Translations under genes and position numbers: made by a program
Assembly: GCA_964579795.1 (NCBI GenBank)
Contig: CAZOHM010000012.1
Span: 244 to 64,243, forward strand
Origin: an uncultured Lachnospiraceae bacterium
GTDB taxonomy: Bacteria > Bacillota > Clostridia > Lachnospirales > Lachnospiraceae
DNA: 64,000 nucleotides
Direction: 5' to 3'
In this document: positions 1-64,000 of the stretch, piece by piece
Numbering within the stretch: the stretch's first letter is position 1
Layout of the letters: every line of letters begins with the position of its first letter
The notes under the pieces: generated by a model
Database searches by the model: none
The model's input: the letters and a program-made list of their open reading frames with translations, nothing else
What the model was told of the DNA's origin: nothing

Positions 1-181
1 TCCCTTTAAATAGAATTTAGTTACTTGTTACATTTAGAAGTTTATCATGAATGAAATAGTACAAATTTGTGAATTTCTTGATTTTTTTATTCAATTTTTT
101 TGGCAAAAAAATATACTAGCATTTTTTTGTCAAATACTAGCACATTTTTCATATCCATATTAATACTGTCTGTTTGAACTG

Positions 182-1219
182 CTACTCTGATACATTCATA
201 TACACATCATCCTTTATATGAAATCCACTGTCAATAACTGTATCATCCATATTTTCCTTTGTAACCCTTACAGGCTCCAGCTTGACATAAGGAATATTAT
301 ATGTTCCATCAAAGAAAGTATACGTATCTGTAATTTCTTCATGCTTTGCAAGTTGTACTGCGTATTCTGCAGCTGTTTTCGCAAGTTCTTCTACCGGCTT
401 GTATACTGTCATCAGCTGCGTACCTTCAACAATTCTCTGACATGCTTCCAAATCCGCATCCTGTCCTACAACCGGAATCTTTCCTGCCATTCGACGCTCA
501 GAAAGAGCACGAATTACTTCTCCGGCAAGACTGTCATTTCCGCACATAATTGCATCTGCTGAAGCTATCATATCAAAGTGCTCGTTGACATAGTCATATG
601 CCATTTCTGCTCTCCATGCATCACAGTGATAACAGTCTAGAATTGTACCATGGTAGCCATCACAGACTCTCTGGAATCCTTTCCCTATCATCTCCACATT
701 GTAATCAGTTTCAGGACCAGCAATCATGGCAACATTTGCGCCTCTTCCTACTTTTCCAAAAATTGCAGCCGCCATTAAGGCACCAACCTCTTCATTATCA
801 AAAGAAATAAAAAGATCTGCATTGGCATTCCGAACAACCCTGTCATAACAAATGACAGGTATCTCTTCCTTTTTAGCTTTTGATATTACATTTCTCAGCT
901 TTTCTGCATCAATTGGAATCACGACAATCGCATCCATCTTTTTTTCAATAAAATAATCGATTTGAGCAATCTGTTCATCAACTTCCCCATTCGCTGTTTG
1001 CACATTAACATCAGCACCCAGTTCTTTTGCTGTTGAAACAAACACATCTCTATCACGCTGCCAGCGTTCAATAATAAATGAATCAAAACATAAACCAATC
1101 TTTAAGCTTGACTCCTCTGGTGTATTGACCTTTTCCTGCTGAGGCTGCGTATCCTGACATCCCGTCAGGCAGAGTACTGCTGCAAAAAACAAAGAAACCA
1201 ATTTTGTCTTCACTTTCAT
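182..1219 (-). CDS. Sugar ABC-transporter-type substrate-binding lipoprotein (type I periplasmic-binding-protein fold)
   Basis: 345-aa ORF. Has a signal peptide with lipobox LTGC and a PBP1 sugar-binding-like sequence. Its start overlaps the stop of the upstream response regulator by 4 nt. Confidence 0.8.
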   Translation of the reverse strand: MKVKTKLVSLFFAAVLCLTGCQDTQPQQEKVNTPEESSLKIGLCFDSFIIERWQRDRDVFVSTAKELGADVNVQTANGEVDEQIAQIDYFIEKKMDAIVVIPIDAEKLRNVISKAKKEEIPVICYDRVVRNANADLFISFDNEEVGALMAAAIFGKVGRGANVAMIAGPETDYNVEMIGKGFQRVCDGYHGTILDCYHCDAWRAEMAYDYVNEHFDMIASADAIMCGNDSLAGEVIRALSERRMAGKIPVVGQDADLEACQRIVEGTQLMTVYKPVEELAKTAAEYAVQLAKHEEITDTYTFFDGTYNIPYVKLEPVRVTKENMDDTVIDSGFHIKDDVYMNVSE

Positions 1220-2814
1220 ACTGATCGCTCCTCCTTAAATTCTGTAGGTGTCACACCGACGTTTTTCTTAAAAATACGGCTGAAATAATTTGGATCAGCA
1301 TATCCAACCTCACCACATATTTCTTTCATGGAAAAAGAAGAATTCATAAGCAGCTGTTTTGCTTTCTCGATTCGAACAGCAGTCAAATACTCAATAAAAT
1401 TTTCTCCAGTTTCTTCTTTAAAAAGCTTACTGAAATAATATGGACTGATATCTACTTCACGTGATACGTCATCAAGTGAAATATCGTTATTGTATTGCTG
1501 AAGAATGTATGTCTTTGCTTTTTCAATTGATGAACTGCATTGTTTTTCTTTACTCTGCACTATATTTTTGCAAGAACTCGATATTTTTGACAAAAACCAT
1601 GTCTTAATCTCATCAAGTGACTTCATTTCCAGAATCGTAGGCAGATAATCCTGTCTGGAAAGAAAGTGATAAGTCATACCACCTTCAATATAAGCAATAT
1701 GCTCTGCCCACAAAACAAACTCCAATACCTTCAGCTTAATATCCGATATATAGTCTGCATACTTTTCTATCATCCAGTCAAAGAAATGATTGGCCGCAGT
1801 CAGTGCTCCATTTTCATCCCCTTTTTCTGTCATTTCAAAGAGTTCTCTTTCTGTTTTAATTGGATAATCCTCCTCATAAGCAACAGATACAAGAATATCC
1901 TTTACATGAGCAATTGTTCCATCTGTGTTCCTAAGAGAGTGCTGTGCTTCTTTATATGATTCCATACACTCCTGCAATCTAACAGTAGAACCTATACCAG
2001 CACGGAATCTTACATCTATGGAGGAATTCAGTTTCTTAACCATTTTTCTTGCCTGCTCAATAACCTCAATTCGCTCATTATAATCAAGCTCCGGTTTATC
2101 ACTTGGTACATAAATAATTACTCTGTTTGCCATCACAGAGCCTACAATACATGGAAAGAAATCCTTAACTATTTCGCGCAATTCCTTATAATTGGACTGT
2201 GTGCGCACGCCTGCCCCAACAATGTTTGTCAGATGATTCCCTTCCTGACTTTCTCCGCACTCCAAAACAATGACAAATCCATAATCCTGTTTGACACCTA
2301 TAAGATTACGGAAATTATCAATTTCCTCCTGACAATTATCCTGAAACATAATCGTGTAAATCATATTATTTTCGATAATAGGAACGACATTTTCCAGCTT
2401 TTCTTTAATCAGAAGATCATTTTTACGTTTCTCTCTTTTCTGATCAATTTGCTCCATTGCACGCATCAGAACTTCAACAATACGTTTCTGCTCAACTGGT
2501 TTTGTCAAATACTCCATTACACCAAGATTGATCGCTTCTTTTGCATAATCAAATTTATCGTAAGCAGACAGCACAAAAAAGATAATCAAATCATTTGCCT
2601 TTCTGATTTCCTTCATGGCATCTATTCCATTAATTCCAGGCATTTGAATATCCATGAATGCAATATCCGGTCGAAAGGTTTCTGCAAGTTCAATCACACT
2701 TCTTCCTGTATTTGCAGAAATCACCTGACATTCGTCTCCAAAATGCTTATCAATTATGAATTTCAAGGAATCAATCACAATTCCTTCATCATCTGCCAGC
2801 AAAATTTTGTACAT
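1216..2814 (-). CDS. Two-component response regulator, REC domain plus AraC-type HTH (YesN-like)
   Basis: N-terminal REC motifs (LLADDE, MDIQMPGINGID). C-terminal AraC HTH (SPYYFSKLFKEETG ... YADPNYFSRIFKK). Confidence 0.9.
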   Translation of the reverse strand: MYKILLADDEGIVIDSLKFIIDKHFGDECQVISANTGRSVIELAETFRPDIAFMDIQMPGINGIDAMKEIRKANDLIIFFVLSAYDKFDYAKEAINLGVMEYLTKPVEQKRIVEVLMRAMEQIDQKREKRKNDLLIKEKLENVVPIIENNMIYTIMFQDNCQEEIDNFRNLIGVKQDYGFVIVLECGESQEGNHLTNIVGAGVRTQSNYKELREIVKDFFPCIVGSVMANRVIIYVPSDKPELDYNERIEVIEQARKMVKKLNSSIDVRFRAGIGSTVRLQECMESYKEAQHSLRNTDGTIAHVKDILVSVAYEEDYPIKTERELFEMTEKGDENGALTAANHFFDWMIEKYADYISDIKLKVLEFVLWAEHIAYIEGGMTYHFLSRQDYLPTILEMKSLDEIKTWFLSKISSSCKNIVQSKEKQCSSSIEKAKTYILQQYNNDISLDDVSREVDISPYYFSKLFKEETGENFIEYLTAVRIEKAKQLLMNSSFSMKEICGEVGYADPNYFSRIFKKNVGVTPTEFKEERSV

Positions 2815-2825
2815 ATATTTTCCCT

Positions 2826-4316
2826 CTATTCCATCGGTATTCTGATTACAACTTCTGTTCCTTTATTTTCACCTTCGCTCATAATTGCGAATACATCATC
2901 TCTTCCATAACATAGCTTCAATCTGGATATTACATTATTAAGACCGATTCCATTGGAATCCGGAGAGTCATTGACAGATTCCGTTTCCTGCATGCGGATT
3001 TTTCTCAAGACCTCTTCAGATATTCCTATCCCGTTATCTCTTACACAAATACATACCACATCATTCTCACGATACACTGACAGTGAAATCAATCCCTCCC
3101 ATTCAATTCCTCTGATACCATAATTTACACTGTTTTCCACTATTGGCTGTAAAATCATACTTGGAATTCGTGTTGTGAGCAATGACTCATCAATCTTCTT
3201 TTCAAAATGAATCGTGCCAGAAAAGCGCACATTCAAAATATATATATAGCTGTCAACCAGCTCAATTTCTTCAGCAATAGAAACATTATCATGATTCTTT
3301 TTTACATTATACCGGAAAAAATCAGCCATGTTCTGTACATACCTGTTTGTTTTATCTGCCCCTTCCATCATTGCAAGCTGTGCACCTGCATTAAGCGTAT
3401 TAAACAGAAAATGCGGATTAATCTGAGCCTGCAGATATTTCAGCTTTGCATCCTTTAAATGCGCCGCAAGCATAAGCTCTTTTTCCTTCATAGCACTTTC
3501 CATTTCCATTCTTTCTCTAATCTGGTCAATATATTCTCGAATACTGATAAGCATCTGATTAAACGCAATTGTCACAACACCAACCTCGTCTGTAGATTTC
3601 GTTTCCAACAGTTCAACATCCAAATGTCCTTTTGCAACCTCATTCGCTCTTTTAGACAACTCTTTGAGCGGGTTCGTAATTGATCTGGTCACGAAAATAA
3701 TCAAAAGTGTATTTCCCAAAGTAACTGCAACAAGAATTGACATACAGAGAATTTCTGAATACTTCAGTGATGTAAGAAGTGTTTCGTAGTTTGTAGAATT
3801 TCTCTTGAACTGTTCATTGTTAAGACTATAAATATATGTACTAATATAAGAAAACAGCTTTGTTGCTTCCCCATAACCACTAATATACTTTTCTGTATTT
3901 CTTCCGCGCTTCGCCTGCACTGTTTCATCTGTAATTACCAGATAGGTTTCCGACATGTTACGAATACTTTTTTCCATCAGCTTCATGTCATTATCCGTTG
4001 TAATTACGTTCAGCTCTGCCAATTGTGTTGAATAGTCCTGTACACTTTTATAATACAATCCAAGCGCATCCGTACTTTTTGTTTTTAAATAATCGGTCAT
4101 GCTGTTCTGTACACTTTCCAGCGTTTCAGACATGTCATTTAAATTGACATTGCTAATGTATATCTCGTCAATTTTTCCAATCATCTGATTCAGACTATAG
4201 TATACGTACAAATTAACCCCAAAAATGATAATGGAGGTGAAAATAAATACACAGATTAGCTTCGTCTGAATTGTGAAATTTCGAATTGTCTTTTTACTCC
4301 TCATCTTTATCTTCAC
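2826..4316 (-). CDS. Sensor histidine kinase, LytS/YesM type (2 TM, HAMP, His_kinase, HATPase)
   Basis: Contains the QINPHFLFNTLN H-box typical of the LytS/YesM family and a C-terminal GIGLNNV ATPase motif. Has an N-terminal TM and a second TM before a HAMP-like segment. Overlaps the upstream gene by 23 nt. Confidence 0.9.
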   Translation of the reverse strand: MKIKMRSKKTIRNFTIQTKLICVFIFTSIIIFGVNLYVYYSLNQMIGKIDEIYISNVNLNDMSETLESVQNSMTDYLKTKSTDALGLYYKSVQDYSTQLAELNVITTDNDMKLMEKSIRNMSETYLVITDETVQAKRGRNTEKYISGYGEATKLFSYISTYIYSLNNEQFKRNSTNYETLLTSLKYSEILCMSILVAVTLGNTLLIIFVTRSITNPLKELSKRANEVAKGHLDVELLETKSTDEVGVVTIAFNQMLISIREYIDQIRERMEMESAMKEKELMLAAHLKDAKLKYLQAQINPHFLFNTLNAGAQLAMMEGADKTNRYVQNMADFFRYNVKKNHDNVSIAEEIELVDSYIYILNVRFSGTIHFEKKIDESLLTTRIPSMILQPIVENSVNYGIRGIEWEGLISLSVYRENDVVCICVRDNGIGISEEVLRKIRMQETESVNDSPDSNGIGLNNVISRLKLCYGRDDVFAIMSEGENKGTEVVIRIPME

Positions 4317-5346
4317 TCCTCAGATATTTCTTTACATTATCAGCATTAATCAACGTAAAATCTACCGAGTAATAATCGCTTACATGACCGGTATTCACAT
4401 ATTCATTCAGTGCTTCCACGCAGTATCTCCCCATCTGCTCAGTATTTACAGTAATCGTTGCAAAAATAACGTTTCTCTCAACTGCGCGTAGGATTGTATC
4501 AGAATCATAATATCCGATAATTGCTGTTTGCCCAACCTTATTCTGATCTACAACCATCTGATATACACTTGTGGTATTTAATTCATTCAGACAGACTACA
4601 ACATCCGGATGATATTGTTCAAATACGTCACGAATAGACTCTTCCGCACTAAATGGACTGTCATTACTGATCTTGGCAATTTTCATATCTACCTTATCCT
4701 TGTCCAGCTGCTCATTTTCCAGTTCATCCTGTATGGCGGAATAAATAATATTCTGAGACGGATCAGAAGAGTTGGAATCCATTAAAAGTAATACCTGACA
4801 AATGCCCTTTGTATCGGCAGCCACACTGGAAATCAGTTTTCCATATTCACTTCCGAGATTATAATTACTGATTCCGACATAACTTACTCGCGGTGTTCCC
4901 ATACAGTCATGCAATATTGTAACAACAGGGATCCCCTTTGCATTTGCTTTGTTAATCAAAGCTGTCGTTTTGTCACTCTCGTCTGCCTCAAGAATAATTC
5001 CGTCAACATTTGAATCAATTGCAATTTCCATAAGATCTGCCTTAGAAAATTCCACAGAAAGATTCTTCCCAAGACGTTCAACATAAACACCTGATTTTTC
5101 GCCTGTTTCAACCATCTGGTCATAGACAGTATCCCAAAAAGTATCACCAATATCCTTTGTTATCAAAACATACTGGCGCTCATATTCATTATACTGCTCA
5201 TTTGGCAGCTTGCTGTCTGATATTCTCCACTGAAAATAAATCAGACCAAATAAAGTAACAAGTAGCATAATAACCGTCACTATAGCGAGTATGAAGGCAT
5301 CTATTTTTTCTCTTTTAGAAAAGCAACTCTTCCTGTTTTTCTCCAT
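4294..5346 (-). CDS. Membrane-anchored periplasmic-binding-protein-like sugar sensor partner (no lipobox)
   Basis: 350-aa ORF with one N-terminal TM helix followed by a PBP1-like sugar-binding domain. It sits directly upstream of, and overlaps, the kinase gene. Confidence 0.7.
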   Translation of the reverse strand: MEKNRKSCFSKREKIDAFILAIVTVIMLLVTLFGLIYFQWRISDSKLPNEQYNEYERQYVLITKDIGDTFWDTVYDQMVETGEKSGVYVERLGKNLSVEFSKADLMEIAIDSNVDGIILEADESDKTTALINKANAKGIPVVTILHDCMGTPRVSYVGISNYNLGSEYGKLISSVAADTKGICQVLLLMDSNSSDPSQNIIYSAIQDELENEQLDKDKVDMKIAKISNDSPFSAEESIRDVFEQYHPDVVVCLNELNTTSVYQMVVDQNKVGQTAIIGYYDSDTILRAVERNVIFATITVNTEQMGRYCVEALNEYVNTGHVSDYYSVDFTLINADNVKKYLRSEDKDEE

Positions 5347-5370
5347 GTATAATTTCCTCGGATTATTCTA

Positions 5371-5405
5371 AAGAAGACTCAGACAGTAGTCCGGGTCTTC
5401 TTTTA
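5371..5405 (-). terminator. Hairpin downstream of ftsH (AAGAAGAC ... GTCTTCTT)
   Basis: 8-bp inverted repeat with further internal pairing, 14 nt after the ftsH stop. The U-run is weak on the minus strand and better on the plus strand. Confidence 0.5.
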
Positions 5406-5418
5406 TTGCTATATCCTG

Positions 5419-7434
5419 TTAATTTTCTGTATCAGCATTCCCATCTGATTTAACACTTTCACCTGGTTCAACGCTTTCATCTAATTCAACGCTCTCACCT
5501 GGTTCAACACTTTCGCCGGGTTCAACGCTCTCACCTGACTCAACGCTTTCATCTGATTCAACATCTGGCTCGGGTATTCCCTTTGCTTTACGGAATATTT
5601 TCATGAACTCCTTACCTGTAATGCTTTCTCTTTCCAGCAAATACTCGGCAAGTTCATTCATCAGTTCACGGTTTTCCACCAAAAGTCTCTTTGCTTCCTC
5701 ATACGATTTGGAAAGTACTTTCATAATTTCCTCATCAACTTGTGCTGCTGTCAAATCACTGCATTCCAGCACTGTTCTGCCACTCAGATATTTATCTTCA
5801 ACAGATTCAAGCTTTACAAGACCAAATCGGTCAGACATACCATACTGTGTAATCATGGATCTTGCCAGTCCGGTTGCCTGCTCAATATCATTAGCTGCTC
5901 CCGTTGTAATGGAATTGAAAACAATTTCCTCAGAAGCACGACCTGCAAGTGCTGTTACAATTCGCTCCTCAAGCTCCACTTTTGAACGCAGATGCTTTTC
6001 TTCATCAGGTACATACCACGCATAACCAAGAGCACCCATCGTTCTCGGTACAATTGTAATCTTTTGAATTGGATCTGTATTTTTCTGGAGCGCACTCGCC
6101 AGAGCATGACCGATTTCATGATAAGAAACAATCTTCTTTTCTTCCTTGCTCATAATACGGTCTTTCTTTTCCTTACCCATCATAACAACTTCGATTGCTT
6201 CCAGCATATCCTTCTGGTTGACAAATTCCCTGCCGTTCTTGACCGCGTTGATGGCAGCTTCATTTACCATATTCGCAAGATCGGATCCAACTGCTCCTGC
6301 TGTTGCAAGTGCAACCTCTTCCAAATCCACCGTATCATCCAGATGAACATCTTTGGAATGAACACGCAGCGTTTCCTTTCTTCCTTTCAAATCCGGCTTG
6401 TCAACAATAATCCTTCGGTCAAAACGACCTGGTCTGAGTAGCGCCTTATCAAGAATTTCCGGTCTGTTTGTAGCAGCAAGTATCAAAAGACCTTTTGAAG
6501 CGTCAAATCCATCCATCTCAGAAAGAAGCTGGTTCAATGTCTGCTCACGTTCATCATTTCCACCACCGTATCTGGAATCACGACTCTTTCCGATGGCATC
6601 TATTTCATCTATAAAAATAATACATGGTGCATTTTTCTGTGCTTCCTTAAATAAATCACGAACTCTTGAAGCGCCTACACCGACATACATCTCTACAAAA
6701 TCAGAACCTGCCAGAGAAAAGAACGGTACATGTGCTTCTCCTGCAACAGCTCTTGCCAGAAGCGTTTTACCTGTTCCGGGAGGTCCTACAAGCAATGCTC
6801 CCTTTGGCAGCTTTGCTCCGATTTTAACATATTTGCCCGGATTATGAAGAAAATCGACTACCTCTTGCAGCGATTCCTTTGCTTCATCCTGTCCTGCAAC
6901 ATCCTTAAATGTGATACCTGTCTCTTTTTGTACATAAACCTTTGCATTGCTTTTTCCAACGCCCATCATACCGCCGCCCTTGGACATCCGGCGCATAACA
7001 AAGCTCAAAATAATCCATACAAGTACAATCGGAAGCACATATGACACTAATATAGAAATAATCATAGCAGAGGAATCAGTCTCCTCCTGCTCGAATTTCA
7101 CTCCTGCCTTTAACAGTCTGTCCGGAAGCTCCGAATCATCAACTCTAACTGTATAATAAGTCATGGAAACATATGCGTTTGGCTGTTCCTTTGGCGTAAT
7201 TGTTATTTTATCCGAACCAATCTTTACACTATCAATTGCTCCACTATCAATCTTTTCGATAAACTCGTCATAGGAAATCTTTTGATTTGAAGCATTTGAC
7301 AAAAAGCTCCTCATGTAAGAAAGCAGCAAAAGCATAACAATCGATGCTACAAGCAGGATAAGCAGTGTTTGTTTATTCTGTGGCTGATTTCCTTTATTAT
7401 TCTGATTATTGTCAGAATTTTTGTTATTGTCCAT
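5419..7434 (-). CDS. ftsH: ATP-dependent zinc metalloprotease FtsH
   Basis: Walker A GPPGTGKT, zinc motif HEIGHA, two N-terminal TM segments, GGAGAG RBS. The C-terminus carries an acidic hexapeptide-repeat tail. Confidence 0.95.
5449..5574 (-). repeat. About seven tandem 18-bp units encoding (P/S/L)(G/D)ESVE hexapeptides in the ftsH 3' end
   Basis: Read directly: units such as ttcaacgctctcacctgg recur in frame. The protein tail reads [36 protein letters not shown]. Confidence 0.9.
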
Positions 7435-7487
7435 ATTTCTCTCCGTTTTCTATATTCTCATCATTCTTATGGATTTTGTTCTATATT

Positions 7488-7516
7488 ATTATAGAGATTG
7501 TTTTGGGATAAATCAA
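7488..7516 (-). promoter_or_regulatory. Candidate sigma-A promoter of ftsH (TTGATT-17 nt-TATAAT on minus strand)
   Basis: The hexamers read on the minus strand at 7516-7511 and 7493-7488, with a 17-nt spacer, about 55 nt upstream of the start codon. Confidence 0.55.
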
Positions 7517-7528
7517 TATACTCTTTAT

Positions 7529-7569
7529 GAAAAAACAGGTGCAATTCTAAACCTGTTCTAAATTTTTTC
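7529..7569. terminator. Orphan bidirectional terminator-like hairpin between divergent ftsH and pyrG
   Basis: AACAGGT-N10-ACCTGTT, flanked by an A-run on one side and a T-run on the other. No upstream gene ends here on either strand. Confidence 0.5.
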
Positions 7570-7622
7570 TTTATTTCTGTTTTTTTTTTCATTACTGACT
7601 GGATTTTTAAATGCGAATCTAC

Positions 7623-7699
7623 TATAATAGGAACGTCTATAGAGAAAAAGCTAACACGGTGCAAGGGCGCGCCGATTAATTATTTGCGCCCGAAGGCGC
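7623..7699 (+). promoter_or_regulatory. pyrG leader: TATAAT -10 box, then a GC-rich segment with two mutually exclusive hairpins
   Basis: TATAAT at 7623-7628, with no convincing -35 box. GGGCGC(7665-7670)/GCGCCC(7686-7691) competes with GCGCC-CGAA-GGCGC (7686-7699). This is the only GC-rich patch in an AT-rich spacer. Confidence 0.35.
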
Positions 7700-7715
7700 A
7701 GTTGTGGAGGTTTTT

Positions 7716-9320
7716 ATGTCAGTAAAATATGTATTTGTTACAGGTGGTGTTGTATCAGGATTAGGCAAAGGTATCACTGCCGCTTCTCTCGGAAGACTGT
7801 TGAAAGCCCGTGGCTACAAAGTGACCATGCAGAAATTTGATCCTTATATTAATATTGATCCGGGCACTATGAATCCGATTCAGCATGGTGAAGTATTTGT
7901 GACTGAAGACGGTACAGAAACAGATTTGGACCTTGGACATTATGAGAGATTTATAGACGAAAATCTTGATAAAAACTCAAATGTCACTACCGGAAAAATT
8001 TACTGGTCTGTTCTTCAAAAGGAAAGACACGGCGATTTTGGTGGTGGTACAGTTCAAGTCATTCCTCATATCACAAATGAAATTAAAAGCCGATTCTATC
8101 GCAATACAACAGATGAAGATATACACATTGCCATTATTGAAGTGGGTGGAACTGTGGGCGACATTGAAAGTCAGCCATTTTTAGAGGCCATCCGTCAATT
8201 CCAGCATAATGTTGGCAGAGATAATGCCATTCTCATACATGTTACTCTAATTCCTTATCTGCGTGCCTCCCAGGAAATGAAGACCAAGCCAACTCAGGCA
8301 AGTGTCAAAGAGCTGCAGGGAATGGGAATTCAGCCGGATATTATCGTTTGCCGGAGTGAGCATTCTCTTGATAAACAAATAAAAGACAAAATTGCGTTGT
8401 TTTGTAATGTTCCTGCTAATCATGTACTACAAAATCTTGATGTGGAATATTTATATGAGGCGCCGCTTGCAATGGAAAACGAACATCTTGCACAGGTTGC
8501 CTGTGAGTGTCTGCATCTGGAATGTCCGGTACCAAACCTTGCTGACTGGCAGGCAATGGTAAACAATTTGAAAACACCGACAAAAGAAGTCAGCATTTCA
8601 CTTGTCGGAAAATATATTCAGCTTCACGACGCATATATCAGCGTTGTAGAAGCACTCAAACACGGTGGAATTAACCAGCATGCAGTTGTGCATATTAACT
8701 GGATTGATTCCGGAACAGTAACTGTAGAAAATGCATCCACTCTGCTTGGTCATTCAGATGGAATTATTGTACCAGGTGGTTTTGGTGAACGTGGTACCGA
8801 TGGAATGATTCAAGCAATTACCTATGCAAGAGAGCATAACATTCCTTTTCTCGGACTATGTCTTGGTATGCAGCTTTCAATCGTAGAGTTTGCAAGAAAT
8901 GTTATAGGCTATCAAGATGCCCACAGTATAGAATTAAACCCGGCAACTACACATCCTGTCATTGCATTGATGCCGGATCAGAACGGTATTGTCGATCTCG
9001 GCGGTACACTCCGACTTGGCTCCTATCCGTGCGTGCTTGATAAAAAATCAAAGGCTTATGCGCTTTATAAACAGGATACCATCCATGAGCGTCACAGACA
9101 TCGTTATGAAGTAAATAACGAATACCGCGATGCACTTACTTCGCATGGTATGCTCCTGTCAGGTATTTCACCTGATGGTCGAATTGTAGAAATGTGTGAG
9201 CTTCCAGATCACCCATTTTTCGTTGCTACACAGGGCCATCCGGAGCTGAAATCCAGACCAAACAGACCACATCCTCTGTTTAACGGATTTATAGAGGCAG
9301 CATTAAAAGCCAAAAAATAG
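7716..9320 (+). CDS. pyrG: CTP synthase
   Basis: [20 protein letters not shown]-terminus and GATase motif GLCLGMQ. ATG at 7716 lies 5 nt after GGAGG; the track ORF begins at an upstream GTG (7704). Confidence 0.95.
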
Positions 9321-9338
9321 AATATCTAAGGAAGACCC

Positions 9339-10811
9339 ATGGTATTTAATTCATATTTTTTTGTGCTGTTTTTTTTGCCAGTTGCCGTAATCGGCTATCA
9401 TATGATAAACAAAACAAACCACTTTGATTTTGCAAAGGGCTTTTTGCTGTGCATGTCATTGTGGTTTTATGGTTATCAGAATATTAAGGCTGCGTGTATT
9501 CTCATATTCAGCATTCTGCTTCATTATCTTTTGGTAAAATATATTTTTACTGCAGAACACACTGTCACTACACGTAAAGTCGCACTTATTTCCGGTATTT
9601 CTCTGGATCTTGCTTCTCTGTTTTATTTTAAATATCTTGGGTTTTTTGAAGTAATATCCAATTCTGTCTTTGGAACACAGTTTACTTTTATCAGTCTGCT
9701 TCTGCCTCTTGGCATCAGCTTTTTCACCTTTCAACAGATTGCCTATCTGGTTGACAGCTACCACAATTTATCAATGAAATACTGTCTTCTTGATTATGCA
9801 CTGTTTGTTTCTTTTTTCCCAAAAATCACAGTTGGACCAATTGCATTCTCTACCGAAATGATTCCACAGTTTAACGATGTTCTTCGTAAGAAAATTAACT
9901 ATGATCATATTTCAAGAGGACTTGTTTCTTTTTCCTTTGGTCTTGCAAAAAAAGTTCTTCTGGCTGATGTACTTGCTAATTACGTTGACTGGGGATACGC
10001 AAACATCCCAGCTCTCTACACAACAAATGCTTTCCTTGTTATGCTGTCCTACACTATGCAGATCTACTTTGACTTTTCCGGCTACTGCGATATGGCATCC
10101 GGTATTTGTCAGATGTTAAATCTGGATTTACCGGAAAACTTTAATTCTCCATACAAAGCATTATCTATTTCGGATTTCTGGAAAAGATGGCATATTACTT
10201 TGACACGCTTCTTTAGAATATATGTCTATTTCCCTCTTGGTGGAAACAGAAAAGGAAATGTTCGGACATATCTGAATATGTTTATTATCTTTCTTTTAAG
10301 TGGATTGTGGCATGGAGCTGCTTACACATTCATTATTTGGGGAATCATCCACGGAGTAGGTATCTGTCTTAGCAAGCTATTATCGAAATGGACCGTCAAG
10401 CTGCCTTCATTTCTTCGCTGGCTTAGCACATTCCTTTTTGTCAACCTAGCCTGGGTCTACTTTAGAGCACCTGATCTAGCTTCTGCAAATGCTTTCATGG
10501 AACAGCTGTTTTCGTTCCAATTTAAACCAATTGACATCAAATTAGTGGCAGCCGCAACACCTGTTGAAGCAAATCTTCTGCAATGGCTGATTCAGACTTC
10601 ATACAAATCCGCACCTTATTATTCCGGCATTGTAATCATTTTACTTGTTTTGGCTTTTTCTGTTTTTGCCGGTACTGTCATGAAAAATACACAGGAACGG
10701 GTTCGCTGCTTCCGACCGACAAAAGGAACTCTAGCAGTTACTGTTTTCCTGTTTATATGGTCAATTTTGTCACTGTCCGAAATATCTACTTTCATATATA
10801 TAAATTTCTGA
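9339..10811 (+). CDS. MBOAT-family membrane-bound O-acyltransferase (AlgI/DltB/PatA-like)
   Basis: 490-aa polytopic membrane protein with conserved FWKRWHITL and GLWHG histidine motifs. Confidence 0.9.
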   Translation: MVFNSYFFVLFFLPVAVIGYHMINKTNHFDFAKGFLLCMSLWFYGYQNIKAACILIFSILLHYLLVKYIFTAEHTVTTRKVALISGISLDLASLFYFKYLGFFEVISNSVFGTQFTFISLLLPLGISFFTFQQIAYLVDSYHNLSMKYCLLDYALFVSFFPKITVGPIAFSTEMIPQFNDVLRKKINYDHISRGLVSFSFGLAKKVLLADVLANYVDWGYANIPALYTTNAFLVMLSYTMQIYFDFSGYCDMASGICQMLNLDLPENFNSPYKALSISDFWKRWHITLTRFFRIYVYFPLGGNRKGNVRTYLNMFIIFLLSGLWHGAAYTFIIWGIIHGVGICLSKLLSKWTVKLPSFLRWLSTFLFVNLAWVYFRAPDLASANAFMEQLFSFQFKPIDIKLVAAATPVEANLLQWLIQTSYKSAPYYSGIVIILLVLAFSVFAGTVMKNTQERVRCFRPTKGTLAVTVFLFIWSILSLSEISTFIYINF

Positions 10812-10838
10812 TAGATACTTATAATTAGAGGAATTGAA

Positions 10839-11888
10839 ATGGAAGATACTAAAAAGTTTACATTGAAAACAATTGCATACGTGATTGGCATACTCACTGT
10901 TCTTGCTCTGCTTGTCATTATAGTTGATCCGTTCATACATTATCACGCACCAATTGGGCAGCTTGATGCTGTAGAAACAGATGAACGTTCTGCATTAATT
11001 GGCGTTGCAAGAAATATGAATTATGATACTGCATTGATAGGATCCTCTATGAGTGAAAACTTTCAAGAGTCCTGGTTCGAGGATGAAATCTTTGGAAAAC
11101 ACTGTGTTAAGTTGTCTCTGCAGGGTGCTCACTTCAGCGATTACAATATCATGTTTCACGAAGTACTAAGTAAGCCTGATGTAAAAAACGTTGTATTCAG
11201 TTTGGACACATACCTGTTGACAAATGCGCCACAGGATTATCCTGTTACGATTCCTTCTTACTTGTCAGATACTTCTCTGTCAAATGATGTCTACTATGTA
11301 TGGAATAAATCTGTACTATTAGATTATCTTCCAAAATTTCTAATCAATAATATACGGAACGACTTCGATGCAGATACAGCATATGTATGGGCAGACGAAT
11401 ATGATTTTTCAAAATATGTTGCACGAGGTTCCTATAATGCACAGCGTCTGTTGATTCCGGAACAGGAAAAGCCATATGACACTTATTATGCTTATTCTGA
11501 CGAATTCTTAGACGAAATTGTTCCGTATATTGAGGCTAGACCTGATGTCACCTTTTATCTGTATTCTTCTCCATACAGCATTTTCTTTTGGGATAACAGT
11601 ATTCGTCAAGGCAATACAACTGCCGAAATCTGCGCATTATCACGTGTGTTTGAAAAACTTTTGACATATAAAAATGTCCGCATCTTCTATTTTCAGGATG
11701 ACACGGACATTATTACGAATCTGGATAATTACAGAGATTATTCTCATTTTGATCAGCCAATCAATTATTATATGTACGAATGCATGCGCGACGGAAAAAA
11801 AGAGCTTACACTCGATACTTATTATGATACTTTACTCAACATGTATGATTTTGCAAAATCATATGATTACGAATCAGCTTTTCACTAG
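10839..11888 (+). CDS. DltD/SGNH-like extracytoplasmic partner of the MBOAT protein
   Basis: N-terminal TM anchor, a GSS serine motif (LIGSSMSENF) and a C-terminal DxxH (RDYSHFD). Lies immediately downstream of the MBOAT gene. Confidence 0.6.
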   Translation: MEDTKKFTLKTIAYVIGILTVLALLVIIVDPFIHYHAPIGQLDAVETDERSALIGVARNMNYDTALIGSSMSENFQESWFEDEIFGKHCVKLSLQGAHFSDYNIMFHEVLSKPDVKNVVFSLDTYLLTNAPQDYPVTIPSYLSDTSLSNDVYYVWNKSVLLDYLPKFLINNIRNDFDADTAYVWADEYDFSKYVARGSYNAQRLLIPEQEKPYDTYYAYSDEFLDEIVPYIEARPDVTFYLYSSPYSIFFWDNSIRQGNTTAEICALSRVFEKLLTYKNVRIFYFQDDTDIITNLDNYRDYSHFDQPINYYMYECMRDGKKELTLDTYYDTLLNMYDFAKSYDYESAFH

Positions 11889-11918
11889 CATTCGAAAATT
11901 GAACTTATGATATGTACA

Positions 11919-12833
11919 TCACCAAAGTGTTTCCGGATATACTCCCTGTTGCTTTAAAGCATCTATGGATGCCTGAACAAAGGGCTTGTCTTCTTTATAT
12001 GTTACACCGAACCATCTGTCATGTGAAGTCAGCACCTTAACTGTCGCTTTTTTTGCACGAAGCAGTTCATCCACAACATATGGCAAGTAGCATTCCGATT
12101 TCATCGGATTTTTAGGTACTTCCTTTTCAAAGAATTCCTGAAATGCACTCTCTACCTCTGACAGAAAGCTCTTGGAAAATCCCCATAAATTCATAGAAGT
12201 AATGCTGTCAACAGAAATATCCGAATAATTCTCACCATCCTCTGTATAGGCTGCCCCAGATGCTGTCTTGACAATCTTTGTTCTTTCCACAATATCAGCT
12301 AAAAAGCCCTCTCGATCTGTCGTACAGATTCCTCTGGAAACAGATCCATTTTCAGTTAACGTGTTCCCAAGAGGAAAACCAACCATTGCATAACGGTATT
12401 TATCGTCATCACAGCTAGCCACAAGATAATTATATATTACCTGAAAAGCCTCTCGACCATAAAAATCATCTGCATTTATCACCGCAAACGGCCCATCAAT
12501 CACATTTTTACAGCTTAGTATCGCGTGAGCTGTTCCCCACGGCTTCACTCTTCCTTCTGGAATCTGATATCCCTTAGGAATATTGGACAGCTCCTGAAAT
12601 ACATATTCTACTTCAATGCAGTCCTTCACATTATCTCCAATACAGCTTCTAAAATCCTGTTCATTTTCCTTCTTTATAATAAATATTACCTTTTGAAAAC
12701 CGGCTCTGACAGCATCAAAAATGGAAAAATCAATAATCTTATTTCCTTTTTCATCCACAGGATCAATCTGTTTCAATCCGCCATAGCGGCTTCCCATACC
12801 TGCTGCCATGATTACCAATACTGGCTTATTCAT
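11919..12833 (-). CDS. Sugar-phosphate nucleotidyltransferase family protein
   Basis: N-terminal VLVIMAAGMGSRYGG (GxGxR NTP-transferase signature) and a GGAGGG RBS. Confidence 0.7.
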   Translation of the reverse strand: MNKPVLVIMAAGMGSRYGGLKQIDPVDEKGNKIIDFSIFDAVRAGFQKVIFIIKKENEQDFRSCIGDNVKDCIEVEYVFQELSNIPKGYQIPEGRVKPWGTAHAILSCKNVIDGPFAVINADDFYGREAFQVIYNYLVASCDDDKYRYAMVGFPLGNTLTENGSVSRGICTTDREGFLADIVERTKIVKTASGAAYTEDGENYSDISVDSITSMNLWGFSKSFLSEVESAFQEFFEKEVPKNPMKSECYLPYVVDELLRAKKATVKVLTSHDRWFGVTYKEDKPFVQASIDALKQQGVYPETLW

Positions 12834-12858
12834 ATAGTACCCTCCTATATCCGAAATA

Positions 12859-14334
12859 TTAATACATGTTTTTAAATTTCATGATTGGTTCACTCGTCAA
12901 ATCCACACCAAGCTTTTTGAAAATTTTAATATCTACTTCAGAGAGCATAACAGATGTATGCACCTGACACCCCTTCAGCTTCGAGAGCTGCTCAAGTGCA
13001 ACCTTGGCATTTGGATCAGTCATTGCTGACATTGATAAAGCAATCAATACCTCATCCGTATGCAGACGCGGATTACGTCCACCAAGATATTTTACCTTCA
13101 ACTCTTGAATCGGTTCGATTGCAGCCGGGGAAATCAAATGTGTATCATGTTCTACATTTCCAAGATGCTTCAGAGCATTTAATAAAAGTGCTGCTGAGGC
13201 TCCAAGAAGGTCTGTCGTTTTGGATGTAATAATTGAACCGTCAGACAACTCAATTGCCGCAGTAGGTACACCTAGCTCCTCAGCACGCTGCTTGGAAGCA
13301 ATTGTAACCTTCCTGTCATCCGTAGTAATTTTAGCTTGCTTCATTAACAGCTCAATTTTATAAGCTTCATTCTCTGTTGCCTGTTCTTTCACAATTCTGT
13401 TTAGCGTTGTATAATATCTGCGAATAATTTCCATCTTAGATGCTTCGCAGCAGGCTTCATCATCAATAATACAGTTACCGGCCATATTTACACCCATGTC
13501 TGTCGGTGACTTGTATGGATTTTCACCATAAATACCTTCAAATATAGCATTTAACACAGGGAAAATTTCAATATCTCTGTTATAGTTTACGGTTGTCTCA
13601 CCATATGCCTCCAGATGAAACGGATCTATCATATTGATATCATTCAAATCTGCAGTTGCCGCTTCATATGCAAGATTAATCGGATGCTTCAAAGGAATAT
13701 TCCAAATAGGAAATGTCTCAAACTTAGCATAGCCGGCTTTAATCCCGCGCTGATTGTCATGATAAAGCTGAGAAAGACAGGTTGCCATTTTTCCACTTCC
13801 CGGTCCCGGTGCAGTAATGACTACAAGAGGTCTTGTCGTTTCTATATAATCATTCTTTCCAAATCCTTCCTCACTCACAATTAATGGAATATTGGACGGA
13901 TATCCCTCTATTGCATAATGCAGGTATACTTTTACTCCACGCTTTTCCATTTTAGACTTAAAAGATGCTGCGGCAGTCTGACCGGCATAATGTGTCAGCA
14001 CAACGCTTCCTACATACAGTCCACGACCGGTAAACTCCTCCATCAGGCGCTGTACATCTACGTCATACGTAATGCCTAAATCTCCACGAATCTTATTTTT
14101 CTCTATATCTGCTGCATTAATAACAATAACTATCTCTGCATGATCAGCTAGCTGCATCAGCATACGAAGCTTACTGTCAGGTTCAAATCCCGGTAATACT
14201 CTGGATGCATGAAAATCATCAAATAATTTTCCGCCAAACTCCAAATACAGCTTGTTTCCAAACTGTCCTATTCTCTCCTTGATATGCTCAGACTGCATTT
14301 TTAAATATTTCTCATTATCGAATCCTGTTTTCAT
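12859..14334 (-). CDS. DUF1846 (UPF0371) family protein
   Basis: About 490 aa. The N-terminus KTGFDNEKYLKMQSEHIKERI matches my recollection of the UPF0371 family. Start chosen at the third codon (ATG 14334), 6 nt after GGAAG. Confidence 0.75.
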   Translation of the reverse strand: MKTGFDNEKYLKMQSEHIKERIGQFGNKLYLEFGGKLFDDFHASRVLPGFEPDSKLRMLMQLADHAEIVIVINAADIEKNKIRGDLGITYDVDVQRLMEEFTGRGLYVGSVVLTHYAGQTAAASFKSKMEKRGVKVYLHYAIEGYPSNIPLIVSEEGFGKNDYIETTRPLVVITAPGPGSGKMATCLSQLYHDNQRGIKAGYAKFETFPIWNIPLKHPINLAYEAATADLNDINMIDPFHLEAYGETTVNYNRDIEIFPVLNAIFEGIYGENPYKSPTDMGVNMAGNCIIDDEACCEASKMEIIRRYYTTLNRIVKEQATENEAYKIELLMKQAKITTDDRKVTIASKQRAEELGVPTAAIELSDGSIITSKTTDLLGASAALLLNALKHLGNVEHDTHLISPAAIEPIQELKVKYLGGRNPRLHTDEVLIALSMSAMTDPNAKVALEQLSKLKGCQVHTSVMLSEVDIKIFKKLGVDLTSEPIMKFKNMY

Positions 14335-14358
14335 TCTCATCTTCCGCCTATTATAAAA

Positions 14359-14401
14359 TTATTCAGTGCAGGATCACCGTCATCGACCCTGCACTGAATA
14401 A
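14359..14401 (-). terminator. Rho-independent terminator of hsp20
   Basis: 14-bp stem TTATTCAGTGCAGG/CCTGCACTGAATAA, followed on the minus strand by TTTTAT. Confidence 0.75.
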
Positions 14402-14464
14402 ATTGTAACATAATTTATTTAATTATTCCATGCCTAGATTACTTAATATGAGCATATTTCTTTT

Positions 14465-14902
14465 TTACTTGATTTCAATTAATTTCTTTTCTTCCACCTT
14501 GGGAACTGCTTCCTTTTTAGGAATTTCTAGCTTCAGAATACCGTTTTCAAAGTTTGCCTTAATATCTGACTCGGTTACTCCCTCTCCTACATAAAAGCTT
14601 CTGGAGCATTGACCGGTATAGCGTTCGCGTCTGATATAGTCTCCCTTTTTATTTTTTTCATCCTTACTTTCCGAATGAGAAGCAGAAATCGTTAAGTAAC
14701 CATCTTTCAACTCTGCCTGCAAATCCTCCTTCTTGAATCCCGGAAGTTCCAAATCTACCTGGTATCCATCCTCAAATTCCTGAACGTCAGCATTCATTCC
14801 CATTGTTCGCTTTCCTTTCTGTTCATATCCAAATGGTGAGAATACCATGTCATTGAAAAAATCATCTACAAAATTGTCTCTAAAAATACTTGGTGCTAAC
14901 AT
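14465..14902 (-). CDS. Small heat-shock protein, Hsp20/alpha-crystallin family
   Basis: 145 aa. Alpha-crystallin core (DVQEFEDGYQVDLELPGFKKEDL ... GILKLEIPK). GAAGGAGG RBS. Confidence 0.9.
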   Translation of the reverse strand: MLAPSIFRDNFVDDFFNDMVFSPFGYEQKGKRTMGMNADVQEFEDGYQVDLELPGFKKEDLQAELKDGYLTISASHSESKDEKNKKGDYIRRERYTGQCSRSFYVGEGVTESDIKANFENGILKLEIPKKEAVPKVEEKKLIEIK

Positions 14903-15020
14903 AAGTCATTCCTCCTTCGACTTAACTAAATATTGGTTTATTATTCCCGGCAACGCATTTATTAATTCATCTTTGTATTGCCTTTGCAAAATCAAACTTA
15001 CTGTTTGTTTTGTTATATAA

Positions 15021-15063
15021 TATATACCACGGATTGTTAGCACTGTCAAGAGGTGAGTGCTAA
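15021..15063 (-). promoter_or_regulatory. CIRCE operator (HrcA site) overlapping the hsp20 sigma-A promoter
   Basis: TTAGCACTG-N9-GAGTGCTAA at 15037-15063. On the minus strand a TTGACA (15049-15044) lies inside the CIRCE spacer, followed 17 nt later by TGgTATATA (15026-15021). Confidence 0.85.
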
Positions 15064-15129
15064 TTTTTTTAGATATTTTTTACCCTATGATAACATACTA
15101 ATACGTAGATGGTCAGATGTATTCTGGTC

Positions 15130-15162
15130 AAAAAAGCACTTGCATTTTTGCAGGTGCTTTTT
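15130..15162 (-). terminator. Bidirectional-type terminator downstream of the flavoprotein gene
   Basis: AAAAAGCACTTGC-ATTTTT-GCAGGTGCTTTTT: an 8-bp stem with one G-U pair, flanked by A and T runs. Confidence 0.7.
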
Positions 15163-15206
15163 GCTGTATAAATCTTATAAACTATGTTTCTCTGATAATC
15201 TCCGCC

Positions 15207-15836
15207 CTATCTGATAAAATGTGTCCAGGCGCGTTCCTCAGTTTTCGGCAAACCATACTGCTCTTTTCCCAGTGCAATACTCTTCATGAGGAATGCCATA
15301 TTTCTGGCCAATACACGCATCGTCTGCTTTCCTTCCTCATCCATCTGCGCTTCTCCCTGTGCTCTCCCATGTATACTATTCCAATATTGACTGGATGCAA
15401 TTGGCATATTGGAAATGGTGAAATACTTATTCAGTTCATCAAATGTAGCAGAACAGCCTCCTCGTCTTGCACATACAACACATGCACCAACTTTCATGGA
15501 TTTGTCAAAATGAGTACTGTAAAACAATCTGTCCAGACAGGCAATCAAAGTCGCGTTCGCTGATGCATAGTAAACCGGACTCGCAACAACCAGACCATCT
15601 GCTGCCTCAAATTTCGGTGCAAGCTCATTTACAGCATCCTGAAATACGCACTTCCCTGTACTGCCGCATGACCCACAGGCTATACAGCCTCTAATGTTTT
15701 GATTTCCAATCTGAACTGTATCGGTCTCAATCTTGCTTTCCTTAAATATCTTTTCCATCTCCTGTACGGCAATAGAAGTATTTCCATTTACCCGGGGACT
15801 CCCATTAATGATCAATACTTTAAGTTTATCTGCCAT
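15207..15836 (-). CDS. Flavodoxin-like NAD(P)H-dependent FMN reductase / iron-sulfur flavoprotein
   Basis: KVLIINGSPRVNGNTS flavodoxin-fold N-terminus and a Cys cluster CIACGSCGSTGKC. ATG at 15836 lies 7 nt after GGAGGG. Confidence 0.8.
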   Translation of the reverse strand: MADKLKVLIINGSPRVNGNTSIAVQEMEKIFKESKIETDTVQIGNQNIRGCIACGSCGSTGKCVFQDAVNELAPKFEAADGLVVASPVYYASANATLIACLDRLFYSTHFDKSMKVGACVVCARRGGCSATFDELNKYFTISNMPIASSQYWNSIHGRAQGEAQMDEEGKQTMRVLARNMAFLMKSIALGKEQYGLPKTEERAWTHFIR

Positions 15837-15959
15837 TTTTATACCCTCCATATTCTTTCTTTATGATTTAAATATCAATTTTCTTATGTATATGATTATA
15901 ACAAACTATATTTGTATTTGTCGTAAATATTTCATTTTAATTATTCTTGTAAAGTATGC

Positions 15960-16002
15960 TTGACATCAAATGTAAAGTGTACTATACTTCGAAGTGTAAA
16001 GT
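15960..16002 (+). promoter_or_regulatory. Sigma-A promoter of the XRE gene with flanking TGTAAAGT direct repeats
   Basis: TTGACA(15960-15965)-17 nt-TATACT(15983-15988). TGTAAAGT occurs at 15971-15978 and 15995-16002 around the palindrome ACTTCGAAGT. Confidence 0.65.
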
Positions 16003-16062
16003 TAACATTACATCAGTGTCATTGAAACAGATAAAACGATATATGAGAAAGGAGCTTAGTGA

Positions 16063-16293
16063 ATGGAAAATGCAATTACTAACCATATTGCCGATTTAAG
16101 AAAACAAGCCAATATTACACAGGAAGATCTTGCGCGTACCGTTTCCGTATCCAGACAAACAATCATTTCACTGGAAAACGGAAAGTACATTGCCTCATTG
16201 CCTCTGGCTCACAGACTGGCACAATATTTTAACACGACTATTGAAGAACTGTTTGTCTTTGACGATCAGCTAGATTCTAAGACAGCCAAATAA
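16063..16293 (+). CDS. XRE-family helix-turn-helix transcriptional regulator (short, YozG-like)
   Basis: 76 aa. HTH segment ITQEDLARTVSVSRQTIISLENGKY. AAGGAG RBS. Confidence 0.85.
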   Translation: MENAITNHIADLRKQANITQEDLARTVSVSRQTIISLENGKYIASLPLAHRLAQYFNTTIEELFVFDDQLDSKTAK

Positions 16294-16309
16294 AAAAGGA
16301 GAGACTATT

Positions 16310-16714
16310 ATGAACATAATAAAGAAAAAGATTATATATTGTACAACTGTAGTTATTGCAGGAATTATTTTGATAGGTACTGCCTATCTAAAGCAGGATT
16401 TTACGACAATGCTTGGTATCGGTGTAGGCATGACCGCTGTCGGACTACTAAAGGCGATTCAATTCATACGCATTTCTCATAATCCGGATAAAATGAAAAA
16501 ATATGAGATGATGCAGAAAGAAGAGCGTCTGATTATGATTGTTACCAAAAGTGGCTATCTCACCTTTATCATTAGTATTTGCGCCGAATATATCGCTATG
16601 CTTGTACTGGTTCTTTCCAATCAGGAACAGCTTGCTTTTATATTTTGTACAATAGCCTCACTACAAACATTATGCTATTTGATACTTTATTTTGTCTTTA
16701 ACAGAAAATATTAA
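16310..16714 (+). CDS. Small polytopic membrane protein of unknown function, partner of the XRE regulator
   Basis: 134 aa with about 4 predicted hydrophobic helices. AAGGAG RBS, 17 nt after the XRE stop. Confidence 0.6.
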   Translation: MNIIKKKIIYCTTVVIAGIILIGTAYLKQDFTTMLGIGVGMTAVGLLKAIQFIRISHNPDKMKKYEMMQKEERLIMIVTKSGYLTFIISICAEYIAMLVLVLSNQEQLAFIFCTIASLQTLCYLILYFVFNRKY

Positions 16715-16826
16715 AAAAAATATTAATAAGTATTTACCTATCATATTAATAAAAACTATGTATTTTACATATACTTTTTTTCATATTACAATCATCACTG
16801 TAAAGAAAACAGAAAAGAGGATTGCC

Positions 16827-17435
16827 ATGAAAAAGAGAGCTGATAAAAAAACACTGTGGACACTGTTCAAGAGCATGTTTATTCTGAGTGCCTGTACATT
16901 TGGCGGAGGATTTGTCATTGTCTCATTAATGAAAAAGAAATTTGTAGAAGAGCTGGCCTGGTTAGACGAAGATGAAATGTTGGATATCACCGCAATTACA
17001 CAATCATCTCCGGGACCGCTCCCTGTAAATGCCTCTGTTATCATTGGATACCGTATGAGTGGAATTATTGGCTCTCTTGTTGCAATACTCGGAACGATCA
17101 TTCCTCCAATGGTCATTATTTCTATAATATCTATGTTCTATACACAATTTCGAACCAATACCTACATCGCAATTGCTCTTCAGGTCATGCGAGCCGGTGT
17201 TGCCGCTGTCATAATGGATGTTGTATGGAATCTGGCCAAAAATGTGTGTAAAACAAAACGAATTCTATATATCGCCATGATGCTTGTAGCCTTTATTGCA
17301 GTCTGTATATTCAGAATAAGTGCTATGGTCATAATACTAACCTGTCTGGGTATTGGAATCATAGATTTGCTGATTGATATAAAAAGAAATAAGATTGCGA
17401 AGGCAAAACGAGAGGACGGTGCAAAACAATGTTAG
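16827..17435 (+). CDS. Chromate transporter family protein, half-size subunit 1
   Basis: CHR-family motif FGGGFVIV ... SSPGPL. ATG at 16827 lies 6 nt after GAGG; the track ORF start (16692) lies in AT-rich non-coding-looking sequence. Confidence 0.85.
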   Translation: MKKRADKKTLWTLFKSMFILSACTFGGGFVIVSLMKKKFVEELAWLDEDEMLDITAITQSSPGPLPVNASVIIGYRMSGIIGSLVAILGTIIPPMVIISIISMFYTQFRTNTYIAIALQVMRAGVAAVIMDVVWNLAKNVCKTKRILYIAMMLVAFIAVCIFRISAMVIILTCLGIGIIDLLIDIKRNKIAKAKREDGAKQC

Positions 17436-18004
17436 TTTTAAAATTATTCTGGAGTTTTATTCAAGTTGGTCTATTTAGCGTTGGTGGCGGATATGCCGCA
17501 ATTCCATTAATTCAGGATCAAATTGTCAACATTCATCAACTGATGACATTAGAAGAATTTACCGACTTAATTACAATTGCTGAAATGACCCCTGGTCCGA
17601 TTTCAATTAATTCATCCACCTTTGTTGGAATGAGACTGTCAGGCCCGATTGGAGTTCTGATTTGCACACTGGGATGTATCATTCCATCATTTATCATCTG
17701 CCTGCTGTTGGCACATTTTTATTACAAGTATAGAAGCTTTGCTGGTGTTCAAAAGGTACTTGGTGCATTAAGACCGGCTGTTGTTGCACTAATTGGTTCT
17801 GCAGGATTATCCATTCTACTGCTTGGTCTGTTCCAGTCTGACCTGTTTCATATTCAACTGCAAAACTTTCATATTATAGAATTTCTGTTGTTTATTTCCG
17901 GTCTGATAATATTACGCAAGAAAAAAGCCGGAGCCATCTCTGTAATTCTTGGAAGCGGTATTTTAGGAACTATCATTTACTTACTGATTGGCGCACTTGT
18001 CTAA
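17429..18004 (+). CDS. Chromate transporter family protein, half-size subunit 2
   Basis: SVGGGYAAIPLI ... MTPGPISIN motif. Overlaps subunit 1 by 7 nt. Confidence 0.85.
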   Translation: MLVLKLFWSFIQVGLFSVGGGYAAIPLIQDQIVNIHQLMTLEEFTDLITIAEMTPGPISINSSTFVGMRLSGPIGVLICTLGCIIPSFIICLLLAHFYYKYRSFAGVQKVLGALRPAVVALIGSAGLSILLLGLFQSDLFHIQLQNFHIIEFLLFISGLIILRKKKAGAISVILGSGILGTIIYLLIGALV

Positions 18005-18871
18005 ACAAAGCTTGATAAAAGAATTCATTTCCTGTGAAATGTACTTATTCGGGTGATAAATCAGTTTCAGCTTTCGATAGATATGAATATCTTCGAGTTC
18101 AATAATATGAAACTGTCCATACTCTATTTCACTCTCCACAAGCATTTTGGATAAAATCGCCAAGCCCTCTCCCATATGAAGAGCCTGCTTGATTGTTTCT
18201 GTATTGCTGCAAACCCAGGTGTTTTTTACCTGTACTCCTTCTTCTGCCAGAAACTGTTCAAATTGATTACGTTCAGCACTTCCATGTTCTCTGGAAATCA
18301 GCTTTTGCTTTGACAGCTCATTTAACGACAGTTTTTTACGTTGAAATAATGGATGAAGTGCTCCTGCAACCAGCACGAGCTCATCATCAGCTATAGCAGT
18401 CTGCACAAGATCCGGATTTTGAACGCTGCCTTCTACAATTGCGACATCAATGCTGCTGTCTAAAATCATAGCTTCAATTGTTGATGTATTGTTTACGCAT
18501 ACACGAATATCGATATCCTGTATTACTTCTTTCAGCTGCGAAAGCAGCTTTGGCAGCAAACAGGTTCCTACCGAAACACTGGCACCGATTCTTATTACAC
18601 TCTGTTTGGATGCAGTGTGTACATACTCCTCCATTTTATCAAAGGAATCCGTAATATGTCTGGCATATGTCAAAAGCCTGCTTCCCTTTTCTGTAATGTA
18701 GATCCGCTTAGAAAGCCGGTCAAACAGCTTAATATCATAATAATTCTCCAGCTCATGGATTGCCTGACTGACAGATGGCTGGGAAATATGCAGCTGTTCT
18801 GCGGCCGCCCTCATTTTTCCACAATCTGCTACAGCTACAAATATTCGTAAATGCCTGAGTGTCATATACAT
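17981..18871 (-). CDS. LysR-family transcriptional regulator
   Basis: N-terminal HTH (LRHLRIFVAVADCGKMRAAAEQLHISQPSVSQAIHELE) plus a LysR substrate-binding domain. Its 3' end overlaps the convergent chrA gene by 24 nt. Confidence 0.9.
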   Translation of the reverse strand: MYMTLRHLRIFVAVADCGKMRAAAEQLHISQPSVSQAIHELENYYDIKLFDRLSKRIYITEKGSRLLTYARHITDSFDKMEEYVHTASKQSVIRIGASVSVGTCLLPKLLSQLKEVIQDIDIRVCVNNTSTIEAMILDSSIDVAIVEGSVQNPDLVQTAIADDELVLVAGALHPLFQRKKLSLNELSKQKLISREHGSAERNQFEQFLAEEGVQVKNTWVCSNTETIKQALHMGEGLAILSKMLVESEIEYGQFHIIELEDIHIYRKLKLIYHPNKYISQEMNSFIKLCLDKCANQ

Positions 18872-18894
18872 TCCTCTTTCATAAATCGATATGC

Positions 18895-19320
18895 CTATTT
18901 TATTTTCTGTATGTAATTATAGGCAAACTGAATTGCTTTACATGTCAGATTCTCACACATATGTGGTGGATCCGACTCACTAAATCCTGTTGGTCTTAAA
19001 TCATAACATCCAAGAGACCCAAATGCCTCATGAAAAGCCTCAGCATAATGATAACAAAGTTTGATTATTTCTTCCTCTGTTTTTCCAAGCTGTATGCCAT
19101 ACACTCCTAAAAACATCAATCCACCTTCTACCAGGCCGCACTGTGCACGGTATCCGCCTGCACCATGCAGTCCGATTGCAGAATTTACTGTCTGTTGTTC
19201 AATATCTACCTGAAACAGTCTTCCAAGTGATAACAGCATTGTTCTTGCACAATTAATATCCCTGTCCCAATAAAATTCGTGTACATATTCTGCTATCTTT
19301 GTTTCATTATTTAATTCCAT
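18895..19320 (-). CDS. C_GCAxxG_C_C family protein (putative redox-active)
   Basis: 141 aa. The pattern NCARTML ... GAGGYRAQCGLVEGGLMFLG ... CENLTC fits the family as I recall it. Confidence 0.7.
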   Translation of the reverse strand: MELNNETKIAEYVHEFYWDRDINCARTMLLSLGRLFQVDIEQQTVNSAIGLHGAGGYRAQCGLVEGGLMFLGVYGIQLGKTEEEIIKLCYHYAEAFHEAFGSLGCYDLRPTGFSESDPPHMCENLTCKAIQFAYNYIQKIK

Positions 19321-19348
19321 CGTATTTTCATCCTTCTTTTGTATTTTA

Positions 19349-19383
19349 AAGGTCTGTCAACATCCCAAATGCTGACAGACCTT
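19349..19383 (-). terminator. Terminator hairpin about 100 nt downstream of deoD
   Basis: 11-bp stem AAGGTCTGTCA/TGACAGACCTT, followed on the minus strand by TTAAAATAC. Confidence 0.6.
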
Positions 19384-19482
19384 CATGATATCTATGACAT
19401 TTCATACAGATAGTATTTGTTTCCGGATCATAATACCATTTCTGGACATAAGCCTTATTCATCCAAGTCTATATCTGTGTGA

Positions 19483-20184
19483 TTATAATTCCAGTGCTAC
19501 CTTCATCATATTTCCAAATCCGGTCTGTCGATCCTCTGAAGACAGCGATTTATGCTGATATAAATGATCCGAAATAGTAAGCATACAAAGTGCATTCTTT
19601 CCGGCCTTAGCTGCATTCATATAAAGTGCTGCTGCTTCCATCTCAACCGCCAGTACACCCATGCTTCTCCATTTATCATTTACGGAATCATCCGGATTAT
19701 AAAATACATCTGATGATAATACATTTCCAACACGAACAGGTACGTTCAGTTTTTCTGCTGCCTGAACAGCCTTATTCAGTAATGCAAAGTTTGCTATTGG
19801 TGCAAACGTTCCTGGAAGACCAAACTGATATGCATAATTAGAGTCTGTACATGTACCCATTGCAATAACCAGATCCTTCAGCTGAATATCATCCTGCAAT
19901 GCGCCTGCGGAGCCAATTCTGATAATTGTATCCACATCATAAATATTGAACAGCTCATATGTATAAATACCTACTGACGGCATACCCATTCCGCCACCCA
20001 TAACAGAAATTTTCTTTTTTTGATAGGTTCCTGTATATCCGAACATGTTTCGAACAGTGTTAAAGCATATCGGATTTTCAAGATATGTTTCTGCAATATA
20101 CTTTGCCCGCAATGGATCACCCGGCATTAAAACTGTTTTTGCTATATCACCTTTTTGTGCATCATTATGTGGAGTCATTCCCAT
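19483..20184 (-). CDS. deoD: Purine nucleoside phosphorylase, DeoD type
   Basis: TPHNDAQKGDIAKTVLMPGDPLRAKYIAE N-terminus and the C-terminal EMEAAALY motif. Confidence 0.9.
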   Translation of the reverse strand: MGMTPHNDAQKGDIAKTVLMPGDPLRAKYIAETYLENPICFNTVRNMFGYTGTYQKKKISVMGGGMGMPSVGIYTYELFNIYDVDTIIRIGSAGALQDDIQLKDLVIAMGTCTDSNYAYQFGLPGTFAPIANFALLNKAVQAAEKLNVPVRVGNVLSSDVFYNPDDSVNDKWRSMGVLAVEMEAAALYMNAAKAGKNALCMLTISDHLYQHKSLSSEDRQTGFGNMMKVALEL

Positions 20185-20198
20185 AGTCCTTCACCTCA

Positions 20199-20978
20199 TT
20201 ATTTATTCTGATCTTGCTTGATTAACTCTCTGATTGCGTCTACTGCCACTCTAATTGCCAGCTCTGTATCATGTGCCTGTGGATTTGAAAGTCCCATCTT
20301 AGCACGTTCCTGATTTGCAACGACTAAAAAACAGGATCCGACACGAACTCTCAAAAAACTACCTGCAATAAACAGCGCAGCTGATTCCATTTCAGATGCA
20401 AGACATCCCATGCGAAGCCATGCCTCCCACTTGTTCTGCAGTTCATAACTGACCGGCATAATCTCCGGCTCATGCTGTCCAAAAAAGGAATCCTTGCATT
20501 GTACAACACCTACGTGATAATTGTATTTCTTTTGCTCTGCTGCATGAATCAGCGCATTCATTACCTTTACATCCGGTACTGCCGGATACTCAATTGGCGC
20601 AAACTCTCGGCTTGTACCTTCCATACGGATTGCTCCGTTTGCAATTACGATATCTCCGCCACATACACTCTCCTGCATGCCACCACATGTACCAACTCGA
20701 ATGAATGTATCTGCACCACATTTAGATAGCTCTTCAATAGCAATTGATGCAGATGGGCCGCCTATTCCAGTAGAGGTCACACTCACCTTTTCTCCTTCGA
20801 GAGTTCCTGTGTATGTCACATATTCCCGTACATCTGAAATCAACTGGGCATTTTGAAAATGCTCTGCTATTTTTTTGCATCTTTTCGGATCTCCGGGCAG
20901 AATTACGTATTTACCAATATCTCCAGGACCAACCCCCGTATGGTACTGCTTTCCAGAACCTTCTGTATAATCTACCAT
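20199..20978 (-). CDS. Uridine/nucleoside phosphorylase (PNP_UDP_1 family)
   Basis: [18 protein letters not shown] ... [15 protein letters not shown] ... EMESAALF. Start taken at ATG 20978 (MVDYTEG). Confidence 0.8.
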
Positions 20979-21068
20979 TTTCCCATCCCCTTTACATAGA
21001 TTGATACTCTTTATCATAATGTAAAATTGCTGTTTTGTCTATTATCTATCAAAGCCGAAGGGATTCTG

Positions 21069-21293
21069 TTATTCAAAATCATCGGGTTTCTTTTCAAATG
21101 CTGACTCTGCCAGCTCAACAAATGAGTTTTGACGTGGTATCGCAATTCCCTTTTTTTCATCGCCCAGTACAATAATGGTATCTCCCGGATGAATATCAAA
21201 GATGTCTCGTGCTTCCTTCGGAATCACAAACTGACCTTTCTCACCTATTTTCACTGTCCAGGCATATTTCCCTTTCAAAGACGCCTTTGGCAT
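21069..21293 (-). CDS. AbrB/MazE/SpoVT-family DNA-binding protein
   Basis: SpoVT-AbrB looped-hinge motif GQFVIPKEARDIFDIHPGDTIIV. ATG at 21293 lies 7 nt after GGAGG. Confidence 0.75.
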   Translation of the reverse strand: MPKASLKGKYAWTVKIGEKGQFVIPKEARDIFDIHPGDTIIVLGDEKKGIAIPRQNSFVELAESAFEKKPDDFE

Positions 21294-21348
21294 GCTGTAT
21301 CCTCCTGTCATTGACCAATGTATGATTTGTATAACTCGTGTAACATCT

Positions 21349-21377
21349 ATTCTATTTTCTTTTCACATACTTGTCAA
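21349..21377 (-). promoter_or_regulatory. Sigma-A promoter in front of the AbrB-like gene
   Basis: Minus strand TTGACA(21377-21372)-17 nt-TAGAAT(21354-21349), immediately after the stop of the second ArsA-like gene. Confidence 0.6.
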
Positions 21378-21387
21378 CACACAGCAT

Positions 21388-22548
21388 CTATTGTTTGGCA
21401 TAATTGATAACAAGATAACCCTGCTCAAATTTTGCCCCCTCTGTTTCCATTCCAACAAACTCCTTTGGAAGCTGAAATCGGCGTACCTCATTCTTCACTT
21501 TAATTACCAGCTCCTTTTCTACCTGTTCGAGTTTCATTTCCTCTTTATTTGCAAACGGAAGATATATCCTGATTAATGCATGCTCATAATCAATTTCATA
21601 TAAAGTCTCTTTAAACAGAACCTCATTCGGATCTGTATCACCATACAGACTGCTTCCTATTTCCGATAATACATCAACTGTACGCAGCTCTTTTTTTTGA
21701 AGCTCTACATAAAAGCAAGGCACCTCGCTGAAGCATTCTCTTATTTCGTTCAGTCCTTTCTCCTGCATCTGCAGCCATTTACTGAAATATCCTTGCATTG
21801 CTTCATTCGGATAAATCCTGTTAACAATAATTGCATCGACATTATAATTATATAAATACAAACATGTAAAATTACGCTTTGCTTCACTGATTACAATCTT
21901 TTCAGGCGTTGTTACAACACGCAGACTGACAATATCCTTGTTCAGCATAAGCTTCTGTAATCGTCCCATTTTATCCATCAGTGTCTCTACATCATCAAAG
22001 ATATCATCCTTTGGCATAGGTATTTTCATAGTTTTTTCTACAATGGGTCCTGCTACCTTGACACCCATACGTTTGATTGGAAGCACCTTTTCCATAAAAC
22101 CAGACAGCTTTTCCGGATATTTCAACAGTGACAGCGTTTCACCTGTTGGCGCACAGTCCACAATCAGCGTATCATAATCTCCGCTTTCATATTCATCCAG
22201 TATCCGGAACATGGAAAACAGTTCTTCAAGTCCCGGAAACACCAATAGCTCTTCAACTTCAATTCCACCGTCCTGCCGAACCGTCAAAAGCTGTTTGAAA
22301 TAATCCTTTAACTTTCCCCAGCTCTTTTCACTTTCATATACAGTATCAATTTCCAATGCAGAAAGATTATCACAGATTTTCTGCGGTTCCTTACCAAGCT
22401 TACAGTCAAATGAATCTCCAAGAGAATGCGCCTGATCTGTACTCATAATTAATACGCGTTTTCCGCTTTTTGCTATTTCCAGTGCACTTGCGGCTGCCAT
22501 ACTGGTTTTACCTACTCCACCTTTTCCTGTATAAATAATGATTCTCAT
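21388..22548 (-). CDS. ArsA/Get3(TRC40)-family ATPase with C-terminal HSP20-like domain, paralog 2
   Basis: Deviant Walker A GKGGVGKT, STDQAHSLGD, DCAPTGETLSLL. The C-terminal beta-rich segment (IRIYLPFANKEEMKLEQVEKELVIKVKNEVRRFQLP) is alpha-crystallin-like. ATG at 22548 lies 8 nt after GGAGG. Confidence 0.85.
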   Translation of the reverse strand: MRIIIYTGKGGVGKTSMAAASALEIAKSGKRVLIMSTDQAHSLGDSFDCKLGKEPQKICDNLSALEIDTVYESEKSWGKLKDYFKQLLTVRQDGGIEVEELLVFPGLEELFSMFRILDEYESGDYDTLIVDCAPTGETLSLLKYPEKLSGFMEKVLPIKRMGVKVAGPIVEKTMKIPMPKDDIFDDVETLMDKMGRLQKLMLNKDIVSLRVVTTPEKIVISEAKRNFTCLYLYNYNVDAIIVNRIYPNEAMQGYFSKWLQMQEKGLNEIRECFSEVPCFYVELQKKELRTVDVLSEIGSSLYGDTDPNEVLFKETLYEIDYEHALIRIYLPFANKEEMKLEQVEKELVIKVKNEVRRFQLPKEFVGMETEGAKFEQGYLVINYAKQ

Positions 22549-22565
22549 CACAATATCCTCCATTC

Positions 22566-22814
22566 TTATAAAATATCTACTTTTTTGGCATGACTCTTTT
22601 CTCTGTTCTTTTCTTTGTTTTCTTCTTCGTCCGTATCAAAGCTGCCGTTTCCTTGTTCCATAACCATTTCCATTACTGACTCCATAAACATCGCCTTTAT
22701 TTCCTTCTCTATTACATCCAGATGTTCACTCATTTCCTCTGGAAACAAGGCACGAAGTGCTTTTCTCTGATATCTGCCGGCTATTTTCATTCTCTTCATC
22801 ATTTCTTTATTCAT
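22566..22814 (-). CDS. Small Met-rich protein of unknown function between the two ArsA-like genes
   Basis: 82 aa from ATG 22814, which overlaps the upstream TAA stop (ATGAATAA). 10 Met in 82 residues, including MFMESVMEMVME. Basic N-terminus and acidic/charged tail. Confidence 0.55.
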   Translation of the reverse strand: MNKEMMKRMKIAGRYQRKALRALFPEEMSEHLDVIEKEIKAMFMESVMEMVMEQGNGSFDTDEEENKEKNREKSHAKKVDIL

Positions 22815-23979
22815 GGCTGCTCCTTTCGAATTGAATGCCAAGTACTCCATCTGTAAGTTTTGCTCCTGTTATAGAATAGCTTCTAAGTACATTTGGCAAT
22901 GGAATATTTCTTTTATAATTATTAATCTTAATTACAACATCTGTTGTCGACTGAAACAGATCAAGATTCTCTTTATCTACAAATGGTACCGGCACTTCAA
23001 GCAAATAGCCTTTTTCATTCTGTGTAAATACTTCTCTTTGTGTAATGGAATTTATTTGAAATACGATATCTCCCTGTAATGCATCCTTTATCATACGCTC
23101 AATTGCTTCTTTTCCCTTTAATTCCTCGTCATACCACGGAATCTCATATATCGGAAGTGCTGCAAAGCTTTCCTTAATTTCCTTTATATATTTTTTCTGA
23201 ATCAGCAGCCATTGTGAAAAAAACTTATTTTCAATATCTTTTGGTAATATTCTGTTTATATAAATTCCGTCAACATTGAAATTATAAAGATTCATATACA
23301 TAAAATTACGTTTTGTTTCTTCAACAACCATTTTCTCCGGTGTTGTTACTATTCGTACACTTGTTGTTTCTCTGTCCTTAAATAAGTTCTGCAGTTCCGA
23401 TAGCTTTACATACATCTTTTCAATATCATTCATAGCTGTTTTGTTTGGTAGCTCCACCTTGAATGCAGCCTTAGATATAGGGGAAAGCAGCCTAACTGCA
23501 ACCTTTCCGATAGGAAACAGCTTTTCCATATACCATGACAGCAGCTCCGGAAACTTCAGTAACGAAAGCGTTTCACCTGTTGGTGCACAATCTACAAAAA
23601 TTCTATCGTATGTTCCTTCATTTTGAATATCTGCTATTTTTAATAAGGAAAACAGTTCTTCCATTCCGGGCATCATACCCATATCGCTTAAATCGTCACC
23701 CTCTGTTTGAGGAAGCATTTTCGTCAAACAATCAAGCATACTCTGGTAATCCTGCTGCATAACATATTCCGGATCTATTTCATATGCATCCAAATTTGTT
23801 AAAATATTCTTTGGCTCTTTTCCTAAAATCATGCCAAATATGTCACCAAGATTATGTGCCATATCTGTGCTGACAAGCAGTGTACGTTTTCCCTCCTGGG
23901 CACTTTTTATTGCATGAGCTGTTGCCACGCTGCTTTTCCCTACTCCGCCTTTTCCGGTAAAAATATAAATTCTGCTCAT
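22807..23979 (-). CDS. ArsA/Get3(TRC40)-family ATPase with C-terminal HSP20-like domain, paralog 1
   Basis: GKGGVGKS, STDMAHNLGD, DCAPTGETLSLL, and the Met-rich loop DMGMMPGMEELF. C-terminal LLEVPVPFVDKENLDLFQSTTDVVIKINNYKRNIPLP is alpha-crystallin-like. Has an RBS (GAGGAAAAGG). Confidence 0.85.
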   Translation of the reverse strand: MSRIYIFTGKGGVGKSSVATAHAIKSAQEGKRTLLVSTDMAHNLGDIFGMILGKEPKNILTNLDAYEIDPEYVMQQDYQSMLDCLTKMLPQTEGDDLSDMGMMPGMEELFSLLKIADIQNEGTYDRIFVDCAPTGETLSLLKFPELLSWYMEKLFPIGKVAVRLLSPISKAAFKVELPNKTAMNDIEKMYVKLSELQNLFKDRETTSVRIVTTPEKMVVEETKRNFMYMNLYNFNVDGIYINRILPKDIENKFFSQWLLIQKKYIKEIKESFAALPIYEIPWYDEELKGKEAIERMIKDALQGDIVFQINSITQREVFTQNEKGYLLEVPVPFVDKENLDLFQSTTDVVIKINNYKRNIPLPNVLRSYSITGAKLTDGVLGIQFERSSHE

Positions 23980-24029
23980 ATCCTTTTCCTCTTTTCTTTC
24001 TATAAATTCATTTTTAATTTCATTGTGCG

Positions 24030-24052
24030 AATATTTCGATTTCCGAAGTATT
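24030..24052. promoter_or_regulatory. Inverted repeat AATATTTCG-N5-CGAAGTATT upstream of ArsA-like paralog 1 (candidate MarR operator)
   Basis: Read directly. It has the same half-site and 5-nt spacing as the palindrome at 24599-24617. Confidence 0.55.
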
Positions 24053-24099
24053 TGTTCAATGAAAAGACAGCCTTTAAAACTGCCCTTTCAATACTACAC

Positions 24100-24597
24100 T
24101 TATTCAATTGTAATCCTTCGCACCTTTTTTTGAAGTACATCCTTCTTATGCTCTTTTTTAAGTACGTCCATCACCTTATTCATCATTCGATAAAATATGT
24201 CCATCTCTTCCTTAGAAAATGAAGTCAATATCTGTACTCCATAATATGTCAGCTCCTCAACAAGAGCCTGAACCTGCGCCTTCCCCTTCTCATTGAGCTT
24301 GACTGTAACCACCCGCTTGTCCTCAGGAGATCTGAACCTCAACACGAGCTCATTCTTTTCCATGCGGGCAATTACTCCGGTAGCCGTGTTGAGCGGCACA
24401 TGAATATACTCTGCAATCTCGGACATATTCACTTCTTCCCTTCGGTACAAAAGCCAAAGTACAAGCACCTCATTCTTGGAGCAGTTCAGTAGAATGTTTT
24501 CCCACATTTGTGGTGAGAGTAGATCCTTTATCTCATCTATGAACTGATAAATATCCTTTTTCATATTCTGTTCGTCAATCATTATCTCTGTCTCCAT
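24100..24597 (-). CDS. MarR-family transcriptional regulator
   Basis: Winged-HTH core NMSEIAEYIHVPLNTATGVIARMEKNELVLRFRSPEDKRVVTVKLNEKG. ATG at 24597 is preferred over the track's TTG at 24651. Confidence 0.85.
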   Translation of the reverse strand: METEIMIDEQNMKKDIYQFIDEIKDLLSPQMWENILLNCSKNEVLVLWLLYRREEVNMSEIAEYIHVPLNTATGVIARMEKNELVLRFRSPEDKRVVTVKLNEKGKAQVQALVEELTYYGVQILTSFSKEEMDIFYRMMNKVMDVLKKEHKKDVLQKKVRRITIE

Positions 24598-24598
24598 A

Positions 24599-24617
24599 TA
24601 CTTCGTCCTTCGAAGTA
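24599..24617. promoter_or_regulatory. Perfect palindrome TACTTCG-N5-CGAAGTA abutting the MarR start codon (candidate auto-operator)
   Basis: Read directly. A further CCGAAGTATTT copy lies at 24632-24642. Confidence 0.6.
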
Positions 24618-24735
24618 ATTTAATTCTATCACCGAAGTATTTTTGTGTCAAGTATTTTTTTTCCTAATTTTATATCATCAAACAATCGCGCAAACCCACC
24701 TGCATAACAGGTAAATTTTAAATAATATCCTTACC

Positions 24736-24773
24736 ATAAAAACACCTCCATATAAACCTGTCATATGGAGGTG
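24736..24773 (-). terminator. Rho-independent terminator of the isomerase operon
   Basis: 11-bp stem CACCTCCATAT/ATATGGAGGTG, followed on the minus strand by TTTTTAT. Confidence 0.8.
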
Positions 24774-24809
24774 CTCATTATACTATTCTATTTTACTATA
24801 CAGCTGCTA

Positions 24810-26294
24810 TTAGCAAAATGGATTCTCTGTCTTATAACGCATTTCCTTTGGCTGATTGTAACCAATCTCATCAACATCAACTCCGATGTATTTGAATACC
24901 TCATAAAGAGATTTTCCATAGTGTCCAAATGCAACAGCACCATGATGTGGATAATTTCCTTCAATCAATACATGACGATAGAAACGTCCCATCTCTGGAA
25001 TTGCAAATACACCAATACCACCAAATGACTTTGTAGCAACTGGAAGAACCTCACCATGAGCGATATATCCACGAAGCTTGTTATCTGCTGTGCTTTGCAG
25101 TCTGTAGAATGTGATATCACCAGGAACAATATCACCTTCCAATGTACCCTGTGTAACTTCCTCAGGCAGATTTCTTGCCATAATCTTCTGATACTTCATA
25201 GAGCATGCTGCCAGCTTCTTTGAGCAGGTGTTTCCACAATGGAAGCCCATAAATGTATCTTTATGAGTATAATTGTATTTGCCCTTGATTGCCTCATCAT
25301 ACATATCATCAGGAACAGAATTATTAATATCAAGCAATGTTACAATATCATCACTGACACAAGTACCAATGTACTCACTCAATGCTCCATAAATATCAAC
25401 CTCACAGGATACAGGGATTCCGCGTCCTGTCAAACGGCTGTTAACATAACATGGAACAAATCCAAACTGTGTCTGGAATGCAGGCCAGCATTTTCCGGCA
25501 ATAGCAACATGCTTTCTGTATCCCTTATGTGCCTCTATCCAGTCAAGTAATGTGATTTCATACTGTGCAAGCTTTGGAAGTACTTCTGGCTTCATATTGC
25601 CCTTACCAAGCTCAGACTCCATATCCTTTACTACATCCGGAATACGTGGATCATTATCATGCTTCTTAAATGCTTCAAACAAATCAAGTTCTGAATTTTC
25701 TTCAATTTCAACACCAAGATTGTAAAGCTGTTTAATTGGTGCATTACAAGCAAGGAAGTTAAGAGGTCTAGGACCAAAGCTGATAATCTTTAAGTCTGAA
25801 AGACCAATGATACCACGTGCAATAGGAACAAACTCATTAATCATATCTGCACATTCATCTGCAGTACCAACCGGATATTCCGGAATATAAGCCTTAATAT
25901 TGCGAAGTGCAAGATTGTAGCTTGCATTCAGCATACCACAATAAGCATCTCCTCTTCCGTCCGAAAGATCATTCTGTGATTCCTCAGCTGCTGCGATAAA
26001 CATTGATGGTCCATCAAAATGTTTTGCAAGTAAAGTTTCAGAAATTTCAGGACCAAAATTTCCAAGATATACACAAAGTGCGTTACATCCTGCCTTCTTG
26101 ATATCCTCAAGTGCCTGTACCATATGAATTTCACTTTCTACGATACAGATTGGGCACTCATAAATATCTGCTGCATTATATTTCTTTGTATAAGATGCAA
26201 TTAAGGCTTTACGTCTGTTAACTGACAATGACTCTGGAAAACAGTCACGTGATACTGCTACAATACCGATTTTTACTTTTGGAATATTATTCAT
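24810..26294 (-). CDS. L-fucose isomerase-family sugar isomerase (substrate unknown)
   Basis: 494 aa. N-terminal KIGIVAVSRDCFPESLS and overall FucI-like organisation as I recall the family. AGGAGG RBS. Confidence 0.75.
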   Translation of the reverse strand: MNNIPKVKIGIVAVSRDCFPESLSVNRRKALIASYTKKYNAADIYECPICIVESEIHMVQALEDIKKAGCNALCVYLGNFGPEISETLLAKHFDGPSMFIAAAEESQNDLSDGRGDAYCGMLNASYNLALRNIKAYIPEYPVGTADECADMINEFVPIARGIIGLSDLKIISFGPRPLNFLACNAPIKQLYNLGVEIEENSELDLFEAFKKHDNDPRIPDVVKDMESELGKGNMKPEVLPKLAQYEITLLDWIEAHKGYRKHVAIAGKCWPAFQTQFGFVPCYVNSRLTGRGIPVSCEVDIYGALSEYIGTCVSDDIVTLLDINNSVPDDMYDEAIKGKYNYTHKDTFMGFHCGNTCSKKLAACSMKYQKIMARNLPEEVTQGTLEGDIVPGDITFYRLQSTADNKLRGYIAHGEVLPVATKSFGGIGVFAIPEMGRFYRHVLIEGNYPHHGAVAFGHYGKSLYEVFKYIGVDVDEIGYNQPKEMRYKTENPFC

Positions 26295-26322
26295 CCTTAT
26301 ATCCTCCTAATAAGATTTCATA

Positions 26323-26937
26323 TTATACACTAAGATTTTCTCCGATCAGTCCATTGAATGCGCCCTCAATTGCTGCATCCTTATGTCCAATCAACCATTT
26401 GTTTCTTGCAAATAGCAGTTTGTCCTCTGCTGTATATTCCTTACCTTTTTCAATGTCTGTGTTTGTTCCCTTAGGAAGAATTACAACAACTCTGAATCGA
26501 TTACCGTTCACGTTGCAAGGTGCATAATGAAGTGTTGTTGCATAACATTCTACTGCTGTTCCAGCCGGAATCAAAAAGGCTTCCATTTTGGATGTATCAT
26601 AAGTCAAATCATCCGTAATATCCTGTTCACTTCCCCATATCAATATCGCATCTGTCACTGCAATATTGATTTCAGAATCCTTATGATACTCTACTGCATT
26701 CAGCAATGTGTTATTTCCATTACAGTATCCAATCTGTATAGGCATACCACCATACAGACTCTCTGCAACAGCTTTTGCCTCAGGGCATGCTTCCAATTCA
26801 GAAACCGATGGAACATAAACAACATCCTCCGGCAAGGGAGTGTTTCCCATTTCCTTAATAATGTTACTGAAATCAATGCCTTTGATGACCTTTCCATACT
26901 TTCTGAAGGATGGGTCATTTACACTCAAAATCTTCAT
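26323..26937 (-). CDS. DUF4867-family protein
   Basis: 204 aa from ATG 26937 (AAGGAG 8 nt upstream). MKILSVNDPSFRKYGKV N-terminus resembles DUF4867. Lies 28 nt upstream of the isomerase gene. Confidence 0.65.
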   Translation of the reverse strand: MKILSVNDPSFRKYGKVIKGIDFSNIIKEMGNTPLPEDVVYVPSVSELEACPEAKAVAESLYGGMPIQIGYCNGNNTLLNAVEYHKDSEINIAVTDAILIWGSEQDITDDLTYDTSKMEAFLIPAGTAVECYATTLHYAPCNVNGNRFRVVVILPKGTNTDIEKGKEYTAEDKLLFARNKWLIGHKDAAIEGAFNGLIGENLSV

Positions 26938-26962
26938 AAACCGAACTCCTTTCATTTATTTG

Positions 26963-26979
26963 TTCAATCACTAAACTAA
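26963..26979. promoter_or_regulatory. 17-mer TTCAATCACTAAACTAA upstream of the DUF4867-isomerase operon (candidate ROK operator)
   Basis: 15 of 17 positions match the reverse complement of 29737-29753. Lies 26 nt upstream of the start codon. Confidence 0.6.
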
Positions 26980-27031
26980 CTATTAACATGCTACCACTTG
27001 TTGCATATACAGTCAAGTTGTTTTCATATTT

Positions 27032-27060
27032 GTTTACTTATTAAACTTTATACGCTATAA
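27032..27060 (+). promoter_or_regulatory. ROK gene promoter region with palindrome GTTTA-N5-TAAAC and a TATAAT box
   Basis: GTTTACTTATTAAAC at 27032-27046 and TATAAT at 27055-27060. The palindrome covers the expected -35 position. Confidence 0.5.
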
Positions 27061-27113
27061 TAAAAAACACAGTCTGCATACATTTAACTGTACTTTAATT
27101 GAGGAGAGTTTAC

Positions 27114-28277
27114 ATGGTAACGGGAAGCAAAGAATTAATTCGAGATATCAATTCTCATCTTGTACTTGAAACAGTTTTAAACGAAGGACCCATTTCACGT
27201 GCTACAATATCCAACAAGCTTGGTCTTACAAAAGCAACCATTTCTACAATTGTTGCTGATTTGATAGAAAAACATCTAATCCGCGAAATCGGAAGTGATG
27301 ACACCTCTCTTGGACGTAAACCGATTCTTCTTGAGTTTTGCAAAGAAAACGGACATATTATATCAATTGATCTTGGAGTGGATACAATTACAATCTTTAC
27401 ATCCGATTTGAAAGGAAATGACTGTGGACTCAAACAATATGAAAATCATTTTTCCCGCTATACAATCCTTGAAAATCTGACCACTCTGATAGAGCAGACA
27501 ATCAGAGAGCTTCCTGCAACTGTCTTTGGTGTTGTAAGTATCTGTATCGGTATCCATGGTACCATTCATAATAATCAAATTACCTTTACTCCATATTATA
27601 ACTATGACCAGCTTCCTTTTGCTGAATCTCTTGAGGAGTATTTTCATATTCCTGTACTGCTTGAAAACGAAGCTAATCTTTCCGTTATCGGAGAGAAATC
27701 ATTTTGCTATAATGTCCCGAATATGATAGGCATTAGTATTCATTCCGGTATCGGTATCGGAATTATTATTAATAACAATCTGTATACCGGTTTCAATGGA
27801 AATGCAGGCGAATTTGGTCATTCCATTATTGCTGCCAACGGACGCAGCTGTCCTTGTGGAAACAAAGGCTGTCTTGAGCAGTATGCTTCTGAACGCGCCA
27901 TTTTACACGATTATGCAAAGCTCAAAGGCATTCCAAGTGTGGATATTAACACGTTTATTGCAAAATATGCTGCCGGAGATCCTACTGCAGTTACAATGAC
28001 AGAACAATTCATTAGCTATATTTCTGTCGGCATTAATAATCTGTTAAATATCTTTAATCCGGAAGTTATTGTAATCAACAGTTCTTTTACCATGTATATT
28101 CCTGATGTAATCACTAAAATAGATCAGCAATTAAAAAACCGGATGAACAAGTACTGCTCTCTCGTTCCATCCGGTCTACAGGATATTTCCATATTACTTG
28201 GAGGTGTCTGTGTCTGTATTAAACACTTTCTCGGCGTTAATTACTTAGAACCAAACAGTACCTTCACTGTAGGATAA
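27114..28277 (+). CDS. ROK-family transcriptional repressor (XylR-like)
   Basis: N-terminal wHTH (ISRATISNKLGLTKATISTIVADL), ROK glycine-rich motifs and the zinc motif CPCGNKGCLE. ATG at 27114 lies 7 nt after GAGGAG. Confidence 0.85.
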   Translation: MVTGSKELIRDINSHLVLETVLNEGPISRATISNKLGLTKATISTIVADLIEKHLIREIGSDDTSLGRKPILLEFCKENGHIISIDLGVDTITIFTSDLKGNDCGLKQYENHFSRYTILENLTTLIEQTIRELPATVFGVVSICIGIHGTIHNNQITFTPYYNYDQLPFAESLEEYFHIPVLLENEANLSVIGEKSFCYNVPNMIGISIHSGIGIGIIINNNLYTGFNGNAGEFGHSIIAANGRSCPCGNKGCLEQYASERAILHDYAKLKGIPSVDINTFIAKYAAGDPTAVTMTEQFISYISVGINNLLNIFNPEVIVINSSFTMYIPDVITKIDQQLKNRMNKYCSLVPSGLQDISILLGGVCVCIKHFLGVNYLEPNSTFTVG

Positions 28278-29707
28278 AGGCACTTGAACTCCTGATATCT
28301 CTCTTCGTATTTCGCCGTCAGCTCTGCATCCGGCTCTACTGTGCCAACTACCTTTACAAGCTTACTGGCAGCTTCCTCTACAGATGCAAATTCTCCACAT
28401 CCGACAGCAGCTAGAATAGCTCCGCCATATCCCGGTCCTTCTTCTGATTCGATTACTTCTACCTTGATTCCAAGAACATTAGCCATAATTTTCTTCCAAA
28501 GAGAACTCTTAGCACCGCCTCCACATATTTTCGTTTTTTCTATTTTAATACCAAGTGATTTTGCTACCTCAAAGGAATCTCTGATACCAAATGCAACACC
28601 CTCAAGCACAGCCTGTGTCATGTCTGCTCTCGAAGTATCCATTGACATGCCAATGAACATAGCACGTGCATCCGGATTGTTGTGAGGAGAACGTTCTCCC
28701 ATTAAATAAGGAAGAAAGAACACGTGATTTTCACCAAGCTTCTGTATTGATTCCTGCTCTTTTCCATATTCTTTTGTTCCAACAATATCCTCCATCCACC
28801 ATTTATTACATGACGCTGCACTCAGCATGCAGCCCATCAGATGATAATGTCCGTCAGCATGTGCAAATGCATGTAATGCATTATGCTCATCCACACAGAA
28901 ATCTTTACTGGAAATAAAGATTGTACCGCTTGTTCCAAGTGAAATATTACACATTCCGTCGCCAACTGTTCCTGTTCCAACAGCAGCTGCTGCGTTATCT
29001 CCGGCTCCTGCAATAATCTTTACATTCTCAGAAAAACCAAGTTCCCCTACAAGCTCAGGCTTTAATGTGCCGACAACCTCATAGCTCTCAAAAATCTTGG
29101 CAAGCTGCTCTTCTTTTACTCCACAGATTTCCATCATTTCTTTTGACCAGCATTTATTCTTTACATCGAATAACAGCATACCTGATGCGTCTGAAACATC
29201 TGTGCAATGAACACCTGATAATTTGTAAGCAATGAAATCCTTTGGAAGCATAATCTTGCTGATTTTCGAAAACAGCTCCGGCTCATTTGTCTTCATCCAA
29301 AGCAGCTTTGGTGCAGTAAACCCTGCAAAAGCAATGTTTGCTGTGTACTGAGAAAGCTTATCCTTTCCGATAACAGTATTCAGGTACTCGGTTTCCTTTC
29401 CAGTTCTTCCATCATTCCAGAGAATTGCCGGACGAATAACCTGATCATTCTCATCAAGCACTACTAATCCGTGCATCTGTCCTCCAAAGCTGATGCCTGC
29501 TATCTGTGACTTGTTACACTCCGCAGTCAGCTCCTTCAAGCCGGCAATCGTTTGTGTCCACCAATCCTCCGGCTTCTGTTCAGACCAGCCGGGATGTGGA
29601 AAGCTGATTGGATATTCCTTTGAAACAATCTTTTCAATAGTTCCATTCTGATTCATCAGCAGCATTTTTACTGCTGACGTTCCTAAATCCACTCCAATAT
29701 ACAGCAT
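28241..29707 (-). CDS. xylB: Xylulokinase (FGGY family)
   Basis: MLYIGVDLGTSAVK N-terminus and FGGY motifs (GGGAKSSLW). ATG at 29707 with an AGGGAGG RBS. Its 3' end overlaps the convergent ROK gene by 37 nt. Confidence 0.88.
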   Translation of the reverse strand: MLYIGVDLGTSAVKMLLMNQNGTIEKIVSKEYPISFPHPGWSEQKPEDWWTQTIAGLKELTAECNKSQIAGISFGGQMHGLVVLDENDQVIRPAILWNDGRTGKETEYLNTVIGKDKLSQYTANIAFAGFTAPKLLWMKTNEPELFSKISKIMLPKDFIAYKLSGVHCTDVSDASGMLLFDVKNKCWSKEMMEICGVKEEQLAKIFESYEVVGTLKPELVGELGFSENVKIIAGAGDNAAAAVGTGTVGDGMCNISLGTSGTIFISSKDFCVDEHNALHAFAHADGHYHLMGCMLSAASCNKWWMEDIVGTKEYGKEQESIQKLGENHVFFLPYLMGERSPHNNPDARAMFIGMSMDTSRADMTQAVLEGVAFGIRDSFEVAKSLGIKIEKTKICGGGAKSSLWKKIMANVLGIKVEVIESEEGPGYGGAILAAVGCGEFASVEEAASKLVKVVGTVEPDAELTAKYEERYQEFKCLYPTVKVLFGSK

Positions 29708-29736
29708 ATATATCCTCCCTTTTCTCAAAAATCCAC

Positions 29737-29753
29737 TTAGTTTAGTCACTGAA
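29737..29753. promoter_or_regulatory. 17-mer TTAGTTTAGTCACTGAA upstream of xylB (candidate ROK operator)
   Basis: Inverted copy of the 26963-26979 motif (15/17). Lies 30 nt upstream of the xylB start codon. Confidence 0.6.
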
Positions 29754-29895
29754 TTATATTGGTTTAAGCGTACTACATACCTTACCGTTTGTCAATCAGT
29801 TTTCCCCCTTTTGCTCGTAGTATTTGCAGTTCTGTACAAATATGATATACTATGTTAATTGTGACGAAATATCAGATATACAAAGGAGAATTACT

Positions 29896-31005
29896 ATGGA
29901 TGAAATCGGTGGTGTTTTAATTCTATTATTGCTTTTTGCTGCCCCTGTTGCACTTGTCATTATGGACATTGTTTTCTTTGTAAAAAAGAAAGAAACCGGC
30001 ATTTTTGAATGTATTGCATTCTTAATTGCAGGCATTTACTTTATATTGGGATACTGCTTATGGGATTTACCCGGATATCAGGCTCCTCTGAATGTTTATG
30101 GATCTTCATCGGCACATGAGCCGTTTAACAGCGAGAACAGCCTTACATTATTTGTTTTGATTCTTTTTGGATTTATATGCTATTTGTTGCTTAAATTCCT
30201 TCGTAAGAAGCTTCCCCCTCTTGCAGAGGTCATTTTACTTGGCGGGGTTTATAGCAGCTGTATCGTCCAGCTAGTAGCCATATTTCAGTTAATGTGCGGT
30301 CCGCATCCCGAAGGTGTATATTCATCAGGAGATGACTACTTTTTCATTTTATGCCTCTGCCTTGTTCCATTCATATTTTTTATTCATGTTATAGAATTGA
30401 TGGTCAAGCTGACATACGAAAAAGCTGAAAAACAGTTAACGGTTCACTACGATAACCCTGTTTTGCAAAAATTGAATCTCTGGTTCTTGCAGGGTTCGAA
30501 TTTGTTTCTTGGTGCTGTCATTGCTCTGCTTCCTATTCTTGTAATATTAATCATGATTCTGTGTCTGTTCGGTCAGCAGCCTGACAGCATCATATTAACC
30601 TTTACAAAAACGAGCGACTGGATTCTATCTAAGGAAGTATCTCCACCGCCTGTAGAATATGATGAGCACTATTTATGTACTGTTTCATTGCGTGGACATA
30701 AAAGGATTGTAAAGCCTATTCGGTGTGGTATTCGAAAAGGTCGAAAAATCATTGTAAACAGACAGCTCTGTGTTGCAAATGCGTTTGAGCAGCTGATTAT
30801 GGAAAAAACGCCCCGTATTCACCATGCCATCAGATCCTTTTATGACAAATACGGATACCCACTTTCCAGACATATTAACAGTGCATGGAGTGCCGATCTT
30901 ACATATTTTATTATGAAGCCGTTAGAGTGGATATTTGTTGTAATCCTGTATCTGTTTGATACTGACCCAGAAACACGTATTTGTAAACAATATCTGCCTA
31001 ATTAG
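29896..31005 (+). CDS. Polytopic membrane protein of unknown function with a basic, Cys-containing C-terminal soluble domain
   Basis: About 369 aa from ATG 29896 (AAGGAG 7 nt upstream). Multiple hydrophobic helices, then HYLCTVSLRGHKRIVKPIRCGIRKGRKIIVNRQLCV. Confidence 0.55.
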   Translation: MDEIGGVLILLLLFAAPVALVIMDIVFFVKKKETGIFECIAFLIAGIYFILGYCLWDLPGYQAPLNVYGSSSAHEPFNSENSLTLFVLILFGFICYLLLKFLRKKLPPLAEVILLGGVYSSCIVQLVAIFQLMCGPHPEGVYSSGDDYFFILCLCLVPFIFFIHVIELMVKLTYEKAEKQLTVHYDNPVLQKLNLWFLQGSNLFLGAVIALLPILVILIMILCLFGQQPDSIILTFTKTSDWILSKEVSPPPVEYDEHYLCTVSLRGHKRIVKPIRCGIRKGRKIIVNRQLCVANAFEQLIMEKTPRIHHAIRSFYDKYGYPLSRHINSAWSADLTYFIMKPLEWIFVVILYLFDTDPETRICKQYLPN

Positions 31006-31028
31006 TACTAGTTTGAGGAGAATATATT

Positions 31029-32396
31029 ATGGAAGAAAACAAAATGGGCACTATGCCCGTCAAAAAATTACTGATTTCCATGTCACTGCCTATGATGATT
31101 TCTATGCTGGTACAGGCATTATACAATGTAGTAGACAGTATTTTTGTTTCACGTATATGTGAAGATGCCCTTACTGCTGTTTCACTGGCATTTCCACTGC
31201 AAAGTCTGATGATAGCCCTTGGTGCAGGTATGGGTGTTGGTGTCAACGCACTGCTTTCCAAATCATTGGGAGAAAAAGACTATGATCGTGTAAATGCATG
31301 TGCAACAAATGGTGTCTTTCTATCATTCATCTGTTATGTTATTTTCTTTATTCTTGGTCTTTCCATCGTCAGACCCTTTTATGAAAGTCAGACATCGGAT
31401 CCGGAAATCATAGCTTTTGGTATTCAGTACCTGACAATTGTCTGTTGCTGTTCATTCGGTATGTATACACAGTTTATTTTCGAACGGCTGCTTCAATCGA
31501 CCGGCCGTACATTTTATTCGATGATTACACAGTCTGTTGGCGCCATCATCAATATGATATTTGATCCGATATTAATCTTTGGTCTGTTCGGTGCGCCAAA
31601 GCTTGGTGTTAGCGGTGCAGCCATTGCCACTGTGTTTGGTCAGATTGTTGCCGGAATTCTTGCTATCATCATCAATCATAAAAAGAACATAGACGTGAAG
31701 ATGCAGATAAAAGGATTTCGTCCAAACATGACGATTATTGGTCATATTTTTGCCGTTGGTCTTCCTTCTATTATCATGCAGTCGATTGGCTCCATCATGG
31801 TATATGGGATGAACCGAATACTAATTGTCTTTTCTTCTACATCGACAGCAGTTTTCGGTGTTTATTTCAAGCTGCAAAGCTTCATATTCTTACCTGTCTT
31901 TGGTCTGAATAATGGCATGGTACCTATTATTTCATACAATTATGGTGCGCAGAAGAAAAAACGCCTTGTCGATACGATTAAGTTAAGTATTGTTTATGCT
32001 GAGCTTCTGATGTTTATTGGTGTTCTTATTTTTCAGATATTTCCGGCACAGCTGTTTCAGATGTTTGATGCTTCTGACCATATGCTTAGCATGGGGGTTC
32101 CTGCACTTCGTATTATCAGCATTCACTTTTTACTTGCCGGCTTCTGCATTGTCTGTGGATCGTCCTTTCAGGCTCTTGGAAACGGCGTTTACAGCATGCT
32201 CGTATCAATCACAAGACAGCTTGTTGTCCTGCTCCCGGCCGCCTACCTGCTGTCACGTATCGGAAAAGTTGATTATGTATGGTGGGCATTCCCTATTGCT
32301 GAGTTAAGCTCTCTTGCCATTACTACCTTCTTTATGTTCCGGATAAATCAAAAGGTAATCAAACATATCGGCGAATCCGTTTCTGACTCACATTGA
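31029..32396 (+). CDS. MATE-family efflux transporter
   Basis: 455 aa, 12-TM pattern. N-terminal PVKKLLISMSLPMMISMLVQALYNVVDSIFV is typical of MATE/NorM. Confidence 0.9.
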   Translation: MEENKMGTMPVKKLLISMSLPMMISMLVQALYNVVDSIFVSRICEDALTAVSLAFPLQSLMIALGAGMGVGVNALLSKSLGEKDYDRVNACATNGVFLSFICYVIFFILGLSIVRPFYESQTSDPEIIAFGIQYLTIVCCCSFGMYTQFIFERLLQSTGRTFYSMITQSVGAIINMIFDPILIFGLFGAPKLGVSGAAIATVFGQIVAGILAIIINHKKNIDVKMQIKGFRPNMTIIGHIFAVGLPSIIMQSIGSIMVYGMNRILIVFSSTSTAVFGVYFKLQSFIFLPVFGLNNGMVPIISYNYGAQKKKRLVDTIKLSIVYAELLMFIGVLIFQIFPAQLFQMFDASDHMLSMGVPALRIISIHFLLAGFCIVCGSSFQALGNGVYSMLVSITRQLVVLLPAAYLLSRIGKVDYVWWAFPIAELSSLAITTFFMFRINQKVIKHIGESVSDSH

Positions 32397-32464
32397 AAAT
32401 GATAAGTACATCATTTTGTATTTTTGCATAAACTAAAGCAGAATAAACTATTCTGTGAGGTATT

Positions 32465-33808
32465 ATGCAAACATTTAATCCATTTGAAGAAAAACCGTTA
32501 CCAATAGAAAAAATATTTATGGACTGGGATACCATTTATCCCCGTCCATATAATAAAGAAACAACAAATCCTTATACCAAATGTCGGATTGTTCTGATGA
32601 ATGGTACAGAGTTTGAAGCGCAATGGTTCAGCCGAAACTTTTCCAGACACTGCTGTAATGATGATTTGCGTCGTGAACTGGCTCTTGTACGACGAAGTGA
32701 ACAGCAGCAGCAAAAACGAATCAGCTGTCTGAAACCAAAAAATGAATCTATTCTGGAGCATACAATTACGTATGAACAGCTTGCTGTTGATCTGACTGCA
32801 GTACTTGCAAAGCAGGAAACAGACTGTAATGTCAAAAACGCCTTGAATTTTGCATTACTTGAGGATTTTGATCATCTGTACCGATATTCTAATCTTCTCG
32901 ATTATGAATACAATATCTGTCCTGAAAAGCTTGTCGGAGGCTATACAGAAATTACTCCGGCAAGACCAACCATATCTGAACATCGCTATCCTCTTGACAG
33001 TATCTTTCAACATATTAACAACCACACCGCCTCAACAAAAACAAAACTGAACATTAATACAATTACAGCTGCAGAGCAGCAAACAATGAATTACTATATG
33101 AATGTTGCTGCCTTCTATGACCGCTCTGATCTCGGGCGCAGATTATATCAGGAAATCGGACTTATTGAAGAAGAACATGTAAGTCAGTATGAAAGCTTAA
33201 AGGATCCAAATGCAACCTGGCTGGAAGACCTGTTAATGCATGAATATACTGAATGTTATCTATATTTCTCCTGCATGCAGTCAGAATGCGATTCATATAT
33301 TAAACGGATTTGGGAACAATGTCTCCTGCAGGAAATTACTCATCTTCATATGGCAGCCTCTCTGCTGCAAAAATATGAGCAAAAGGATTGGATGCAGGTC
33401 ATTCCAAATGGGGATTTCCCTGAACTTTTAGTACTTCATCCAAACATTGAATATGTAAGAGAAATCATAAGAACTACAACTGGAAACACACAGCTGCTGG
33501 AGCATGTCGTACCTTTGGCTGAGCTTTCTCCTTCCTCATACTTTTATGAGTATCAGAATATCATGAATCACAATCTCAACAGTGTTGCAAGCCACAATGT
33601 AATTACTCAGCGTATATCAAACCGCGGGAATGACTATCGATTTGAAACAGCACCGAATCCTATACCGGAGCTGCAAAACCGTCATTGTGATAACACGAGT
33701 CTTGCAAGAATTAGTCAGGCAACCCCTTCAAGTACACAAATTTGCGGTACTTCTGAGGGCTGCTGCAAATGCACAGTCAAAACAGATCATACAATTGTTG
33801 CCTTCTAG
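32465..33808 (+). CDS. Hypothetical protein with ferritin-like / di-iron-type ExxH motifs and a C-terminal Cys cluster
   Basis: 447 aa. Helical segments carry LLEDFDH, IEEEHVSQYE and LQEITHLH. C-terminus is QICGTSEGCCKC. Has a GTGAGG RBS. Confidence 0.45.
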   Translation: MQTFNPFEEKPLPIEKIFMDWDTIYPRPYNKETTNPYTKCRIVLMNGTEFEAQWFSRNFSRHCCNDDLRRELALVRRSEQQQQKRISCLKPKNESILEHTITYEQLAVDLTAVLAKQETDCNVKNALNFALLEDFDHLYRYSNLLDYEYNICPEKLVGGYTEITPARPTISEHRYPLDSIFQHINNHTASTKTKLNINTITAAEQQTMNYYMNVAAFYDRSDLGRRLYQEIGLIEEEHVSQYESLKDPNATWLEDLLMHEYTECYLYFSCMQSECDSYIKRIWEQCLLQEITHLHMAASLLQKYEQKDWMQVIPNGDFPELLVLHPNIEYVREIIRTTTGNTQLLEHVVPLAELSPSSYFYEYQNIMNHNLNSVASHNVITQRISNRGNDYRFETAPNPIPELQNRHCDNTSLARISQATPSSTQICGTSEGCCKCTVKTDHTIVAF

Positions 33809-33827
33809 ATAAATTCTTCCTAATATA

Positions 33828-33883
33828 TTGACATTTAAAATAACTCTGTTATACTTTAATTGTTCTATATAGATATGTTCTAT
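33828..33883 (+). promoter_or_regulatory. Promoter of the MarR/PNPOx pair with GTTCTAT direct repeats
   Basis: TTGACA(33828-33833)-16 nt-TATACT(33850-33855). GTTCTAT at 33862-33868 and 33877-33883 flank the palindrome CTATATAG. Confidence 0.6.
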
Positions 33884-33901
33884 TTGGATAGGAAGTGACT
33901 A

Positions 33902-34366
33902 ATGAACACAAAAGGCGGATTTTATATTTCACAGATTAAACAGCTGCAGGATAGAATCTTTGATAAGCTACTGAATGATCACGGGTTACAGATCAGTGGA
34001 GGACAGGGAAGAATTTTGTTTATCCTGTGGAAGCAGGATCATCAGACAGTCAGCGACATCAGTGCAGCGACATCACTTGCCAAAAATACCGTTTCCATTG
34101 TTCTTGACGGTATGGTAGCAAAGGGCATTGTCAAAAGGCAAATCAATCCGAACAACCGTCGTCAGACAATCATCTCCCTGACCGATTATGCCAGAACCAT
34201 GCAAAAGGAATACGAGGATATTTCCAATCAGATGGGTGAGCTTTTCTATGCCGGATTTTCCGACAAGGATATCAAAGCATTCGAAGCATATTTAGAGAGA
34301 ATTCTATCCACACTACAGCAAAATGAAAAAGGAGACAATTATGGCAACGAAAGAGGAAATTTTTAA
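33902..34366 (+). CDS. MarR-family transcriptional regulator
   Basis: 154 aa. wHTH core VSDISAATSLAKNTVSIVLDGMVAKGIVKRQINPNNRRQTIISLT. Confidence 0.85.
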   Translation: MNTKGGFYISQIKQLQDRIFDKLLNDHGLQISGGQGRILFILWKQDHQTVSDISAATSLAKNTVSIVLDGMVAKGIVKRQINPNNRRQTIISLTDYARTMQKEYEDISNQMGELFYAGFSDKDIKAFEAYLERILSTLQQNEKGDNYGNERGNF

Positions 34367-34757
34367 CTTTATTAAAAAGCAAAAAACAGCATTTATTGCA
34401 TCCGTAGACAGCGATGGCTTCCCTAATTTGAAAGCAATGAATATGCCACGCAAAATTGAAGGAAATGATTTTTACTTTTCCACAAATACCTCTTCTATGC
34501 GTGTTGCACAGTATCGTGAGAATCCAAAAGCAAGCATTTACTTTTATAACAAGGGACGGTTTCGCTATGAAGGAGTCGGTCTTGTTGGCACAATGGAAGT
34601 AATGGAGGATCAGGAAATCAAAAGTGCCTGCTGGGAGACAGGGGATAAGATGTATTATCCAAAGGGTGTTACAGATCCTGATTATTGTATATTAAAATTT
34701 ACAGCTGTAAAGGGCAGACGCTATTGCAGTTTCAAAAAAGAAGATATCATTTTTTAG
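34341..34757 (+). CDS. Pyridoxamine 5'-phosphate oxidase-family (FMN-binding split-barrel) protein
   Basis: ATKEEIFNFIKKQKTAFIASVDSDGFPNLKAM is a typical PNPOx-like N-terminus. ATG at 34341 follows AAGGAG. Overlaps the MarR 3' end. Confidence 0.8.
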   Translation: MATKEEIFNFIKKQKTAFIASVDSDGFPNLKAMNMPRKIEGNDFYFSTNTSSMRVAQYRENPKASIYFYNKGRFRYEGVGLVGTMEVMEDQEIKSACWETGDKMYYPKGVTDPDYCILKFTAVKGRRYCSFKKEDIIF

Positions 34758-34835
34758 TTGACATTTCTGTTTGAAAAGATTACACTTCAAATATTCATAT
34801 GAAAAGGCTTTGAAAAGAAAAGTAAATAATGAAAT

Positions 34836-35120
34836 ATGTCACAGAGAGCTTCGCATGGTGAAAAGAAGCACAGAAAGCATTATTGAAAATGGTCTTGGAG
34901 CTGCGTACCGACTGCATTGTACATTCAATGTCATGCACAGGCTGCGAAGGGAACGCCCTTTATCGCGTCAGAGTATCGAATAGAGACAGCTGGCAGCTAT
35001 TCTGTACTTGTAGAGGTTCATGTTGTGAAATATGAATAAAATAAGGTGGTAACACGAAGCTTTAGCTTTCGTCCTTTATCTGTAGTTAATCTGCAGATAT
35101 CGGATGGAAGCTTTTTTTAT
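34836..35120 (+). promoter_or_regulatory. T-box leader (tRNA-sensing riboswitch) with intrinsic terminator, probable Met specifier
   Basis: Stem I elements AGAGAG (34843) and GGTGAAA (34857). T-box sequence AAGGTGGTAACACG (35043-35056). Terminator AGCTTTCGTCC (35064-35074) pairs with GGATGGAAGCT (35102-35112), then T7. An AUG followed by a purine lies in the candidate specifier loop at 34889-34892. Confidence 0.8.
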
Positions 35121-35152
35121 GCAAATTTCAATAAGAAGAAAGAGGTGAAAAC

Positions 35153-36067
35153 ATGCCAATTAAAATTCAAAGTGATTTACCAGCAAAAGAAATACTCGAA
35201 AACGAGAATATTTTTGTAATGGACGAAACCCGTGCATTATCGCAGAACATTCGTCCGCTTCAGCTCTGTATTCTGAACCTGATGCCCTTAAAGGAGGATG
35301 CAGAATTACATTTATTGCGGGCTTTTTCAAACACGCCGTTACAGGTTGAGCTTACATTTATGAATACAGGCAGCCATATATCCAGTCATACGTCCATAGC
35401 GCATTTAAACAAATTTTATAATACGTTTGAAGAGCTTCAAGACAGAAAGTTTGATGGGATGATTATTACCGGTACACCGGTGGAACATCTGGAATATGAG
35501 GAAGTAGATTATTGGCCGGAATTATGCAGCATTATGGAATGGAGCAAAACGCATGTAACATCCACGCTTCATATATGCTGGGGTGCTCAGGCAGGTGTAT
35601 ACTACCACTTTGGTCTGAAAAAAAAGCCGCTGAAAGAAAAACTCTTTGGCATCTATGCTCATAAGGTTTTTCAAAGAAAAGAACCACTTGTAAGAGGTTT
35701 CGATGACTATTTTATGGCTCCGCACAGTCGTTATACAGAAATAACCGCAGAAGATATCCATGCCTGCCAGGAGCTGACTGTGCTGGCGGAATCAGACGAA
35801 GCCGGTGTATTCCTTGCTACGGCACATGAAGGAAAGCAAATATTTGTTATGGGCCATCCGGAATACGACCGATATTCTCTTCACAATGAGTATATAAGAG
35901 ACAAGAATAAGGGATTATCCATTCAAATCCCTAAAAACTACTACCCAAATGATGACGTCACAAAAAAACCGGTGATGCAATGGCGTTCTCATTGTAACGG
36001 TCTGTATACAAACTGGCTGAATTACTATGTTTATCAGGCAACCCCATACGATATTATGAAAATTTAG
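35153..36067 (+). CDS. metA: Homoserine O-acyltransferase (MetA family)
   Basis: [23 protein letters not shown] ... LNLMP ... HICWGAQA motifs characteristic of MetA. AGAGGTG RBS. Confidence 0.92.
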
Positions 36068-36069
36068 CA

Positions 36070-36119
36070 CAAACAACGCGTTGTTTATACATAATTTGAA
36101 GCAAACAACGCGTTGTTTG
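36070..36119. repeat. Two tandem copies of the perfect palindrome CAAACAACGCGTTGTTT(G)
   Basis: Exact 17-nt copies at 36070-36086 and 36102-36118, 32 bp centre to centre. They lie between metA and the convergent PolC-like ORFs. Confidence 0.9.
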
Positions 36120-36372
36120 TTGCAAATATTTTGAATACATGATAAAAGACTTGAAAAATCTCTTCACACAATTCTCTATCTGACAGTTGACGATATTGAG
36201 GTTTACCTTGTTTTTTTTGTAATGTTGAGTCAGAATAAGCGCTGTGCACATCACAAATAAGCAGCCGGTGACTTTTCCCTTCTCCTGTCATATTAATAAT
36301 CATGGAACAGCTCATCGGCCGCTTCAGATTTTCCACCTGTAGCTCGTATCTTGGATTTTTAGTTACCAGCAT
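36085..36372 (-). CDS. Possible small ORF resembling the PolC C-terminal tail (weak)
   Basis: 95-aa ORF overlapping the upstream stop by 14 nt, with no clear RBS. NMTGEGKSHRLLI and QLSDRELCEEI ... NNALF loosely recall the PolC GLG/HhH and LSKEDL ... NQLSLF end. Its 3' end runs through the palindromes. Confidence 0.3.
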   Translation of the reverse strand: MLVTKNPRYELQVENLKRPMSCSMIINMTGEGKSHRLLICDVHSAYSDSTLQKKQGKPQYRQLSDRELCEEIFQVFYHVFKIFATNNALFASNYV

Positions 36373-37291
36373 TAATTATACTTTGCTCACTATTCCTCAT
36401 CGCAGGAAGTACACGTACAATTGCATTGGCCAGTGAACTGACATAGGCAACCTTCTTATAGGGAGCCAGCTGTTCGGCGGTCAAACCATAAGTCTCACAG
36501 ACTTCCTCCACGTTATCCATATGATGCAGCTTGCATGAACGTATTATTTCCATCAAGTCATATGCCTTCTGCTTCTCCATTCCATAGTCTCCAATCAGTT
36601 CATGATATATTTCCTCGCGATATCGATATCCGCAATTCTGTTCCAACGCACATTCTCCGGCATAGGACAGACAGGTCTCTCTATGATTATGAAGCTGTCC
36701 ATATCTCTCCCAATAGTTTTCTGAGGATATGAACGTTTCCTTGGACATAAATTCTATTCTGGGGTGACGATTTCTATTCGGACCAAATATATAATCAATA
36801 TCCAGATCAAACCCATCTGCTAATATCATCGCTCCGCAGTCGGGACAGTTTTTCACCGGCAAGTCCGCACCAAACACATTCTTTGGTCCCAGTGCAAAAA
36901 AACCACAGTGTTGGCAGTAGTAATGAGCCTGCAGTGGATTTGGACCGTCTGGATTCATCAAATAAAGCAGATAAGACCCCGAAGTCACACCTGAAGGAAG
37001 CATTGTATATTTTCCTTTTAGCGAATGCCTGCCAAGAACACCAAAAGCGCAGAACTCATCCAGATTTTTTAAATCTCGTGCGATCTCCAGTTCCTCCCGA
37101 TATCTTTCTTTCACTAAATAAGGCATATTCTTTGGATATAAAATCTCCATCTGTTTTTCACAAATCGCTTGAATTGTCCTTAACATTTCTTTTCTATTTT
37201 CCTTATCCCTTCTATATTTTTCTTCGTATGCCCTTCTGAGTTTGTAGCTTTTATTGTCACTATTACTTACTTCTGTTATGGATTCATCCAT
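36359..37291 (-). CDS. PolC-derived mini-protein: PHP zinc-finger module plus thumb-proximal helices, no catalytic core
   Basis: 310 aa from ATG 37291 (7 nt after GGAGG). Collinear matches, from my memory of Bacillus PolC, include LVKERYREELEIA; GSYLLYLMNPDGPNPLQAHYYCQHCGFF..GADLPVKNCPDCG; DGFDLDIDYIFGPNRNRHPRIEF; YREEIYHELIGDYGMEKQKAYDLMEIIRS; and YKKVAYVSSLANAIVRV. Confidence 0.6.
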   Translation of the reverse strand: MDESITEVSNSDNKSYKLRRAYEEKYRRDKENRKEMLRTIQAICEKQMEILYPKNMPYLVKERYREELEIARDLKNLDEFCAFGVLGRHSLKGKYTMLPSGVTSGSYLLYLMNPDGPNPLQAHYYCQHCGFFALGPKNVFGADLPVKNCPDCGAMILADGFDLDIDYIFGPNRNRHPRIEFMSKETFISSENYWERYGQLHNHRETCLSYAGECALEQNCGYRYREEIYHELIGDYGMEKQKAYDLMEIIRSCKLHHMDNVEEVCETYGLTAEQLAPYKKVAYVSSLANAIVRVLPAMRNSEQSIINAGN

Positions 37292-37415
37292 TCTCATTCC
37301 TCCTCGATTATTTGATTCGTAGTGTTTTTTCTTTATATACAACTACTTTACAACTAAATTCTAACCTATCAACATGACACCATATGTCCATGTTATCATT
37401 TTTTTACAATTACAA

Positions 37416-37459
37416 AAGCTGCCTACCAGAATGCATTTTCTGCATCTGACAGACAGCTT
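37416..37459 (-). terminator. Rho-independent terminator of the GH3 operon
   Basis: Long imperfect hairpin AAGCTG..CAGATGCA-loop-TGCATTCTG..CAGCTT, followed on the minus strand by TTTGTAATT. Confidence 0.7.
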
Positions 37460-37485
37460 AATTGATTTTAGCTTACTGTAATATT

Positions 37486-39630
37486 TTATAGCTTTAATTT
37501 AAGTTCCAGTGGCTTAACTCCTCCTAATGTTACACTCACTTCATCTGGCTGACTTATGCCAACGTATAATTTAAATTCATCACTGTCAAGAATATACTTA
37601 CCGTCATTATTTACTGACAGTAATGCTTTTGACGGTATTTTCAGGAAGAATTGTCTTTCCTCACCGGCTTCTAATGCAATACGCTTAAACGCACAAAGAC
37701 TATGGTTTTTGACAGCATATTTGGATTTCAGATTTTTTATATAGATCTGTACTACTTCCTCTATCCGGCATGCACCTGTGTTTTTGATTTTTCCTGTCAC
37801 TTCTATCTGTCCCTGATAAAGCTGGTCAGAATTCTTTGCAAGTTCTCTGACTTGTTCCTCATCCATAAGCTTTGCGTCTGACAAAGAAGCTTTTCCATAT
37901 GTCAGTCCAAACCCAAACGGATATTGTGCCTTTCCTGCTATATATCGATAGGTTCTTCCTGCCATACTGTAATTCTCGAATGCAGGAAGTTCCTCCAATG
38001 AATTATAGAAGGTTATCGGCAGCTTTCCAGATGGAGATACATTCCCAAACAGTATATTGGCAACTGCTTTTCCTCCGTCTGCGCCTGGATACCATGCCTG
38101 CAGAATTGCTTTTACGTTATTGCTTTCTTTTGCAAGCGACAAGTCCATTGCGCTGCCTGTCATATTGACAAGAATCACCGGTTTCCCTATCTCAGCTATT
38201 GCTCGAAGAAGCTTCATCTGAGATTTTGGAAGCTTCAGGTCAGCCTTATCTCCGGATGCATAGCTGTTTCCGGTATCGCCTTCCTCACCCTCCAGTGTCT
38301 CATTCAGACCAAGGCAAAGCACAACCACATCTGACTGTTTTGTAATATACGAGGCTTCAGAAATACGATCATCCGGCCATGCCAGATGTTCAACACGGTC
38401 CTTGTACAAATGAGAACCTTCTGAATATAGTATGCGAACATCCTCGTCCGCTTCCTCCTGTATTCCCTCCAATACTGTCTTATATCTTGAAGAAGTTCCA
38501 TGATAATTTCCAATCAGAGCTTCTCGGCTATTTGCGTTTGGACCAATCACCGCAATTGTCTTAAGCTTCTTCTTATTAAGCGGCAGAATCCCATCATTTT
38601 TCAAAAGAACGATTGCCTTTTCTGCGACTTCCAGTGCAAGTTTTCGATGAGGCAGACTTTCTACCTCGTCATAAGAAATTTTATCATATTCGTTTGAATC
38701 AAACATTCCAAGCATAAATCTCGTTGTAAACAGTCTGACGGCTGCCATCGTAATCTGATCTTCTGTCACAAGGTTTTCCTGATATGCTTTTAACATGTGA
38801 AGATATGTATTTCCACAGTTCAGATCACAGCCTTTTTCCAATGCAAGTGCAGCAGATTCTGCCGGTGTTTTTGTTATCATATGGTGCTCATGAAAATCTC
38901 TGATTGCCCAGCAGTCTGACACATAGTGACCCTCGAACTTCCAATCCTTACGCAGAATATCATCCATCAATGTCTTACTTGCACAGCACGGTTCTCCGTT
39001 TGTACGATTGTACGCACCCATGACAGCTTCTACTTTACCTTCTTTTACACATGCCTCGAATGCAGGTAAATATGTTTCAAATAAGTCCTTCTTGCTTACT
39101 TGTGCATCAAACTCATGTCTGACTGCCTCTGGTCCAGAGTGAACTGCAAAATGCTTTGCGCATGATGCTGTTTTTAGATAATCGCCATCACCCTGCAGAC
39201 CTTTCACAAATGCAACACCGAGTCTGCTCGTCAGATACGGATCCTCACCATAGGTTTCATGACCTCTTCCCCATCTGGGATCACGGAAAATATTTACATT
39301 TGGTGACCACATTGTAAGTCCCTTATAAATATCTCTGTCATTTTCTGATACTTCCGCATTATATTTGGCCCTGGCCTCTGTAGAAACAACATCTGCAACT
39401 TTCTGAAGTATTTCCTCATCAAATACTGCAGCCAGTCCTATTGCTTGTGGAAATACTGTGGCTGTTCCGCTTCTTGCTACACCGTGAAGACCCTCGTTCC
39501 ACCAGTTGTATGCGGGTACACCCAGCCGTTCAATTGCCGATGCGTCATATTTTAATTGAGAAGCTTTCTCTTCCAGTGTCATTCTGGCTACAAGCTCTTC
39601 AGCTCTTTTTTTGGCTTCTTTTCTCTCCAT
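37486..39630 (-). CDS. Glycoside hydrolase family 3 beta-glucosidase/beta-xylosidase
   Basis: 714 aa. MTLEEKASQL ... NWWNEGLHGV ... FRDPRWGRGHETYGEDP ... SDCWAI motifs of GH3, plus a C-terminal Fn3-like domain. Confidence 0.9.
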   Translation of the reverse strand: MERKEAKKRAEELVARMTLEEKASQLKYDASAIERLGVPAYNWWNEGLHGVARSGTATVFPQAIGLAAVFDEEILQKVADVVSTEARAKYNAEVSENDRDIYKGLTMWSPNVNIFRDPRWGRGHETYGEDPYLTSRLGVAFVKGLQGDGDYLKTASCAKHFAVHSGPEAVRHEFDAQVSKKDLFETYLPAFEACVKEGKVEAVMGAYNRTNGEPCCASKTLMDDILRKDWKFEGHYVSDCWAIRDFHEHHMITKTPAESAALALEKGCDLNCGNTYLHMLKAYQENLVTEDQITMAAVRLFTTRFMLGMFDSNEYDKISYDEVESLPHRKLALEVAEKAIVLLKNDGILPLNKKKLKTIAVIGPNANSREALIGNYHGTSSRYKTVLEGIQEEADEDVRILYSEGSHLYKDRVEHLAWPDDRISEASYITKQSDVVVLCLGLNETLEGEEGDTGNSYASGDKADLKLPKSQMKLLRAIAEIGKPVILVNMTGSAMDLSLAKESNNVKAILQAWYPGADGGKAVANILFGNVSPSGKLPITFYNSLEELPAFENYSMAGRTYRYIAGKAQYPFGFGLTYGKASLSDAKLMDEEQVRELAKNSDQLYQGQIEVTGKIKNTGACRIEEVVQIYIKNLKSKYAVKNHSLCAFKRIALEAGEERQFFLKIPSKALLSVNNDGKYILDSDEFKLYVGISQPDEVSVTLGGVKPLELKLKL

Positions 39631-39652
39631 AATTTCCTCGCTTTACTTTATG

Positions 39653-40489
39653 TCAACCCTTTACGGCACCTGCTGTCAAACCATCAACAATCTGATTACT
39701 GAATACGCAGTAAACAATAATGGTTGGTAATATTGCTATCATAATTGCTGCAAACATTTGTACATAATTTGTATTGTATGGTCCTACAAATTTTGATAGA
39801 GAAACAGGCAGTGTCTTCTTTAAATCATCTGAAATAAATACCATGGCAAGCAGCAGCTCATTCCAGTTAGCTACAAATGTCATCAGTCCTGTTACAAATA
39901 AACCTGTTTTTGACAAAGGCATTGCAATTCTGATAAAACTCTGATATATGGAGCATCCATCAATACATGCTGCTTCAAACATTTCATTTGGCATATTGCG
40001 GAAAAAACCTGTCATAATAAAAATCGTTGTCGGAAGTGACATCGCCATATATGGAAGAATCAAACCAAGAAGATTATTATACAGTCCAAATTTTGAAAAT
40101 GTTTTGAACAACGGAATCAAAATACAATGAATTGGAATCATCATTCCTGTCAGGAAAAACATCATGATGAATCCAGAAAGCTTCCATTTCATACGTCCGA
40201 TTGCAAATGAAGCCATAGAACCAATAATCATTGTCAAAATCAATGTAACTCCACATACGATTGCAGAATTCAGTGTTGCAATACCAAGCCTTCCTGCAGT
40301 CCATGCAAATATATAGTTACCAAGCTGTACTACTTCCGGCATCGCAAATGGCGATTTAAAAATTTCTGCGTTTGTTTTGATTGATACAGAAAACATCCAT
40401 ACAAGTGGTGCCAGATAGATTATTGCCATAATTATCAAAAAAGTATAAATTAATACTTTATATACAATTGATTTTCCATTTCCTTTCAT
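39653..40489 (-). CDS. Carbohydrate ABC transporter permease (CUT1, MalG-like)
   Basis: 278 aa, 6 TM, with EAA-type loop EAACIDGCSIYQSFIRIAMPL. Confidence 0.9.
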   Translation of the reverse strand: MKGNGKSIVYKVLIYTFLIIMAIIYLAPLVWMFSVSIKTNAEIFKSPFAMPEVVQLGNYIFAWTAGRLGIATLNSAIVCGVTLILTMIIGSMASFAIGRMKWKLSGFIMMFFLTGMMIPIHCILIPLFKTFSKFGLYNNLLGLILPYMAMSLPTTIFIMTGFFRNMPNEMFEAACIDGCSIYQSFIRIAMPLSKTGLFVTGLMTFVANWNELLLAMVFISDDLKKTLPVSLSKFVGPYNTNYVQMFAAIMIAILPTIIVYCVFSNQIVDGLTAGAVKG

Positions 40490-40500
40490 CTCGACACCCC

Positions 40501-41388
40501 TTATGCATCCATATTTTCTTCTTTTACAAATTTATTTATTAGAAAAGTAACTACAAGGCACAGAACAAGCAAAACAATACCTATAGCACTTGCATATCCA
40601 TATTTATTATATTTAAAGCCCTGCATATACAGATGCGTTGCCAGAACCTCCGTCTGGTGATTTGGACCGGCCTCTGTCATATTATAAACAAGATCAAAAA
40701 ATTTCAGTGCACCAATGCAATTCAAAGACATTGCTGTTGCCATCATTGGCTTAAGTAATGGCAGTGTTACATAACGAAATGCTCTAACTTTTGTCGCACC
40801 ATCTATATATGCTGCTTCAAACAACGATTTATCTATACTGGAAATCTGCGCCATGTACAGCATCATTGACTGACCAACATATTGCCACAATGCAACAAAT
40901 GCAATTACCTTCATTGGAAGAGAAATATAATCTTTTACATCCATCAGCCACAAAGGACCTTGTATTCCCCACATCGCAAGAATTTGGTTCACACCAAGCT
41001 TTGTACTGAAAATGAACATCCACAGTAAACCAAGTGCTGCAGAAGACAATACACACGGTAGATAGTAAATGTTTTTAAATAAGTTCCTGCCTTTTTCAAT
41101 ATTGGTAAGGAGTCCGGCAAGAATAAGTCCAACAATCAACTGAGAAATAACTGAAAAAAGCATAAAGAAAATTGAATTTTTTAATGCAATTCTCATTGTT
41201 TTATCAGTTGTAAACAACTTAATATAGTTTTTTGCTCCAACAAAAACCGGTTTTGTCAATGCATCCCAATCGCAAAGAGAATAATAGACCGACTGACAAA
41301 TCGGAATAAACAACACAAGTGTAAATAAAATAATTCCCGGTGCAACGAAAATGCATATGGCCTTTTTGTCTCGTAATAACCTATCCAT
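40501..41388 (-). CDS. Carbohydrate ABC transporter permease (CUT1, MalF-like)
   Basis: 295 aa, 6 TM, with EAA-type loop EAAYIDGATKVRAFRYVTLPLL. Confidence 0.9.
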   Translation of the reverse strand: MDRLLRDKKAICIFVAPGIILFTLVLFIPICQSVYYSLCDWDALTKPVFVGAKNYIKLFTTDKTMRIALKNSIFFMLFSVISQLIVGLILAGLLTNIEKGRNLFKNIYYLPCVLSSAALGLLWMFIFSTKLGVNQILAMWGIQGPLWLMDVKDYISLPMKVIAFVALWQYVGQSMMLYMAQISSIDKSLFEAAYIDGATKVRAFRYVTLPLLKPMMATAMSLNCIGALKFFDLVYNMTEAGPNHQTEVLATHLYMQGFKYNKYGYASAIGIVLLVLCLVVTFLINKFVKEENMDA

Positions 41389-41498
41389 ACTATTCCTCCA
41401 AGCAATCTGTTTTCCATCTGATTTATAGATTATACGGGATTAGCACAATGTGCCAATCCCGTGCGATCTATATTTTCTGTTTCATTAATTATATGGTT

Positions 41499-42884
41499 TT
41501 ACTTATTCCATACATTTTCTTTATAGAAATCTTCTATTATCTGTAAGCCTTCTTCTACAGTTGCATTTCCAAGATAAATGGAAACCATAGCATCATCAAA
41601 TGTTGAACCAGCTTCTGTAGATGCAAGAGACTCATTGTAGAAACCAAATGTACCTGAAGCTTTTCCAAATACATCCATTACGTAAGACAACTGCTTTGGA
41701 GCTTTGTCATAATCAATATCTACCGCTGTTACAGGAATCTTTCCGCCAACTTCTGCTGTATACTTCTGAGCTGTATCATCTGTAAAGTATTTCATGAAAG
41801 CAATACATGCATCCGGATACTTTGTAGCAGAGCTCATAGCAAGACTATCTGATTTTGCAATGATTCTGTTAGGGTCGTTTCCACCATCAATACCTGGGAA
41901 CTGGAATACGCCACATTTGTCTTCAAAATCCGGATTTGCACCATTAATCTGACCAATTGCCCATGAACCCTGGATTAACATAGCTGCTTCTCCGTTATAG
42001 AAGTTTGCTGTTGCAACATCATTTGTATCACCAGCTGCTGTGGCCTGGAAGTACTTGGAAATTTCCACCATCTTATTTGCTGCGTCAGAAAATGGCTGAT
42101 CCAGCCATGAACCTGTTCCATCAGCAATCTTTGTAAGATCTGCACCTTCTCTATCGCAAAGATAACCAGCTAACATTGATAAGCACCATGCTGTACCTGC
42201 ACTGATTGTAATAGGTGTATAGCCTGCGTCAGAAAGCTTTTGGCATGCGTCAAGCATTTCTGTCCAGTTAGTAGGAACTTCAACGCCCGCTTTATCAAAC
42301 ATCTCTGTATTATAGAATACACATGCTGCTGCAATATTCAAAGGAACTGCATATATTTTTCCATCATATGTCTGCTGTGTAAATACACCGTCACCATTAA
42401 ATGTATCCTTCCAGCCATCTGCTGCCAGATAATCTGTCAAGTCAGCTGTTACGCCAGGATCTACATATGTTGTCAGGTTTGGTCCCGGGCTGACAATAAA
42501 TACATCCGGTGTCTGATTTGATGCAACCAATGCATTCAGCTTTGAATAATACTCTTCAAGGTTTGTTGTAATAGGTGTTACATGATATACACCTTCATAA
42601 TCCTTATTGAATCTCTCAACTGTATCTTTGTAACCAAGTGAAATCAAATCCTCTGTTGCCTCTAAATCATCCCAGAACATCCATGTGATTTCCTGAACAT
42701 CACCACTTGCTGCTGTATCCGTTGCTTCTGCTGCAGTGTCATCTGCTGGCGCAGCCTCTTCTGTTTTTGTATCTGCTGCCGGTGCTGATGCTGCACCTGT
42801 TTCTGTAGATACGCCACATCCAGCAAGTAGGCTGACTGTCATTGTCATGCTGAGACATACTGCCAAAACCTTTTTCAACTTCAT
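41499..42884 (-). CDS. Extracellular solute-binding lipoprotein (CUT1 oligosaccharide type)
   Basis: 461 aa. Lipobox LLAGCG followed by an Ala/Thr/Asp-rich linker and an SBP_bac_1-like body. Confidence 0.88.
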   Translation of the reverse strand: MKLKKVLAVCLSMTMTVSLLAGCGVSTETGAASAPAADTKTEEAAPADDTAAEATDTAASGDVQEITWMFWDDLEATEDLISLGYKDTVERFNKDYEGVYHVTPITTNLEEYYSKLNALVASNQTPDVFIVSPGPNLTTYVDPGVTADLTDYLAADGWKDTFNGDGVFTQQTYDGKIYAVPLNIAAACVFYNTEMFDKAGVEVPTNWTEMLDACQKLSDAGYTPITISAGTAWCLSMLAGYLCDREGADLTKIADGTGSWLDQPFSDAANKMVEISKYFQATAAGDTNDVATANFYNGEAAMLIQGSWAIGQINGANPDFEDKCGVFQFPGIDGGNDPNRIIAKSDSLAMSSATKYPDACIAFMKYFTDDTAQKYTAEVGGKIPVTAVDIDYDKAPKQLSYVMDVFGKASGTFGFYNESLASTEAGSTFDDAMVSIYLGNATVEEGLQIIEDFYKENVWNK

Positions 42885-43240
42885 AACTCATCCTCCTAAT
42901 CAAAATTTGTAGAAATATTTTTTGGTATAGTTATCATAATTCAAATGCTAATCCCATTTCTATACAATAATTGCTTTATGGTTATCAAATATTGCTATTT
43001 GTTTTCACTTTTTATCATTTAAGCAACACAATATTGTCTATATTATATATGTTTATTCATTTGTAATTGTACATATTGTATATTTTAAATTCGAATATTG
43101 CAAATCAAGAATAATTAATGTATAGTTTTATTAGTAAATAATACATTTTTGTTTGCAAAATAATAGCACGAATTATGATGTTTTCTCGAATATAGTGTTT
43201 AATTATGAGAATTGCATTCACAAATGGAAATGAGGTTCCT

Positions 43241-44098
43241 ATGATAAAGATTCTAAATGGTATTCACGAGACAGTCAGCTTTGAAGATGATTCCGCTCTG
43301 ATGCTTTATGACAATGTAGAATACGAGGAATATCCAATGCACTGGCATACACCGGTAGAAATTGTTATGCCTCTGGAAAATGACTATCATATTGAATGCA
43401 ACGATATTCTCTTTCATTTACGTGTAGGCGATATTATTATCATTGCTCCCGGTGTCCTACACAGACTTTATGCTGAGCATGGCAGACGTATTATTTTTCA
43501 GGCGGATATGAACTTATTAAATTCCTTTAAGGATTTTGAATCATTTTTTTCATTTATGCAGCCTGCAGCTGTGATTACGCCTGAGGACTTTCCGACAATT
43601 CACGATGACGCAGTCAAATTATTTATGGAAATTAAAAATGAATATTTCAGTAATGCACCTTTGCGTGAAGCTGCTATTTGTTCAAAGCTACTTCAAATTC
43701 TTGTCATGGTAAGCCGTCTCTATACGTCCTTTCCTGACAAGTTCTCAGACATTAAACCAAATAAGCAGCAGGAGTATATCGAGACCTTCATTAACGTGTG
43801 TGACTATATCAATCAGCACTGCACAGAAGATTTGACTTTGGAAGGGGTTGCAGACATGGCCGGCTTTTCAAAATATCATTTTAGCCGGTTATTTAAAGAA
43901 TTTTCAAACATCTCATTTTATAAGTATTTGAACAACAGACGGATTGCTTACGCAGAAAAACTGCTGCTTGACCCTGAAATCAATGTCATGGAAGCAGCAG
44001 TTCGTTCCGGTTTTAACAGTATTTCTGCTTTTATGCGTATGTTCAAAATAGTAAAGAACTGTACACCAACAGAATTTCGAAACATGTATAAGCTATAG
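43241..44098 (+). CDS. AraC-family transcriptional regulator (cupin sensor plus HTH)
   Basis: N-terminal cupin (HWHTPVEIVMPLE ... IIIIAPGVLH) and C-terminal HTH (GFSKYHFSRLFKE ... GFNSISAFMRMFK). ATG at 43241 lies 5 nt after GAGG. Confidence 0.88.
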   Translation: MIKILNGIHETVSFEDDSALMLYDNVEYEEYPMHWHTPVEIVMPLENDYHIECNDILFHLRVGDIIIIAPGVLHRLYAEHGRRIIFQADMNLLNSFKDFESFFSFMQPAAVITPEDFPTIHDDAVKLFMEIKNEYFSNAPLREAAICSKLLQILVMVSRLYTSFPDKFSDIKPNKQQEYIETFINVCDYINQHCTEDLTLEGVADMAGFSKYHFSRLFKEFSNISFYKYLNNRRIAYAEKLLLDPEINVMEAAVRSGFNSISAFMRMFKIVKNCTPTEFRNMYKL

Positions 44099-44103
44099 TA
44101 TTT

Positions 44104-44907
44104 TCAAATCTTTTTCGTTTCTCCGGGGCAGACAGATATAATTCCTTTGTCTGTTTTCATAAATACTTCTACGGCGGACGGATTATAAACACAATCTCTG
44201 TCTGCTGTAGAAATCAATGAGCGATATGCAGTGACATAATCCTTAATTTCTATATTTGTCGCATACCAGACATCATCCAGGCCACTGATTGATTTGCAGA
44301 ACTTATCCATCATATCCCATGTCTGCTCACGTTCAAATTCGAAGCTGTGCCCCCATACATAAAATAGCAGCAAATTCCGATATGGTGCCGGATGAAGGAA
44401 GTCCTCAATAATCGACAATGCCTTATTGTGATGACAGGACGGATGCCAGCGCATGAAATCCGTAGGTATCTGGAAGCCCATTGTATTCTCCACTGTACGT
44501 GAGTACTCCATTCCAAGCCGGGTAGCTGTTTCTATCAGCTGCTGCGAATACTCTCCATACGGATATGACATTCCACGTACAGGATAGCCTGCCAAACGCT
44601 CCAAACTACACTTATCCTCCCATATTTCTGACACTACCTGTTCCTTTGACAGCTGTGAAAAATATGGGTGTGTCACTCCATGACAGGAAATCTCATGTCC
44701 TTCAAAAAGCTCCTCCAGCTCATCCGACAGCAAAAATTCATCTATTTCATTCCTCATACCCAATGTCCCAGAATTCAAATGAAATGTTGCCTTCAGCTTG
44801 TAACGGTCAAATAAATCCACGAGGCGTCGATCATATATCTGTCCATCATCATAACTTAATGTGAATGCCTTTTTCTTTCCTTGCGGAAAACAAATTTCAT
44901 AATTCAT
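44104..44907 (-). CDS. Polysaccharide deacetylase family protein (CE4)
   Basis: AFTLSYDDG and CHGVTH motifs. ATG at 44907 lies 8 nt after GGAGA, 13 nt after the PPK2 stop. Confidence 0.85.
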   Translation of the reverse strand: MNYEICFPQGKKKAFTLSYDDGQIYDRRLVDLFDRYKLKATFHLNSGTLGMRNEIDEFLLSDELEELFEGHEISCHGVTHPYFSQLSKEQVVSEIWEDKCSLERLAGYPVRGMSYPYGEYSQQLIETATRLGMEYSRTVENTMGFQIPTDFMRWHPSCHHNKALSIIEDFLHPAPYRNLLLFYVWGHSFEFEREQTWDMMDKFCKSISGLDDVWYATNIEIKDYVTAYRSLISTADRDCVYNPSAVEVFMKTDKGIISVCPGETKKI

Positions 44908-44920
44908 TGTCTTATCTCCA

Positions 44921-46405
44921 TTATTTTTCTTTAAGTCTTGCCTCGATCGCATCTACAACCGTCTCAAGTACTTTGATTCTTGCATAGTATTTATCATTTC
45001 CTTCTACAATAATCCACGGTGCATACGTAGTGGATGTCCGAATCAGCATCTCATCAACAGCCTGCTCATACAAATCCCACTTTTCTCTGTTTCTCCAGTC
45101 CTCATCTGTAATTTTCCATGTCTTATCCGGCGTATTCTGTCGCTCTGTAAATCTGCGTTTCTGTTCTTCTTTATCAATCTGCATCCAGAACTTTAATACA
45201 ACTGCTCCATGATTGTACAGCTGCTTTTCCATATCATTCATCTCTTTGTATGCCCGCTCCCAATCTCTCGTTGCACAAAATCCTTCTATTCTTTCTACCA
45301 TGACTCTTCCATACCAAGTCCGGTCAAATATCGCTATATGACCATCCTTTGGCATCTTTGTCCAGAATCTCCACAAATAATGATGAACTTTTTCTATATC
45401 ATTCGGTGCAGCAGTCGGATTTACTGTGTAGCCACGCGGATCCAATGCACCTGTCAAACGCTTTATGGCACCGCCTTTTCCGCCCGCATCCCAGCCTTCA
45501 AAAGCAAGTACTACAGGAATTCTCCTTGTATACAACTCATTATGAAGCTTTGATAATTTTTTCTGCAGCTTTTCAAGCTTTTCTGTATATTCTTCCTTTG
45601 TCAGTGATTTTGATAAATCCACATGATTTAATGAGCTTGTAATGTAGGTGCCTTCTGTAAATTTCCCGAATACAATCGGCTTTTGAGCGTTAGCAAGCTC
45701 ATTCAGCTTGTCTTTAAAACGCTGCTCTACTATTGACAGTACCTTGATTGCCGCATATTTCTCCTGCTCTGCCTCTACAATTGTCCATGGTGCATCACTC
45801 GTATCTGTCTTTTGCAGCATCATATCATGCAGCTGCAGAAATTTATCATAGTGACGGTTTCTGTCCAAATCTCCCTCGGAAACACGCCAGCTTGTCTCTT
45901 TATTACTAAGAAGCTCTTTAAATCTGCTCTTCTGCTCCTTTTCAGAAATATACATAAAAAACTTGATTAACAGTACACCATCATCCGTCAGGGCCTTCTC
46001 AAATGAATTGATTTCTTCATAAGAAGCATCCATATCCTTCTTTGGTGTTAAACCGTCATAACGGTCAATCAACACCTTTCTGTACCAGCTCCTGTCGTAA
46101 ATTGCGATTCGACCCTTCTCAGGTATTTTCGTCCAGAAGCGCCAGAGAAATGGATGCATCTCTTCCTCCTCCGTCTCTTTGCCTGTTGCAAATACATCAA
46201 AACCTCTCGGATCCAGTGGAAGAATCAGCTTGTTGATTACCTCACCTTTTCCGGCGCCGCCAAGTCCTTCAAATACAATCATGACCGGTACTTTCTTTTC
46301 ACGAAGCTCTCTTTGCAGCTTGGCTAAGGATATCTCCAGTCCATCCTTTCTGCGCTTATATTCCTCTTTATCTAATTTTTTTGATAGATCAACTTTCTCC
46401 AGCAT
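44921..46405 (-). CDS. Two-domain polyphosphate kinase 2 family protein (polyphosphate:AMP phosphotransferase-like)
   Basis: Two tandem PPK2 repeats, each with a G(L/W)(G/D)(G/A)(A/G)GKG P-loop (FEGLGGAGKG, FEGWDAGGKGG) and a RFWTK motif. ATG at 46405 is preferred because the longer track ORF translates a terminator hairpin. Confidence 0.85.
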   Translation of the reverse strand: MLEKVDLSKKLDKEEYKRRKDGLEISLAKLQRELREKKVPVMIVFEGLGGAGKGEVINKLILPLDPRGFDVFATGKETEEEEMHPFLWRFWTKIPEKGRIAIYDRSWYRKVLIDRYDGLTPKKDMDASYEEINSFEKALTDDGVLLIKFFMYISEKEQKSRFKELLSNKETSWRVSEGDLDRNRHYDKFLQLHDMMLQKTDTSDAPWTIVEAEQEKYAAIKVLSIVEQRFKDKLNELANAQKPIVFGKFTEGTYITSSLNHVDLSKSLTKEEYTEKLEKLQKKLSKLHNELYTRRIPVVLAFEGWDAGGKGGAIKRLTGALDPRGYTVNPTAAPNDIEKVHHYLWRFWTKMPKDGHIAIFDRTWYGRVMVERIEGFCATRDWERAYKEMNDMEKQLYNHGAVVLKFWMQIDKEEQKRRFTERQNTPDKTWKITDEDWRNREKWDLYEQAVDEMLIRTSTTYAPWIIVEGNDKYYARIKVLETVVDAIEARLKEK

Positions 46406-46435
46406 AACCTTATACCTCGCTTTCTCCTGTAAAGT

Positions 46436-46469
46436 AAAAAACCTGTTATGTATAGTATAACAGGTTTTT
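46436..46469. terminator. Bidirectional terminator hairpin ACCTGTTAT-N7-ATAACAGGT with flanking A/T runs
   Basis: 9-bp perfect stem, with T-runs on both strands. Lies 31 nt upstream of the PPK2 start and about 220 nt downstream of the oxidoreductase stop. Confidence 0.75.
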
Positions 46470-46501
46470 ACAAATATTAATATGATTTCATCAAAATCAC
46501 T

Positions 46502-46529
46502 TTGATTTTTCATGTTTTGTGTGTATAAT
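46502..46529 (+). promoter_or_regulatory. Candidate sigma-A promoter for the small hydrophobic peptide gene
   Basis: TTGATT(46502-46507)-16 nt-TATAAT(46524-46529). Confidence 0.5.
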
Positions 46530-46580
46530 AAATGGCATAGAAAACAGAAGTATACACTTTCGTGTGAAGGGAGTTATAAT

Positions 46581-46691
46581 ATGATTTTATTTGTTGGTAT
46601 CGTATTTATTGTAATCATTGCTGCTGTTGTAATTGCAGCTGTTTCCGCTGTTATTTCAGCTGTTGCTGCCAGCGAGGATATAGAGGATTAA
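46581..46691 (+). CDS. Unannotated 36-aa hydrophobic peptide (single TM helix, acidic C-tail)
   Basis: Below the ORF-track size cut-off. Translates to MILFVGIVFIVIIAAVVIAAVSAVISAVAASEDIED. GAAGGGAG RBS lies 7 nt upstream. Its 3' end overlaps the convergent oxidoreductase stop by 4 nt. Confidence 0.5.
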   Translation: MILFVGIVFIVIIAAVVIAAVSAVISAVAASEDIED

Positions 46692-48193
46692 ACAAATTTT
46701 CTCTTTTCTTTTTTCATAAGTGCCTGCACCGCAAACTTTCCACTCGTAGCAGCAATAGGGAGTCCCCCGTTTAATTGCAGCCACTGACTGGATATCAGTA
46801 CGTTGTTCAGCCCTTTTATTGTATTCTTCAGGTAAATGCTTTTACAGCCTTTCTGTCCAAAAAAGCTCATGTAAGCACCCTTATATGCGCTGCAGTACCG
46901 TTCGAAGGTTACGGGCGTATATGTTTCCAGAAAAACCAGTTTACCCTTTAGCTGAGGATATTTCTTTTCAATTCGTTCCTGTAGCTTTCCTGCTATTCTT
47001 TCTTTTTCTTTCTGATAGCTTTCCTTGTCCCGGTAAAGCTCTTTCCAATACAAATAATCCTCTTCATCCATTAATATATTACACTGTATGACATGCTTTC
47101 CGCTCGGAAATAATGTTTCGTCGTAATCATATTTGCGGATTGCCATATAATGCTCTTCCTTTGTCGCAATATGAAATGGCTCACAATCAAACATGACTGA
47201 TCCCGACGGCACACCCTCATCTGCATCTGCTTCCACTCCAAATGCCGCATGAAACATTGTAATCGTCTTATATCCTTCGCTGCTTGAATAGCATGAGCAC
47301 AGAGCTTTATCCATATATGTACTGTCCAACAGTCTGTGAAAGGTCACATCAGTGTCAGTAGCACAAATCACATAATCTGCTTTTATCAGCTTTCCATCTG
47401 CTATCTGAATACCAGTTGCAATATTGTTGCGGTCATGCTTTTGGGTTAGTATCTTATTTACTTCTGTGCATAAATGCAGCTTTCCTCCAAGCTTCTCATA
47501 CTGCTTAACCATGCGCTCTACCATTCCGACAGACCCGCCCTGTGGCAATCCACCTGTCTGACTCGTCAAAAATGAACATGACACAATTAGCGTAAATGCC
47601 ATATATTCTTTTGAAAAATATTTTGTCATCATTTCACGAACAAGTGGATTATGGAACCGATGAGTAATTTCTTCAACAGTCTCATTTCCATACTCTTTTG
47701 TTACCTTTGCTATATCAGCCATACCCATTCCAAACTTCATATATTCAACAAAATTCATTTCGGCTATGGATTTTTCACATGGTATCTGCATGCTCTCTGC
47801 ACATTTGACCGCATCAAAAAATTTATTAATTTCCTCTGTATCCTCAGGAGCAGTTTCCAGAAATTCATTTCTTGCTTTTTCCAGATCAGACCAGAAATGC
47901 AGCTGTTTTCCATCCTTGTCCAGCATATAGAAGTAAGGTTCAAAGTAGACCGGTATTTCATCAGACAGTACTCCAAGATCTCTCCATATCTGATTCATTT
48001 TGCTCTTTTTGTCAGATCCGATCAACCAGTGTATACAGTTGTCAATATGATATCCTTTCCTGTTCCAGCCGGTACATTCACCACCTGCAACAGCATTCTT
48101 CTCAAATATCTCTGTTTCAAATCCATTTCTCTGAGCATAAATTCCTGCGGAAAGACCTGCTATTCCTCCACCAATAATTACAACCTTTTTCAT
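46688..48193 (-). CDS. NAD(P)/FAD-dependent oxidoreductase, phytoene-desaturase (CrtI)-like family
   Basis: Dinucleotide fold KKVVIIGGGIAGLSAGIYA ... FEKN. ATG at 48193 with a GAGAGGA RBS. Confidence 0.8.
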   Translation of the reverse strand: MKKVVIIGGGIAGLSAGIYAQRNGFETEIFEKNAVAGGECTGWNRKGYHIDNCIHWLIGSDKKSKMNQIWRDLGVLSDEIPVYFEPYFYMLDKDGKQLHFWSDLEKARNEFLETAPEDTEEINKFFDAVKCAESMQIPCEKSIAEMNFVEYMKFGMGMADIAKVTKEYGNETVEEITHRFHNPLVREMMTKYFSKEYMAFTLIVSCSFLTSQTGGLPQGGSVGMVERMVKQYEKLGGKLHLCTEVNKILTQKHDRNNIATGIQIADGKLIKADYVICATDTDVTFHRLLDSTYMDKALCSCYSSSEGYKTITMFHAAFGVEADADEGVPSGSVMFDCEPFHIATKEEHYMAIRKYDYDETLFPSGKHVIQCNILMDEEDYLYWKELYRDKESYQKEKERIAGKLQERIEKKYPQLKGKLVFLETYTPVTFERYCSAYKGAYMSFFGQKGCKSIYLKNTIKGLNNVLISSQWLQLNGGLPIAATSGKFAVQALMKKEKRKFV

Positions 48194-48253
48194 GTATTTC
48201 CTCTCTGTATCTGTTGAACATGTTTCTATTTGACATGTTTGATCGGACACACT

Positions 48254-48292
48254 TATATTGAATATATTTTCATTGAATATATGTTCAATATA
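48254..48292. promoter_or_regulatory. AT-rich nested palindromes/repeats (TATATTGAATATA, ATTGAA-N6-TTCAAT) upstream of the oxidoreductase gene
   Basis: Read directly. ATTGAATATAT occurs twice (48257-48267 and 48272-48282), followed by an inverted TTCAATATA. Confidence 0.45.
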
Positions 48293-48294
48293 CT

Positions 48295-48323
48295 AAAAAA
48301 GCTGCTATATGTCAAGCAGCTTT
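48295..48323 (-). terminator. Rho-independent terminator of the adh-aldh operon
   Basis: AAAGCTGCT-N8-AGCAGCTTT, followed on the minus strand by TTTTTT. Confidence 0.8.
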
Positions 48324-48332
48324 CCGGATGTC

Positions 48333-49712
48333 TTATTTTAAAAACATTTCAAGTAATTTTTGATTAAGAGATGTGTATGGCTGATACCGCATAGGTAAAT
48401 CAATCCATGTTTTTTTATCAACGACACTTCTTTCATGTGAAAATGTTCTAAATCCTTCTTTTCCATGATATGCGCCCATTCCACTTTCTCCGACTCCACC
48501 AAATGCCATATTGGATGTTGCCAAATGAATGATTGTATCGTTAATGCAGCCTCCTCCAAAATTACATGAAGCAAATATTCGTTTTACCTTTCTTTGATCT
48601 GAAGTAAACAGATACAGAGCAAGAGGATGTGCGTGAGCATTAACCTGTGAAATTACCTCGTCAATTTTCTCGAAAGTCAGTATCGGCATTAATGGACCAA
48701 AAATCTCTTCTTTCATAACTGCATCTTCCCATGTAATGTCTGTCATTACAGTCGGTTCAATACGAAGTGCTCCCTCATCCGTACGTCCGCCATAAACAAT
48801 TTTATTCTGATTCATCAATGCTGCTAATCTTGTAAAATGCTTTTGATTGATGATTTTCCCATAATTCTCGTTGGCAAAAGCATCTTCCCCGAACTGTCTG
48901 ATAATCTCCTTCTTAATTTCAGGAATCAATTTGTCGACAACTTTACTGTTGCAGTAAATATAATCAGGAGCAACGCAGGTCTGTCCGCAGTTTAAATATT
49001 TTCCAAATACTATTCTTCTTGCTGCAAGTCTGATATTTGCCGTTTCGTCGACAATACATGGACTTTTTCCACCAAGCTCCAATGTAACAGGTGTCAAGTG
49101 CTCAGCTGCTCTTCTCATTACCTCATGCCCAACTGCCTGACTTCCGGTAAAAAAGATGTAATCAAATTTTTCCTGCAGAAGACATGTATTCTCTTCACGT
49201 CCTCCGAGTATAACTACCACATGCTCTTCCTCAAAGCTGTCGGCAATGACTTTAGCCATTATGCTGCTTGTTGCAGGAGAATAGGCACTAGGCTTGACTA
49301 CTACTGTATTACCTGCCGCAATAGCATCAATCAACGGATCCATTGTCAGCAAAAAAGGATAGTTCCACGGACTGATAATCAATACTGTCCCATAAGGTGC
49401 CGGGCTGACAAAGCTTCTGGACGCAAAATTCACAAGAGGTGTTGCAATTCTTTTTTCTCTGGCGAATCTGGGTGTATGCTTTATCATGTATGACAGCTCG
49501 CTCAGCGTCAATCCAACCTCACACATATAGCTTTCCATTTCACCCTTGCCAAGATCCTGCTTCAGTGCCGCAATTATTTGTGCTCTATGCTTAATAATAG
49601 AATTTTGCAGCTTCCTTAATGCATGTATTCGTGCTGCAACACTCTGTGTACTGCCTTTTTCAAAATACTTTTTCTGTTTATTTAGAATCGCTTTGATTTG
49701 CTCGTCATTCAT
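48333..49712 (-). CDS. NAD(P)-dependent aldehyde dehydrogenase (ALDH3-like)
   Basis: 459 aa, with ELGGKSP and catalytic-Cys region NCGQTCVAPDY. Confidence 0.9.
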   Translation of the reverse strand: MNDEQIKAILNKQKKYFEKGSTQSVAARIHALRKLQNSIIKHRAQIIAALKQDLGKGEMESYMCEVGLTLSELSYMIKHTPRFAREKRIATPLVNFASRSFVSPAPYGTVLIISPWNYPFLLTMDPLIDAIAAGNTVVVKPSAYSPATSSIMAKVIADSFEEEHVVVILGGREENTCLLQEKFDYIFFTGSQAVGHEVMRRAAEHLTPVTLELGGKSPCIVDETANIRLAARRIVFGKYLNCGQTCVAPDYIYCNSKVVDKLIPEIKKEIIRQFGEDAFANENYGKIINQKHFTRLAALMNQNKIVYGGRTDEGALRIEPTVMTDITWEDAVMKEEIFGPLMPILTFEKIDEVISQVNAHAHPLALYLFTSDQRKVKRIFASCNFGGGCINDTIIHLATSNMAFGGVGESGMGAYHGKEGFRTFSHERSVVDKKTWIDLPMRYQPYTSLNQKLLEMFLK

Positions 49713-49716
49713 ATTC

Positions 49717-50922
49717 CTATTTTACCTCCATTACATTATAGTACAGAACCTCCAGCTCCTTCGCATCCATAAGTTTTGGAACCGGATATAATGGGTTTCC
49801 TTCTTTATCAGCGTATTTTGCCAGCTGCGGAATATCCGCTTCTACGATTTCCGGTATTACCTCCTTAATTTGTAAATCTGACTGCATCTGGCGAATGGAA
49901 CTGATAAATTTTGCTGCACCTTCTTCATCAGTGTCATTTGCATCACATAAACCGACTACGTCTGCAAGCTTTCTAAGCTTATGCCATGCAGTACTTCCAT
50001 ACTCCTCCAATACGCTTGGTAAAAGCACAGCATTAGCCAATCCATGCGGTACATTGTATTTTCCGCCTAATGAATGAGCCACTGCATGCACATATCCAAC
50101 ATACGACTTTGTGAATGCACTGCCTGCAAGATAAGCTGCATACAGCATTTTTTCACGAGCCAGCATATTATTACCATCGCTGTATGCAAAGCGTATATAC
50201 TTATATATCAGCTGAATTGCTTTAATTGAGTCTTTACGAGTCCCAAAAGTCGTTGTTCTCCCTATATATGCTTCCACAGCATGTGTCAGTGCATCCATAC
50301 CTGTCGTTGCTGTCAACATCGGCGGAAGTGTTCTTGTTACTTCTGGATCAAGCACAGCGTAGTGCGGAATTAATGGAAAATCGTTTATAGGATATTTATG
50401 TCTTGTTTCTGTGTCTGTAATAATTGCTGCCAGTGTAGTTTCACTTCCGGTCCCTGCTGTTGTTGGAATTGCAATCAAAAGCGGAAGTCTGTTATGTACC
50501 TTCAGAATCCCCTTTACCTGTTCAAGTGTTTTATTTGGCTTTGCAATACAGACTCCGACTGCCTTTGCACAATCAATCGAAGATCCTCCTCCAAATCCAA
50601 TCAGCGCCTCGCAATGATTGTCAATATACAACGCCTTTGCCTCTTCAACATTCTGTGTTGTTGGATTAGCAACTGTCCCATCATATACTGTCAGTGTAAT
50701 ATTTCTTTCCTTTAGACAGTTTTCCAACGGTTTTGTGATTCCAAACCCTCGTACGCTCTTATCTGTGACAAGCAGTACAGAAGACACCTTTTTGTTCTCA
50801 AACAAATCCGGCAGCTCCTCCACACCATGTAAACGAATTGGCTTTCTGTATGGAAGTAAAGGCAAAGCAATTTTAAACCCGGTCTGAAAAATTCTGCAGT
50901 AAACTTTTTTAATTGTATTCAT
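49717..50922 (-). CDS. Iron-containing (group III) alcohol dehydrogenase
   Basis: 401 aa, with GFGGGSSIDCAKA and His-rich metal site THAVEAY ... HAVAHSLGG. Confidence 0.9.
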   Translation of the reverse strand: MNTIKKVYCRIFQTGFKIALPLLPYRKPIRLHGVEELPDLFENKKVSSVLLVTDKSVRGFGITKPLENCLKERNITLTVYDGTVANPTTQNVEEAKALYIDNHCEALIGFGGGSSIDCAKAVGVCIAKPNKTLEQVKGILKVHNRLPLLIAIPTTAGTGSETTLAAIITDTETRHKYPINDFPLIPHYAVLDPEVTRTLPPMLTATTGMDALTHAVEAYIGRTTTFGTRKDSIKAIQLIYKYIRFAYSDGNNMLAREKMLYAAYLAGSAFTKSYVGYVHAVAHSLGGKYNVPHGLANAVLLPSVLEEYGSTAWHKLRKLADVVGLCDANDTDEEGAAKFISSIRQMQSDLQIKEVIPEIVEADIPQLAKYADKEGNPLYPVPKLMDAKELEVLYYNVMEVK

Positions 50923-50925
50923 ATT

Positions 50926-51366
50926 CTATTCCTCACTTATCAGATATTTCTGAAGATTTCTTGAAATTTGAAGCAATGCTTTGTAAAAAGCGATTCTCTC
51001 GCTTTCTGACAGCTTTTCGCTCCCCGCAACAACTGCTTTTTCGACGATTTTACTGATTCTAATACTGACTTTCTGTCCTGCTTCTGTCAGCTTGACAGGT
51101 GCACGGTATTTCTGTGTGTTTTCAATCACTGCATATCCTCTTTGTGATAATTCTGCTACAGTCCTTGAAATTGCCGCCTTGTCCTCATCACATAGCTCAC
51201 TCAGCTCTGTCACTGTCAAGCCGTCTGGATGCTTGGCCATATGATATAAGCACATCAAATAGGAACCCTTCAAATCCAATTCTTCCATTTCACGTTTTTT
51301 AATACGATGCAGGTTTCTGTAAATCTGATTAATCGTTGTTACAAACAACTCAAATCTATCTTTCAT
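50926..51366 (-). CDS. MarR-family transcriptional regulator
   Basis: 146 aa. wHTH LTVTELSELCDEDKAAISRTVAELSQRGYAV. AAGGAG RBS. Confidence 0.88.
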   Translation of the reverse strand: MKDRFELFVTTINQIYRNLHRIKKREMEELDLKGSYLMCLYHMAKHPDGLTVTELSELCDEDKAAISRTVAELSQRGYAVIENTQKYRAPVKLTEAGQKVSIRISKIVEKAVVAGSEKLSESERIAFYKALLQISRNLQKYLISEE

Positions 51367-51385
51367 ACGTACTCCTTTGAATTAC

Positions 51386-51442
51386 TTGTTGACAAATCAA
51401 CATCTTGATAATAACAATCCGTTGTTGATTTGTCAACAACGG
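51386..51442 (-). promoter_or_regulatory. Two TGTTGA-N4-TCAACA palindromes overlapping a sigma-A promoter (MarR autoregulatory region)
   Basis: Box 1 at 51386-51402 and box 2 at 51419-51442 (CCGTTGTTGATTTGTCAACAACGG). On the minus strand, TTGACA (51436-51431)-17 nt-TATTAT (51413-51408). Confidence 0.7.
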
Positions 51443-51475
51443 ATTCATCTGTACATGTTTAATTCTCAGACTCAT

Positions 51476-52363
51476 TTATACTTTTTTACTTACTAAGTCT
51501 TCTACTAACTCCGGTTCTGTTAAATGAATATAATGCGTACTCTTCGTAGCACTTATCCATTGGGAAGCTGTGCTGAAGGTAAGGTATTCCTTCATGATCT
51601 GCTGCCACATGTTTTCTACTTTTTCTGCAAACTCTTTTGTATTGTTTCCAAATAACATGTTTTCTTGTATTGCGAGATTTGAAGCGTGTGTTACAAGAAT
51701 CAACGGAATATCCGGAAATTGTCCTTTACTCTGTAAGTGCTTTATGTTCTCATCCATATGCGCCAGCTCATATTCTTCAATAACTGTTTGGGCATGAACA
51801 GGATTTTTTACACAGTTCAAAATATCCTCTGTCTCTTCTTTTGTAAAAGAATGATAATAATAAAATGGCGGTGCTTTTTTTAGCATTGCCTTTGTGATGA
51901 ATCCAAGCTTTAATCTGGCAAGTCGATACATGATCTTAAAATTCAGAATTTTATCAACACCGCTCTTTTTATATTCTTCGACAGAAAGCTTTTCCTTGAA
52001 CTCATTGTCAGATGCAGACAATGGATCGAGTAAAATCAGTTTTTCTACGATATCCGGATATAATCTGCAAAACTGTTGTGCATATAGTCCTCCCTGCGAA
52101 TGTGCCAAAATAATAATTTTTTCTGCATGTGGAATACTCTTAAGCAATTCATGCAATTCTTCCGCAATCTGCTGAGGCTTACGTTTTTCAGCGGAAGCCT
52201 CGCTATGATTAATCCCTGCTCTCTCATATACAAGAACAGTATGATTTTCTTTTGCAAGTAGACCGGCTAATGGCTCCCATTCACCGATGCAGGACCCAAG
52301 TCCCATCTCTACAACAATGTTTACTAATCCCTCTCCAAATATTTGATAATTCAAATTCAGCAT
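51476..52363 (-). CDS. Alpha/beta-fold hydrolase
   Basis: Nucleophile elbow AHSQGG. ATG at 52363 lies 5 nt after GGAGG; the track start is a TTG. Confidence 0.8.
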   Translation of the reverse strand: MLNLNYQIFGEGLVNIVVEMGLGSCIGEWEPLAGLLAKENHTVLVYERAGINHSEASAEKRKPQQIAEELHELLKSIPHAEKIIILAHSQGGLYAQQFCRLYPDIVEKLILLDPLSASDNEFKEKLSVEEYKKSGVDKILNFKIMYRLARLKLGFITKAMLKKAPPFYYYHSFTKEETEDILNCVKNPVHAQTVIEEYELAHMDENIKHLQSKGQFPDIPLILVTHASNLAIQENMLFGNNTKEFAEKVENMWQQIMKEYLTFSTASQWISATKSTHYIHLTEPELVEDLVSKKV

Positions 52364-52450
52364 ATCATCCTCCAAAATATAATCATTCGTTTTAAGTTTA
52401 TTTTACACGAATTATTATATTTTTCCAACCATGATTTGCTTTCTTTCATT

Positions 52451-52909
52451 CTATTTAATAGAGATATAAAAATGTACTTCTGCGTTTTCCATGTCACTGT
52501 TCTGATATTCTTCAAAATCGCAGACATACGTACGCTGTAAATCCTGCATCTGCCATAATTTCTGCCAGAAATCCGCAACTATCTGCTGCATATTCCCCTT
52601 CACTACAAATCTTGCATACTTACCTGCCGGAATTTTCTTACAAACCATGTTCTCAGAAATCTGATTGGCACTGCCAACTTCACATCCAACTGATACACTG
52701 TACTCGCTGTTACAGTCACTTTCATATTCTGAATAAATACAGACAGCCTTTTCACTGACTCTGTTATTTATTGTGGAATAGACATCCGGCTCATAAAACC
52801 GCTGCCACAGCCCTCCTATTACAGCTCCCATATCCGGATCGGAATTTTTGGTCCTTGCTGTCAGACATGCGACGATTTTCTCCTGTAGGTTAATTGTTTC
52901 GTAATTCAT
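52451..52909 (-). CDS. GyrI-like small-molecule-binding domain protein
   Basis: 152 aa. The pattern LTARTKNSD ... IPAGKYARFVVKG ... DFEEY is typical of GyrI-like/AraC effector-binding domains. AGGAGG RBS. Confidence 0.75.
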   Translation of the reverse strand: MNYETINLQEKIVACLTARTKNSDPDMGAVIGGLWQRFYEPDVYSTINNRVSEKAVCIYSEYESDCNSEYSVSVGCEVGSANQISENMVCKKIPAGKYARFVVKGNMQQIVADFWQKLWQMQDLQRTYVCDFEEYQNSDMENAEVHFYISIK

Positions 52910-52951
52910 ATGTTACCTCCTGTTTGTTTTGATACAGGAAGTATACCAATA

Positions 52952-52979
52952 ATAACCTGACATATGTATGTCAGGTTAT
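52952..52979. promoter_or_regulatory. Perfect 13-bp-arm palindrome ATAACCTGACATA-TG-TATGTCAGGTTAT between the WYL regulator and the GyrI-like gene
   Basis: Read directly. It could be the regulator-gene terminator, an operator in the GyrI-like promoter, or both. Confidence 0.6.
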
Positions 52980-53007
52980 ATAATTATATTTTTTAATTTT
53001 TTGTGAT

Positions 53008-53913
53008 TTACTTATTTATCATTATCATTTTATCCAGCAGCTTTGCATAGCTTTGTCTCAACTCAGGTGGCTCCAATATTTCAAGCTTATCACCAAATCC
53101 AAGAAAATACTGGAGCAGCCATTCTCTGTTTCCATTGAAATCGTACTCTACAATATAACTGTCGTCCTTTGTTTCTGTAATCTGTTCACGAAGCTCATCT
53201 AAAACACGATATCCCGCCTCTATGGAAATCTTAAGTTTCACATGGAATTGTTCTTCATTGCTCTCCTGATAATTCTTTTGAACAGTATCCCGCATATTTT
53301 TTCTTTCAAATGGCTCTCCATCTGACTGTGGCTGTTCTATGCGAGACAGCTTAAAGAAACGATAATCTGCTTTTATCCTGCAATACGCAAATAAATACCA
53401 GCTTTGCCCTTTGAATACAAGTTTATACGGCTCAACCGTTCGTTTGCTGCCTTCTCCCTTTGTATTCACATAGTAAAATGTCATCGTTTTGGATTTTTGA
53501 ATGCTTTCGCGTATTACGGAAAACAATTCTTTTTCTGTATCATTATTTCTCCACGAAGAAAAGTCTATTTCTATCCAGTCATCAATACTTTTCTGAAAAA
53601 TTCCCTTCAATTTGGACAAAGGTTCTGCCACATCCTCCTGACCGGTTGCCTTTAAACTCTGCAGTGCCATTACAATCTGAGACTGCTCTGTGTCTGTCAG
53701 CAAGGTTCTATTCAATGCATACTGTTCCATTAAATATATTCCACCCTGTTTTCCCTGCAGCGTATAGATTGGAATACCACAGGCTGACAAAACATCAAGA
53801 TCTCTATAAATCGTTCGAACAGATACCTCAAAGCGGCTGGCAAGTTCTGCTGCTGTAACAAACTTTCTCTCCAGCAGGATAAATGTTATTTCAAATAATC
53901 TCTCTGTTTTCAT
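53008..53913 (-). CDS. YafY-family transcriptional regulator (HTH plus WYL domain)
   Basis: N-terminal HTH (VTAAELASRFEVSVRTIYRDLDVLSACGIPI) and WYL core (EPYKLVFKGQSWYLFAYC). Confidence 0.85.
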   Translation of the reverse strand: MKTERLFEITFILLERKFVTAAELASRFEVSVRTIYRDLDVLSACGIPIYTLQGKQGGIYLMEQYALNRTLLTDTEQSQIVMALQSLKATGQEDVAEPLSKLKGIFQKSIDDWIEIDFSSWRNNDTEKELFSVIRESIQKSKTMTFYYVNTKGEGSKRTVEPYKLVFKGQSWYLFAYCRIKADYRFFKLSRIEQPQSDGEPFERKNMRDTVQKNYQESNEEQFHVKLKISIEAGYRVLDELREQITETKDDSYIVEYDFNGNREWLLQYFLGFGDKLEILEPPELRQSYAKLLDKMIMINK

Positions 53914-53962
53914 CGTTTTGTTTCCTCTATAGAAATTCTATAAATTCAGTTGTTCCTATAAA

Positions 53963-55198
53963 CTATAAATTCCTCATTTTCAAGTCTGCAACAAGCTGCA
54001 CATAAAATTCCCTGACATCAAAATCCGGTATATTCTCTCTATTCAAGTCAATCATATCCCCATGTGAAATTCCGCGGTTCCCGGAAACAGTAAGCAATCT
54101 GTATCGCTCTCCCCATACAAAGGATTTTTCTGATACTAGTCCATCATTGGCTCCGTCAAAATATTTTACAAGCGAATATGTAAAATTCAATGGAAATTTC
54201 CCGCTGACAGCCTTATTAAGTTTGGAGCCGATGCTTTGACAGAAAATTTCGTCATATATATGTTCCTCAGACTCCCTGTCCATTTTCTCTGTAAGCTGTG
54301 TACACCTGCTCGCTGTCAAATCATATACTGCTTTCATAAAATCAGGTCTCGCATCTCCCAGTCTTCTCAATGCACCATTATACATACCTGCTATCTGTTC
54401 CTGTGACTTTTGAGGTATTTTTGTCAGCAGATAATCCGCAAATTCACAGCCCTTATGTGGAGTGTTTATCGTTGTTATTGACGCCACATATGGCGCTACA
54501 CCACACAGACTGACTGCATACCTGCAATCCAGACCGCCCTTTGAATGAGCAATCACATTAACCTTCTCACAACCGGTTTCCTCAAGAATCTGTTTGATTC
54601 TTATCACCAGCTCCTTGGCACTTTCTTCAACCGACTCGGCTGACTGTTGATTTCCATAGTAAACTCTCGCACCATTTTTTATCAATTCATCTGGAATACG
54701 TCCCCAATAATTCAGATACTTAAAATCCCTAAAAAATACACCATGTACAAGCAGAACAGGATATTGAGTCTGACAGATTTTATCCATTTTTCTCTGCTCA
54801 TTGACTGCTTCCTTTTCTGTTTCAAACCGGACCTCGGCTGATACGATTTGAATTAGCCTAAACAAAATAACCAAATGGACAATCGGTATCAGACCACACA
54901 CTAATCCAAGTATTCGATAGTTAATTCCAAGCTGTACAGATGTACAGTAAACACAAATTATCCCGGTCCAGAAAATCAGTGACTCAATACAAATACACAA
55001 TATAAGCCAGCCAAGCCATGCCAGTATACTCTGTGGAAGCAGTTTAACTCCTGCAAAGATTAATAATACTGCCGCTGCGATGCTCGTTATGCAAAACAGC
55101 TTCAGACATATCACTCCTGCTTTGCATACTTGAAGTCTACCGTTATTGGTATGATATCGTTTCCTTTTTTTCGAGTTATCTGCTGTTTCCGTCTCCAT
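53963..55198 (-). CDS. Membrane-anchored lipase/esterase (alpha/beta hydrolase with polytopic N-terminus)
   Basis: About 4 N-terminal TM helices, then PVLLVHGVF and nucleophile elbow AHSKGG. Confidence 0.75.
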   Translation of the reverse strand: METETADNSKKRKRYHTNNGRLQVCKAGVICLKLFCITSIAAAVLLIFAGVKLLPQSILAWLGWLILCICIESLIFWTGIICVYCTSVQLGINYRILGLVCGLIPIVHLVILFRLIQIVSAEVRFETEKEAVNEQRKMDKICQTQYPVLLVHGVFFRDFKYLNYWGRIPDELIKNGARVYYGNQQSAESVEESAKELVIRIKQILEETGCEKVNVIAHSKGGLDCRYAVSLCGVAPYVASITTINTPHKGCEFADYLLTKIPQKSQEQIAGMYNGALRRLGDARPDFMKAVYDLTASRCTQLTEKMDRESEEHIYDEIFCQSIGSKLNKAVSGKFPLNFTYSLVKYFDGANDGLVSEKSFVWGERYRLLTVSGNRGISHGDMIDLNRENIPDFDVREFYVQLVADLKMRNL

Positions 55199-55766
55199 CT
55201 GTATACTTCTCCAAATTACTTTTTTTATTTAGTCTGGCCGTCACAATTCTATAAATAAATCCCGCTGCAAAAAAAGCTGCCCATATTCTAATACACCACA
55301 ACTTGCTTTGTGTAGACACTGACGCTGTTTGTATGAAATCCGTATGTACTGTCTGATATGACTTAATCGTAATCATAAGTAAACTGTTCTCTATACAATC
55401 AAATACACCTCGACCAATCGATACACAAATCATAATTATTCGTACAGCTCTCTCCCATAAATTACCGTTTTTGGAAAACAACATACCTGAAATCATACAT
55501 TGAAACATTCCAAAAAACAATACAAATCCAAAATCTGCAAAATAATACTTATTATAGCTTTCCAGCAAATCGGGGGGCATACATTCAAGCTGTCTGGCAA
55601 CAATTTCAGCATCATACGACTTCATGTCAAATGTTCCATATCCATCATTATGCTTCTCTACTTCACTACTTCCCCATGAGCTGAATTCCACCCAATAGAA
55701 ACTTAACAGGAACGCAATTGTTATCACAATCCTATATACTTTTTTGTTTTTGATTATCTGCTTCAT
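55176..55766 (-). CDS. Membrane protein of unknown function
   Basis: 196 aa from ATG 55766 (8 nt after GGAGG). Several hydrophobic helices. Its 3' end overlaps the lipase start by 23 nt. Confidence 0.55.
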   Translation of the reverse strand: MKQIIKNKKVYRIVITIAFLLSFYWVEFSSWGSSEVEKHNDGYGTFDMKSYDAEIVARQLECMPPDLLESYNKYYFADFGFVLFFGMFQCMISGMLFSKNGNLWERAVRIIMICVSIGRGVFDCIENSLLMITIKSYQTVHTDFIQTASVSTQSKLWCIRIWAAFFAAGFIYRIVTARLNKKSNLEKYTDGDGNSR

Positions 55767-55858
55767 ACTTATATCCTCCAAATTTTTATACTATGTTTAC
55801 AAGTCTCACCCATTTTTAAGGTGAGCACCTGCTTACCATTAGTATAGTGAGCGAGTGC

Positions 55859-56491
55859 TTACTTTGTCAAGATATTTTCTGATCTTCTCTTTTCATCCAG
55901 CAGAATCCATTCATCCAGTGTCAATGGTTCATAATCTGAAAACATACAAAAGCAGTTAATCATATTGCAGGAAACAGAGATCAGTTCCTCATTTTCACGT
56001 GATTTGCGTTTACTCTCTCTTGTTTCCTGCAAAAATTTATTTACCAAGTATTCATCAAATGTATCATGAACATGTCCATACAGCATATACGCTTTTGGAT
56101 TTCCATTTTTGTCTTTGTGAAACTGGCCATTGTAGCAGAATACTGGATAGTGGCAAAGAATCACTTTACGTTTCTCATCATTTACTTCTCTGTAGGAATC
56201 AATCCAATGAAACCTTTCTGCATGGAAGCTCTTATCCTGTAAATATTTATCATGATTTCCCTGTATTAAATACAGTTCACCATTCAGCTGTTCCAGTATT
56301 TCATTTGTCTCTTTTCCTTTTCCAATGGAAAAGTCTCCAAGAATTACTACATCATCATTCTTACGCACTTTTGCGTTCCATTTGGAAATCATATACTGAT
56401 GCATCATTTCAACACTGTCAAAACCACGCTTGTCCATATGTTGATTCAGTGCTTGATGAAAAAAGTGTAAATCCGAAATATAATATCTCAT
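55859..56491 (-). CDS. Metallophosphoesterase family protein
   Basis: Motifs DLHFFH, GDFS, GNHD and GHVH in canonical order. Confidence 0.85.
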   Translation of the reverse strand: MRYYISDLHFFHQALNQHMDKRGFDSVEMMHQYMISKWNAKVRKNDDVVILGDFSIGKGKETNEILEQLNGELYLIQGNHDKYLQDKSFHAERFHWIDSYREVNDEKRKVILCHYPVFCYNGQFHKDKNGNPKAYMLYGHVHDTFDEYLVNKFLQETRESKRKSRENEELISVSCNMINCFCMFSDYEPLTLDEWILLDEKRRSENILTK

Positions 56492-56515
56492 GTTTATCTG
56501 CTGCTCCCTTTATTG

Positions 56516-57004
56516 TTACAGTTTCTCACGCCAGTATGTGACAAGCTTCTCCAGACTCCATGCTGCGTTTGCCGGACTGGTTGATGGCATTTTATAAACA
56601 GTAGGGAAATCTTCCATGCAATAGTATTTGCAAAAAAAATCGTAGGCTTTCCCACCATTAATCAATATACGCTGGATTGGAGCATGCTTTGTAATTCGTG
56701 TAATATCGTTGACTTGAATATTTTGAATAGAGCTGTCACTTGAGCCTTTGATTTCACAGGATGCTATCACATCCCATACAGCAATATGGTTGCGTAAAAG
56801 AAACGCCTTCTTCTCGTCCACCGTTTCTGGTATCTTTTCATCTTTTATCTGTGCAAGCATTTTCCAGAATCTATTTTGCGGATGTCCATAAAAAAACTGA
56901 CTTTCTCTTGATTTTACAGACGGAAAGGAGCCAAGAATTAGTATTCTCGCTCCTTCGTCATAAACTGGTTCTATCGTATGTTCTGCGTGCTTAAATTCTG
57001 TCAT
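56516..57004 (-). CDS. DNA-deoxyinosine (hypoxanthine) glycosylase, UDG family 6-like
   Basis: 162 aa. ILILGSFPSVKSRESQFFYGHPQNRFW matches the family signature as I recall it. Confidence 0.75.
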   Translation of the reverse strand: MTEFKHAEHTIEPVYDEGARILILGSFPSVKSRESQFFYGHPQNRFWKMLAQIKDEKIPETVDEKKAFLLRNHIAVWDVIASCEIKGSSDSSIQNIQVNDITRITKHAPIQRILINGGKAYDFFCKYYCMEDFPTVYKMPSTSPANAAWSLEKLVTYWREKL

Positions 57005-57010
57005 AACAGC

Positions 57011-59332
57011 TTACCTGTGGGCTTTTATCTTTGCCCTTACTATATCATAAATGACATGCAATGAAAATCTCTGTTTTCTTCTCTCTTTTAAGGATTGTTG
57101 TAACAAAAGCTGTTGTTCCTTTGCTTTTTGCAGACACTCTTCTGTAACGGGTGCTTCTCCGTATACATATGCCTCATAATCATGTAAAAAATCCAGTGCC
57201 GCTTCAGGAAGTACTCCCTGAGCCCTTGCTTTCAGCTCTGAAAATGTCTCAGCCAATCCACGTTCTATATGAAACTTTTGCAGCAAAACAAGATTTCTTT
57301 TAATCTCTATCATGTATCTCTCTTCTGTATTCATACGACGATACCGAAAACTAAAAATCATTCTCTCCAAAACAAAGCAAATTGTTGCCATGACGAAAAT
57401 CATGCCAAGTGTAATTCCGACAATCTTTAAAAAAATAACTGTTCGCTGAATATCATATTCTGATTCATTATCATCTTGCTTCTTATCTTCCTGTTCCTCC
57501 TGTTCTTCATGCCCCCCATAACCATATGGTTTTCCTGCTGTGCCCGCATATGCTGTTCCACCGATATCCCATGGTGTATAACGGATTTCGGCATACCCCG
57601 GTGTTGGTTCAAACGGAACCCATCCAAACCCTGCTATATATACTTCCGGCCATGCATGTGAATTGCCTGAATACACCGAAACCGCTTTGTCAGCGTGGGT
57701 TGCAATGCTAAATCCTTCTACATATCTTGCCGGAATTCCCTCTGCCCTTGCAAGCAGAACAAATGCTGTTGCAAAATAAGAACAATAGCCTTCCTTCTTC
57801 TCGAGAAAATAATCAAGAAACTCGCCCGAACTTTTTATTTTTGAAGGAACCGCTCCCGGTATTCTCGTATATGTATAGGAAGACAACTCCTTCTCAATTG
57901 CTTGTAGTTTTCCTATTTCGGTTGTTTCATTCTTTGTGATTTGTTCAAGATAATCAGCTGCCTTTTCAGAGAGAACGACGTCTGTCTGATTGTGCATGGC
58001 TATCTCTTGACGATAGGCTTGAAGCTCAGCCAGTGTCGGTCTATGTTCAGACGCAGGAATTGTCCTTGCCACAACTGTATTCCACAGCTCTTCGTTTTCT
58101 GGCTTCTGCTCTTCCATATATTCGTATAAAGCAGGCTGATCCAGATTTAACTGCGTAAATGACAGCTCATAATCTGTTCCGTATCCTTGTTTTTTCTGAA
58201 ACTCAAATTCTCTGTCTTGTGTATATGCTTTTTCACAATCAATTTTCTGCGTCTTAAGCGGTGCAAATAAGTATCCGGATTGGAAAAATCGATATCTTAC
58301 TGCTAATTTTGTCTCATCAGCAAAATTTGCCCTGATGCCATCATATCGTTCAAGTGCATACAATGTCTCAAGCGTATCCATTAACCGTTCATTTTGAAGG
58401 GTATTTTCTCTGGCACTCCACGCATGTCCATCAAAGCTGTCATATATTTTTCCAACCAGATACACATTCGTTTTTAAACGTTTTGATCCCTGTACAATCA
58501 TAATCTGCTGCTTTGTATCCAGTATGTTTCCCTTTATCTCACCCGTTTCAGATGCACCTGCAAAATCTATATCAAATTCTTCAGCATTTCCATTTGTAAT
58601 ATCCTCTACAACAGTTATGACTGATTCACGAACAGTTTCATATGCTTTTTTTACGATTTTCCAGTCATATGGTTTTTCAAATGCAGGAAGCAGAGAAAGT
58701 ATCAGTAAATAGAGTATGCAAAAGGGAAGTATCCAGAGCATATATAATTTGCGCTCTCCGCTTTTTTCCTTTGGCCAGTGGCACTTAGTCCATTCAATAT
58801 AACTCAGCAAACCATACCATATTATGAATACTGTCCCCATATGGCTTATTGATTTCCGAAGAAACATACAGATAAGCAATGCAACAATCAATATACCTGC
58901 TAACACATATCGTATTTTCTGAAACCGCTCAAGAAGAACCTCCATAAAATAGCAGATAAGTGCAACTAAAACAGTCTGGAAAAGTTCATATGCAGGCTGC
59001 TGATCAATATAATATGCATTAGGACCTGTCAGCCATCCGAAATAGCCACTGAAAAATCCCCATATATTAGCGGGTTTAACAAATATAAAAAGAGCAATTA
59101 CAGCAGCTAGAAAACAAATTCCATAAAGAAGCCTTCCTTTTAAGCTGAGAAGCCTCCATAAGACTATTAATCCAAGTGCCACTATTCCAAGAAGAAAATG
59201 ACGAACACCAAGCTCTGCAATTCCAATTAATCCACCTGCTGCCGCTAATACAATACACAAAAAAAGAACAGCGTAGACAACCCTGTATAACTCTTCACTC
59301 AAATTTGCCTTTTTGCGTTCATTTTTACTCAT
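57011..59332 (-). CDS. Transglutaminase-like domain membrane protein (TgpA-like)
   Basis: 773 aa. N-terminal polytopic region, transglutaminase core GYCSYFATAFVLLARAEGIPARYVEGF ... HAWPEVY, and a C-terminal TM. Confidence 0.88.
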   Translation of the reverse strand: MSKNERKKANLSEELYRVVYAVLFLCIVLAAAGGLIGIAELGVRHFLLGIVALGLIVLWRLLSLKGRLLYGICFLAAVIALFIFVKPANIWGFFSGYFGWLTGPNAYYIDQQPAYELFQTVLVALICYFMEVLLERFQKIRYVLAGILIVALLICMFLRKSISHMGTVFIIWYGLLSYIEWTKCHWPKEKSGERKLYMLWILPFCILYLLILSLLPAFEKPYDWKIVKKAYETVRESVITVVEDITNGNAEEFDIDFAGASETGEIKGNILDTKQQIMIVQGSKRLKTNVYLVGKIYDSFDGHAWSARENTLQNERLMDTLETLYALERYDGIRANFADETKLAVRYRFFQSGYLFAPLKTQKIDCEKAYTQDREFEFQKKQGYGTDYELSFTQLNLDQPALYEYMEEQKPENEELWNTVVARTIPASEHRPTLAELQAYRQEIAMHNQTDVVLSEKAADYLEQITKNETTEIGKLQAIEKELSSYTYTRIPGAVPSKIKSSGEFLDYFLEKKEGYCSYFATAFVLLARAEGIPARYVEGFSIATHADKAVSVYSGNSHAWPEVYIAGFGWVPFEPTPGYAEIRYTPWDIGGTAYAGTAGKPYGYGGHEEQEEQEDKKQDDNESEYDIQRTVIFLKIVGITLGMIFVMATICFVLERMIFSFRYRRMNTEERYMIEIKRNLVLLQKFHIERGLAETFSELKARAQGVLPEAALDFLHDYEAYVYGEAPVTEECLQKAKEQQLLLQQSLKERRKQRFSLHVIYDIVRAKIKAHR

Positions 59333-60492
59333 AGCACATCCTTCAACTCTGCATTTGGATCTACAACGATAATTCTCAATCGTTCATTGCCCTTTTTTAG
59401 CAGTAATTCAATATCTTGATCTGTTACAACATAAAGAACAATCAATACTCCAAGATTCAGCAGTGGCTCAAGCATAACCAGCATTTCATCAGTAATATCC
59501 TGCATCACACCTATTAATATTTTGCTCTGTTGTTTCATACATTGCTCGAGTACTTTTTGAAGCTGCTGCTTTGAATCGATTTCTGTATTGAAATACATTG
59601 CAGAAACACTTTGATAAAGTGCATCATACTCCTGCAGATTTCTAATAACACGATTTTCTGCCTGTTGTCCATTAAGCATGGAAAATGAAATATTTCTTTC
59701 CACAAAAAACAAGCCTAATGCAAGTGTCAATTCCAACATCTGATTTTCAACAGGCAGATATTCCAGCTTTTCCTTACTGTATCTCTTACTATCCATATAA
59801 ATTGAAATAAGCTGTTTTTCTTCCCCGATACGTTTTCGCGTCATCAGCTTCTGTTCTCGTGCAGAAGCTTTCCAGTTAATATACTTAAGGGGATCTCCCT
59901 GCATATATTCTCTTACAACCACATCTGGCTCTGTATTGGAAAAATAGTTTTCATTTTGAGACACCGATACAAAATCAGAAATACTTCGCAGCTCCTCCAA
60001 ATGAATCATTCTTGGCTGTACCTGTGCCTTAATCGTCTCTCGAAGTACGTACTTAAAAGAAAACAGACGAAAGAAATCTGTAATAGTCACTTCTTTTATG
60101 CCTACCTCATATTCCCCACGATATTTGCAGACAAGGCGCGTTTCATAAGTAAAACGGTCTTTTGGAAGCAGCTCATATTCCATATCCTCTGAAATATTTT
60201 CTACATAGGAAAGCGATGAAAACAGCTTTGTCTTTACACTTGCAAAACCATACTTATCCTCATTCTGCAGAACAAAATAGTATGGCACTGCCTGCCTGCA
60301 GACAATATATCTGCTATTAATCTGTTGAAAAATCCTGAAACGGAAGAATACACATAAAATATATATTAAAGAAATGAGTGGAATCAAGGATACACCAAAA
60401 AACAGTCCATAACTAACTGCTCCGCCATAAAAGCTAATAAAAATCAAAGATACTACCCACAACCCCAGTAGAATGCCTCTGCGTAGTCGCAT
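59329..60492 (-). CDS. DUF58 domain-containing protein
   Basis: Two N-terminal TM helices and the DUF58 motif VREYMQGDPLKYINWKASAR. Overlaps the downstream gene by 4 nt. Confidence 0.85.
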   Translation of the reverse strand: MRLRRGILLGLWVVSLIFISFYGGAVSYGLFFGVSLIPLISLIYILCVFFRFRIFQQINSRYIVCRQAVPYYFVLQNEDKYGFASVKTKLFSSLSYVENISEDMEYELLPKDRFTYETRLVCKYRGEYEVGIKEVTITDFFRLFSFKYVLRETIKAQVQPRMIHLEELRSISDFVSVSQNENYFSNTEPDVVVREYMQGDPLKYINWKASAREQKLMTRKRIGEEKQLISIYMDSKRYSKEKLEYLPVENQMLELTLALGLFFVERNISFSMLNGQQAENRVIRNLQEYDALYQSVSAMYFNTEIDSKQQLQKVLEQCMKQQSKILIGVMQDITDEMLVMLEPLLNLGVLIVLYVVTDQDIELLLKKGNERLRIIVVDPNAELKDVL

Positions 60493-60505
60493 GTCTGCCT
60501 CCTTG

Positions 60506-61441
60506 CTAAACCGGTATCTTCACCTTAAGAATCAGGCTTTTCAAAATATCTGATACATTTTCCTTACGGATCTGCGCTTCTGAAGACAATACAAGCCTGT
60601 GAGCCAGTACACTGTCTGCAACATATTTTACATCATCCGGCTTTACATAATCCCTGTTTTCCAAGAACGCATTTGCCTGTGCTGCTCTTACGAGCAAAAG
60701 CAATGCTCTTGGACTTGCCCCAAGACGAAATCTCTCCTCAGCTCTTGTCTTTTCAATGATTCCTTCCATATATTCCAACAGTCCCGGTGTCACCTTAATC
60801 TCACTTACCTGCTTTCTGACTGCAACAATGTCATCCGCTTCACATACAGCTTCCACTGTATCAGGAGTCTGTCCTTCGAGGAATCTGGATACCATACAAA
60901 TCTCCTGTTCCTTGTCAGGATATCCAATGGAAAGGCGCATCATAAAACGATCCATCTGCGCTTCAGGCAATGGATAAGTACCAAGAAACTCCACTGGATT
61001 CTGTGTTGCAATAACCATAAAAGGATTAGGCAGAATATAGGTTTCCCCATCTACTGTTACCTGTCCCTCTGCCATCGCCTCTAAAAGACTGGACTGTGTT
61101 TTAGGTGAGGTTCTGTTAATCTCGTCTCCTAACAGGATATGATGCATAATTACACCGTCACGATGCTCAAATTCGCCGTTTTTCATATTATAGACAGACA
61201 TACCAACAATATCTCCCGGTAAAGTATCCGGTGTGAACTGGATTCGTCCAAATGAACAGTTTGTGCTTTTTGCAAGTGTTGCTGCAAGTGTCGTTTTTCC
61301 TACACCCGGTACATCCTCTAACAATACATGTCCTCCGGCAATCAGACAAATTAACACTTTATGTACAATTTCCTCTTTTCCTACAAATACACAATTTATT
61401 GCACTCTCCATTTGTTCTATAAGCTGTTGTTCTCTTGTCAT
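60506..61441 (-). CDS. MoxR-family AAA+ ATPase
   Basis: Walker A GVPGVGKT, Walker B LLGDEINR, about 311 aa. Confidence 0.92.
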   Translation of the reverse strand: MTREQQLIEQMESAINCVFVGKEEIVHKVLICLIAGGHVLLEDVPGVGKTTLAATLAKSTNCSFGRIQFTPDTLPGDIVGMSVYNMKNGEFEHRDGVIMHHILLGDEINRTSPKTQSSLLEAMAEGQVTVDGETYILPNPFMVIATQNPVEFLGTYPLPEAQMDRFMMRLSIGYPDKEQEICMVSRFLEGQTPDTVEAVCEADDIVAVRKQVSEIKVTPGLLEYMEGIIEKTRAEERFRLGASPRALLLLVRAAQANAFLENRDYVKPDDVKYVADSVLAHRLVLSSEAQIRKENVSDILKSLILKVKIPV

Positions 61442-61464
61442 AACAGTGTCGCTCCCTTTCTGTC

Positions 61465-62697
61465 TTAAGCAGTTTTTTCTTTAAACGAAATCTTTAATGC
61501 AATCGGTGTAACAACGGCAGACACTACTATAAGCAAAATAATTGGTGCAAGATACTGCGTATCCAATACCCCTGTATCAATTGCCTTTTGTGCTACAATC
61601 AATGCAACTTCTCCTCTTGTCATCATACCAAAACCTATGCGCACAGAATCCTTCATACTAAATCTTGACAATTTGGCAATCAATCCGCATCCCAAAAGCT
61701 TACTGAGCAGTGCGACAGCAATCAATGCAATCGTGAACCAAAGCATTGACAGACTAAACGTACTTAAGTTTGTTTTCAAACCGATAGATGCAAAAAAGAT
61801 TGGTCCAAAAAACATATATCCGGTAGAGTCTACTTTCTTTTCTATGTATTCACTGGATTTCAAATTACAAAGCATCACACCGGCACAATACGCACCAGTA
61901 ATATCGGCAATTCCAAAAAATGTCTCTGCCGCCCATGCAAGTCCAAAACAAAGTGCCAGTCCATATACCGCCACTCTCTGTGATGCCTCATGACCCTTGA
62001 AAATTTTCGGAGCAATTTTATTAATTAATAATCCAATTGCAATCGCAAGTACAAAAAACAGCACTGTCTTAACAAGTGTCATCGCAATTCCACCTGAAGC
62101 TCCACTACTTGCAGCTACACCACTTGCGGCCGCGTTATCTGATGTTGCCATATTAGAAACAATCGTTAAAACTATGATACCCAGTACATCATCAATAATT
62201 GCAGCAGAAATAATTGTAGTTCCAACCGCTCCCTGCAGCTTTCCCAAATCACGTAAGGCCTGTATGGTGATACTGACAGATGTTGCTGTCAATATTGTTC
62301 CAAGAAACAATGCTGCAGCAAAAGCAGGGGTTCCCGGTGATGCAAACCCGTTAAATGCCATAAACAAGAGTGCGCCATTGACTAATGGAAGAATAACTCC
62401 TCCCGTAGCAATTAATAACGCTTTTAATCCTGCATTTTTTAGTTCGTCCAGATTCGTTTCAAGCCCGGCATAAAACATCAGCAGAATCACTCCGATTTCA
62501 GCCGCTTTGTCCAAAAAATTATTTCCGTTAATCAAACCAAGTACACTTGGACCAATCAATAATCCGGCTAAAAGCTCACCTACTACCGGTGGAATATTGA
62601 TTTTTTTTACAAGTAGCCCAAATGTTTTTGCTACCAGAATAATAATAGCTACTTGACCAATTAACGTTGTTGTTGATACTACAGGTAATGTTTCCAT
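61465..62697 (-). CDS. Cation:proton antiporter (CPA2/Kef-NapA type)
   Basis: 410 aa, about 12 TM. PPVVGELLAGLLIGPSVLG N-terminal motif. Confidence 0.88.
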   Translation of the reverse strand: METLPVVSTTTLIGQVAIIILVAKTFGLLVKKINIPPVVGELLAGLLIGPSVLGLINGNNFLDKAAEIGVILLMFYAGLETNLDELKNAGLKALLIATGGVILPLVNGALLFMAFNGFASPGTPAFAAALFLGTILTATSVSITIQALRDLGKLQGAVGTTIISAAIIDDVLGIIVLTIVSNMATSDNAAASGVAASSGASGGIAMTLVKTVLFFVLAIAIGLLINKIAPKIFKGHEASQRVAVYGLALCFGLAWAAETFFGIADITGAYCAGVMLCNLKSSEYIEKKVDSTGYMFFGPIFFASIGLKTNLSTFSLSMLWFTIALIAVALLSKLLGCGLIAKLSRFSMKDSVRIGFGMMTRGEVALIVAQKAIDTGVLDTQYLAPIILLIVVSAVVTPIALKISFKEKTA

Positions 62698-62726
62698 ATT
62701 ATTTGCCCTCTCATGTTATGTTGAAT

Positions 62727-63914
62727 TTAAATTATCAGATCCATGTAACCCCAGTCCCATATGACTGCTTCAAAACTGTTTTCTAAGTATTCTTCTATAT
62801 CATCATCACTGTACCCGGTCATTCTGAAAAGGACAGCGGTAATTTCTATCAGATCACTCTTTGACAGGCTTCCTGTTATATCCCATTTTAAAAGAAGCCA
62901 ATGCTTCAATACCGCATATTCCAGCGCAAGCCACTCCAGCTTCATTGTCATATCATACATGGAATTCTCTCCAAGTATACAGGAAGAATAAATCTCCTCA
63001 CAAATTAGTACACGAAGTTCTGTTTCAAATGGCAAAAGCTCTTTTTTAAAGGCAGAGCTCATCGACTGAATCTGCTTCGCTTCATATGCCTTCTCATAAT
63101 ACTCTGCACGCTGTGCAATTGGCTCCAGAAGCTGCCTGTAAATACCCTTTTTACGATAATTATCTGCTATATCCAGAAGCAGCTCATTGTCTTCCTGAAA
63201 TCGCTCAGCATCATTCACTTTACGTTTGTGAATCGCTTTTTTCAGCTCACTGACAATTTCAGAATTCTGATACTCTCTAACCAGTTCAGTTGTCAGCTCT
63301 TCTTTTTCATCCTGCTCATTCAGCTCCAGAATCAGATAGAAAATTATTTTCATGGCATTTTCCAGAGGTAACGAAGGTTCAGATGCAATCTGAAGAAACC
63401 AATCACGTATTAAAAATACATAATCTGCTATTTCAGGCACTGCTTCACATGCAGCTTCTCTGAAATCAGCGGCTTTCTCATCTTCTTCAGTGATAATACA
63501 AAACGCCTTCTTTTCCCAAAGCAGTTCCAGTACCCTTTGACAGCCTACAGAAAGTGTATATTCCGTACGATTAGATAATTCGTGCTTTTCTCGTGGAAAG
63601 GTATGACATGTCTCAGAAAGACATTCCTCTCCATAATTCAATACAAGCCTGCACAATCTATTTTCGTTCAAAAAAGGACATTTTCTGTTTTCGTTCAGTT
63701 TTATAGAATAGTTTTCTATCTGTCTTTGTGTATATTCCGATAGATTGGATAAGCATGGCTTAGTTTCAGGCGGCGGACACATCCGCTTCCATGCTTCTCT
63801 TGTTTTTTCATCAACAGTAATTGTCCAGTCCTGACAGCATGTAAATTTACAGCTTGCAGTCTGACAATTAAATCTGTCATAATAATCCGGCTTTACTATT
63901 TGCATAAATATCAA
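62727..63914 (-). CDS. FliB-family (flagellin lysine-N-methylase-like) Cys-rich protein
   Basis: N-terminal Cys cluster YYDRFNCQTASCKFTCCQDW ... NRKCPFLNENRLCRL. Start uncertain (TTG 63914 or ATG 63905). Confidence 0.65.
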   Translation of the reverse strand: MIFMQIVKPDYYDRFNCQTASCKFTCCQDWTITVDEKTREAWKRMCPPPETKPCLSNLSEYTQRQIENYSIKLNENRKCPFLNENRLCRLVLNYGEECLSETCHTFPREKHELSNRTEYTLSVGCQRVLELLWEKKAFCIITEEDEKAADFREAACEAVPEIADYVFLIRDWFLQIASEPSLPLENAMKIIFYLILELNEQDEKEELTTELVREYQNSEIVSELKKAIHKRKVNDAERFQEDNELLLDIADNYRKKGIYRQLLEPIAQRAEYYEKAYEAKQIQSMSSAFKKELLPFETELRVLICEEIYSSCILGENSMYDMTMKLEWLALEYAVLKHWLLLKWDITGSLSKSDLIEITAVLFRMTGYSDDDIEEYLENSFEAVIWDWGYMDLII

Positions 63915-64000
63915 TATCTCCTATTGGTGAAGCAACTACATATTTATTATTTTCTATAAATATATAGTTGTCAATAGATGGAACAAATGTGAAATACTTC

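Follow-up and report, generated by a model that had tools for sequence, protein, structure and literature searches.

A conserved MarR-linked cassette of two crystallin-bearing, Get3-like ATPases and a small partner protein in gut Firmicutes

Results

Gene content and conservation of the cassette

The window, a stretch of 64,000 nt from an uncultured Lachnospiraceae bacterium (contig CAZOHM010000012.1), contains a marR gene and, downstream on the same strand, two ATPase genes separated by a small ORF. All cassette genes are on the minus strand. In the direction of transcription, the features are:

24623..24651, minus strand: marR promoter, TTGACA-17-TAGAAT, agreeing with the consensus at 11 of 12 positions, and a TG preceding the -10 box
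24599..24642, no strand: two operator copies side by side in the marR promoter (24621-24642 and 24599-24620; repeat family D1, inverted repeat I3)
24100..24597, minus strand: MarR-family repressor gene, ATG 24597 or ATG 24582 (160 aa from the latter), stop 24100-24102 (Pfam MarR, 1.9e-15)
24103..24123, minus strand: codons for the MarR tail VRRITIE (IxI plus one residue), from orthologue tails
24060..24090, minus strand: terminator-like hairpin after marR (RNA fold), followed by UUUUC
24018..24064, no strand: operator in the ATPase-operon promoter region, core 24032-24053 TATTTCGATTTCCGAAGTATTT, within a 47-bp imperfect palindrome (repeat D1, inverted repeat I1)
22807..23979, minus strand: ATPase 1, Get3/TRC40-type with a C-terminal alpha-crystallin-type domain, 390 aa (Pfam, TIGR00345, PDB and fold matches)
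22822..23028, minus strand: alpha-crystallin-type domain of ATPase 1, residues 318-386 (seven strands in the AlphaFold2 model)
22566..22814, minus strand: small partner protein, 82 aa, predicted by AlphaFold2 as helical hairpin, disordered acidic/basic linker and C-terminal tail
22569..22586, minus strand: codons for the small-protein tail KKVDIL (tail conservation)
21388..22548, minus strand: ATPase 2, a paralogous Get3/TRC40-type protein with an alpha-crystallin-type domain (Pfam; 40% identity to ATPase 1)
21403..21576, minus strand: alpha-crystallin-type domain of ATPase 2 (Pfam ArsA_HSP20 over residues 330-387 of the 391-aa ORF)

The order MarR–ATPase 1–small ORF–ATPase 2 recurred in all 41 loci fetched, mostly from Lachnospiraceae, with the small ORF between the two ATPase genes each time (41/41). 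A MarR orthologue lay immediately upstream on the same strand in every locus having upstream DNA (37/37). The same cassette was found in Agathobacter and Anaerocolumna, and around divergent representatives of the small protein. Flanking genes differed among loci, and no transporter or enzyme was conserved beside the cassette in the loci compared. An AbrB-like gene, described as weakly linked in the sequence-only reading, is absent from the other loci and thus lies outside the unit. The sequence details of that reading (genes, motifs and overlaps) all proved correct on re-checking, and its observation is confirmed; its interpretation is upheld in part. We conclude that a repressor, two Get3-like ATPases and a tiny partner form a genuine four-gene unit that is widely conserved in gut Firmicutes.

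The two ATPases have the Get3d architecture

The nucleotide-binding motifs are complete in both ATPases, which are 40% identical. ATPase 1 carries GKGGVGKS at residue 9, STDMAHNLGD at 37, DMGMMPGM at 99 and DCAPTGETLSLL at 130; ATPase 2 carries GKGGVGKT, STDQAHSLGD and the identical switch II. The longest ORF for ATPase 2 starts at 22563 (391 aa); its most likely start is ATG 22548 (386 aa), with GGAGG 8 nt upstream, and its orthologues begin MRI(I/L)IYTGKGGVGKT. The CxxC zinc motif was searched for in both ATPases and, as previously stated, is absent. ATPase 1 has only two cysteines, one of them within switch II.

Pfam ArsA_ATPase matched both proteins (1.1e-80 for ATPase 1, 1.5e-81 for ATPase 2), as did ArsA_HSP20 [PF17886; 1.6e-21 and 2.7e-16, respectively]. 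ATPase 1 scored 251 bits against TIGR00345 (cut-off 135). Its PDB sequence matches were archaeal and eukaryotic Get3, the best being 3zq6 (1e-45), and its AlphaFold2 model (pLDDT 79.8, pTM 0.82) matched the fold of 3zq6 within the ATPase domain, and that of 8egk and 8elf from end to end, crystallin domain included. This domain bears the hallmarks of small heat-shock proteins (sHSPs), ...YKRNIPLP... and AKLTDGVL, and is followed by an acidic stretch without an IxI tail; no such tail occurred in any of 120 ATPase 1 orthologues. The crystallin domain of ATPase 2 contains ...VRRFQLP... and AKFEQGYL, and the chain stops three residues past the last strand. Both ATPases thus combine the Get3/TRC40 fold with a C-terminal alpha-crystallin-type domain, i.e. 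the Get3d architecture. The earlier assignment to Get3/TRC40 rather than to the arsenic-pump ArsA is upheld by the Pfam and NCBIfam scores and the PDB and fold matches, and that of HSP20/alpha-crystallin-like C-termini by the PF17886 matches, the ATPase 1 model and the alignment with Get3d.

The small protein is conserved in its hairpin charges and its tail

The ATG of the small ORF overlaps the TAA of ATPase 1 (ATGAATAA), and its stop lies 17 nt from the ATPase 2 ATG, with GGAGG inside this gap. We found 92 close homologues and 227 representative clusters at 50% identity, and codon-position entropy was 0.80/0.56/1.33 bits. These findings indicate a real gene, bearing out the proposal of a genuine, conserved and translationally coupled ORF. 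The protein gave no Pfam, PDB or fold match; AlphaFold2 predicted helices at residues 3-23 and 26-54 and disorder at 58-82.

The family keeps a charged helical hairpin, with R8, K18, H31, D33, E36 and E38 invariant, and a C-terminal ...KKV-x-I-x. This tail is nearly invariant over the 227 clusters, whereas the linker is variable and predicted to be disordered. The ending [VIL]x[IVL]x was present in 141 of 148 diverse representatives and in 89 of 92 close homologues, and the tail occurred in all 47 loci examined. Methionine behaves differently. The protein of the window has 10 Met in 82 residues (12% internal Met), placed in the amphipathic second helix, but the family median is 5.5% (range 0-14%), and this genome alone carries the Met-rich stretch MFMESVMEMVME. 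Met-richness is therefore not a trait of the family.

Promoters and operators

The sequence-only reading had begun MarR at TTG 24651. This TTG belongs to the -35 box of the strong marR promoter TTGACA-17-TAGAAT, and the real start is 24597 or 24582. The first operator copy sits between the -35 and -10 boxes, and the second (24599-24620), the perfectly palindromic TACTTCG-N5-CGAAGTA, covers the probable start of transcription. Most orthologous loci, and Agathobacter, have the same promoter with the operator in its spacer. Of 37 loci, 35 had half-sites upstream of marR and all 37 had them in the marR-ATPase spacer, where AAATACTTCG-N6-GAAnTATTCG is conserved. A conserved operator with TAyTTCG half-sites is thus common to the marR and ATPase promoters across genera. 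Together with the MarR orthologue upstream in every locus having upstream DNA, the shared operator supports the MarR control proposed earlier, and such control fits the evidence. The hairpin after marR (-15.7 kcal/mol, z = -3.97) was matched in stability by none of 200 shuffled sequences; on visual inspection, Agathobacter and B. thuringiensis showed analogous hairpins.

MarR and the small protein end in IxI-type tails

MarR and the small protein both end in basic-[VI]-x-I-x-COOH. The consensus [VIL][RK][KR]I-x-I-[ED], with -L as the last residue in one case, closes all 38 MarR orthologues; two other MarR paralogues of the window, and both ATPases, are without such a tail. Profile-profile comparison of the small protein with MarR yielded only a tail-to-tail alignment, and among 307 long ORF segments of the window the pattern occurred in three, two of which are marR and the small ORF. 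The likeness of the two tails had been missed by the sequence-only reading.

The tail format is that of the prokaryotic sHSP C-terminal IxI anchor. MjHSP16.5 ends in ...KKGINIE, AgsA has ...KPKKIAI, and a canonical HSP20 encoded in the window, with a standard crystallin domain, ends in ...EEKKLIEIK; its gene lies at a distance of 6.5 kb, beyond several unrelated genes. In sHSPs (MjHSP16.5, 1shs; AgsA, 4zja; Hsp27 with BAG3 IPV), as here, basic residues, [IV]-x-[IV] and 0-1 further residue end a flexible extension. Several partners bearing IxI/V compete for the single beta4/beta8 groove of Hsp27 (PMC6212398). In the cassette, however, the motif is on a repressor and a stand-alone small protein, and the crystallin domain, its presumed receptor, is on an ATPase.

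Discussion

Relation to known systems

The closest known proteins are Get3d (Arabidopsis At1g26090, PDB 8elf; Nostoc All4481, PDB 3igf/8egk; NCBIfam NosAFP), which likewise join a Get3/ArsA fold to a C-terminal alpha-crystallin domain (ArsA_HSP20) and are without the CxxC motif. The ATPase 1 model aligned with them over its full length (393 columns, TM-score 0.68), including the crystallin domains of NosGet3d and AtGet3d. Get3d, however, is a single homodimeric protein of photosynthetic hosts, whereas here two paralogous genes are set among a MarR and a small protein with IxI tails in non-photosynthetic hosts. The ATPase domain is much nearer in sequence to archaeal Get3 (1e-45) than to NosGet3d (5e-17), and the proteins scored 143-146 bits against the NosAFP equivalog cut-off of 325. 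The claim that crystallin-bearing Get3 proteins occur mainly in photosynthetic lineages stands as a description of the literature (PMC10248533), but the ArsA_ATPase plus ArsA_HSP20-type architecture was found here in Lachnospiraceae, Bacillus, Fusobacterium and Nonomuraea. The Nonomuraea relative adjoins a gene for an SRPBCC lipid-binding-fold protein. In Fusobacterium vincentii, a crystallin-bearing ATPase pair has no small ORF between its genes and no MarR upstream; the crystallin domains are thus not strictly dependent on these partners nearby.

In sequence (31% identity) and in fold, the ATPase domain comes closest to archaeal Get3/TRC40 (M. thermautotrophicus 3zq6, M. jannaschii 3ug6), with an alignment continuous across the helical client-binding region, Met-rich loop included. 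The archaeal protein differs in switch II (DTAPTGH vs DCAPTGE here) and is without crystallin domain, paralogue pair, MarR or small partner. BagA/BagB of M. tuberculosis (Rv3679/Rv3680; PDB 6bs3-6bs5) are also encoded by two adjacent bacterial Get3/ArsA-like ATPase genes, and reportedly interact and protect against glycerol and nitric oxide stress. Similarity to them is weak (38-53 bits vs cut-offs of 400-521; PDB E = 1.6e-6) and confined to the N-terminal part, and no small ORF or MarR is noted there.

A proposed chaperone-titrated feedback and its alternatives

In our best reading, MarR would repress a Get3d-like ATPase that serves as a chaperone or in targeting, and the crystallin domains of this ATPase would dock the tails of partner and repressor. 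Since the two ATPase genes are always paired, a heterodimer resembling the two halves of ArsA is plausible; it may handle hydrophobic or unfolded protein segments, as Get3 does. The beta4/beta8 grooves of the crystallin domains would receive the IxI tails of both the small protein and the MarR dimer, so that transcription of the operon would be coupled to the occupancy or conformation of the ATPase it encodes, with the co-expressed small protein as a competing or regulating ligand. That two unrelated proteins share a tail alone argues for one common receptor in the same operon, and dock-type tails beside ATPases with a matching domain suggest that the ATPase may bind its own repressor. Repressors of chaperone operons that are bound by the chaperone they control are familiar from HspR-DnaK and HrcA-GroEL. 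The proposed logic would be of this kind, although repressor family, chaperone and interface differ and the link is hypothetical for this cassette. In Get3d, the crystallin domain occupies the place where Get4 binds Get3, and its role there is unknown (PMC10248533). In the Get3d structures it is packed against the ATPase dimer (PMC10248533), which bears against docking, and short C-terminal motifs may have other receptors or roles. Taken as a whole, a self-contained, MarR-repressed proteostasis cassette with tail docking seems to us about equally likely to be right or wrong.

The same cassette and ATPase function could also hold with tails that bind the canonical sHSP, act as C-terminal degrons or, on MarR, make contacts to DNA. 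In that case, regulation of the ATPase by the small protein would run through the hairpin alone, much as Get3 is regulated by Get4 or the Get1/Get2 cytosolic domains. The IEI-tailed HSP20 is a possible receptor, the basic tails are compatible with DNA or electrostatic contact, the invariant hairpin charges suggest a second interface, and the Fusobacterium pair manages without adjacent tail-bearing genes. We nevertheless consider this unlikely: it is with crystallin-bearing ATPases, not with the distant HSP20 gene, that the tail-bearing genes are linked, cassette flanks vary, the pairing returns in the B. cereus group, and the tail is the sole common part of the two proteins. We rate as quite improbable that a lipid or hydrophobic small molecule, not protein, is the cargo of the complex, in which case MarR would sense a lipophilic or membrane-active compound that is sequestered or delivered by the ATPase chamber. 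MarR-family regulators do commonly respond to lipophilic or phenolic ligands, and the SRPBCC neighbour in Nonomuraea fits. AtGet3d co-purified with a lipid-like ~750 Da ligand in a closed hydrophobic chamber, but its authors regard this lipid as possibly adventitious (PMC10248533). Nor is a transporter or enzyme conserved next to the cassette, and the tails would be left unexplained.

The earlier proposal of a Met-rich adaptor or client-mimic would have the small protein fill the groove in which a heterodimeric, Get3-like chaperone holds hydrophobic clients. In its favour are the methionines of the second helix and the Met-rich loop DMGMMPGM of ATPase 1, whose aligned archaeal TRC40 region is also Met-rich. 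The proposal has become highly doubtful, because Met content is unconserved and MFMESVMEMVME is replaced by Ala/Leu/Glu-rich sequence in most homologues; the small protein is also without a transmembrane-like segment, and conservation falls on its charged residues and its C-terminal tail. There is next to no chance that the proteins are ArsA, the arsenite/antimonite resistance ATPase, as the automatic annotation 'arsenite-transporting ATPase', the Pfam family name and the naming of homologues in some sources would have it. They fail every ArsA-specific test: scores of 120 and 106 bits for the equivalog of arsenical pump-driving ATPases (cut-off 650), two separate half-size genes instead of a fused tandem, the signature DCAPTGE and not DTAPTGH, and the two cysteines of ATPase 1. 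In agreement with the sequence-only reading, no match to ars families was found among 20 ORFs of the window sized like ArsR, ArsC, ArsD or ArsB, and no ars gene occurred in the annotated neighbourhoods examined elsewhere.

A more distant, single-ATPase counterpart in the Bacillus cereus group

The B. cereus group has a MarR, a single crystallin-bearing ATPase and an overlapping 63-aa DUF3926 (PF13080) protein, on which we found no literature. Shared with the window are the MarR–ATPase–small gene order, the 8-nt start/stop overlap of the small gene, and the crystallin domain and DCAPTGETL switch II of the ATPase. MarR is 31% and the ATPase 41-44% identical to those of the window, and an operator half-site of related form is present. 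The cassette differs in having one ATPase instead of two. Homology between the 63-aa and 82-aa proteins was undetected (hhalign E = 0.2; no Pfam match), so that this parallel is one of position, size and tail. The conserved Cys of the Lachnospiraceae MarR is not conserved in Bacillus. The Bacillus MarR ends in ...NIPIE or ...NISIE and DUF3926 in ...IIIE, both I-x-I-E, and the B. cereus-group version follows the same logic.

A conserved cassette of marR, two ATPase genes and a small ORF

The cassette consists of marR, the paralogous genes for two Get3-like ATPases (ATPase 1 and ATPase 2) and a small ORF between the latter, all on the minus strand.

Coding features and predicted operator elements of the cassette (window positions)
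21388..22548, minus strand: ATPase 2, 386 aa from an ATG with GGAGG 8 nt upstream (mechanical ORF start at 22563)
22566..22814, minus strand: small ORF, 82 aa with 10 Met
22807..23979, minus strand: ATPase 1, 390 aa
24032-24053: predicted 22-nt operator element before ATPase 1, the third copy in the window
24599-24620 and 24621-24642: two copies of the predicted 22-nt operator element in the marR promoter

A genome scan with the profile of the small protein yielded 41 loci, almost all from Lachnospiraceae, with one from Terrisporobacter and one from an unclassified Bacillota. Wherever the contig was long enough, the small gene was flanked by orthologues of ATPase 1 (64-76% identical) and ATPase 2 (65-74%; 41/41 loci), and each of the 37 loci with upstream DNA had a MarR orthologue directly upstream, in the same orientation. 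The same four genes were found in Agathobacter, in Anaerocolumna xylanovorans and on contigs with very divergent representatives of the small protein. The gene order noted in the sequence-only reading is thus kept, mostly within Lachnospiraceae, and nothing beyond these four genes is conserved around them. This includes the AbrB-like gene downstream, whose link to the cassette had been called weak and which adjoins it in no other locus. This AbrB/MazE-fold gene (21069-21377, minus strand, 80 aa; AbrB-family domain, 2.4e-11) has its own promoter, TTGACA-17-TAGAAT, at 21377-21349. The only matches in the PADLOC defence library were generic ones to P-loop and winged-helix proteins, and Rfam had none in the cassette region. 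We are close to certain that the cassette is a real operon under the control of its MarR.

Predicted operators in both promoters

The marR product has a winged-helix domain (Pfam MarR, 1.9e-15). The longest MarR ORF opens with a TTG at 24651, which had been read as the MarR start but belongs to the -35 box of a promoter close to consensus (TTGACA-17-TAGAAT); the gene starts at 24597 or 24582. The operator copy at 24599-24620 is a perfect palindrome, TACTTCG-N5-CGAAGTA. Across the orthologous loci, the marR promoter follows the pattern TTGACA-N4-AATACTTCGG-N3-TAGAAT-TAAAT-TACTTCGAA-N5-GAAGTA and the spacer between marR and the ATPase genes the pattern AAATACTTCG-N6-GAAnTATTCG-N6-GAAGT. Operator half-sites occurred in the marR promoter of 35 of 37 loci and in the spacer of all 37, where by our own estimate chance would account for about one locus in 10; Agathobacter has the same arrangement of operators and promoter. 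One operator lies within the promoter spacer and a second covers the transcription start, a layout characteristic of repressors. MarR control, as proposed earlier, is therefore well supported at sequence level by the predicted operators conserved in both promoters and by the MarR gene upstream in 37/37 loci, and it would include autoregulation. Between marR and the ATPase genes, the transcript can form a hairpin followed by U residues (-15.7 kcal/mol, z = -4).

Cys34 of MarR (LNCSKNE, at the start of helix 2; window 24481-24483) is at least 90% conserved in the Lachnospiraceae orthologues. It is replaced by Leu in Bacillus, which makes a redox-sensing role doubtful.

The ATPases combine a Get3-like ATPase domain with a crystallin domain

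The two ATPases are 40% identical to each other. Both carry GKGGVGK(S/T), STD(M/Q)AH(N/S)LGD and an identical DCAPTGETLSLL, and in both the deviant Walker A motif, the switch I Asp and switch II were verified; these are invariant or nearly so across orthologues, as is an A-loop-like ...E-L-(K/R)-G/T segment kept in both paralogues. Pfam ArsA_ATPase matched both proteins at ~1e-80 and the C-terminal alpha-crystallin-type domain ArsA_HSP20 (PF17886) at 1.6e-21 (ATPase 1) and 2.7e-16 (ATPase 2). The crystallin domains show the sHSP hallmarks ...F/Y-x-R-x-x-x-L-P... and A-x-x-x-x-G-V/Y-L. Both proteins passed the NCBIfam model TIGR00345 for the Get3/TRC40/ArsA subfamily, with 251.5 and 245.6 bits at a cut-off of 135.

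By sequence, the nearest solved structures were the archaeal Get3/TRC40 proteins 3zq6 (1e-45) and 3ug6 and Chlamydomonas ARSA1; Get3d (3igf/8egk, 5e-17) and mycobacterial BagAB (6bs3, 1.6e-6) were distant. An AlphaFold2 model of ATPase 1 (pLDDT 79.8, pTM 0.82) showed a Get3 fold, with seven strands making up the C-terminal domain (residues 318-386). In Foldseek, its ATPase domain grouped with 3zq6, and the full-length model, crystallin domain included, matched NosGet3d 8egk/3igf (393 columns, TM 0.68) and AtGet3d 8elf. The alignment with 3zq6 over the putative client-binding region (residues 95-205) had gaps of one to three residues only; the model has helices there, but also two low-confidence segments, at 92-102 and 154-177.

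The cassette ATPases thus share with Get3d the Get3 fold followed by a C-terminal alpha-crystallin domain. Like Get3d [PMC10248533], they have no CxxC, the zinc-binding dimerization motif of Get3/TRC40. However, the active sites of the Arabidopsis (At) and Nostoc (Nos) Get3d proteins are degenerate [PMC10248533], whereas the P-loop, the switch I Asp and switch II are all preserved in the cassette pair. Their scores of 142.7 and 145.7 bits against the NosAFP equivalog NF050088 (Get3d) fell short of the cut-off of 325, and those against the BagA and BagB equivalogs NF053622 and NF053621 (38-53 bits) fell short of 400 and 521. They therefore unite a Get3d-like architecture with an archaeal-Get3-like and apparently active ATPase domain. 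This ATPase type as such is already known, as ArsA_HSP20 is defined in Pfam and the Get3d structure is solved.

The only published work that we found on crystallin-bearing Get3 is the Get3d study, which ties these proteins to photosynthesis, describes the role of the crystallin domain as unclear and notes that the domain occupies the position where the regulator Get4 binds Get3 [PMC10248533]. The view that the architecture belongs mainly to photosynthetic lineages agrees with that study. Here it occurs in non-photosynthetic Firmicutes, Fusobacteria and Actinobacteria: in strict gut anaerobes, the Bacillus cereus group including B. anthracis, Fusobacterium and an actinomycete.

The small protein is conserved at its extreme C-terminus

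The ATG of the small ORF overlaps the stop of ATPase 1 (ATGAATAA), and 17 nt including GGAGG separate its own stop from the ATG of ATPase 2; these features, like its length and Met count, are as first described. The small protein has 92 close homologues. In an exhaustive profile search, its family comprised 227 representative clusters, each represented by a stand-alone protein of 39-150 aa. Across 47 loci, the entropy at the three codon positions was 0.80/0.56/1.33 bits; the highest variation at third positions is as expected of a translated gene.

No natural fusion of the small protein was found among the 227 representatives. The database protein P0100 (596 aa, 193 member sequences; on a metagenome contig of 2425 bases) was considered as a fusion of an ATPase and the small protein and rejected. 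Its N-terminal 270 residues come from an ATPase 1 orthologue and the remainder is an ATPase 2 orthologue starting near residue 60; it is a recombinant or an assembly chimera of the two paralogues.

In the AlphaFold2 prediction, helices 3-23 and 26-54 form a hairpin, and the segment after it (58-82) is disordered. Foldseek found no PDB fold match for this model, a search of PDB sequences with the profile gave none up to E = 10, and a Pfam scan of 26 family members gave only scattered chance matches. Within the close family, the hairpin conserves the charged and small residues R8, A12, Y15, K18, A19, H31, D33, E36 and E38. Conservation across the whole family lies at the extreme C-terminus, where [VIL]-x-[IVL]-x, mostly as (K/R)K-V-(D/T/N/E)-I-x, ends 141 of 148 diverse representatives and 89 of the 92 close homologues.

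MarR and the small protein share an sHSP-type tail

The small protein ends in KKVDIL after its disordered segment and MarR in VRRITIE, so that both carry a [VI]-x-I-x ending (IxI tail). All 38 MarR orthologues end in ...[VIL](R/K)(K/R)-I-x-I-(E/D), with -L in one locus, preceded by a variable Lys/Glu-rich linker. Of the 307 long ORF segments of the window, three have the tail pattern, and two of these are marR and the small ORF. None of the 120 ATPase 1 orthologues ends in an IxI tail; they end in an acidic ...EKGxxxxDE stretch. Two further MarR-family genes of the window, at 33902-34366 (plus strand) and 50926-51366 (minus strand), do not encode the tail; the former overlaps a pyridoxamine-phosphate-oxidase-like gene (34323-34757) by 44 nt. 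When the profiles of the small-protein and MarR families were compared, the alignment was confined to their last 14 residues, and the idea that the small protein derives from the 3' end of marR was dropped because hhalign paired nothing else.

The IxI motif of sHSPs docks into the beta4/beta8 groove of a neighbouring crystallin domain. In human Hsp27, a co-chaperone and a client are among the IxI/V ligands that compete for this groove [PMC6212398]. As read from their sequences, the tails of MarR and the small protein have the format of such anchors in prokaryotic sHSPs, with [IV]-x-[IV] closing a flexible extension; examples are MjHSP16.5 (1shs), which ends in ...SSIKKGINIE, and Salmonella AgsA (4zja), which has ...KPKKIAI.

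Proposed mechanism and alternatives

The invariable pairing of the ATPase genes and the dimeric nature of the fold suggest a heterodimer of ATPase 1 and ATPase 2, which may hold or target hydrophobic protein segments. The small protein and the MarR dimer would dock with their IxI tails on its two crystallin domains; if they do, the state of the ATPase would feed back on transcription and the small protein could act as a competitor or modulator. The chances that the tails dock on the crystallin domains are about even, and we would give the overall mechanism, with a MarR-repressed ATPase pair, tail docking and feedback, the same credence as its negation. A more specific version is possible, and we hold it with more doubt than confidence: the crystallin domains would be docking modules for sHSP-type tails, one of them from the operon's own MarR, the repressor would be captured or released according to client or nucleotide state, and the small protein would be a competing ligand. 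If true, transcription would be switched by chaperone feedback in a new way, and the unexplained crystallin domain of Get3d-type proteins would gain a function. In the literature, we found no description of the paralogue pair, of its fixed association with MarR and a small partner, of the conserved operator or of IxI-type tails on a repressor and its partner.

In a rival reading, which we think unlikely, the tails have another receptor or role. A canonical HSP20 gene lies ~6.5 kb from the cassette (14465..14902, minus strand; Pfam HSP20, 9.4e-22), and its product ends in ...EEKKLIEIK, a tail of the format seen in MarR and the small protein; this HSP20 might serve as a receptor instead, or compete. 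That the complex handles lipids or small molecules instead of protein segments seems improbable. The small protein had been read as a Met-rich adaptor or client-mimic, from its 10 Met residues. This is now quite improbable, as the Met-rich stretch singled out in that reading is not conserved and the median internal Met content of the family is just 5.5%.

Arsenic resistance, the function implied by the label 'arsenite-transporting ATPase' in some sources, is the least credible of the alternatives and would be a considerable surprise. Both ATPases failed the ArsA arsenite-pump equivalog TIGR04291, scoring 120 and 106 bits where 650 are required. The ArsA pump is a single polypeptide of ~580 aa with two homologous halves, whereas here the two ATPases are encoded by separate genes. 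They also lack the metalloid-binding cysteines and the DTAPTGH signature of ArsA; in the family signature of the cassette ATPases, Glu replaces the His. Cysteines occur only at 84 and 131 in ATPase 1 and at 49, 59, 132, 229, 272 and 278 in ATPase 2, and the sole one that is invariant in orthologues and common to both paralogues is that of DCAPTGE. MarR was the only conserved neighbour, with no linkage to arsR, arsD, arsB/acr3 or arsC, and no ars family was found in the annotated neighbourhoods of relatives or among 20 size-compatible ORFs of the window. The earlier judgement against arsenic resistance is borne out by these scores and neighbourhoods, and the misleading label is very likely wrong. 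We found no relevant literature on Lachnospiraceae ArsA or on the B. cereus 'arsenical pump-driving ATPase'. The cassette occurs in abundant human gut commensals such as Agathobacter, where an uncharacterized stress module would be of practical interest.

Distant cassettes

More distant versions were found by searching plasmid records and mis-labelled chromosome records in translation. With them, the range of the cassette reaches beyond Lachnospiraceae into the Bacillus cereus group (B. thuringiensis, Bacillus sp. N5-665 and B. anthracis), whose version has MarR, a single ATPase and a DUF3926 protein (PF13080).

Cassettes of the Bacillus cereus group (genome record and positions)
L049, 3442-5366
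L050, 2266-4192
L051, 2937-4860

The ATPase of this group has ArsA_HSP20 and DCAPTGETL and is 41-44% identical to the two ATPases of the window. Its MarR is 31% identical to that of the window and ends in ...KMKNIPIE or ...NISIE; the promoters contain palindromes with the related half-site TATT(T/A)CGA. The DUF3926 protein (63 aa; 8-nt overlap between its start and the ATPase stop) ends in ...LK(S/N)IIIE, and 114 of 120 family members have the tail. It resembles the small protein of the window in position, size, coupling and tail. Homology between the two was rejected as not significant with one sequence or with an alignment (hhalign against the DUF3926 alignment, E = 0.2), and none of 26 small-protein family members matched PF13080 in Pfam. 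We found no literature on DUF3926 or on this version of the cassette. The cassette adjoins gatCAB and a methionine ABC transporter.

The conserved tails of the partners in the Lachnospiraceae and Bacillus versions provide a concrete hypothesis for the job of the crystallin domain. The hypothesis is specific and cheap to test, and it makes the open question on this domain accessible; B. cereus is genetically tractable, which opens the cassette to experiment.

Fusobacterium vincentii provides a counter-example (record L048, 4001-6354). It has a pair of crystallin-bearing ATPases in overlapping genes, with no small ORF between them and no MarR upstream; either the partners are encoded elsewhere in the genome or the pair works alone. 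Read from their translations, the genes on either side of the pair are lutB/lutC-like and glcD-like.

Nonomuraea gerenzanensis (record L052, 3038-6129) has genes for an SRPBCC protein, a crystallin-bearing ArsA-type ATPase, a DUF5304 protein and a ROK glucokinase-like product. The DUF5304 protein, which follows the single ATPase, has 145 aa with CxxCxxC, DRRD repeats and a long charged linker, and ends in ...VEHIDLN, an early hint that the tail model may extend outside Firmicutes. This gene order presumably resembles that of the SCO2127-glkA region of Streptomyces.

Follow-up and report, generated by a model that had tools for sequence, protein, structure and literature searches.

A reduced PolC-palm protein with a degenerate active site and its uncharacterized family in Lachnospiraceae

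The replicative DNA polymerases of the C family are regarded as essential and as falling into only four groups, DnaE1, DnaE2, DnaE3, and PolC, and surveys of them have explicitly dropped truncated homologues (PMC12926913, PMC3919608). In PolC, the catalytic residues include D972 and D974 (PMC12592400). Among polymerase-derived proteins, ImuB is a catalytically inactive member of the Y family and the hub of the ImuA-ImuB-DnaE2 mutasome (PMC12926913, PMC3919608). WYL regulators, for their part, occur alongside defense systems (PMC9122601, PMC9122589). Our literature search found no account of truncated or inactivated PolC-like proteins.

We analyzed a 64,000-nucleotide stretch of DNA from an uncultured Lachnospiraceae bacterium, hereafter the window, and studied an open reading frame, ORF-A, that is homologous to PolC and a member of a family of inactivated PolC palms. 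This family of dead PolC derivatives in gut-type Lachnospiraceae is large, conserved, and previously undescribed. We consider it more likely than not that ORF-A is a transcriptionally independent gene for a minimal noncatalytic member of this uncharacterized family, which derives from the PolC core. The features of the locus are collected in Table 1.

Table 1. Features of the ORF-A locus, in positions of the window
Feature	Positions	Strand	Description
ORF-A	36359-37291	-	310 aa; reduced PolC-palm-derived protein, predicted to be catalytically dead
N-terminal charged helical extension, aa 1-33	37193-37291	-	Absent from most family members
N-module, aa 34-187	36731-37192	-	First half of Pol III alpha palm/NTase fold; GS motif SGVTSGS; PolC-type zinc ribbon
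Cys4 zinc ribbon H123-Y-Y-C126-x-x-C129 ... C149-P-x-C152	36836-36925	-	Aligns to PolC ribbon in 3f2b and 9qpc
Degenerate catalytic strand P-R-I-E-F-M	36746-36763	-	Replaces PolC P-D-I-D-L-N; from pairwise PolC alignments
Linker, aa 188-214	36650-36730	-	Stands in for ~157 family-profile positions (second half of palm and thumb)
C-module, aa 215-304	36380-36649	-	Helical base-of-fingers module REEIY ... AYDLMEIIR ... YVSSLAN, divergent
ORF-B	36085-36372	-	95 aa; orphan, overlaps the ORF-A stop by 14 nt
Shine-Dalgarno AGGAGG of ORF-A	37299-37304	-	Direct sequence reading
Promoter-like TTGATA-16-TAAAGT, upstream of ORF-A	37345-37372	-	From scan; consensus match only
Hairpin and U-rich tail, 3' of GH3 stop	37416-37459	-	RNA fold -27.2 kcal/mol, z=-3.4
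Two copies of palindrome AAACAACGCGTTGTTT, 32 nt apart	36067-36123	.	Long hairpin in the metA-ORF-A/B interval

PolC similarity and domain content of ORF-A

An earlier note, made by reading the letters of the window, had described a 310-aa ORF with a strong ribosome-binding site and, overlapping its stop, a 95-aa ORF, here ORF-B. Both were confirmed, on the minus strand, which the note had left unstated; CCTCCT upstream of ORF-A reads AGGAGG on the coding strand and is separated by 7 nt from the ATG at 37291. The similarity to PolC that the note had seen by eye proved to lie far beyond chance. ORF-A matched the NCBIfam polC model TIGR01405 (E=2.4e-13; aa 39-180 on model positions 597-740 of 1211) and the PDB PolC structure 3f2b (E=3.5e-10, aa 44-182), and a Foldseek search with its AlphaFold model returned PolC 3f2c as the top match (E=4.9e-9). 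The whole-protein score was below the PolC equivalog cutoffs (48.7 bits versus 1043.45 for TIGR01405 and 44.5 versus 873 for NF001688). ORF-A gave no match at E<=1 to Pfam PF07733 (DNA_pol3_alpha, gathering threshold 23.9 bits), a model that its relatives P0003 (25.5 bits) and P0004 (24.2 bits) pass marginally and PHP-bearing relatives pass clearly (~100 bits).

The protein starts ~30 residues ahead of the palm, and neither a PHP domain nor a DnaQ-type 3'-5' exonuclease was matched in it by Pfam or NCBIfam. The rest of the palm, the thumb, the distal fingers, and the clamp-binding and HhH regions of PolC are also missing; the note had likewise listed the PHP histidines, the exonuclease, and palm/fingers among the absent parts. 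In most family proteins, the start corresponds to about aa 30-34 of ORF-A, and AF2 predicted a helix over aa 11-51. The AF2 model of the whole protein had a pLDDT of 87.6 and a pTM of 0.82, with a pLDDT above 90 in the N-module.

Using a family HMM built with the query left out, we found the N-module to correspond to positions 5-162 (166.9 bits, E=2.6e-52). Of the 29 positions with a family-wide conservation of 70% or more, it retained 28, a share that exceeds the median of the family, although its identity to the nearest relatives is only 35-36% over this module; it shows no relaxation of constraint. The four cysteines of the zinc ribbon, C126, C129, C149, and C152, were invariant in alignments A1 and A2. 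The note had assigned this zinc finger to the PHP module, an assignment that we correct: the ribbon is inserted into the palm/NTase domain of Pol III alpha (Pfam PF07733).

HMM positions 163-319 were unmatched in ORF-A, and the family HMM detected no remnants of the missing core or of the PolC C terminus in other frames. The linker in their place spans about 25-35 residues, shorter than the ~45 unrelated residues claimed earlier, and is predicted to be disordered, with an AF2 pLDDT below 50 over aa 201-220. The C-module corresponds to HMM positions 320-418 (32.6 bits, E=1.5e-11), and the C-terminal segments that had been picked out by eye (R-E-E-I, AY-x-LME, K-x-x-Y, and A-x-A-x-V) are thereby homologous as well, this profile being alignable to PolC without a break; the direct alignment of the module to residues 787-871 of 3f2b was weak. 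Where the family consensus (tREDfF ... AF.i.E.vRKG ... YlFPRAH) has RKG and FPRAH, ORF-A reads RSC and SSLAN. Just 37-62% of the consensus positions are kept, and by this measure the module takes rank 1-5 from the bottom among 86 members.

Column analysis found D, D, and D at the catalytic positions in all six full-length PolC sequences. In ORF-A, the first two positions are Arg178 and Glu180, and the third Asp falls within the deleted segment. Judged by these residues, the active site is lost and ORF-A is unable to polymerize DNA.

The inactivated PolC-palm family and its gene neighborhoods

The ~440-aa family, which has no curated model, was defined in this analysis. Of 1.84 billion representative proteins searched, 890 reached E<=1e-3, and the best matches were proteins of 430-450 aa that start with the N-module of ORF-A. 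A typical member of ~440 aa consists of the PolC palm, thumb, and proximal fingers and lacks the PHP, exonuclease, OB fold, clamp-binding region, and HhH. In the PDB, PolC was the sole match of the family profile (E=1.7e-53), whose positions 3-422 align contiguously to residues 409-877 of the 3f2b chain (of 1041). The D, D, D catalytic triad is present in only 3 of ~125 short members, yet dN/dS values of 0.15-0.31 for unsaturated pairs reveal purifying selection. With the catalytic Asp nearly always lost under such selection, the family should have a role other than polymerizing DNA.

ORF-A is the smallest kind of family member. Two further proteins, P0066 (286 aa) and P0085 (299 aa), have boundaries as in ORF-A, roughly HMM positions 4-160 and 329-420, and each was found on several contigs. 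As their subfamily is not that of ORF-A, the two-module reduction arose independently. The GTDB representative genomes gave no relative of ORF-A. Some family members are fused to DnaA domain IV.

We considered phages as the family's main habitat and rejected the idea: IMG/VR contained only three loci, two of them full-length PolC, BFVD gave weak Pol III alpha matches only, and neither ORF-A nor its relatives matched PHROGs.

To survey the gene neighborhoods, loci were fetched with two peptide patterns and the best 80 of 506 were annotated with a crude ORF caller; the resulting frequencies are therefore approximate. A WYL regulator (PADLOC WYL, E=1.8e-16; Pfam WYL and WCX) was found within four genes of the family gene in 30 of 64 loci, or in 15 of 29 clusters at 70% identity. 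It was either divergent from the family gene or stood in a codirectional series of WYL, PvuRts1I-SRA, and family gene. At five loci, all of one sequence cluster, a retron reverse transcriptase (PADLOC RT_Ec107-like, E=6e-118) lay directly upstream of the family gene. PADLOC-DB 2.0 gave no match at E<=0.01 for ORF-A, ORF-B, P0003, P0004, or the family gene of locus L134, and the link to defense thus comes from the neighborhoods.

These neighborhoods, with their WYL regulators, type IV restriction enzyme, and retron reverse transcriptase, point to phage defense or stress-controlled replication. Speculatively, and with the balance of our judgment against it, the inactivated PolC palms could be pseudo-polymerases of a novel kind that, under WYL control, serve as effectors or sensors in the immunity of bacteria or in the control of replication. 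Such a protein might cap primer ends, might block origins, with the DnaA domain IV fusions as a point of comparison, or might act as a decoy and draw off phage factors aimed at PolC, and members next to the Ec107-like reverse transcriptase could represent a new type of retron effector. ORF-A and the independent mini forms may then show the zinc-ribbon half-palm to be the minimal working unit.

Transcription signals and explanations for the window copy

Terminator-like hairpins on both sides, together with the strong ribosome-binding site, mark ORF-A as a probable transcription unit of its own. The hairpin behind GH3 is likely the terminator of that gene and sets ORF-A apart from it. On the other side, the AAACAACGCGTTGTTT palindrome occurs in two exact copies where 0.01 were expected (repeats D2 and I1-I3), folds at -31.5 kcal/mol (z=-5.5), and is likely a bidirectional terminator for the convergent metA and ORF-A/B; an Rfam scan of the region gave nothing but chance hairpin (miRNA model) matches on this palindrome. 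Promoter-like sites were no more numerous in the region than in shuffled sequence. The codon-usage score of ORF-A (0.203) is inside the range of the window's genes.

ORF-A is most likely a noncatalytic binding module. Only two pieces of the PolC core are kept in it: a highly conserved half-palm, the first half, bearing the Cys4 zinc ribbon and, beyond a linker predicted to be disordered, a divergent helical module that corresponds to the base of the fingers. We infer that the half-palm with its zinc ribbon binds a partner and that the protein has no catalytic action. Candidates for this partner are nucleotides, nucleic-acid ends, and proteins of the replisome or of a phage. ORF-A might also, as the note had suggested, be a regulator or a decoy for PolC partners. 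The usual role of the family would be stress- or phage-responsive, within defense-like islands, its genes typically being controlled by an adjacent WYL-type regulator that senses nucleic acid or a ligand. The copy in the window has lost such partners or never had them, and its present role is consequently the least certain step of this model. Its neighbors are metA, a GH3/ABC sugar operon, and a MarR gene; the 64-kb window contains no WYL homologue, and no restriction enzyme, retron, or other defense gene was found near ORF-A.

The principal alternative is a decaying remnant, formed by a recent in-frame internal deletion of a ~440-aa family gene, with ORF-B as noise. We regard it as a real, if clearly the less probable, explanation. 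It would account for the loss of ~157 profile positions, the absence of the WYL and other usual partners, and the C-module, whose place among the most degenerate of the family could mean decay. ORF-A is, moreover, known from a single lineage. Word-indexed protein searches with ORF-A and ORF-B recovered just a near-identical copy of themselves, carried by a Logan contig of 1.3 kb whose two differences from the window are a single nucleotide each in metA and in ORF-B (K54 to T), and a metA-anchored search reached genomes with a MetA at most 76% identical, in which the synteny was not shared. No expression signal was seen for ORF-A, although three metatranscriptomes of the study containing this DNA gave contigs for no gene of the region, the neighbors of ORF-A included. 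Against decay, 97% of the conserved N-module positions are kept despite just 35% identity to any known relative, the other frames are free of frameshift remnants, and the gene has a strong Shine-Dalgarno sequence and terminators of its own. The AF2 model is confident and compact, the architecture of N- and C-module recurs independently in P0066 and P0085, and bioreactor and wastewater contigs from at least five metagenome studies are identical over ORF-A. All public copies are in fact identical, and a close orthologue was not found. The earlier note had left the choice between a relic and a domesticated fragment; domestication appears nearer the truth for a PolC-derived, noncatalytic protein with a constrained N-module, while the divergent C-module leaves the relic a lesser chance.

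ORF-A and ORF-B could alternatively form a two-gene module, for instance in the manner of toxin and antitoxin or of a protein and the chaperone or partner that goes with it, with translation coupled through the 14-nt overlap in a common transcription unit. ORF-B outscores its five alternative frames, and its single-sequence AF2 model (pLDDT 62.9) contains a unit of three strands and a helix with 40 residues at pLDDT 70-90. However, ORF-B has no recognizable Shine-Dalgarno sequence, its coding score of 0.051 is lower than that of every training gene from the window, and its last 12 codons and stop sit inside the AAACAACGCGTTGTTT terminator hairpin. Phmmer searches of all ORFs in the 170 fetched loci, including those downstream of family genes, identified no homologue, and Foldseek found no structural match to the model. 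NCBIfam, Pfam, PADLOC, and PHROGs gave no match either. It is uncertain whether ORF-B is a gene at all, and we consider the two-gene module improbable. The resemblance to the PolC C terminus that the earlier note had seen in ORF-B fell away: BLASTP against PolC gave an E value of 1.1, and the family HMM matched none of the frames.

The note had also proposed a collapsed paralogue, that is, that the N terminus, OB fold, PHP, exonuclease, and core of the bacterium's own housekeeping polC were deleted in this lineage. PolC is indeed the sole solved structure resembling ORF-A, but ORF-A fits the short family better (E=2e-28 with single members and 167 bits with the HMM) than it fits PolC (E ~1e-13), and it shares the start point and C-terminal end specific to the family. 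The better family score and the family-specific ends place the loss of the PHP, exonuclease, and C-terminal domains in the ancestor of the family and not at this locus, which makes the collapse of a local polC very unlikely; ORF-A is better described as a reduced member of a preexisting, widespread family of ~440-aa inactivated PolC palms.

Least credible of all is a minimal nucleotidyltransferase or polymerase working with the SGVTSGS motif and the acidic Glu180 kept at the second catalytic position, given that two of the three catalytic carboxylates are lost, the strand of the third, the thumb, and most of the fingers are deleted, and the RKG motif of the fingers now reads RSC.

Comparison with known systems

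PolC is the only protein outside the family with a significant sequence or structure match to ORF-A. The homologous segments, which follow one another in the order seen in PolC, are the half of the palm that comes first, where the GS motif and the Cys4 ribbon specific to PolC lie, and the helical base of the fingers. In contrast to the ~1,450 aa of PolC, however, the 310 aa of ORF-A include no N-terminal domain, OB fold, PHP, or DnaQ exonuclease and no second palm half, thumb, distal fingers, clamp-binding region, or HhH, and the catalytic Asp residues are replaced (Arg, Glu) or deleted. The nearest relatives are uncharacterized Lachnospiraceae proteins of 430-450 aa annotated as "PolC-type DNA polymerase III family protein" or hypothetical, such as WP_073113367.1 of Hespellia stercorisuis (P0004), MBR1741275.1 (P0003), and WP_427743670.1 of Blautia obeum. 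They share with ORF-A the start point, the zinc ribbon, the conserved residues, the C-module, and the loss of catalytic residues. ORF-A differs from them in lacking ~157 central positions (half of the palm and the thumb), in its 33-aa N-terminal extension, and in its degenerate C-module. While a WYL regulator adjoins about half or more of the family loci, ORF-A is without one.

The pairing of about half of the family loci with a wHTH-WYL-WCX regulator resembles WYL defense modules of the BrxR/CapW type (cf. PMC9122601), the regulator either diverging from the family gene or leading an operon that includes a type IV restriction enzyme like PvuRts1I. In contrast to those modules, the PolC-like protein matches no known defense family, and ORF-A has neither a WYL nor a defense neighbor. 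If a role in defense or replication control is true, a pseudo-polymerase would be added to that repertoire. The dead PolC family sits in Lachnospiraceae, a dominant gut family, and could be relevant to the reading of PolC-directed antibiotics in gut commensals, drug binding being purely hypothetical. ORF-A represents an extreme minimal form, and its main use is as a guide to the parts that the fold cannot do without.

ImuB offers an analogy in principle only. It belongs to the Y family and not to the C family, is unrelated in sequence to ORF-A, and keeps the whole polymerase fold, a clamp-binding motif, and defined partners, whereas ORF-A has no known partner. Like the protein proposed here, it is a conserved derivative of a polymerase that has lost the catalytic carboxylates and would exemplify the same change of function, from catalysis to binding.

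Similarity of ORF-A to PolC and to a family of inactivated palm proteins

The resemblance of the 310-aa ORF (ORF-A) to PolC is real, and the observation made in the earlier note is largely correct and statistically solid. Residues 39–180 matched the NCBIfam polC model (TIGR01405) at model positions 597–740 of 1211 (E=2.4e-13), and the ORF also matched the solved PolC structures of Geobacillus (3f2b, E=3.5e-10) and Enterococcus (9qpc, E=1.5e-9). An AlphaFold2 model based on a 46-sequence alignment was confident (pLDDT 87.6, pTM 0.82) and showed disorder in residues 201–220 only, and a Foldseek search with this model returned PolC as the sole significant match in the PDB (E=4.9e-9). The zinc ribbon had been assigned to the PHP module; in PHP-bearing relatives, however, PHP makes up the first ~100–165 Pfam-matched residues and the ribbon sits inside DNA_pol3_alpha, the palm/NTase domain. 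The strand after the ribbon is the catalytic strand, in which P-D-I-D-L-N of PolC is aligned to P-R-I-E-F-M of ORF-A; D972 and D974 of Enterococcus faecium PolC are named polymerase catalytic residues (PMC12592400).

Using ORF-A as the query, we exhaustively searched 1.84 billion representative proteins with HMMER and found 890 matches at E<=1e-3. The top matches (E down to 2e-28) were 430–450 aa long, started exactly where the homology of ORF-A starts and scored far better than true PolC, which argues against the local collapse of a polC gene proposed earlier. A second group of ~650–880 aa carried a PHP domain in front, and true PolCs (~1,300–1,500 aa) ranked lower. ORF-A is a member of a family and not a private wreck of polC.

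We built a family HMM from 45 short members, leaving ORF-A out. It matched ORF-A in two pieces, an N-module of half-palm and Cys4 zinc ribbon (positions 5–162, 166.9 bits, E=2.6e-52) and a C-module of base-of-fingers helices (positions 320–418, 32.6 bits, E=1.5e-11), and the segment-by-segment PolC matches listed in the earlier note, including the C-terminal ones, hold. The HMM found no match in other reading frames at ORF-A or the overlapping 95-aa ORF-B, and therefore the 157 missing positions reflect a genuine deletion rather than a frameshift, and ORF-B does not represent a C-terminus that has been displaced. The family profile aligned contiguously to residues 409–877 of the 3f2b PolC chain (E=1.7e-53) and thus represents the PolC palm, thumb and proximal fingers; it matched no other PDB family. 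At NCBI, members go by "hypothetical protein" or "PolC-type DNA polymerase III family protein" and are recorded from Hespellia stercorisuis, Blautia obeum and Lachnospiraceae MAGs. The family is described in neither of two systematic surveys of C-family polymerases in bacteria, and truncated sequences were dropped from the 2026 survey (PMC3919608, PMC12926913).

In all retrieved sequences, we located the three columns of the catalytic aspartates (PDIDLN, KLDILG). All three aspartates were present in 6 of 6 full-length PolCs, 16 of 36 proteins of 600–1,100 aa (mostly PHP-bearing) and 3 of ~125 proteins no longer than 600 aa; ORF-A carries Arg and Glu in the first two columns, and the third is deleted. 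Nei–Gojobori dN/dS among full-length family genes was 0.15–0.31 for four unsaturated pairs and 0.06–0.25 for more distant ones. Judged from these sequences, the family is catalytically dead, yet under purifying selection. A polymerase or NTase activity of ORF-A can be ruled out: two carboxylates are replaced, and the deletion that removed the third also took the strand bearing it, the thumb and most of the fingers. What stands of the earlier interpretation is a domesticated, non-catalytic protein; the PHP module, the PolC tail in ORF-B and the local collapse do not.

The search also revealed a second truncated PolC-like group of 600–1,100 aa (protein representatives P0035, P0043, P0049 and ~30 others; e.g. 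fetched loci L153:4104-6311 and L148:4393-7083). These proteins carry PHP, palm, thumb and proximal fingers but have neither the exonuclease nor the OB fold, and the C-terminal clamp/HhH region is missing entirely; one member has an N-terminal XRE HTH, and P0047, with no PHP match, has Sel1 repeats.

Layout of the locus and the status of ORF-B

ORF-A and ORF-B form a transcription unit of their own, with G+C content and codon usage matching the surrounding chromosome. An alternative ATG two codons upstream of ORF-A lies just 1 nt from the Shine–Dalgarno sequence, which makes the start giving 310 aa the likely one. The neighbors are ordinary metabolic genes: a MarR regulator, a PNPOx-like gene, metA and a GH3 glycosidase with ABC sugar-transport genes. 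As a complete T-box leader lies directly upstream, metA is probably regulated through tRNA charging. A 447-aa ORF (32465-33808, plus strand) upstream of the MarR/PNPOx pair has a tail rich in Cys and matched nothing in Pfam.

Features of the ORF-A/ORF-B locus and its surroundings
Feature	Position	Strand	Remarks
T-box leader, complete	34801-35079	plus	Rfam RF00230, 104.9 bits (gathering score 93); directly upstream of metA
metA	35153-36067	plus	convergent with ORF-A/B
Hairpin from two exact AAACAACGCGTTGTTT copies	36067-36123		between ORF-A/B and metA; -31.5 kcal/mol, z=-5.5
ORF-B	36085-36372	minus	95 aa; start 14 nt before ORF-A stop
ORF-A	36359-37291	minus	310 aa
Shine–Dalgarno sequence of ORF-A	37299-37304	minus	CCTCCT (AGGAGG on coding strand); 7 nt before ATG at 37291
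Promoter-like TTGATA-16-TAAAGT	37372-37345		consensus match only
Hairpin after GH3 gene	37416-37459		19 bp, U-rich tail; -27.2 kcal/mol, z=-3.4
GH3 gene	37486-39630	minus	upstream of ORF-A

The 16-nt palindrome AAACAACGCGTTGTTT occurs in two exact copies (0.01 expected by chance) at 36061-36127, 32 nt apart and inside a 26-nt direct repeat, with no further copies in the window. The copies can fold singly or jointly, the joint stem being ~20 bp. The hairpin lies between ORF-A/B and the convergent metA and so looks like a bidirectional terminator; the pair could be that, an operator pair or a REP-like element.

ORF-B had been likened to the C-terminal GLG/HhH region of PolC, a similarity that we did not recover (E=1.1). 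Its only homologue was its own copy, with none in the 170 fetched loci and no family matches. The codon-usage score (0.051) was below that of every real gene in the window (minimum 0.075) and above those of its alternative frames, no clear Shine–Dalgarno sequence was found, and the last 12 codons and the stop form the 5' arm and loop of the terminator hairpin. A single-sequence AF2 model gave a three-strand-plus-helix unit (pLDDT 62.9) with no structural neighbor. The chances of ORF-B being a gene are about even.

ORF-A as a functional protein or a relic

ORF-A had no relatives among 185,579 GTDB representative genomes, nor did these include a close representative of the source organism; the best MetA match (76%) was in a Lachnospiraceae MAG without shared synteny. 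Public copies, which several studies recovered from metagenomes of bioreactors and wastewater, were all identical over ORF-A. The locus itself was seen at 100% identity in bioreactor, wastewater and manure metagenomes (runs X1-X20) of about ten studies from 2019–2025. The source organism belongs to a widespread but unrepresented Lachnospiraceae lineage.

Indirect evidence favors a functional N-module. Only ~35% identical to its nearest relatives, it retains 28 of the 29 positions conserved in at least 70% of 92 family N-modules and all 16 of those conserved at the 85% level, above the family median. The reduced architecture also recurs: P0066 (286 aa) and P0085 (299 aa) consist, as ORF-A does, of ~160 N-module positions, a ~25-residue linker and ~90 C-module positions. 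Their N-modules are nearest to another subfamily with an "AYYYC" ribbon (39–47% identity), that of ORF-A to the full-length P0003, P0004 and P0012, and the reduction was therefore independent. Other members have intermediate deletions (positions 176–235 or 256–320), and the center of the protein is repeatedly dispensable, the two ends not. Against function counts the divergent C-module of ORF-A, which ranks near the bottom of 86 members in agreement with the consensus (RKG to RSC, FPRAH to SSLAN). Overall, we consider a functional ORF-A about twice as likely as a relic; the locus is a lineage-restricted minimal variant.

Gene neighborhoods and possible role of the family

We surveyed 64 loci with short family members, mostly from human-gut and rumen metagenomes. 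The commonest neighbor was a ~320-aa wHTH-WYL-WCX regulator (PADLOC WYL, E=1.8e-16; Pfam WYL and WCX in a longer member), present, by approximate count, in 30 of the 64 loci and 15 of the 29 clusters at 70% identity, with several other clusters having too little upstream sequence for a judgment. The WYL gene is either divergent from the family gene, with ~100–200 nt between, or co-directional, followed by a PvuRts1I-like/SRA type IV restriction enzyme, the family gene and a ~170-aa unannotated protein with no Pfam match. The WYL–PvuRts1I/SRA–family gene arrangement occurred in two separate clusters, the genes overlapping in one. It was seen in L124-L126 and L132 (e.g. L132:6048-9266), where the PvuRts1I-like N-domain and SRA make up a modified-cytosine-dependent enzyme; the ~170-aa protein is present in L124-L126 and absent from L132, where the restriction and PolC-like genes overlap by 4 nt. 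WYL regulators, which act as repressors responding to ligands or nucleic acids, co-localize with phage-defense systems (PMC9122601, PMC9122589).

The family gene of one cluster directly follows the gene for an Ec107-like retron reverse transcriptase (PADLOC E=6e-118), and the two may form an undescribed retron–effector pairing. The family gene there encodes a 428-aa product co-directional with the RT (RT 6797-7849 and family gene 8016-9302 in L130, L134 and L137; other coordinates in L135 and L136), and the ~520 nt of non-coding DNA before the RT in L134 and L137 could hold a retron ncRNA. Macro-domain, Schlafen/AlbA_2, XRE and polymorphic-toxin genes were also found near family members. P0007, P0173 (L173:7001-8596) and L114:1125-2729 are C-terminally fused to DnaA domain IV (Pfam Bac_DnaA_C, E about 1e-15), the HTH that binds DnaA boxes. 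L173 adjoins a DUF87 ATPase and an Endonuclease_NS_2/YezG-like toxin–immunity pair. Immediately downstream of the 357-aa member P0148, L002:5166-6602 (also L003 and L004) encodes a 478-aa protein with no Pfam match and a weak match to the PADLOC candidate-defense model HEC-07 (E=1.9e-7).

These neighborhoods suggest that the family may act on DNA in response to stress or phage. Neither PADLOC nor PHROG contained a model matching the family, which is rare in viral contigs, and the window contains no WYL, restriction-enzyme, retron or other such partner. The conserved zinc-ribbon half-palm would serve for binding, its target being the end of a nucleic acid, a nucleotide or a protein. Among full-length relatives, it might occupy primer–template DNA or origins without extension or, alternatively, act as a decoy or sensor for factors targeting PolC. 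The present role of ORF-A, alone between metabolic operons, is the weakest of these inferences. The locus is valuable mainly for bringing to light a previously undescribed family of inactivated PolC derivatives that is under selection and has defense-like contexts. In principle, the closest analogy to the family is ImuB, an inactive Y-family polymerase acting as a hub.
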